Below, in pieces: positions 1-27,489 of a DNA stretch of 27,489 nucleotides. Below the pieces are notes generated by a model. That model did no database searches. It was not told the origin of the DNA and worked only from the letters and a program-made list of their open reading frames with translations. This stretch comes from a virus (lineage: Duplodnaviria; Caudoviricetes). Made by a program: the position numbers and the translations under genes. The stretch is from the IMG/VR virus record IMGVR_UViG_3300026972_000007, positions 1 to 27,489 of that record; one strand, written 5' to 3'. Position 1 is the stretch's first letter, and each line of letters starts with the position of its first letter.

Positions 1-110
1 GGGGGAATAAACCCGCCTGCCTCTTGACAGGTTTCTACCCTCCCGCCACCAGTGCGGTCGTAGAAAGCCTTGCTGGTGGTCTGTTTAACAGCCATCAAGA
101 GGGCTTTGAC

Positions 111-422
111 ATGACCAAGCATGACACTGCGGGGAAACCCTCCGCGACCTATCCAATCCCCAAGACGATTACAGATATCGAGGCCGCCTTTGCATCATTG
201 GTGCAGGCTGGCGATCAGGACTTTGACAGTCATCTGATCGAATGGCGCGAAGCACAGTTGCGCAACCTTAGCGCGCTTGATCTGCGTGAGCTTTCAATCA
301 AAATACATTGCCTGTCGGAAATCACCGGCGAATGCGGCGGCCTGACCCCAAAAGGGCAAGAGCTTGTGCATGGCTGGGTGAAATCGATCCGGCGCGATAT
401 TCATAAAATGATGGAGGGGTGA
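111..422 (+). CDS. Small helical phage protein, paralog of 13824..14120
   Basis: ATG at 111 after GAGGG; manual alignment to 13824..14120 gives 31 identities in 91 columns with one gap. Confidence 0.8.
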   Translation: MTKHDTAGKPSATYPIPKTITDIEAAFASLVQAGDQDFDSHLIEWREAQLRNLSALDLRELSIKIHCLSEITGECGGLTPKGQELVHGWVKSIRRDIHKMMEG

Positions 423-425
423 AGG

Positions 426-893
426 ATGAATTTTCGCTGGTTCAAGGAAGAAAAGTGGCCTGCCTGGTTTTGTCCAAAACCTGATGCCGGTCCTTGCCCT
501 GTCGCTTTTCTCGGCGAATATTGGGATGAGTTTTATTTTCTTTCCCCCACAAAGCACTTTGTTCATCTGCATGACAGCGATTTTAAGCAGGCCAAATCGA
601 TCACGCGCATCTTTGATGGTTCTGATGAATGGTTGAGCGTGGCTTTCCCCTGCGGTGCTGGTGGTTCGGCGGCGGGGCCTGTAAGATTCAATCGCCTTCG
701 AGCGCAGGACTGGATCAGAACGAAATCGGTGTCGTTCAGCGAGTTCAACCCGGACAGATATGGTCTGATAGGCCATTGGAAGGAAACGCGCCGCCGGCGT
801 GTGTTTGTGCCTGATGTTCCAGTGACCTCTCTTGAAAATCATGGGGGCAACGTCGTTTCGCTTGGTTCTCGGCGGGACGGTATTGATGGCTGA
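426..893 (+). CDS. Stand-alone homolog of the N-terminal domain of the helicase at 1452..3254
   Basis: Colinear shared motifs AGPCPVxFLG, FY, WLxxAFP, AxDW, FxPD, GxW; starts 3 nt after the upstream stop. Confidence 0.8.
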   Translation: MNFRWFKEEKWPAWFCPKPDAGPCPVAFLGEYWDEFYFLSPTKHFVHLHDSDFKQAKSITRIFDGSDEWLSVAFPCGAGGSAAGPVRFNRLRAQDWIRTKSVSFSEFNPDRYGLIGHWKETRRRRVFVPDVPVTSLENHGGNVVSLGSRRDGIDG

Positions 894-1455
894 TACATCG
901 TTCAAGGTTTTTGCTGCTGCTGCTGTCAGAACGACCGCAGCGCAGGACAGGTGGTTGATCGGGCAGGGTGTTGACCCGGAATGGCTTTATGGCGGTGCAT
1001 CGCGCTATGGTGCGTTGCGGGTTGCTGCCAATGATAACGGGCAATGGTCGCCTGCCGATGAGGGGCAGAACTTCATTGTTGTGCCGGAAAATCCGCTTTC
1101 GGATCCTTGGGACCGGATAAGTCGCGATGTTGGTGACCTTGTCGCCTGTGACCCCCGCGCCCCCGAGAAAATGTTTTCAATCGCAGGATGTCCGATAATC
1201 AACCCTTTTGCGGTCGATTATGCCCGGCATTACGAGATCGATCTAAGGGTGTTTTCCAACCCTGTTGCCTATTTGGTAGGCAAACAGGTGGGCTGCGTGA
1301 TTGCCGATTGGCGGGAAATGACGGCGTTCAAGCTGACAGGCCCGCGAAAAATCGTCTGCGACAGTCTTGAGATCGCCGAGCGGGTTGATGCGTTGTTCGT
1401 CGCGGCCCGTGGCCCTGCTATCCATATTGTGAATACAGAAAGTGAGGCGGCATGA
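886..1455 (+). CDS. Hypothetical replication-module protein, possibly a degenerate primase/TOPRIM fold
   Basis: ATG at 886 overlaps the upstream stop; ATGA coupling to the helicase; LRVFSNPVAYL...GCVI...IVCDS pattern. Confidence 0.65.
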   Translation: MADTSFKVFAAAAVRTTAAQDRWLIGQGVDPEWLYGGASRYGALRVAANDNGQWSPADEGQNFIVVPENPLSDPWDRISRDVGDLVACDPRAPEKMFSIAGCPIINPFAVDYARHYEIDLRVFSNPVAYLVGKQVGCVIADWREMTAFKLTGPRKIVCDSLEIAERVDALFVAARGPAIHIVNTESEAA

Positions 1456-3254
1456 GTGATAACACAGTGCCGCTTAATCAAGCGCGGCGAAAGCAGCCAG
1501 CCAACGAAAACACGCCGGTCCATGTTCATGAAATGGGGGAAAGCAAGCCGGGTGTCCGGCAGCCGAGCTTTAGCGCCGGCCCTTGCCCTGTAAGGTTCTT
1601 GGGGGTGAACAAGGGTGTGTTTTATGTGATCAATGCAAATGGGGAGTTGGACGATGTAAAGCGTTCGCAGATCGGCAGTCGGTCTGTTCTAAAATCGCTT
1701 TTTGGTGAGCAGAATGATTGGCTCGATGAAGCCTTTCCCAAGCTGGACAAGGACGGGGAAGTTTCGAACCGGCCTGTCATGCAGGTCAATGATGCCAGTG
1801 ACTGGGTCATTGCCGAGTGTTCGAAGATGGGACTGTTTCAACCAGATATGGTCCGTGGTCGGGGTGTTTGGCGTGATATCAAGGGCGGGCTGATTGTTCA
1901 TTGTGGCGACGTTTTGTACCTGTCATCTGGCAAGGAAATGATCCGCGCTGGTGAAATCCTTGATGATGGATGGGTTTACCCGGCACGGAGCCCGGTTCCC
2001 AAAGGTTTGCGGCCTGATCTGGACAACCCTGCCTCAGCCGAAAATATGAAGGTCGTCAAAGAGCATGTGGAAAGTTGGCGGTTCTCATCGATATCTGATC
2101 CGGTGGTCTGCCTTGGGATAATGGGCCTGATTTGCCTCACGGGGGCATTGGAAAAGCGCCCGACATTGTGGCTTTGCGGGCCTGCTGGGGCTGGTAAATC
2201 GAGCTTGCTGGACTTCATGACTTTGCCGATCGGGGGCGAGAGGGCAGCGGAAAAAACGTCGGACGCCACGGCGGCTTATGTGCGTGGTATGCTCGATGGT
2301 GCTGCTTTGCCAATCTTCATGGATGAAATGGAGCCGGAATCTGGCAAGGCCGAGGCAGCTACGGCTTTGGCGCGCCTGGCGTTCTCCAATGATCAGGGCG
2401 GTGTTGGTCGTTCCAGCGCATCGCAAGAAACGACATTACAGCATATCATTGCACAGTTCGTCTTTAGCTCAATCAAGCATCCTGAGCCTGGCCCGCAGGA
2501 TGAGCAGCGTATCCACTTTGTAACATTGCGCGAGCGTGTCGCGTCTCAGGATGAAACCGACAGGTTTCGAGATCGGCGCGAGCGTCTCAAGGCGTTGGGG
2601 CCACGGATATGGGCGCGGATGATCCTTGGTTATGGTCGTTTCCGGACCAACCTTTCAGTGTTTGAAAGTGTTCTTGGCGGGGCAACCTATACAGCGCGTC
2701 TTGTGGACAGGATGGCGCCGGTTTTGGCGGCTTACGAAACCTTGATGCATGATGAGGTTATCGCGTCCGGTGTTGCGCGCGACATGATCAGTGTTTTGGG
2801 TCTAGAGGAGGCCCCCAAGATGGATACCGAGTTTGATCAGTGTTTGCGACGGTTGCTGACATCAAAGGTGGAGATATACCGGGGTGGAGCAAGGCCGACC
2901 ATTGGGCAGTTGCTTGAGGCGGTTATCAGTGATCGATCATCGGAGGATGAAGGTATTCCTGATTTGAAGTATTTGGCTGAAAAGTTCTTGCCTTCGATAG
3001 GTATAAAGCTGATGCGCAAAGACCGGTCGTCATTTGCCCCGTGGTCGCATTTTGCCATCGCCAGCAATCATGAGCAGCTAAACATCATCTATCGCGGCAG
3101 CAAGTGGGAAAAGGGCGTGTACCGGCAGCCTTTCGGGTGCCTTGAGGGGGCCGTCCCCGATAAGGTGGTTAAGTTCGGAGGTTCAGCGTGCCGGGCCACG
3201 GTCGTGCCGATTGAGTATGTGGTATCGACGACACATGATGGTGACGACATCTAA
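1452..3254 (+). CDS. Phage replicative helicase/initiator, P-loop AAA+ ATPase (DUF927/Cch-like architecture inferred)
   Basis: 600 aa; Walker A GPAGAGKS, Walker B IFMDE; immediately upstream of an iteron array. Confidence 0.85.
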   Translation: MSDNTVPLNQARRKQPANENTPVHVHEMGESKPGVRQPSFSAGPCPVRFLGVNKGVFYVINANGELDDVKRSQIGSRSVLKSLFGEQNDWLDEAFPKLDKDGEVSNRPVMQVNDASDWVIAECSKMGLFQPDMVRGRGVWRDIKGGLIVHCGDVLYLSSGKEMIRAGEILDDGWVYPARSPVPKGLRPDLDNPASAENMKVVKEHVESWRFSSISDPVVCLGIMGLICLTGALEKRPTLWLCGPAGAGKSSLLDFMTLPIGGERAAEKTSDATAAYVRGMLDGAALPIFMDEMEPESGKAEAATALARLAFSNDQGGVGRSSASQETTLQHIIAQFVFSSIKHPEPGPQDEQRIHFVTLRERVASQDETDRFRDRRERLKALGPRIWARMILGYGRFRTNLSVFESVLGGATYTARLVDRMAPVLAAYETLMHDEVIASGVARDMISVLGLEEAPKMDTEFDQCLRRLLTSKVEIYRGGARPTIGQLLEAVISDRSSEDEGIPDLKYLAEKFLPSIGIKLMRKDRSSFAPWSHFAIASNHEQLNIIYRGSKWEKGVYRQPFGCLEGAVPDKVVKFGGSACRATVVPIEYVVSTTHDGDDI

Positions 3255-3377
3255 GCGAACTTTCTTCCCCCGCGGCCCAATCATTGATTTTGTTGCGCAG
3301 TAATGATGTGTCCTGATTGATAGGTTTGGTCGATGGTATTGGTGGATTTGATAGTTTTTACCATGATTTTCGGTGCT

Positions 3378-3650
3378 GGTTACATCGGAGTTACAGCAAG
3401 TTACATCCGTTTTGTAACCAGTGTTTTGTTGTTTTTCAATTGGTTACGAGGAAAATTCGGGGAAGTTACGTGGTTACAACATTTTTCGGGAAAATATACT
3501 AGATGTGTGTATGCGCGCGTAAGATACGCGCAAATCGTGTAACCATGTAACCTGTAACCTGTAACCTGTAATAAGATATTGATATTATTAAAGAAAGTTA
3601 CGAAAAATCTGGTTACAAATGCCTGTAACCAGCTGTAACCAGCTGTAACC
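3378..3650. repeat. Putative replication origin: symmetric GTTAC/GTAAC iteron array with AT-rich segments
   Basis: GTTAC at 3379, 3390, 3400, 3443, 3465, 3473, 3597, 3612; GTAAC at 3414, 3539, 3547, 3554, 3561, 3625, 3635, 3645; AT-rich tracts near 3421-3440 and 3568-3600. Confidence 0.8.
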
Positions 3651-3667
3651 GGCTCGAGGAGGTTTTG

Positions 3668-4036
3668 ATGTTCGCAGCTATCGGTTCGCATTCCGAGCAG
3701 GCTATCGCAGATGAAATCGTTGATCTGTTTGCCGTTGTTCATGAGGAGCGTGAGAGGTTGTCTTTGAGCGCTGATCAGGCTGGTGGCCTGTTTCTGGCAT
3801 CTGCATTGGCAAATCAGCCGCTAAAGAAGCCTTCTATGTCGATCGCCGAGAAAGCGCGGAAGTCACCGGTGCAAGAGGCAGCGAAGTGGGCTGTGCGGTG
3901 TGTCGGCTATCAGCTACATGACAAAGGCGGCATTGATTTGATGATGCGCGTATCGGACTTGGTGACAGAGGCGTCGCCAAGGGCAGCGAGTTGGCTGGAT
4001 CACAGGTGGAATGGCATTGGTAATTGGATGTCCTGA
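3668..4036 (+). CDS. Hypothetical phage protein
   Basis: Strong RBS GAGGAGG at 3656-3662; 122 aa; C-terminal GGxxLM...LDHRWNGIGNW. Confidence 0.75.
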   Translation: MFAAIGSHSEQAIADEIVDLFAVVHEERERLSLSADQAGGLFLASALANQPLKKPSMSIAEKARKSPVQEAAKWAVRCVGYQLHDKGGIDLMMRVSDLVTEASPRAASWLDHRWNGIGNWMS

Positions 4037-4054
4037 TCAGGAAAGGGTGAAGCG

Positions 4055-4642
4055 ATGGCTAAACAGGATGTAATGGATATCTGGTCGGCCCTGCAATGGG
4101 TGGTTCGGGACCAGAAGGCAGATCAAGCGTTTGGAAATCCTTTGATGATGGGAGATGCCCGACCTTTGGGCAGTATCACGGGCAGGATGGTGGATGCTTT
4201 GGAATACGGCGTCGAGATATCAGGGTCGCATGGTTCGATGCCGGACCTTGACCCGGATGCCGAACTGATCTGGCTGGGTGTTGAAATGCTGTTTGATCAA
4301 TGGCGCAAAGGTGATCTTGCGGGTGAGATTGGTGCGAATATTCCGGTTCAGATGCAGCGTTGTTTGAAGAAATGGCAGTTGCATCCTGTCGTCGAGATGG
4401 TGAACTGCGCGCGTCGTGGTGATATGCCCGACTGGGTTCCGGGTGGTTGGCTGAACGATTCGGGGCTTACGCGTCGAGAAGTTGAGGAATGTCGCCTGAA
4501 TTACCTGATGGTCTGGGACATGTTGGCTGTTTTGTGCAAGAGGTTGCAGGGCAGTGATCGGTTGGGCATAGTGCTTGAAATGCCCAGTATTCCGCGCTCT
4601 CCATGGAATCTGCGAAAGAAAATGAAAAAAGATATTGACTAA
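4055..4642 (+). CDS. Putative late-gene regulator (activator/antiterminator by position)
   Basis: 195 aa; last gene before a promoter-terminator pair and the HNH/terminase genes; function inferred from synteny only. Confidence 0.6.
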   Translation: MAKQDVMDIWSALQWVVRDQKADQAFGNPLMMGDARPLGSITGRMVDALEYGVEISGSHGSMPDLDPDAELIWLGVEMLFDQWRKGDLAGEIGANIPVQMQRCLKKWQLHPVVEMVNCARRGDMPDWVPGGWLNDSGLTRREVEECRLNYLMVWDMLAVLCKRLQGSDRLGIVLEMPSIPRSPWNLRKKMKKDID

Positions 4643-4664
4643 ATTCCGGGGCTGTGGGTACATA
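4635..4664 (+). promoter_or_regulatory. Candidate late promoter
   Basis: TTGACT at 4635-4640 and TACATA at 4659-4664 (18-bp spacer), directly upstream of a terminator. Confidence 0.4.
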
Positions 4665-4685
4665 AAACCGTTCCGGGAACAAATT

Positions 4686-4722
4686 GCGCCTGCCGCTCAC
4701 CAGCGGCGGGCGTTTTCTGTTT
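4686..4722 (+). terminator. Intrinsic terminator (tR'-like position)
   Basis: Stem GCGCCTGCCGCT / AGCGGCGGGCGT with CACC loop, followed by TTTCTGTTT. Confidence 0.75.
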
Positions 4723-4902
4723 CTGGGCTTGCTACCGGATGTTCCTTGCGGTTGATGATGCTGGCTTGGTTTCCTGATAGCTTCCTCCCTCAATCTGACA
4801 TGATTGCACTCGCCGCGATGTTCCCTATGCCTGACTATCCAGCTCATGCTGGTGTGGATGATGGCGGCTGGGACATCGCCGCAGTCTTTTGGTGGTGATG
4901 TG

Positions 4903-5286
4903 ATGCCGAACCTGCCGACAAAGCCATGCGCTGTCGCCCGGTGCGGCACGCTGACCAGGGAGCGATACTGCGAGAAGCATCAAGCCGAACACCGCAAGCG
5001 ACAGGACGAACGGCGCGGAACCGCAGCCAAGCGTGGCTATGGTTCCAAGTGGCAGAAGGCGCGCAAGACGCATCTGGCAAAAAATCCGCTGTGCGTTCAT
5101 TGCCTTGCCAAAGGATTTGTGGTCGCAGCAACGGTGGTTGACCATCGCATCCCGCACAAAGGTGACCAGAAGCTATTCTGGGACACGAGCAACTGGGATT
5201 CATGCTGCAAGACCTGTCACGATACTAAGACCGCCAAGTATGACGGTGGGTTCGGTCACCCGGTAAAAAGCAGGCCAAGCCATTGA
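4903..5286 (+). CDS. HNH endonuclease, terminase-associated (HK97 gp74-like)
   Basis: RGYGSKWQKAR, PLCVHC, VVDHRIPHKGD, NWDSCCKTCHDTKT; upstream of terS. Confidence 0.92.
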   Translation: MPNLPTKPCAVARCGTLTRERYCEKHQAEHRKRQDERRGTAAKRGYGSKWQKARKTHLAKNPLCVHCLAKGFVVAATVVDHRIPHKGDQKLFWDTSNWDSCCKTCHDTKTAKYDGGFGHPVKSRPSH

Positions 5287-5329
5287 TAGATATGGCGTAA
5301 GGCAACGAGTTCTGGGATAGGAATTGGTT

Positions 5330-5355
5330 GTTCTTTTAATGTTCCGGCAGGGTTC
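5330..5355. promoter_or_regulatory. Tandem alphaproteobacterial LexA-box-like motif GTTC-N7-GTTC-N7-GTTC
   Basis: GTTC at 5330, 5341 and 5352 (11-bp period), intergenic between HNH and terS. Confidence 0.5.
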
Positions 5356-5371
5356 TGTTTTGTTCTCGTTC

Positions 5372-5452
5372 GGGGAGGGGGAGGGTTCAATCTCTGCGCT
5401 CCAGAAGCCACAGACCGGGTTCGAGGTCACGTGTTCATGGGCGAGAAATTGA
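5372..5452 (+). other. Candidate cos packaging region
   Basis: G-rich tract GGGGAGGGGGAGGG then TCAATCTCTG...GACCG...GAGAAATT between HNH and terS, the usual position and look of cos in HK97-like phages; exact cut site not determinable. Confidence 0.55.
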
Positions 5453-5496
5453 AAAGAGAAAACCCAAGGAATAAAACCCTATGGTGAGGTGAAGCC

Positions 5497-6024
5497 ATGG
5501 CACGGGGACGCAAGCCTGATCTGCCAAGCAATGTTGTTCGCTTGACACAGGACGGCAAAGAGCCGGGCCAGCAGACTCAGGACGCAGCGGAACTTTCCGC
5601 AGAGCTAAAGCCTCGCGGGCTATCGAAGGACGTTGCAAAGGTTTGGGATTCGGTCGCGCCGGTTCTGGCGGAAAAGCATCGGCTTGATCCCGTGTTTGTT
5701 GTGGCGCTGGTCGAGCTTTGCGAATGCATCGCCGAGCTGAATGATTACCGCGCGCTGTTTCGCAGCAAGGTGAAGATCACCGACGCCAACGGCAAGCAGC
5801 GCACCGAGGTTTACGGCAAAACCTACGAGGTTGATGGCCGCAACGGCAACCAGATCAAGACCCGCCCGGAGGTCGCGCAGTTCAATGAAACCCGCCGGAC
5901 CATGTTGCGCCTGATCGCTGAATTTGGCATGACGCCATCTGCTTCGCGATCGTTGGCGTCGGCGGCAGGTCAGGGTGATTTGTTCGATGACTTCGACGAC
6001 TTCGCATCCGCAAGGGGCACGTAA
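5497..6024 (+). CDS. terS: Terminase small subunit (P27 family)
   Basis: MARGRKP start, KTRPEV, EFGMTPSAS motifs; precedes terL. Confidence 0.9.
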   Translation: MARGRKPDLPSNVVRLTQDGKEPGQQTQDAAELSAELKPRGLSKDVAKVWDSVAPVLAEKHRLDPVFVVALVELCECIAELNDYRALFRSKVKITDANGKQRTEVYGKTYEVDGRNGNQIKTRPEVAQFNETRRTMLRLIAEFGMTPSASRSLASAAGQGDLFDDFDDFASARGT

Positions 6025-7780
6025 AAAGCATCGCCCGGTCACCAGAAAGGATCTGGCAAAGAAAGTACCCGAGGCGATCCTTGGGCATGTCAGCACGGTC
6101 TACGCCCTCGACATTGTCGAGGGCAAGAAGCCAGCCTGCAAGAAACGCATCGCCGCCTGTCAGCGCCAGCTTGATGATCTGGTGCATGGCGAAAAGCGCG
6201 GGTTGGTGTTTTCGATCCCGCGTGCTGATCACGCGATGCAGTTCTTTGGCTACCTGCGCCATTCAAAGGGGCAGTGGGGCGGCCAACCTTTTGTGCTTGC
6301 CGATTGGCAGGCGTTCTGCACATCGGTCATCTTCGGATGGCTGACAGCCGAAACGCTGACCCGCCGGTTTACATACGTCTATGTCGAGGTGCCGAGGAAA
6401 AACGGCAAGTCAACATGGCTGGCCCCGATCGGGCTTTACATGCTGATGGCTGATGGCGAGCCGGGGGCAGAGGTTTACACCGCTGCGACCAAGGCCGATC
6501 AGGCCAAGATTATCTTTCAGGAAGCTGATCGCATGGTTGCGACCAGCCCGGCACTGCGCCGCCGCGTCAAGCGGATGGCGCGGCACATGGAACATCCGAA
6601 AAGCTTTTCGGAACTGAAATACATCTCGGCAGATGCCAAGAAACTTGATGGCCTTAATAGTCATTGCAACCTGGTTGATGAAGTGCATGCCCACCCGGAC
6701 GGTCAATTGATCGAGGTGCTTAAAACCGGGATGGGCGCACGTCGCCAGCCATTGCATGTCGAGATCACAACGGCGGGCACAAACCCGTATTCGATCTGTC
6801 GTCAGCATCATGATTACACCGTCAACGTTTTGAACGGTGTGTTTGAGGATGACACTTGGTTCGGGTTCATTTGTTCGATCGATGATGGCGATGACCCGTT
6901 TGATGAAGTGTCATGGGCAAAGGCCAACCCGAACTATGGAGTTTCGGTTCTGCCCGAGGCGCTGCGCAAGGTATCGATCGAGGCCAAGAACAACCCGGCA
7001 TCGCTTTCCGGGTTCAAGCGGCTTCGCCTGAATGTCTGGTCGCAGACATCGGAAATCTGGCTGGACATCGACAAATGGCGCGGTTGTGAAATCGTCATTG
7101 ATCGCGAAAGCATGCGGGGCCGCAAGTGCTATGTTGGGCTTGATCTTTCATCGGTCAGCGATATCACCGCTGCGGTGTTGGTCTTCCCGCCTGTCGATCC
7201 GGGGGAGCCTGTAAAGGTTCTGCCATTCTTCTGGGTGCCAAAGGCGACGATCGAGAAACGCGCCGCCGACAAGGCCGTGCCGTATGACCAATGGTTGATG
7301 CAGGGGCTTATCCGCGAAACGGACGGGTCGGCAACCGACTATGACGCGATTGAAAGTTTCCTGATTGGCAACGAAACGCTTGGCGTTTCTGGTCTGGTTG
7401 ATGAATTCGAAATCGCCGAGGTCTGCTATGACCGCATGTTCGCCGGTCAGATTATCCAGCATCTTGAGGATGCCGGTTTGGTCTGCGTTTCCTGTGGACA
7501 GGGGTTTTATGGCATGGCAGCACCGTGCCGAGAGCTTGAGCGCCTGGTGCTTGATCAGGGCATTGCCCACGATGGCAACCCGGTCATGGACTGGATGATA
7601 TCAAACACATCCGTCAAGCAGGATGACGCCGAAAACAAAAAGCCGATCAAACCCGATACGCGCAAGGATATGCGCAAGATCGATGGGGTGGTGGCGATGT
7701 TGATGGCGATTGGCCGGATGATTTCGGCAGAGGAAGATCAAGTCGTAACAGTCGATTCAATATTCGGTGGTGTCGCATGA
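5987..7780 (+). CDS. terL: Terminase large subunit
   Basis: Walker A VPRKNGKS, Walker B LVDEVH, ITTAG, nuclease motifs GLDLS and KIDGVVA. Confidence 0.97.
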   Translation: MTSTTSHPQGARKKHRPVTRKDLAKKVPEAILGHVSTVYALDIVEGKKPACKKRIAACQRQLDDLVHGEKRGLVFSIPRADHAMQFFGYLRHSKGQWGGQPFVLADWQAFCTSVIFGWLTAETLTRRFTYVYVEVPRKNGKSTWLAPIGLYMLMADGEPGAEVYTAATKADQAKIIFQEADRMVATSPALRRRVKRMARHMEHPKSFSELKYISADAKKLDGLNSHCNLVDEVHAHPDGQLIEVLKTGMGARRQPLHVEITTAGTNPYSICRQHHDYTVNVLNGVFEDDTWFGFICSIDDGDDPFDEVSWAKANPNYGVSVLPEALRKVSIEAKNNPASLSGFKRLRLNVWSQTSEIWLDIDKWRGCEIVIDRESMRGRKCYVGLDLSSVSDITAAVLVFPPVDPGEPVKVLPFFWVPKATIEKRAADKAVPYDQWLMQGLIRETDGSATDYDAIESFLIGNETLGVSGLVDEFEIAEVCYDRMFAGQIIQHLEDAGLVCVSCGQGFYGMAAPCRELERLVLDQGIAHDGNPVMDWMISNTSVKQDDAENKKPIKPDTRKDMRKIDGVVAMLMAIGRMISAEEDQVVTVDSIFGGVA

Positions 7781-9021
7781 ACCTGCGCAAAAGAATGTTC
7801 GGCTGGATGACGCGCGCCCAGACAAGCGAACAGGAAATCAACACGCGCCTGTGGCGCAACGAACCGTTTCTGAACCTCAACACATCCGCACCCATCAGCC
7901 ATCACACGGTGTATTCCTGCATCAACGTGATTGCCGAGGGGTGCGCGATGCTGCCTTTTGTGCTGTATCGCAAACAGGATGGATCGCGGGTCGAGGCGAT
8001 TGACCACCCTTTGTATGACCTGCTGCAATACAGCCCGAACCCGCATATGACGGCGTTTCAGTATTTGCAGATGTTGTTCTTTGACAAGCTGAACTATGGC
8101 GATCACTTCGCGCTTAAGGTGTTCGATGAACAGGGCCGCATCGCGGAGCTGTACCCGATCGAATATGCGCGCGTCATGCCGTTCTGGTATCTGGAAGCCG
8201 AAACCGGATTGCGCCGGCGGGCCTATCGCGTGACGGGCTATAACGGCCTGCAGGCGATCTTTCTAGAAGATGAAATCTTTCATCTGCAGTTCAAGCCGAT
8301 CACGAAGGGTGACAATTACGGCCTGCGCGGTGCGTCGGTCTGGTCTGCCTATCAGGCGGAAACGCTTGGTGTAGCCCAGAAGGCCGAGGAATTTGTATCA
8401 GGTGGCCTGTCCAATGGCGTGAATATGTCAGGGCATGTTTCTGTTGATGCGCCTCTGACTGACGAAATAACCAAGCAGATCAAGAAGCAAATCGCCCGCG
8501 AATATAGCGGTGCGGACAAGAATGGTGTCGTCGGTGTCTTTGGCAACGGGGCCAAGTTCTACCCGCACAGCCAAACCAACAAGGACGGGCAGATTCTTGA
8601 AACCCGCAAATATGACCGGTCGATCATTGCCGGGATCTTGCGTGTATCTGCACACCTGATCAACGATCTGGAAAAGGCGACGTTTTCGAACGTCGAACAT
8701 CTTGACCTTGCGCATTACAAGCACTGCCTTCTGCCGCATCTGATTGATCTGGAGCAGACCGCGCGCAAGGATTTGCTGACCGATTCCGAGCGCGGCCAAT
8801 ACGTGCTTGGTCATGATGACAGCCTGTTGCTGCGCGGTGATCAAAAGTCCTTTGCCGAGGTCTTGGAAAAGGCCGTTCAAAACGGGCAGATGACCCCGAA
8901 CGAGGCGCGCGCCAAACGGGGTCTTCCGCCGCTTCCGGGTGGTGACCAGTTGTTTATCAACAGCGCAAGCATTCCGATTGAAATGGCCGGACAGAACAAG
9001 GGGCAAGCCAATGACGCTTGA
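7777..9021 (+). CDS. Portal protein, HK97 family
   Basis: VYSCINVIAE, PNPHMT, ATFSNVE, LLRGD, MTPNEAR..GLPPLPGGD. Confidence 0.96.
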   Translation: MNLRKRMFGWMTRAQTSEQEINTRLWRNEPFLNLNTSAPISHHTVYSCINVIAEGCAMLPFVLYRKQDGSRVEAIDHPLYDLLQYSPNPHMTAFQYLQMLFFDKLNYGDHFALKVFDEQGRIAELYPIEYARVMPFWYLEAETGLRRRAYRVTGYNGLQAIFLEDEIFHLQFKPITKGDNYGLRGASVWSAYQAETLGVAQKAEEFVSGGLSNGVNMSGHVSVDAPLTDEITKQIKKQIAREYSGADKNGVVGVFGNGAKFYPHSQTNKDGQILETRKYDRSIIAGILRVSAHLINDLEKATFSNVEHLDLAHYKHCLLPHLIDLEQTARKDLLTDSERGQYVLGHDDSLLLRGDQKSFAEVLEKAVQNGQMTPNEARAKRGLPPLPGGDQLFINSASIPIEMAGQNKGQANDA

Positions 9022-9628
9022 TAACGAACTGCGTGATGGCAGCAACCCGTCGGAACTTGAACTGCGGTTCAATGTCGATGTCGAGTTCCGGGCAGAGGAT
9101 GACGCGGCCCGCATGGTCAAGGGCTATGCCGCGATGTTCAACAGCAAAACGAAAATCCGGATGTATGGCGGCCATACCTTTGAGGAGTGGCTAAACCCCG
9201 GCTGTTTTGCCAAGTCGATTGCAGATGGCAAGGACGTTCGGTTCCTTGTTGAGCATATGTCATTCATGCTGCTGGGCCGCACAGGTGCCGGAACGCTGAC
9301 CCTGACAGAGGACAAGCGCGGTCTGGCGTTCGAGGCGGTCCTGCCGGATACAACGCTTGGCCGCGATACCTATGAAAACATCCGCAACAAGAATTACCCG
9401 GGCATGAGCTTTGGGTTCCTGCCGGTCAAGAACCGGACTGAATACGATGACCGCGGGCGTTTGATCCGCGTTCAGCACGATGAAGTTGACGTGCGCGAAA
9501 TCACGGTCACGTCAATGCCTGCCTATCCGAAAACCAGCGTGGCCGTCCGGTCGCTGGCAACCCGGCCCGAACCGGGCAACTTTGCGCTGCGTGCGCGTCT
9601 TGCAAAACTGAAAGGTTACCACCTATGA
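9011..9628 (+). CDS. Prohead maturation protease, HK97 family
   Basis: GYAAMFN, FLVEH, LGRT, GMSFGF, EITVTSMPAYP. Confidence 0.95.
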   Translation: MTLDNELRDGSNPSELELRFNVDVEFRAEDDAARMVKGYAAMFNSKTKIRMYGGHTFEEWLNPGCFAKSIADGKDVRFLVEHMSFMLLGRTGAGTLTLTEDKRGLAFEAVLPDTTLGRDTYENIRNKNYPGMSFGFLPVKNRTEYDDRGRLIRVQHDEVDVREITVTSMPAYPKTSVAVRSLATRPEPGNFALRARLAKLKGYHL

Positions 9629-10974
9629 AGACCCTTAAGGAATTGATGAAGCTGCGCGCGGCCAAGTTCGATGAACTTGAAGCGCTTGCCAAACAGGAAG
9701 AAACCGACGAAACCCGCGCCAAGTTCGATGAACTTGAAGCGGAAATTGGCAAACTTGATGAAGACATCACCCGCGCGAAAAAGCTGGAGCAGCGCCGCTC
9801 CGAAGCAGCCGCGCAGGTTCCCGATGATGATGCAGGTAACGGCGACCAGGAACAGGGCCAGACCCGTTCGCAGAACCCGTTCAATGATCGCCCGACTGCG
9901 GCGGCTGCCCCGGCAGAACAGCGCAACCTTGCCAATGAATTTGGCATGTTTGTGCGGTCTTATGCTGCGGCCCAGTGTGAACAGCGCGATGGCAAGCATG
10001 TTCATCCGTCCCAGTTCGCCAAACGTGCTTATGGCGACAATCATCCGGTTGTTGCCAATCTTGAGCGCGCGCAGACCGCGTCCGAAAACTCCGGCGGCGG
10101 CTTCCTGATCACGCCGAACTATATGCCGGAAATCATCAAGTTGTTCGGCCCCAATACCATTGTACGTCGCAATGCCCGTTCGGTGCCTGGCAATGCGACT
10201 TACTTCAAGGGCAAAACCGGCGCGTCCGTCGGCTATGTCGGCGAGAACGAGCAGGGCGAGGTTACCGGCGTTACCTTTGGCACGATGACGATGGCCGAAA
10301 AAGACATCGCCGCGATCTTGCCGATCTCCAAAAAGCTGCTGCGCAACACCGGTTACAACGTCGAAGCCTATTGCCGTGACGAACTTGTCCGTGCGTCAGC
10401 GGAATTCGAAGACCTCAAGTTTCTGTACGGCACCGGTGTCGGTAAGGAAGTGAAAGGCTACTATCACTCAATCAAGGCGGCTAACGTCTTCGCTGCGGCG
10501 AACAAAACCGCCCCGACCCGCGCCGAGGTTATCACGGAACTTCACAAGGTTCTGAAAGCGTTCCTGTCTGCGGATGTTCCGATGAACGGGACCAACCCGC
10601 GCTGGTTCATGAACCCGCTGGTGGTTCTCTACCTGTCGGAAGTCTATCAGGGCGATGTGAAGGCGTTCCCGACGCTGGATGGCCCGAACCCGACGCTGCT
10701 TGGTTATCCGGTTGATACCAGCACCCAGATCACCGGCCCGGCTGGTGATGGTGGCGATATCTTCTTTGGCTGCCATGACTATGCGATGGTTGCCGATACC
10801 GTGACCATGTCGCTGTCAACCAGTGACCAGGCGTCGTTCAAGGATGCTGCGGGTAACACCGTCAACATGTGGGCGATGGGTATGCTGGGCATCAAGCTGG
10901 ATATGTCGCACGATTTCGGCTTCCGCTATGATCAGGCATTCGCCCGTATCTCTGCCGTCAAGTGGGGTCAGTAA
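9625..10974 (+). CDS. Major capsid protein, HK97 fold with N-terminal coiled-coil delta domain
   Basis: 449 aa; coiled-coil N-terminus, GGGFLIT, LYGTG, TLLGYPV; follows the protease. Confidence 0.95.
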   Translation: MKTLKELMKLRAAKFDELEALAKQEETDETRAKFDELEAEIGKLDEDITRAKKLEQRRSEAAAQVPDDDAGNGDQEQGQTRSQNPFNDRPTAAAAPAEQRNLANEFGMFVRSYAAAQCEQRDGKHVHPSQFAKRAYGDNHPVVANLERAQTASENSGGGFLITPNYMPEIIKLFGPNTIVRRNARSVPGNATYFKGKTGASVGYVGENEQGEVTGVTFGTMTMAEKDIAAILPISKKLLRNTGYNVEAYCRDELVRASAEFEDLKFLYGTGVGKEVKGYYHSIKAANVFAAANKTAPTRAEVITELHKVLKAFLSADVPMNGTNPRWFMNPLVVLYLSEVYQGDVKAFPTLDGPNPTLLGYPVDTSTQITGPAGDGGDIFFGCHDYAMVADTVTMSLSTSDQASFKDAAGNTVNMWAMGMLGIKLDMSHDFGFRYDQAFARISAVKWGQ

Positions 10975-11003
10975 GCCGGTTTCCGGTTTGACCGCAATCT
11001 GAT

Positions 11004-11030
11004 CGGGTCGCCTTCGGGCGGCCCGTTTTC
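11004..11030 (+). terminator. Intrinsic terminator after the capsid gene
   Basis: CGGGTCGCC-TTCG-GGCGGCCCG then TTTTC; cUUCGg tetraloop. Confidence 0.8.
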
Positions 11031-11052
11031 ATTTGCAATGGAGTATTGAACG

Positions 11053-11514
11053 ATGGATACCGCACTTGGCCGCGACAATGCAGCCTATCTGACCCCGATC
11101 TTTGCGGCGGCTGAATATGACCTGACCGCCGGCGCAGGCACTGACAATTCCGAACAGACATGGGCAACGATTGATCGCCTGACCGCGTTTGACAATGTCC
11201 GCCACGCCAGCGCGACCGCGATTGTCATGGCGACCGCCACCCTTGCCGAAGGCGAAACCCTGACCATTTCCGGCATCTGGGAGCATTCCGTTGATGGTTC
11301 GACCTGGGTGGAAATCGGCACCGATACCACCATGCTGACCCTGACCGGTGGTTCTGGTGGTTCGACCGAAACGGGTGCTGCTGATTTGAATATCAATCTG
11401 GCCGAGGCCAATCAGCACGTCCGTTTCAAACAGACCACGGACCTTTCGGCATCTGGCACCGACACCGCCAAGGTGTCGGGCGTTTATATGTTCTCTGCGC
11501 CCAGCGAAATCTGA
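11053..11514 (+). CDS. Probable virion structural protein (capsid decoration-like)
   Basis: 153 aa, Thr/Ala/Gly-rich beta-type; RBS GGAG; directly after the capsid gene. Confidence 0.65.
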   Translation: MDTALGRDNAAYLTPIFAAAEYDLTAGAGTDNSEQTWATIDRLTAFDNVRHASATAIVMATATLAEGETLTISGIWEHSVDGSTWVEIGTDTTMLTLTGGSGGSTETGAADLNINLAEANQHVRFKQTTDLSASGTDTAKVSGVYMFSAPSEI

Positions 11515-11535
11515 TCGCGGAACCGACTGTTGAAC

Positions 11536-11562
11536 AAAGGGGGCGGGTGACCGCCCCTTTTT
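11536..11562 (+). terminator. Intrinsic terminator (possibly bidirectional)
   Basis: AAAG-GGGGCGG-GTGA-CCGCCCC-TTTTT. Confidence 0.8.
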
Positions 11563-11578
11563 GCGTAAGAGGCGCGGC

Positions 11579-12166
11579 ATGGATGTATCGCTTAAAACGG
11601 CACCGGGTGAACGGATTGTCACGCTTGATCAGGCCAAGGCGCAGTTGCGTGTGCCAACCGCGTTCAACGATGAAGACGACTATATCAATAGTCTGATTCT
11701 GGCGGCGGAAAGCTATATTGATGGGCGGGACGGTATCCTCGGCCGTGCCCTGATTTCACAGACATGGACCGGCACGCTTGATGATGCGTTTCCGCAGGAA
11801 ATCCGGGTGCCATTGCCGCCGTTGCAGTCGGTGTCATCGGTCAAATACATCGATGGCGACGGTGTGGAACAAACCCTTGCCGCCAGCGAATATCAGGTCA
11901 TCAACAATGTTGAGCCCGGTCTGATCGTTCCGGCCTTTGGCAAGACATGGCCGACGGTACGTGCGCAGCGCCAGGCGGTCACGGTTGAATTTGTTGCCGG
12001 GTATGGCACGGCGGCGGAACTGCCGGAAAAGGTGCGCCAAATGGTGCTGTTTCTGGTAGGGCACTGGTACATCAACCGGGTGCCGATCAATGTTGGCAAC
12101 ATCGTCAACGACATACCGGAAACATTCATGTCGCTGTTTAATGCGACCCGCAAGTGGGGGTTTTGA
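11579..12166 (+). CDS. Head-tail connector protein (gp6 / phiE125 gp8-like)
   Basis: VTLDQAKAQLRV, EDDYINSLILAA, LPPLQSVSSVKY, FVAGYG, LVGHWYINR. Confidence 0.92.
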   Translation: MDVSLKTAPGERIVTLDQAKAQLRVPTAFNDEDDYINSLILAAESYIDGRDGILGRALISQTWTGTLDDAFPQEIRVPLPPLQSVSSVKYIDGDGVEQTLAASEYQVINNVEPGLIVPAFGKTWPTVRAQRQAVTVEFVAGYGTAAELPEKVRQMVLFLVGHWYINRVPINVGNIVNDIPETFMSLFNATRKWGF

Positions 12167-12345
12167 TGGCGAAGGTGTTGCTAAAGGTTGTTGACGGCAC
12201 CGGGCATCAACATGCCGCCGAAATCGCGTTGCGGGACGTGAAAATGATCAAGGCGCGGGTCTTGGTCGGGCTGTGGCTGATCAAGCTGGGCTGTGCCGTG
12301 ATGTCTGTCCGCAGTGAAAGCGAAGGTTGTGATGCAGCCCGGTGA
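12166..12345 (+). CDS. Small hypothetical protein (59 aa)
   Basis: TGATG coupling to the upstream stop; fills the gap to the head-closure gene. Confidence 0.55.
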   Translation: MAKVLLKVVDGTGHQHAAEIALRDVKMIKARVLVGLWLIKLGCAVMSVRSESEGCDAAR

Positions 12346-12655
12346 AATGAATGAGCTGATCACGTTTGAGCGGGTCGGTCATACCAAGAATGCCGGGGGC
12401 GGGTCGGTGGAGGCTTGGGCGCAGCTTGGGGCGAAAAGCTGGGCCAAGGTCAAGCCGATGTCGGGCAATGAACAGGTGCGCGCCGCACAGGTGGGCAGCA
12501 GCACCATGTATGAAATCGGGCTGTATCGCCGCACCGATGTCAACGAAGCCGATCGGATCGTGCGGAGCAACGGCGATGTGTTGCGGATCCGATCCGTGCT
12601 GCGTGAAACAAATGAAGCCTTCATGACCGTCGTGGCCGAGAAGGTGACGCCTTAA
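12332..12655 (+). CDS. Head closure / head-tail adaptor (SPP1 gp16-like)
   Basis: MQPGEMNELITFER, WAKVKPMSGNE motifs. Confidence 0.88.
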   Translation: MQPGEMNELITFERVGHTKNAGGGSVEAWAQLGAKSWAKVKPMSGNEQVRAAQVGSSTMYEIGLYRRTDVNEADRIVRSNGDVLRIRSVLRETNEAFMTVVAEKVTP

Positions 12656-13434
12656 CCGAATTCGTCTTCGAAGCTTTGGAACAGTTCGAGTTCTTCTGGT
12701 TTCAGGACGCCATCAGCTTTGATCAGTTCGTGGCAGGCATCAAGGAATTGCCGCCGCTGTTGCAGGTCAAGGTCCCAAATGGCGTCAAAGGCGTCGTTGA
12801 TCTGGCTTTCAGTAGGGTGGAGGCGTTTCAGGTAGGCGGTAATCGCTGCGGTGTCCGCGTCCATCATAGGTCGGCCAAGGTCAATACAGCCTTTGGCGAC
12901 GTGATCGAGCATGAAATCAAGTTCGGCTGGATGCATGAATCCGTCGCTGCGCGATAGTGTTGAAAGCAGCCGCATTTGATGGCGGAATTTCTGCTTGGCG
13001 AACTGGCCAGCCGGGGCGCGTTTTTCAGCGCCCGGTGTGAAATCGCTGGGCGGAAAGCGGTTCGGGTCCACATCGGTCGAGAGTTCGTTGCGAAAGAACG
13101 CGACCGGGTGATAGGTCACGCCGTCGACATCTATGACCGACAGAATGCCGGTGCTAAGGAATGATCGGTACTTCTTGCGCTCGTGACAATGAGCATGAAT
13201 GCGATAGGCCGTTGGCTCTGTATCGCATCGGTGAACCGTAATACGGCGCATGGTGATGCGGTTTCGGCTGTCGCAATATTCGATGGCAAAGGAGAGGTCG
13301 CCAATATCAAGTTCGGCATCCGGGTTGCTGGCGGGCGCGAAGGTAATGGCTTCTTCCGGTTCATCATGAATTGGCGGCCATGTGCCCGGAATGGGCGGTG
13401 CGTTCTTGGCGTGGAAGATTTTGTTTACTGGCAT
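12652..13434 (-). CDS. WYL-like domain + TerB-like domain protein
   Basis: IEYCDSRNRITMRRITV...IHAHCHERKKYRSF (WYL pattern); LSRSDGFMHPAE and LIKADGVLKPEE (paired TerB motifs). Confidence 0.8.
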   Translation of the reverse strand: MPVNKIFHAKNAPPIPGTWPPIHDEPEEAITFAPASNPDAELDIGDLSFAIEYCDSRNRITMRRITVHRCDTEPTAYRIHAHCHERKKYRSFLSTGILSVIDVDGVTYHPVAFFRNELSTDVDPNRFPPSDFTPGAEKRAPAGQFAKQKFRHQMRLLSTLSRSDGFMHPAELDFMLDHVAKGCIDLGRPMMDADTAAITAYLKRLHPTESQINDAFDAIWDLDLQQRRQFLDACHELIKADGVLKPEELELFQSFEDEFG

Positions 13435-13497
13435 TTCTCACCCCTTTGCAATCAGGGGTGGAATGCTACGACCGTCATATGATGGGAGTCAAATATT

Positions 13498-13737
13498 TCA
13501 GGACTTGCGCAGTCGAACGCCGGGGCCTTCGCCGTTCTCGGCAATGAAGATTATGCCTGCGTTTTCAAGTGCGGTCTGAATGGCAGAAAGATTCGGTTTG
13601 TTGATATTTGGCACAGTGTCGTCGAATGACTCCGCCCTGCGCACAGTCATCAATCCAACCTGTGCCTTTTCGGCCAGTTCTTGGGCTGTAATTTTTATTA
13701 TGGCGCGTGCTGCTCGTATCTGCGAACCAGTGATCAT
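13498..13737 (-). CDS. XRE-family HTH transcriptional regulator
   Basis: QIRAARA...QELAEKAQVGLMTVRRAE...ALENAGIIFI..NGEGPGVRL. Confidence 0.92.
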   Translation of the reverse strand: MITGSQIRAARAIIKITAQELAEKAQVGLMTVRRAESFDDTVPNINKPNLSAIQTALENAGIIFIAENGEGPGVRLRKS

Positions 13738-13771
13738 TTTTGTACCATGTGGTTTTTAATTGACCAAATCA

Positions 13772-13804
13772 ATATCAGGTGATACTTAAAGTACCACCTG
13801 ATAT
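13772..13804. promoter_or_regulatory. 33-bp palindromic operator in the divergent promoter region
   Basis: ATATCAGGTG-ATACTTAAAGTAC-CACCTGATAT, one mismatched pair; overlaps TTGACC(13760)-N17-TACTTA(13783). Confidence 0.75.
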
Positions 13805-13823
13805 CTGAAAGGGCAATTAAATC

Positions 13824-14120
13824 ATGGCGGACATAAAGTTTTCAGTCGCCTCGACCGTCACCGATCTGCGGTTTGCCTATGAGGCGCTGCGCTTGATCGG
13901 GGATGGAGATGGCGACGGCAATCTAGCCGACTGGTACGAGGATCAGCTTGTCGCTGTTCGGGCACGGGACATGAATGAGTTGTGCATCAAGTTTGATGCC
14001 CTGATGTCACTGGCCGAGCCGAATAGTGGTGCGTTGTCAGAGCGCGGTCATGCAATGCTTATTGCGCGGGTCGCCAGCCTGCGGGTTGATATTCATGCGC
14101 TGAAAGGTGGTGTGCAATGA
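13824..14120 (+). CDS. Small helical phage protein, paralog of 111..422
   Basis: Shared TxTD, GDxDxD, WxExQL, ELxIK, VxSxRxDIH; ATGA-coupled to the Bro-N gene. Confidence 0.82.
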   Translation: MADIKFSVASTVTDLRFAYEALRLIGDGDGDGNLADWYEDQLVAVRARDMNELCIKFDALMSLAEPNSGALSERGHAMLIARVASLRVDIHALKGGVQ

Positions 14121-15004
14121 CGATGCCAATGGTATTCGATTTCGAGGGGCGCGAGGTTCGCACAATCGAGCGTGAAGGCGTGATCTGGTTCGTGCTGGTG
14201 GATATCTGCAAAGTGCTTGCTGTCAACAATAGCCGTCAGGCAGCAACACGTCTGGATGATGATGAAAAAGATGACGTCATTATTAATGACGCCATCGGTC
14301 GGGACCAGTCAGTGACCATCATCAATGAAAGTGGTCTTTATTCGCTGATCCTGACCAGTCGCAAGGAAAGTGCCAAACGGTTCAAGAAATGGGTGACGGC
14401 AGAAGTTCTGCCGACACTGCGCCGGACTGGTCGTTATGAAATCCCGCCTGTGGCCCCGACCGGGGATATGGATACGGGGGATGATTCTGAATACGGCACG
14501 GCAGAGGTCAATTCGGCCTTGGCGGTTGTACGCGAAGTCCGAAAGATTTTCGGGCGGGCGGCGGCGCGGCGCATCTGGAACCAGTGTGGTGCGTTGCCGA
14601 TGGTCGAACCTGAGACGGATTACACCGGCCTTGACAGTTCCAAGGGTGTTGCCTGCCTTGCCTGGTTGATGGGCGCGTCTGCCGATGGTGGTGGGCTGAT
14701 CGGTGATTTGATCACCGAGGCGCGGCATTCTGCTGCGGCGGTCGAACAATTGCGGGCAATGGGTATCCGGGTTTGCGATGCGACCTGTCCCGGCGGTGTT
14801 CTGGTGGCGAATTCCCATCCGGCCTTGCGCCGGGTGTTTGCCAATACCAAATGGGCGACCGGATGGCGGATGGCGTTAATGTCGCTTCCCGGTGCGTTGC
14901 CATCAGCTGGGCCAACGCGGTTCGGCCCTGTCAATTCGCGTGGCGTGGTGGTGCCGATGCAGGTCGCCATGCCATCGCCGTCGCGGGAGTTTGTGGCGGC
15001 ATAA
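14117..15004 (+). CDS. Bro-N antirepressor-like protein with a C-terminal domain homologous to the helicase C-terminus
   Basis: FDFEGREVR..WFVLVDICKVL..INESGLYSLILTSRK..AKRFKKWVTAEVLPTLRRTGRY; C-terminal motifs align with the last ~130 aa of 1452..3254. Confidence 0.9.
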   Translation: MTMPMVFDFEGREVRTIEREGVIWFVLVDICKVLAVNNSRQAATRLDDDEKDDVIINDAIGRDQSVTIINESGLYSLILTSRKESAKRFKKWVTAEVLPTLRRTGRYEIPPVAPTGDMDTGDDSEYGTAEVNSALAVVREVRKIFGRAAARRIWNQCGALPMVEPETDYTGLDSSKGVACLAWLMGASADGGGLIGDLITEARHSAAAVEQLRAMGIRVCDATCPGGVLVANSHPALRRVFANTKWATGWRMALMSLPGALPSAGPTRFGPVNSRGVVVPMQVAMPSPSREFVAA

Positions 15005-15019
15005 AGCGATTTATCTAAC

Positions 15020-15055
15020 AGGCGGTGCCGGTCAAACCGGGCCGCCTTTTGTTTT
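15020..15055 (+). terminator. Intrinsic terminator closing the inserted cassette
   Basis: AGGCGGTGCCGGT-CAA-ACCGGGCCGCCT then TTTGTTTT. Confidence 0.75.
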
Positions 15056-15065
15056 GGGGTTGGAT

Positions 15066-15446
15066 ATGAGCGTCGGCTGGGAATTGCAAAAGGCGGTTTT
15101 CGCCGCACTTGATGCTGCGCTTGGCGCCGATGTTTATGACAATGTGCCGCGCAAGGCTGAAATGCCCTATGTGGTGCTTGATAACCAGTTGGCGACTGAT
15201 GCGCAGGCGGTCAATCGGGCGCGGGAAACCGTGATGCTTTATCTGTCAGTCTATACCAGTGGTGCCGGGCAGAAAGAGGCGCTTGAGATTATGGCGACCA
15301 TCAAGGAAACCCTGCACAACCAGAAGCTTGCCCTTGATAGTGGCACGCTTGAAAGCATGTTTGTCCTGCGCGAAGGCACGGGACGTGACATTGACGACAG
15401 TATCTTCACCGGTCAAGTGACCGTCCGGGCGATCATCGCCCCCTGA
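15066..15446 (+). CDS. Tail terminator/completion protein (DUF3168-like)
   Basis: LQKAVFAAL, VYDNVP...MPYVVL; upstream of the tail tube gene. Confidence 0.88.
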   Translation: MSVGWELQKAVFAALDAALGADVYDNVPRKAEMPYVVLDNQLATDAQAVNRARETVMLYLSVYTSGAGQKEALEIMATIKETLHNQKLALDSGTLESMFVLREGTGRDIDDSIFTGQVTVRAIIAP

Positions 15447-15476
15447 TCTTTCACGACATAACAGGAGTTCTTGGCG

Positions 15477-15938
15477 ATGACCGTGCAAACTGCTGCGGGC
15501 TGTAAGCTTTCTATTTCCGATGCCGCATCGACGGCGGCGAACCAGACGGCGTTTGAGGCCGAAACCTTTATCGAGGTTGGTGAAATCTCCGATCTTGGTG
15601 AATTTGGTGCCGAGTTCTCGACCATCACCCACACGTCGCTTTCAGATCGTATCGTGCGCAAATTCAAGGGCACCGAGGATCCGGGTTCATTGCAGTTGCA
15701 GCTTGGCTATGACCCGGATGATACCGGTCAGGCGGAGTGCAAGACGGCGCTGGCGTCTGACAATGAATGGGCCTTCAAGGTGGAATTGAACGATTCCGCC
15801 GGTGTCAGCCCGACCACGTTCTATTTCCGTGGGCGTGTGATGTCGTTCAAACGGCAGCCTGGCGGCCCGGAAAGCATCGTTACGGCGCAATGCAACATCG
15901 GGATTAACACCCGCCCGATCGAGGTTGCTGCGGCCTAA
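15477..15938 (+). CDS. Major tail tube protein
   Basis: EVGEISDLGEFG, KFKGTEDPG, DDTGQ, FYFRGRVMS; RBS AGGAG. Confidence 0.9.
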   Translation: MTVQTAAGCKLSISDAASTAANQTAFEAETFIEVGEISDLGEFGAEFSTITHTSLSDRIVRKFKGTEDPGSLQLQLGYDPDDTGQAECKTALASDNEWAFKVELNDSAGVSPTTFYFRGRVMSFKRQPGGPESIVTAQCNIGINTRPIEVAAA

Positions 15939-16022
15939 GAATGACCGCGCGGTCGGCGGGCGCAACTGTGGGGATTGCGTCCGCCATCCTTCCCACATCC
16001 CCAATCCCCGAAAGGTTACGAA

Positions 16023-16394
16023 ATGGCTGCAAAGAAAAAGCCGGTTGTCATGGCACCGGAACTGACTGCGACGGTTGGTGGTGAGGTGCACTATCTTGCG
16101 CCGACGCTGACGGCGGTGCGTAAAATCACCGCGTTCTGTGGTGGTATACGTCCGGCGTTTGACCGTGTGCGGGCAATCGATTTTGATGCCATGGCGCAAA
16201 TCCTGATTGCCGGTGCCGGTCTGGAAGTTGCGGGCAAGGATTACGATGATCTGGTCACGGCCATTTGGCGGGAAGAAAACAAGGCCAAACTTGGCGGCGA
16301 ACTGACAACGTTTCTGTCGGTCCTTCTGAATGGCGGGCGGGCATTGCCCGATCTTGGTGATGACGAAGATGGCGAAACGCCGGGAAAGTCGTAA
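16023..16394 (+). CDS. Tail assembly chaperone (gpG-like)
   Basis: Follows the tail tube gene; ends in G GGA AAG slippery site. Confidence 0.85.
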   Translation: MAAKKKPVVMAPELTATVGGEVHYLAPTLTAVRKITAFCGGIRPAFDRVRAIDFDAMAQILIAGAGLEVAGKDYDDLVTAIWREENKAKLGGELTTFLSVLLNGGRALPDLGDDEDGETPGKS

Positions 16395-16630
16395 GCCTGG
16401 ATGAATGGTGGGACATTCTCTACCAGTATGCGACGGGGTGGCTTGGCTGGTCCGATGGTCAGGCGATGACAACCCCAATTCCGCGCATTCTTCTGGCGCT
16501 TGATGGCAAAATAGACTTCATGTGCAAAAGCAACGGGGTCGAGCCGGAACCGGAAAAGCCAAGTGCAGATGAAGTGGCAGACAAGCTGCGGTCAGCGTTC
16601 CGCAACTGGGCACCATCAAGACGGGGTTAG
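16382..16630 (+). CDS. -1 frameshift extension of the tail assembly chaperone (gpGT-like)
   Basis: GGGAAAG at 16382-16388; -1 frame open to TAG at 16628-16630: GKVVSLDEWWDILYQYATGWLGWSDGQAM... Confidence 0.85.
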   Translation, partial: GKVVSLDEWWDILYQYATGWLGWSDGQAMTTPIPRILLALDGKIDFMCKSNGVEPEPEKPSADEVADKLRSAFRNWAPSRRG

Positions 16631-16632
16631 TC

Positions 16633-17073
16633 ATGCCTGTGACCGGAGCAAAAGAGGTGGTCGCGGCGCTGTCGGTGCGGATACCGGCCCGCATTCGTGA
16701 ATATCTGGAAGACGCCCTGCAACGGGCGTCTTTTATCGTTCTGGATGATATGCAGGGCATGACGCCAATTGATGGGTCTAACCCCGGCCCGCATGCGCGT
16801 GATGGTCTGACCGTCATGTTTGATGATGGCGGGCTTAAATCGCATATCGGTCTGCCGACCAATGAACTGAACGAGGAATATTTCTGGTTTCGGTTTCTGG
16901 ATGGCGGCACCAAGGGCGGTGAAGTCAGCTACACCAAAAATGGCAAGCGTTACACGATGACTGTGCCGGCACGTCCGGCCATGCGCATTCGGGAACGCGC
17001 ACTTGACGCCAACCGCGATGAAATTGAACGGCTGATCGTAGATGCGATCCGCAAAGCCTTGCGCGAGGGATAA
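16633..17073 (+). CDS. HK97 gp10-like tail/neck morphogenesis protein
   Basis: VTGAKEV..AL, TPID, WFRFLDGGT, PARPAMR..ALD motifs. Confidence 0.78.
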   Translation: MPVTGAKEVVAALSVRIPARIREYLEDALQRASFIVLDDMQGMTPIDGSNPGPHARDGLTVMFDDGGLKSHIGLPTNELNEEYFWFRFLDGGTKGGEVSYTKNGKRYTMTVPARPAMRIRERALDANRDEIERLIVDAIRKALREG

Positions 17074-19067
17074 TGACAGTCGAACAACTTGGCCTGTCCG
17101 TATCGCTTGAGGCGGAGCTTTCGCGCCTTGAAGCGAACATGAAAAAGGCCGGTCGTCTGGTGGATACCACGGCGACCGGCATGGATCGCAGCACAAAGCG
17201 TGCGGCAAAGTCGTTCAACCAGCTAGAGGCATCGCTTGACCCGGTTTCACGCGCGGCACAAAGGCTGCAGCGTGATACCGACAAGGTGCGCATTGCCCAG
17301 GACAAGGGCCTGATTTCTGCCGAGCGTGCGGCGCAGACCTATGCGCGGCTCAACAGCAATTATGAAAATTACACGGCGCGACTTGGTGGCAGTGTCACGG
17401 CGCTTAATCGTGCTGGCAAGGCGGCAAACGATAATGTTGTCAATTATCGCCGGTTCGGTGCTGTCGCGCAGCAGGCCGGTTATCAGGTCGGTGACTTTGC
17501 TGTGCAGGTGGCCAGTGGTCAGAATGCGATGGTGGCACTCACCCAGCAGGCCTCGCAGTTGCTTGGGTTCTTTGGTCCTTGGGGCGCTGTTATAGGTGCT
17601 GCGGCGGCTGTTGCCGGTGGTTTGGCAATTGCGTTCTGGGATGTAGATGAATCTGCCGATTCATCGGCGGATTCTCTGAAAACATATGAGGATGCGGTCA
17701 GGTCGGCAGAAACTTTTATCAAACGTCTGAACGATGAGACGAAAGAGAGTTCTCGGCTACTCAGGGATGAGCGTGATGAGCTCCTTAAGAGTGCAAAAAC
17801 AAGGGTCGAGGCGGCGAGCGCTGCTTTGCAGACTTATCGAGAGCAAGTCAAGCTGGCGGAGCAGACGGCCAAGGATCTTGATCTCGACACTGACGGTTTG
17901 ACCGGTGAAAAAGTTCAGTTTTTTGACCCTGATGAGCGTCAAGAACTTGTCAATGCGCTGGCGGCGGCGGAGGCTGGTTATCGCAAGATAGCCGCCCAGA
18001 TTAACGCGGCGATAAAAAAGAACGAGGAATACAAGGCCTCTGAGGAAGACGGCAAAGCGCGTGAAAAGGCCGCATCAGCGGCAGAGCGGCAAGCCCTTAA
18101 AATTCAGGGTGTGATTTCAGCGCTCCAGGATGAATACGATATGCGCGGGCGTGCCCCGCGTGAGATGGCGATATTCAATGCATTGCGTCGTGCTGGTGCC
18201 GATTTGACGGATGAACAGCGCGCATCTATCGAACGCCTGTCCGGTGCTATCTATGACTACAACCAATTGCTTGAAGAAGAGGCTGATTACGAAAAAAGGC
18301 AGTTGGAAATTCGGCAAGAAGGTGCCGCCGTCACAGAGGCCAACCGGACCGCGCAAGAGAAATACAACGACGAAATTGAACGGCTTGACGGGTTGCTGGC
18401 GGCGAATGCCATCAGTCAGCAGACCTATGGTCGTGCGGCGTCCAAAGCTTTTGATGATATGGCCAAGGCGCAGGCCAATGTCGGTGAAGTCGGCAAGGAT
18501 GTCGGGCGGGTTTTGTCCAACAGCTTGTCTGATATTTCCGGCTGGGCGGACGATGCATCTGGTCAAGTCCTAAAGCTGGGCGAGGCGTTTGCATCGCTGA
18601 TCTTGCAGAAGGCTGTTTTTGATCCGGCAGCGGATGCCATTGGCGGCGCGATTGGAAGTATGGATTGGGGCAGCCTGTTTACCTTTGCTGATGGCGGGGT
18701 GATGACCGGCAATGGACCCTTGCCGCTTCGCAAATACTCAGATGGTGGGATTGCCAATACGCCGCAACTTGCGATGTTTGGTGAAACGTCTGTGCCCGAG
18801 GCTTATGTCCCGGTACCATCTGGCAAGATTCCGGTCGAAATGCGGATGCCAAAGATGGCGGCGCAATCAAGTGGCCCGTCGCAGGTATTCAATATTGATG
18901 CCCGTGGCGCGGATCAGGCTGCGATTGCGCGGCTTGAAGGAACGATCACCGCCTTGGGCGGCGAGGTTCGGCGTATCGATAGCACGTTTAACAAGCGCGC
19001 TGTCAGTGCGGTTGGAAATGCCGCGCGGCGTGGGGGCAGTGCATCTGCGGCCATTCGGGGGAGATAG
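17073..19067 (+). CDS. Tail tape measure protein
   Basis: 664 aa Ala-rich helical; GYQVGDFAVQVASGQ..ALTQQASQL, RTAQEKY, FADGG..MFGE..PEAYVP. Confidence 0.93.
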   Translation: MTVEQLGLSVSLEAELSRLEANMKKAGRLVDTTATGMDRSTKRAAKSFNQLEASLDPVSRAAQRLQRDTDKVRIAQDKGLISAERAAQTYARLNSNYENYTARLGGSVTALNRAGKAANDNVVNYRRFGAVAQQAGYQVGDFAVQVASGQNAMVALTQQASQLLGFFGPWGAVIGAAAAVAGGLAIAFWDVDESADSSADSLKTYEDAVRSAETFIKRLNDETKESSRLLRDERDELLKSAKTRVEAASAALQTYREQVKLAEQTAKDLDLDTDGLTGEKVQFFDPDERQELVNALAAAEAGYRKIAAQINAAIKKNEEYKASEEDGKAREKAASAAERQALKIQGVISALQDEYDMRGRAPREMAIFNALRRAGADLTDEQRASIERLSGAIYDYNQLLEEEADYEKRQLEIRQEGAAVTEANRTAQEKYNDEIERLDGLLAANAISQQTYGRAASKAFDDMAKAQANVGEVGKDVGRVLSNSLSDISGWADDASGQVLKLGEAFASLILQKAVFDPAADAIGGAIGSMDWGSLFTFADGGVMTGNGPLPLRKYSDGGIANTPQLAMFGETSVPEAYVPVPSGKIPVEMRMPKMAAQSSGPSQVFNIDARGADQAAIARLEGTITALGGEVRRIDSTFNKRAVSAVGNAARRGGSASAAIRGR

Positions 19068-19072
19068 GGTTT

Positions 19073-19708
19073 ATGACTGATCCGATTGCCCTGCCGAATG
19101 TGCCGCAGGATATCACGATCACGCCGGTCAACAGCATCGGCCTTGCGGTTTCGCCTTTTACGTTCCAGACGCAAGGGCAGGCGAACCAGGGGGAACGGTG
19201 GGACGTTGTAATGAACTTCGCGCCCGAACGTCGGGCCGATGTTGCGCCGTTGCAAGCCTTTATCGCAAAGCTGCGCGGGGCGCTTAACCCGTTTTACCTG
19301 AATGACCCGTTGGCGGCCTATCCACAACAAAACACAGATGACGTGACCGTGCAGCTTGATGGTGACCATACCGCCAGGTCGCGCACGCTTTCGACGCTGA
19401 ACTGGACAACGGACGACCCTGGCGGCTTTGCGTTGCGTCTGGGTGACTACTTGCAGCTTGGCAGTGGTTTGTCGTCCAGCCTGCACATGGTGCTTGACGA
19501 TGTCGAAATCACAGATGGTGGCACCGGGGCGGCAGACATCAATATCTGGCCTGCGACCCGTGTGGCGCTGGTCAGTGGTTCTGTTGTTGTCTATCGGAAC
19601 CCAAAGGGTGTGTTTCGCATGAAACCAGGAACACGTCCGGGGTGGCGCGGCAATCCTGGCGATTACTACGACGGCATCCAGATTGAGGCGATGGAGTACA
19701 TCACATGA
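19073..19708 (+). CDS. Distal tail protein (putative)
   Basis: Directly after the tape measure gene; SPFTFQTQ, FIAKLRG, NPKGVFR. Confidence 0.75.
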   Translation: MTDPIALPNVPQDITITPVNSIGLAVSPFTFQTQGQANQGERWDVVMNFAPERRADVAPLQAFIAKLRGALNPFYLNDPLAAYPQQNTDDVTVQLDGDHTARSRTLSTLNWTTDDPGGFALRLGDYLQLGSGLSSSLHMVLDDVEITDGGTGAADINIWPATRVALVSGSVVVYRNPKGVFRMKPGTRPGWRGNPGDYYDGIQIEAMEYIT

Positions 19709-20268
19709 GTCGGCCAATCGATCCTGATCTGCTCAATCACATGATGGGCGATCAGATCAGTCCTGTTTTGTTCGGGCGGATCGGGACAGCGGCAGGGGAT
19801 GTCCGGTTGTGGACCGGGACCGGCACCCTGACCTGGGGCGGGTATGAATGGCTTGGCGGCGGTGAATTCGTCGGGATTTCCGAAATCGAGGAAACCGCAG
19901 ATGTGCAGGCAAATGGCCTGGTCTTCACCATGTCGGGCATTCCGACCGATCTGCTGGCGACCGGCATTTCACAGATGCGCCAAGGGTTGCCCGGTGAATT
20001 GTTCCTTGGCGCGCTTGCCGATAATGGGGCCCTGATCGGGGAGCCTTACCCGGTGTTCACGGGCCTGACGGATGTGCCGGTTGTCGATGACACAGGCGAA
20101 AGCGTGACGATATCGGTCACGGTCGAAAGTGATCTGGTCGATATCGAGCGGTCCAAGGTGCGCCGCATGACCGATGAAGACCAGAAATCGGTTTATCCGG
20201 ATGATCGCGGGTTCGAGTTCGTTAACAGCCTGCAGGAAGCGGAAATTACCTGGGGGCAGGTCGGATAA
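19705..20268 (+). CDS. Minor tail / tail tip protein
   Basis: RLWTGTG...WLGGG, TDEDQ..YPDDRGFEFV..TWG; synteny. Confidence 0.78.
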   Translation: MSRPIDPDLLNHMMGDQISPVLFGRIGTAAGDVRLWTGTGTLTWGGYEWLGGGEFVGISEIEETADVQANGLVFTMSGIPTDLLATGISQMRQGLPGELFLGALADNGALIGEPYPVFTGLTDVPVVDDTGESVTISVTVESDLVDIERSKVRRMTDEDQKSVYPDDRGFEFVNSLQEAEITWGQVG

Positions 20269-20277
20269 GGGTGCGGC

Positions 20278-20697
20278 ATGGCACGGTTACCGAATTGGGA
20301 ACGCAGATTGGCAGAATGGCAAATGGCCGCCTCCGGGCGGCCTTTTTCGTGGGGCGATAGCGATTGCTGTCTGGCGGTGTGTGACGCGCTTTTGGCGATT
20401 GCTGGCATCGATCCGGCGCAAAGCTTTCGCGGCAACTACAAAACCAAACGCGGTGCGTATGGCGCGCTGAAACGGTTTGCCGGTGGCGGGCTGGTTGAGA
20501 CGGTTGAAAAGATCACCGGCGATCTGGGGTGGCCGGAAATCCCGGTTCTGATGGCGCGGCGCGGTGATGTCGGTCTGGTCGATACCGACCAGGGAGAGGC
20601 GCTTGCCATCTGTGTCGGTCCGAAATGGGCAGTGCAGGGTGCAAGTGGCCTTGCGTTCATGTCGATCAAGTCGGGTCTGCGTGCCTGGAGGGTTTAG
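20278..20697 (+). CDS. NlpC/P60-like tail tip assembly protein
   Basis: PFSWGDSDCCL, FRGNY, ARRGDV motifs. Confidence 0.8.
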   Translation: MARLPNWERRLAEWQMAASGRPFSWGDSDCCLAVCDALLAIAGIDPAQSFRGNYKTKRGAYGALKRFAGGGLVETVEKITGDLGWPEIPVLMARRGDVGLVDTDQGEALAICVGPKWAVQGASGLAFMSIKSGLRAWRV

Positions 20698-20700
20698 CCT

Positions 20701-23313
20701 ATGCCACAAGTTGCTGTTGCGGTTGTTGCGGCTGCGGCGGCCAAGGCTGTCGGCGCGATTGTTACCAACGCGATCCTTGCGGCGGTTCTTAGTGCGGTTG
20801 TCAGTGCTGCCATCAGCTATGCCGGTGCATCGCTTTTCAGCACCAAGCCAAAGGCGGCGGCACTTGGCGCGGTCGGATCGGCACTGGCAAGCCGCACTCA
20901 GATGGTGCGCCAGTCTGTTGCCACCCGTCCGATCGTCTATGGCGAAACGGCGGTTTCGGGTCCGATTACCTTCCTGAATGTCACCAATGGCAAGCGCAAG
21001 CTGCAATTGTTGATCACGCTGGCGGGGCATCCGGTCGAGGAAATCGGCGATATCTGGTTTGGCGATACCAAGGTTTTCGAAGGATCTGGCATCGGAAATG
21101 CGACCGGCAGATATGCCGGTTATGCGACATTCTGGAAAGGTGACGGCACCGATGATGGCGACGCCGATCTGTTGGCAGCCATGCGGGCGCGCAATTCCGA
21201 ATGGACGGTGGATCACAAGCAAAAGGGCTGCGCCAAGCTTTACTGCGAACTGACCTGGGATCAGGACGTTTACCCGTCCGGCATTCCGCAGATCAAGACT
21301 CGCGTCAAGGGCAAAAATGATATCTATGACCCGCGTTCGGATACCACCGGTTACACCGATAACTGGGCGCTGGTGGTTGCCGATTATGTCGCATCCGATG
21401 CGGGGGTTGGGGCGGGCTTTGCCTCGATCAACGAGGATGACCTGATTGCCTCGGCCAATGTCTGTGATGAAGATGTCGACCTTGTCGCCGGCGGAACGGA
21501 AAAACGCTATGTCGTGGCGGGTGTGGTCGATACCGGCAATGCGGTTGGCGACAACCTGAAAGAGTTGCTTAATCCCGGTGCGGGCATTGCGTGCCGTTCC
21601 GGCGGGGAATGGGCGATCCATGCCGGATATTACCGTACCCCGGAATACACGATTGATGAAAGCTGGCTTGATGGTCCGATCCGCATGCGCACCCGCGCGT
21701 CAAAGCGTGATCTGTTTAATACGGTGCGCGGTGTTTATGTCTGCGAAGAAAGCCTGTTTCAGCCAACCGACCTGCCGGTCCTGAAATCGCAAACCTTTAT
21801 TGCCGAGGATCAGGGCAAGGAAATCCCGACCGATCGGGAATACCTGTTTACCACGTCACCATCCTGCGGGCAGCGTTTGCAGAAACAGGCGCTTTTCCGC
21901 AATCGCCAGCAGATCGAGCTTGATCTGCAATGCAATCTTAAGGCCATGGCGGTTCGGGTGGGCGATGTGATCGGCTTTACCCGCGCGGCCTATGGTTTTG
22001 ATAACAAACCGTTCGAGATCGTGACCAGGCGGTTTGCTCCGCGTGATGACGGTGATGTCATCCGCCTTGGCATTGATCTGACCATCCGCGAAACCAGTGC
22101 GGAGGGCTATGACTGGACCACGGCGGATGAAAAGATCGTCGCGGTTTCTGCGGCAAGCACCTTGCCATCGCCAAGTGATGTCGAGCCGCCAGACGGGCTT
22201 GATGTCACAGAGGTCAAATACGCAACCCGTGATGGTGGCGGGGTCAAGGTCAAGGCTGTTCTGCAATCGGGTGCGGCGGATGACGGCTTTGTGTCGCAGT
22301 ATCAGTTCGAAAGCCGCGAAGTCGGGGTTCTGGAATGGACGCGCTATGCACGGGCGAACCAGCCCAAGCTTGAACTGTTTGACATGCCGACCGGGATTTA
22401 TGATTTCCGGGTCAAGGCGGTCAGCGTGGTTGGTCCGGGATCTCCTTACGTCACGGTGCGTAAGGAGATTCAGGGGCTTGGCGATCAGCCTGCCACGCCA
22501 ACCGGTGTGACGATATCGGTATCAGGCGGCTTTGTATTCCTGCGCTGGAACCGGTCGCCGGATCTGGATGTTACGCAAGGGGGCAAGGTCCGGTTCCGCC
22601 ATTGTCAGGCGCTTTCGGGTGCGACACTGGCGCAATCAACCTCGATCGGGGATGACGTGCCGGGTGGCGATACCATGGCGGTTCTGCCGCTTAAGCCCGG
22701 TTCGTATTTGCTGCAGTTTGTTGATGCGGTCGGCACCTTTTCCGATCCTGCTATTGTCACCACCGATGGTGCAACCGTTCTTGAATATTCGACCTATGAC
22801 ATGGTTGTTGAAAGTGCTGCCTATGGCGGCACGCATGACGGCACGATCGTTAATGATGATGGCGATCTGACCCTGCAGGGGTCCGGGTTGTTTGATGACA
22901 TTATCGATTTTGATTCTGTGGCATCGATCGATGCTTATGGCGGCATCCTGACCAGTGGCGAATATGACTGGGGATCTGGCCTTGATTTCGTCACCAAGCG
23001 CCGCATGCGGCTGACCGCCTCGGTCACGGTCGAGGTCGTCAATGTTGTCGATCTGATCGATGACAGGCTGGGTCTTGTCGATGACTGGCCGGACTGGGAT
23101 GGCGATGCATCGGGCGAAGGGGATTGCACCATCTGGGTGCGAACCACCGATGATGACCCGAATGTTTCACCGACCTGGTCGGAATGGCAGCGCCTTGACA
23201 GTGCCGAGGTCTTCTGTCGTGGCGCCGATTTCAAAGCGGTTCTGACGGTGTCAGACCAATCCTACAACATCCGGGTCAGTGACATGCGGATCACCGCAGA
23301 AGAACTGGCGTAA
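20701..23313 (+). CDS. Central tail tip / host-specificity protein (gpJ-like) with FN3-like domains
   Basis: 870 aa; RPIVYGETAVSG, YDPRS..YTDN, FNTVRG, YDFRVKAVS, FLRW. Confidence 0.88.
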   Translation: MPQVAVAVVAAAAAKAVGAIVTNAILAAVLSAVVSAAISYAGASLFSTKPKAAALGAVGSALASRTQMVRQSVATRPIVYGETAVSGPITFLNVTNGKRKLQLLITLAGHPVEEIGDIWFGDTKVFEGSGIGNATGRYAGYATFWKGDGTDDGDADLLAAMRARNSEWTVDHKQKGCAKLYCELTWDQDVYPSGIPQIKTRVKGKNDIYDPRSDTTGYTDNWALVVADYVASDAGVGAGFASINEDDLIASANVCDEDVDLVAGGTEKRYVVAGVVDTGNAVGDNLKELLNPGAGIACRSGGEWAIHAGYYRTPEYTIDESWLDGPIRMRTRASKRDLFNTVRGVYVCEESLFQPTDLPVLKSQTFIAEDQGKEIPTDREYLFTTSPSCGQRLQKQALFRNRQQIELDLQCNLKAMAVRVGDVIGFTRAAYGFDNKPFEIVTRRFAPRDDGDVIRLGIDLTIRETSAEGYDWTTADEKIVAVSAASTLPSPSDVEPPDGLDVTEVKYATRDGGGVKVKAVLQSGAADDGFVSQYQFESREVGVLEWTRYARANQPKLELFDMPTGIYDFRVKAVSVVGPGSPYVTVRKEIQGLGDQPATPTGVTISVSGGFVFLRWNRSPDLDVTQGGKVRFRHCQALSGATLAQSTSIGDDVPGGDTMAVLPLKPGSYLLQFVDAVGTFSDPAIVTTDGATVLEYSTYDMVVESAAYGGTHDGTIVNDDGDLTLQGSGLFDDIIDFDSVASIDAYGGILTSGEYDWGSGLDFVTKRRMRLTASVTVEVVNVVDLIDDRLGLVDDWPDWDGDASGEGDCTIWVRTTDDDPNVSPTWSEWQRLDSAEVFCRGADFKAVLTVSDQSYNIRVSDMRITAEELA

Positions 23314-23327
23314 ACAGGATTTCCAAC

Positions 23328-23684
23328 ATGGCAAAGAAAACGAAAGGTGCCGCGAAAGCGGCGCCAACCATCCGTGTTGCGCGGCTGGATCGATCCGGCC
23401 TGCTTACGGGCTACGAGGATGTGCCAGAGGGCAGTGTCGCTGCTGTGGTTGATGGCATGCCCGAATGGGTTGAGGGCGGGGATTGTGATCTTAAGCCGGG
23501 GCGGTATCGCTGGGATCCGCAAGTCGGGCGGTTTGATGTTGTCACACGGATGAAGGTAGAGGCGGAAACTGCAATTATCGAAGGTTTCCGCCATCTGCGC
23601 GATCATGAAGGTATGTCGCTGCCTGCTGCGACCGAAAGCTGGATCGCGGATTATGACAAACGCAAAGCACGGGCGGGGCGGTAA
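23328..23684 (+). CDS. Hypothetical protein in the tail fibre region
   Basis: RBS AGGA; 118 aa; abuts the fibre gene. Confidence 0.7.
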   Translation: MAKKTKGAAKAAPTIRVARLDRSGLLTGYEDVPEGSVAAVVDGMPEWVEGGDCDLKPGRYRWDPQVGRFDVVTRMKVEAETAIIEGFRHLRDHEGMSLPAATESWIADYDKRKARAGR

Positions 23685-24476
23685 ATGGCACAGCATGATT
23701 ACGTCGCCGCCAACGGGTCTGGCGCGGTTGTTCGGGGTGATTTCAACGATGCGCTTCTTGCGGTCGCAACGGTGAATTCCGGCGCAACATCGCCATCAAC
23801 AACTTACGCCTATATGCTCTATATCAACACCAGTGACGGGCACCTGTATCAACGCAATGCGGCGAACACCGCATGGATTGATCACGGCACTGTGTCAAGC
23901 CGATTGCTGCGGGCCGAGGATATCGCGGCAGGTGGTTCTGGCGGGTTGCTTCGCGCCGATGGTGACGGGTCTGGTTTGTCCGGTGTCGGTTTTCCGGTCG
24001 GTGTTCCCTTTTATTGGCTCGATGATACGCCTCCGGCTTGGGCGCTTGAGCTTGACGGCTCTGAAATATCTCGCACTACCTACGCTGACTTGTTTGCGGT
24101 TATGGGCACAAAGTATGGGGCGGGGGATGGTTCGACAACGTTTAACCTTCCAGATGATCGAGCGAACGCAATTCGTGGATGGGATAACGGACGTGGGGTT
24201 GATAGTGGGCGTGTGTTTGGTTCTGAGCAGCTTGACCAGATGCAGCAGATCACAGGCCGAATTAGAGCCGCCGCCGGGGGGCTGATGGACGTGGTAGATT
24301 TAGAAGGCGCAATTGTCGATGGCGGACCATATGGCGGATCTGCTGCCGTAGGTATTGCTGGCTCCGGCAGCGCGGGTGGAACTTTTGCCATCGACAGCTC
24401 CCAAAGCCCGGGTGCTCGAACCGGCTCTGAGACCCGAATGCGTAACCGTGCCTATCTCCCTTGCGTCAAATATTGA
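23685..24476 (+). CDS. Tail fibre protein with tail-collar domain
   Basis: PVGVPF..PAWALELDGSEISRTTYADLFAVMGTKYGAGDGSTTFNLPD..IRGWDNGRGVD; ETRMRN..CVKY. Confidence 0.9.
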   Translation: MAQHDYVAANGSGAVVRGDFNDALLAVATVNSGATSPSTTYAYMLYINTSDGHLYQRNAANTAWIDHGTVSSRLLRAEDIAAGGSGGLLRADGDGSGLSGVGFPVGVPFYWLDDTPPAWALELDGSEISRTTYADLFAVMGTKYGAGDGSTTFNLPDDRANAIRGWDNGRGVDSGRVFGSEQLDQMQQITGRIRAAAGGLMDVVDLEGAIVDGGPYGGSAAVGIAGSGSAGGTFAIDSSQSPGARTGSETRMRNRAYLPCVKY

Positions 24477-24484
24477 GGTGACCT

Positions 24485-25171
24485 ATGAAGTATTACAGTT
24501 ATCATGCGGTCACTCGGGAATTCCTGTCGGCGTCTAATGCTCGTGAGAATCCGATGGAGCCTGGTAGCTACCTTCTACCCGCCAATGCGACTTTTGTCGC
24601 CACAACGGCGGCGCCAGCAGGTTATGCCCGGCAGTTCAACCCCGAGAGTGAAACGTGGTCGACGGTAGAAGACAACCGAGGCGCTATTGTCTATCGCAAG
24701 TCTGACGCAGAAAAGATCATTGTCGATTGGCTGGGCGCGGTTGGTTCCGACTACACCGATCAGGTGCCAGCATCGCCGGACGACACGTGGGATGGGACGC
24801 AATGGGTGTCACCAGCGCCGGCCAGCACCAGTGTCGACGCCCAACGCAATGCGCGCCAGTATCCCGGCGATTTGCCGACGGGTCTTGGCTGGGATGTGGA
24901 TCTGCGCAACGATCTTGACCGCCGCAATATTCAGGCGAAATACACCATCGCGCTAAAGCAAAAGATCAATGAAGATTCCAGCACCATCCTTTTCCGTGGG
25001 GCGGATAATGTTGATCGCAACCTCACACCTGATCAGATGATCGCCGTGGGGGATGCTGCCGATGCATGGATCACATCGGTATATGCAGCAAGCTGGGTGC
25101 TCAAGGCTACGCCGGGCGGCATACCGACTGATTACGCCGATGACAGTCATTGGCCGTCAACATCCTCATAG
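24485..25171 (+). CDS. Tail fibre assembly chaperone (Tfa-like, DUF4376-like C-terminus)
   Basis: YLLPANAT, WSTVEDNRG, WDGTQW, FRGADN, IPTDYADDSHWP. Confidence 0.8.
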   Translation: MKYYSYHAVTREFLSASNARENPMEPGSYLLPANATFVATTAAPAGYARQFNPESETWSTVEDNRGAIVYRKSDAEKIIVDWLGAVGSDYTDQVPASPDDTWDGTQWVSPAPASTSVDAQRNARQYPGDLPTGLGWDVDLRNDLDRRNIQAKYTIALKQKINEDSSTILFRGADNVDRNLTPDQMIAVGDAADAWITSVYAASWVLKATPGGIPTDYADDSHWPSTSS

Positions 25172-25180
25172 GGGGTTGTC

Positions 25181-25492
25181 ATGAAAACCATCAAACGCCT
25201 GCCGGGGCTCATCTTTGCGATGGGCCTTTTTCTTTGGGCCTATGCCTCTGCACAAGCGGCCCCGGTCTGCGGTAATCGGGACAAGGTTCTTGCCAGCCTG
25301 TCGGCCAAGTATCACGAGGAACCGGTTGCCGTCGGGGTGGCGGCGAATGGCGGGGTGATCGAGGTGCTTAAATCCCCGGACGGGGAAAGCTGGACCATCC
25401 TGTTTACCTATCCCGGCGGGCCGAGCTGCCTTGTTGCCAGCGGGGATGCATGGCAAGACCTTGCGCCCAAGCTTACGGGGCCAGCCGCCTGA
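25181..25492 (+). CDS. Small exported protein of unknown function
   Basis: Signal-peptide-like N-terminus ending ASAQA; two Cys; SWTIL..PGGPSC. Confidence 0.75.
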   Translation: MKTIKRLPGLIFAMGLFLWAYASAQAAPVCGNRDKVLASLSAKYHEEPVAVGVAANGGVIEVLKSPDGESWTILFTYPGGPSCLVASGDAWQDLAPKLTGPAA

Positions 25493-25530
25493 GTGCCGAA
25501 CGATCGAAACGCCATGCATCAGGGGGTGAG

Positions 25531-25869
25531 ATGCAAGAGAACCTGCCGCCTTCATTCTCGATTGAATCGCTTGTGGACCTGATCAAGACCAACGGGCTGC
25601 TTGTTTCCTTTGCTGTTCTGGTGCGCATGCTTTGGCATCAGCGCCTTGTTCGGCTGGGGCAGCGGCGGTTCTGGTCGTGGGATCTTCTGTGGGAAGTGCC
25701 GATGGCCGTGATGTGCGCTGCGGTCGGTTCGGGTGTTGCCAGCTATTTCGCGCTTGAAGGCAGTCAGACGGTCGCCTGCATCGGAATTTGTTCGTGGCTT
25801 GGCCCCAGTGGCAGTCAGGCCATCCTTGACCGGATCTTGGCGAACTACGCGAAAGGAACACAGAAATGA
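25531..25869 (+). CDS. Putative holin (LydA-like)
   Basis: 112 aa with hydrophobic segments; RRFWSWDLLWEVP, SWLGP; upstream of the endolysin. Confidence 0.72.
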   Translation: MQENLPPSFSIESLVDLIKTNGLLVSFAVLVRMLWHQRLVRLGQRRFWSWDLLWEVPMAVMCAAVGSGVASYFALEGSQTVACIGICSWLGPSGSQAILDRILANYAKGTQK

Positions 25870-26036
25870 TGATTATCCTGCAGCTTGTTGCCATGGCCGC
25901 CGGCGGTGTCCTGTTTGGCGGTGCATCAATCTTTGCCGGGTCGGCGGAATGGTTTGTTGTTTTGCTGACCATCGCGGGTGCGTTTGTCGGTTGGGCGATG
26001 GCATGGATTTCTTTGGCCATGGAGTGGATCCGATGA
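25866..26036 (+). CDS. 56-aa two-TM membrane protein (absent from the ORF track)
   Basis: MMIILQLVAMAAGGVLFGGASIFAGSAEWFVVLLTIAGAFVGWAMAWISLAMEWIR; ATGA overlaps at both ends. Confidence 0.7.
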   Translation: MMIILQLVAMAAGGVLFGGASIFAGSAEWFVVLLTIAGAFVGWAMAWISLAMEWIR

Positions 26037-26503
26037 ATGCGGAACAGTTGCGCTTGGATGTCATCCGGCCCGTTTTGAAAGATGCCCGGATGTGGTCGCC
26101 TGCCGCCGAGAACCTTGTGCTTGGCACGGCGGCCCACGAAAGCCATTGCGGGCAGTATGTCCGCCAGATGGGCGATGGACCGGCGCGCGGCATTTTCCAG
26201 ATGGAACCCGATACCCTTGCCGATATCTATGGCAACTATCTGGACTATCGCGCCGACCTGCGCGGTGCGGTTGATGCCTATCTGATCCCGGCCTTTGACC
26301 GGGCGGATAATCTGGTATTCAACCTGGCCTATGCGGTTTTGATGTGCCGGGTGCATTATTACCGCCGCCCCGAACCGTTGCCAGCGGCAACCGATATCCG
26401 CGCACTTGGTGTCTATTGGAAGCAATTCTATAACACCGCTCTTGGCAAGGGCACGGTGCAACAGTTCGTTGATGACTATGAACGCTTTGTCGGGGGTGCG
26501 TGA
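26033..26503 (+). CDS. Putative endolysin, lysozyme-like fold
   Basis: LGTAAHES (candidate catalytic Glu), GPARGIFQMEPDT, YWKQFYNT; located between membrane-protein genes. Confidence 0.8.
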   Translation: MNAEQLRLDVIRPVLKDARMWSPAAENLVLGTAAHESHCGQYVRQMGDGPARGIFQMEPDTLADIYGNYLDYRADLRGAVDAYLIPAFDRADNLVFNLAYAVLMCRVHYYRRPEPLPAATDIRALGVYWKQFYNTALGKGTVQQFVDDYERFVGGA

Positions 26504-27042
26504 TGGACTTTGATTGGAAATCGATTGTCAAAACCGTTGCGCCAGTTCTGGGCACGGCCATCGGTGGTCCGCTTGGTGGCCTTGCAACGCGCACCATCGC
26601 AGGTGCGCTTCTGGGTGATGAAGATGCCAGCGAAGATCAGATCGCCGCGGCTGTGCAATCGGCATCGCCTGATCAATTGCTTGCCTTGAAAAAAGCGGAT
26701 CAGGAATTCAAGCTCCGAATGAAAGAGCTTGATATTGATATCGAGCGTATTCACCAGCAAGACCGCGATAGTGCCCGCACCCGCGAAACCAAAACAGGGG
26801 ATAGCTGGACGCCGCGCATTCTTGCTTTCATCGTGATCTTTGGCTTTCTGTCGATGGTGGCCTATGTCATCGCGAAGGGGTTGGGGGTTCAGAATGCAGA
26901 CAGCGCCGCGCTGGTCGGGACTCTGATCGGTTATGTTTCTGCCAAGGCGGAACAGGTGATCTCGTACTATTTCGGCAGCAGTGCCGGCAGCAAAAGCAAA
27001 GATGCGGCTGTTCATAAGGCGCTTTCACAACAGAAGCCCTAA
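26503..27042 (+). CDS. Holin-like membrane protein (GTA 3TM-holin-like)
   Basis: VAPVLGTAIGGPLG, DRDSAR, two TM segments, VISYYFGSSAGS. Confidence 0.75.
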   Translation: MDFDWKSIVKTVAPVLGTAIGGPLGGLATRTIAGALLGDEDASEDQIAAAVQSASPDQLLALKKADQEFKLRMKELDIDIERIHQQDRDSARTRETKTGDSWTPRILAFIVIFGFLSMVAYVIAKGLGVQNADSAALVGTLIGYVSAKAEQVISYYFGSSAGSKSKDAAVHKALSQQKP

Positions 27043-27371
27043 CCAGCCACCCGGCACCCATCCTTGCAGGCTCCGGCCTTGTCGCAAGGGTGGGGCTGGT
27101 CGGTGTGAATGGCGCAGTAAAGCGGTTTGGCCGGGGTCGCCTTTGTTCCCGGTTCCATGATCGGGAATGCACCAAGCGATCCGCACCTGGCGCACCGCAG
27201 CTTGCGGAGGATATCCCCCAGCCCGATATGCGGCCCGTGCCGATCGATCAACGGGCGATATGCAAGCCGCCCGTCATGATCGCAAAGATGGTTGGCGCAA
27301 TAGATCCGGCAATGATCATTCATTCTGGCCGCATCCAGCAGACTGATATAGCCATCCCAATCGTGACCCAT
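27039..27371 (-). CDS. Small Cys/His-rich Zn-binding protein, probably SOS-regulated
   Basis: YCANHLCDH...LRCARCG plus a second Cys/His cluster; LexA box upstream. Confidence 0.72.
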   Translation of the reverse strand: MGHDWDGYISLLDAARMNDHCRIYCANHLCDHDGRLAYRPLIDRHGPHIGLGDILRKLRCARCGSLGAFPIMEPGTKATPAKPLYCAIHTDQPHPCDKAGACKDGCRVAG

Positions 27372-27389
27372 ATATTTTTTACCTAAATT

Positions 27390-27404
27390 GTTCCCGTTAT
27401 GTTC
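27390..27404 (-). promoter_or_regulatory. Alphaproteobacterial LexA (SOS) box
   Basis: GTTC-CCGTTAT-GTTC (GAAC-N7-GAAC on - strand), 18 bp upstream of the ATG at 27371. Confidence 0.75.
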
Positions 27405-27442
27405 TTTTCATAGTTCGGTTCGAATGTCAATTCCATAGAAAA

Positions 27443-27477
27443 TGGGTCACATTTTGGGTCACATTTTGGGTCACATT
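27443..27477 (+). repeat. Three tandem 12-bp repeats TGGGTCACATTT, candidate integrase arm-type sites near att
   Basis: Copies at 27443, 27455, 27467 (last one 11/12); inverted core GTGACCCA at 27363-27370. Confidence 0.65.
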
Positions 27478-27489
27478 GGAAAATCGGTA

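Follow-up and report, generated by a model that had tools for sequence, protein, structure and literature searches.

The window analysed here, a stretch of 27,489 nucleotides, belongs to a linear virus record that is 59% complete and runs from an early and replication end (1-4642) through head genes and a tail region to lysis genes. Because every named homolog of the genes in question comes from Thalassospira, the record most likely derives from a temperate phage of this genus. Two gene pairs are of interest, each formed by a small gene lying directly upstream of a gene that resembles part of the phage helicase (Table 1). The original prediction had placed five open reading frames in this arrangement, the two pairs (111-422 with 426-893, and 13824-14120 with 14117-15004) and the helicase itself (1452-3254), and all five were recovered. 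Alignment significance was assessed with 2000 shuffles per pair, six control pairs among the same proteins remaining at chance level; the dN/dS values are simple pairwise counts, and the sample compared comprises few, partly redundant sequences and is limited to Thalassospira.

Table 1. Features of the two gene pairs and their surroundings in the window
Feature	Position	Strand	Basis or remark
sRNA-Xcc1 (RF02221) leader, 3' half, cut by contig start	1..50	+	alignment with L001, L009
Small helical protein, A1 clade, 103 aa	111..422	+	dN/dS 0.18-0.22
Diverged, detached copy of helicase N-terminal domain, 155 aa	426..893	+	in frame with 111-422, 3 nt behind its TGA
Gene X, coupled to helicase	886..1455	+	occupies CHC2-type primase position of G002, G003
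P-loop ATPase, likely replicative helicase, 600 aa	1452..3254	+	PHROG 21086 7e-76, PHROG 35358 3e-38
GTAAC/GTTAC repeat cluster, likely replication origin	3379..3650	.	16 copies in 3255-3664
Optional cargo gene behind XRE	12652..13434	-	PHROG 6785 N-part, weak TerB C-part
XRE-type helix-turn-helix repressor, divergent from small gene	13498..13737	-	PHROG repressor 4e-4, TIGR03070 2e-5
Palindromic intergenic region, likely operator and divergent promoters	13755..13821	.	33-nt arms, 76% complementary
Small helical protein, A2 clade, 98 aa, four predicted helices	13824..14120	+	ATGA-coupled to Bro gene; dN/dS 0.04-0.06
Bro-N (residues 13-99), middle helical segment, helicase-type C-terminal domain (~172-290)	14117..15004	+	Pfam, PHROG

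The putative helicase and the early slot upstream of it

The product of 1452-3254 contains a Walker A motif (GPAGAGKS, residues ~243-250) and a Walker B motif (FMDE, ~289-292). Its PHROG matches include the C-terminal part of a primase family, and by tblastn it matched 24 phage records, many of them annotated as primase or primase/helicase. These motifs and matches, together with the gene context, indicate that it is likely a helicase, although not one of the D5/P4 type by Pfam; its dN/dS is 0.06-0.07. A CHC2 primase gene precedes the helicase in G002 and G003, and in an Azospirillum record the helicase is fused to a primase-like N-part. Gene X of the window matches no known family. Downstream of the helicase, the repeat count in 3255-3664 compares with 0.86 copies expected (0 of 20000 shuffles as high). 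Similar clusters directly follow the helicase in G001-G004, while G005 has GGAAC/GTTCC repeats in place of GTAAC/GTTAC, and the cluster of the window is a likely candidate for the replication origin. The structural model of the helicase is usable for its N- and C-domains alone, residues 459-592 (pLDDT ~60-84) being predicted as helices with a terminal beta-hairpin. A Foldseek search with the whole low-confidence model gave no match.

As predicted, 426-893 resembles the N-terminal domain of this helicase: it aligns with residues 30-164 at 25% identity (E=4e-11, z=15.6, 0 of 2000 shuffles as high), and both proteins match PHROG 21086. The fragment sits two genes upstream of the helicase and keeps a 16/17-nt DNA match to it. 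It overlaps the ATG of gene X at 886 by 8 nt and gene X overlaps the helicase, thus the N-fragment reads as part of the replication transcript. Homologs were found in 3 clusters only, the frame being intact in three lineages at 78-92% identity, and dN/dS is 0.17, also outside the overlap with gene X. Two of the six records with this type of helicase have the fragment and four lack it; three of these four are incomplete, the stretch upstream of the helicase having been read in each. A profile built from N-fragments only finds six of the nine helicases tested, namely the six of Thalassospira type. It ranks resident-type helicases at the top (E 1e-11 vs 3e-10 to 7e-9), but pairwise scores do not favour the resident helicase (109 vs 119-124). 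In the tree, the three N-fragments group together on a long branch as a single clade (100/100) among the Thalassospira-type helicases.

The two small genes are paralogs, as had been proposed, with 31/91 identities (34%) and a BLASTP E-value of 3e-17; their alignment score of 133 compares with a shuffled mean of 24 (z=25, 0 of 2000 shuffles as high). A profile search against 1.84 billion representatives at 50% identity retrieved 9 family members at E<=0.001, all the named ones from Thalassospira, and the readable neighbourhoods fall into two clades, A1 (with 111-422) and A2 (with 13824-14120). The small proteins are mildly acidic. The model of 13824-14120 has four helices (pLDDT 85), and a structure search returned no informative match. 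For 111-422 there was no match in Pfam, PHROG or NCBIfam, and in the libraries searched no likeness of the small gene to Arc/Mnt, to Cnr or to any other family was detected.

The position of the A1 gene points to a slot with changing content. In L001 and L009, full Rfam matches to sRNA-Xcc1 precede the same start codon and align with positions 1-50 of the window; the Rfam scan of the window, which holds the 3' half only, did not call RF02221. Matches in relatives reached 67.6, 65.3, 67.2 and 53.1 bits, against a threshold of 53 bits. In G005 this leader and the first 12 codons lead into an antirepressor gene (PHROG 6e-32), and in G002 and G003 the same leader and a MTKHD start likewise lead into an antirepressor-type gene; the C-part of these three early-slot antirepressors differs from the Bro C-domain described below. 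The first ~12 codons of 111-422 match the antirepressor starts of relatives, and in the window, G001 and L044 that start continues into the small protein and not into an antirepressor. This suggests that the small gene recombined into the antirepressor slot. The gene that follows also varies, although the 3-nt spacing is identical: among four sequenced places it is the helicase N-fragment in two (the window and G001) and an unrelated 81-aa gene in the other two (L044, and G004 behind a truncated remnant of the small gene). The consecutive accessions RCK40474, 40475 and 40477 likely represent a third run of small gene, N-fragment and helicase, as judged from accession order and not from DNA.

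The XRE-fronted cassette and its Bro-N fusion

The original prediction had described 14117-15004 as a second detached helicase domain and had overlooked its N-half, which is a Bro-N domain (PF02498, residues 13-99, 2.8e-22, 79.6 bits vs a cut-off of 25.6). The gene is therefore a fusion and not a detached domain. It also has a PHROG anti-repressor match (1.3e-43), and on this annotation it likely encodes an antirepressor-type protein. The claimed likeness of its C-half to the C-terminal domain of the helicase held: residues 230-282 align with helicase residues 536-588 (E=2e-5, z=6.4 (6-7), 0 of 2000 shuffles as high), and when relatives are included the match spans the whole domain of ~120 residues (~172-290 vs 456-590). 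Bro C-domains are 22-26% identical to the aligned helicase domains, and a profile made only from them finds 9/9 helicases tested. The C-domain is covered by PHROG 30955 (1.6e-14, residues 174-284), whose function is not assigned; it has no Pfam match, and neither it nor the C-domain of the helicase has a sequence match in the PDB. The alignments also agree with the earlier statement that neither helicase-derived piece carries the Walker A/B core. The dN/dS of Bro C-domains is 0.08-0.34 and all four genes of the pairs are under purifying selection by pairwise dN/dS, so that they can be regarded as maintained genes.

The C-domain had been taken for a piece of the phage's own helicase. We found that it scores 70 against the resident helicase and 122, 116, 109 and 107 against those of G002, Bordetella phage PY223, Azospirillum and G003, respectively. 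A tree grouping it with the resident helicase was rejected (p-AU 7.6e-5), in a test whose group was named after the first tree had been seen and in which long branches are present. Since it is closer to other helicases and a clade with the resident one is rejected, the C-domain is best read, from these comparisons, as having been acquired from the helicase family long ago, and not as a copy of the phage's own helicase. A single origin of the Bro C-domains, one clade of which is on a very long branch, was neither shown nor rejected (tree support 72/74 and 53/16).

The A2 gene was found at 19 places, the window included, and the downstream gene is visible in 18. In every one of these 18 a Bro-N gene follows with an ATGA overlap; the full C-domain is present in 16, and the remaining 2 are cut by contig ends. 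Many of the places are near-identical, and they thus correspond to about seven independent types. All 17 A2 loci examined for it have a divergent XRE-like open reading frame upstream, with palindromes in the spacer. The palindrome swaps together with the XRE allele, and the small gene can meanwhile stay 96-100% identical. In the window, G001 and G002 the cassette follows the head-closure gene; in G003, L004 and L006 it precedes the adaptor gene, and there the flanking genes are only 36-46% identical to those of the window. These differing sites and diverged neighbours around a near-identical small gene indicate a mobile unit, of which G007 carries two copies. The cargo gene behind the repressor has a 51% identical neighbour in L004 and L006 and was not found in G002 or G003. 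In this sense, the idea of a recurring module was right for the small gene and the Bro fusion (A2 before a Bro-N gene in 18/18 neighbourhoods) and failed for the other pair, which is not obligate (A1 before the N-fragment in 2/4).

The cassette also occurs apart from the remaining elements. Pair 2 is found without pair 1 in G002 and G003. Five cassette-bearing records gave no match to the helicase profile in a scan run without a positive control. In three of these five, G006-G008, the cassette is present in four copies altogether. Searches that matched 4/4 positive controls detected neither a helicase nor an N-domain of this family there, and GTAAC copies were not clustered (a maximum of 4 in 300 nt, vs 12-13 in controls). 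These three records are 60-82% complete with replication genes present. A Walker-A protein of 546 aa is encoded in each of them, next to a primase-like or an early region; the one from G007, in which alone the family was scanned, is a DUF5906/Pox_D5 helicase.

Readings of the two gene pairs

What the window holds is domain shuffling of the Bro-network kind in an XRE-fronted cassette, together with a detached helicase N-domain. With somewhat more confidence than doubt, we propose that module shuffling in temperate Thalassospira phages gave rise to each pair separately, the cassette being a likely antirepressor-type switch and 111-893 a variable early slot that holds a likely replication accessory. 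The XRE protein would bind the palindrome and keep the small gene and the Bro gene off, and upon its relief the two coupled proteins would be made together. Bro-N would bind DNA. The C-domain would be an early acquisition from a helicase of this family and no mimic of the resident one, and in gene regulation it may provide a second module for binding DNA or protein, with an output that could be antirepressor-type or other. The small-protein family would then travel with antirepressor operons and not with helicase pieces, and in the early slot its paralog likely took the place of the usual antirepressor. The N-fragment, which is coupled to both gene X and the helicase, would be made in the lytic early transcript as an optional replication accessory, which could bind the helicase or its partner, or gene X, as an adaptor or a brake. 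Both helicase-derived pieces have a small paralog in front of them in the window and G001, and likely also in a third lineage (RCK40474/40475/40477/40488); the separate-shuffling proposal treats this as a coincidence, which counts against it.

Another possibility, which we consider rather unlikely, is that the C-domain is a captured origin-binding module by which the Bro fusion occupies iteron origins in rival or co-resident prophages of this helicase family, its action being modulated by the small protein. Helicases with an iteron cluster directly behind them carry this domain at their C-terminus, the copy of the window is nearer to helicases of the G002/G003 type than to its own, and the presence of the cassette in phages that do not use this helicase fits a tool against competitors. 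There is also a precedent in Odn of phage ICP1, which uses a captured origin-binding domain (PMC8263062). However, origin binding by the helicase C-domain is argued by analogy with P4 alpha, and the structure search with the whole low-confidence model did not match anything. The low identity of the Bro C-domains to helicase domains and their very long-branched clade weigh in the same direction, as does the lack of a nuclease or effector domain. Moreover, a repressor fronts the cassette, which is therefore likely silent in the lysogen. A broader version, in which Thalassospira phages twice made regulators from non-catalytic helicase parts, is unlikely: here the Bro fusion would act on the iterons of rival prophages even where that helicase is missing, the free N-domain would poison or tune ring assembly, and the four-helix family would be their shared switch.

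We regard as quite unlikely a toxin-antidote or stress module in which the Bro fusion inhibits growth, the small protein neutralises it and the early paralog provides an extra antidote in the lytic phase. The strict small-before-large order with ATGA coupling in all 18 visible places would suit it, and so would the moron-like mobility with two copies in G007 and the mild acidity of the small proteins. Nevertheless, searches of Pfam, PHROG and NCBIfam recognised no catalytic domain of toxin type, repression is assigned to a gene of its own that is divergent from the pair, and the A1 paralog also precedes unrelated genes.

The original prediction saw in both pairs a single two-part decoy of the phage's own helicase, one piece poisoning the ring and the other occupying the origin, each with a small partner or antidote. 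Both homologies on which it was built are significant under shuffling, the two pairs occur together in the window, in G001 and likely in the third lineage, and selection maintains all four genes. Even so, we now give it a very low probability. Pair 1 is broken in two of the four sequenced places, pair 2 is found where pair 1 is absent (G002, G003) and also where this helicase is missing (G006-G008), the C-domain does not stem from the resident helicase lineage, and its partner is a Bro-N fusion under its own XRE repressor. It is thus unlikely that the two pairs form one such system. Finally, the position of the N-fragment two genes upstream of the helicase, its 16/17-nt match and its absence from four of six records could suggest a functionless, decaying leftover of a local duplication, but the frame is intact and the three lineages conserve it far better among themselves than its 25% identity to the helicase, and with a dN/dS of 0.17 this highly improbable reading is largely refuted.

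Relation to known phage systems

The shuffling proposal can be set beside several regulatory systems. In P22 immI (mnt / arc-ant), a small repressor gene is divergent from a two-gene operon that ends with the antirepressor, among late genes. The cassette has the same kind of gene layout, with a divergent XRE-like open reading frame, a palindromic spacer and a two-gene operon ending in an antirepressor-type gene at a late-gene position, but its repressor is of XRE type and its small gene has no detected Arc/Mnt likeness. Antirepressor operons under RNA control are known from P1/P7 c4-ant and P4 CI. G002, G003 and G005 are alike in having a structured leader before an early antirepressor-type gene, whereas the slot of the window holds a small helical protein and a helicase N-domain instead, and the leader is RF02221 and not C4 (RF01695). 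In P4, alpha has a C-terminal origin-binding domain on a primase-linked helicase and acts at an iteron origin, with Cnr as an early protein of ~100 aa. A C-terminal domain on a primase-linked helicase beside iterons and an early protein of ~100 aa nearby are found here too; this helicase, however, is not D5/P4 by Pfam, and the small protein has no match to Cnr.

The closest likeness is to the Bro-network proteins (Bro-N / KilA-N / ORF6N / Rha / ANT), which one study describes as domain-swapping regulators near immunity RNAs (PMC10111431). The pattern is present here: an N-terminal DNA-binding domain, Bro-N, is joined to an exchangeable C-domain that also ends helicases, near immunity-type RNAs and in mobile zones. 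The difference is that this C-domain lies outside the ten Pfam domains given in PMC10111431 and is homologous to a phage helicase C-terminus. The sRNA-Xcc1 leader has been reported upstream of an ORF6N protein in APSE phages (PMC7313666). In the case of Odn, a captured origin-binding domain directs a phage protein to the iterons of a rival (PMC8263062). Both cases reuse, in another fusion, a domain common to a replication protein, but Odn has a nuclease and demonstrated iteron specificity, while here the partner is Bro-N and origin binding is putative. Our literature search, from which most subscription journals fell outside and which reached some sources only in part, found no account of a fusion between Bro-N and a helicase C-domain, nor of a helicase N-domain encoded on its own.

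These results connect the Bro domain-swapping network with a phage helicase family through a C-terminal domain common to replicative helicases and antirepressor-type proteins. If the C-domain has kept origin specificity, the fusion would parallel Odn without its nuclease and open a new route of competition between prophages; if it has not, it would be a genus-restricted case of familiar domain shuffling. The analysis also defines a small four-helix protein family and a conserved free helicase N-domain.

XRE allele exchange in the XRE–small gene–Bro-N cassette

In the cassette, where a divergent XRE gene faces the small helical-protein gene and its Bro-N/C-domain neighbour across a palindromic spacer, we found several XRE alleles swapped in front of near-identical small genes. 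Each allele is paired with a spacer palindrome particular to it, and alleles of these types also reappear in front of distant small genes. The Bro-N domain and the C-domain are separated by a conserved helical segment (VREVRKIFG..AAR.IW), for which Pfam returned no match. Also, two divergent copies of the cassette are present in a single phage record, G007, and the optional cargo gene adjoins XRE likewise at L004 and L006.

Coordinates of features in the window and in related loci (L-numbers)
Feature	Location	Remarks
81-aa gene	L044 670-915; L008 648-893	no known family
Gene X	window 886-1455	no known family
Repeats after helicase	window 3379-3650; L009 after 6794	
XRE allele exchange sites	window 13498-13821; L002, L003, L004, L017, L034, L037, L039	5' of small gene
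Cassette copies, G007	L051 10925-12159; L052 7925-9105	
Helical segment	window 14474-14629	between Bro-N and C-domain
Cargo gene	window 12652-13434 (-)	PHROG 6785 N-part (2.5e-8), weak TerB-like C-part (0.0011)
Proteo-phage-1, C4, second sRNA-Xcc1 RNAs	L001 1775-1858; L028 2403-2486; L018 3118-3202	
Capsid gene duplication	window 9661-9779	57-nt tandem, 77% identity
Cysteine-rich small ORF	window 27039-27371	3' of lysis genes

Gene replacement 5' of the helicase

The detached copy of the helicase N-terminal domain is replaced at two related loci, L044 and L008, by an 81-aa gene under purifying selection (dN/dS 0.12). Directly 5' of the helicase, gene X is kept in the window, G001, G004, G005 and L044, its position being occupied by a CHC2-type primase in G002 and G003. 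Within the window itself, none of the genes was recognisable as a primase. The early regions of relatives also contain a second sRNA-Xcc1 as well as C4 and Proteo-phage-1 RNAs.

Repeats behind the helicase

The repeats of the candidate origin are of the GTAAC/GTTAC type in five records, whereas G005, whose helicase is 60% identical, carries GGAAC/GTTCC. The records with one and the other type constitute a natural pair to map the specificity of this putative origin.

Elsewhere in the window, the major capsid gene contains a tandem duplication in its N-terminal region, and a cysteine-rich small ORF follows the lysis genes.
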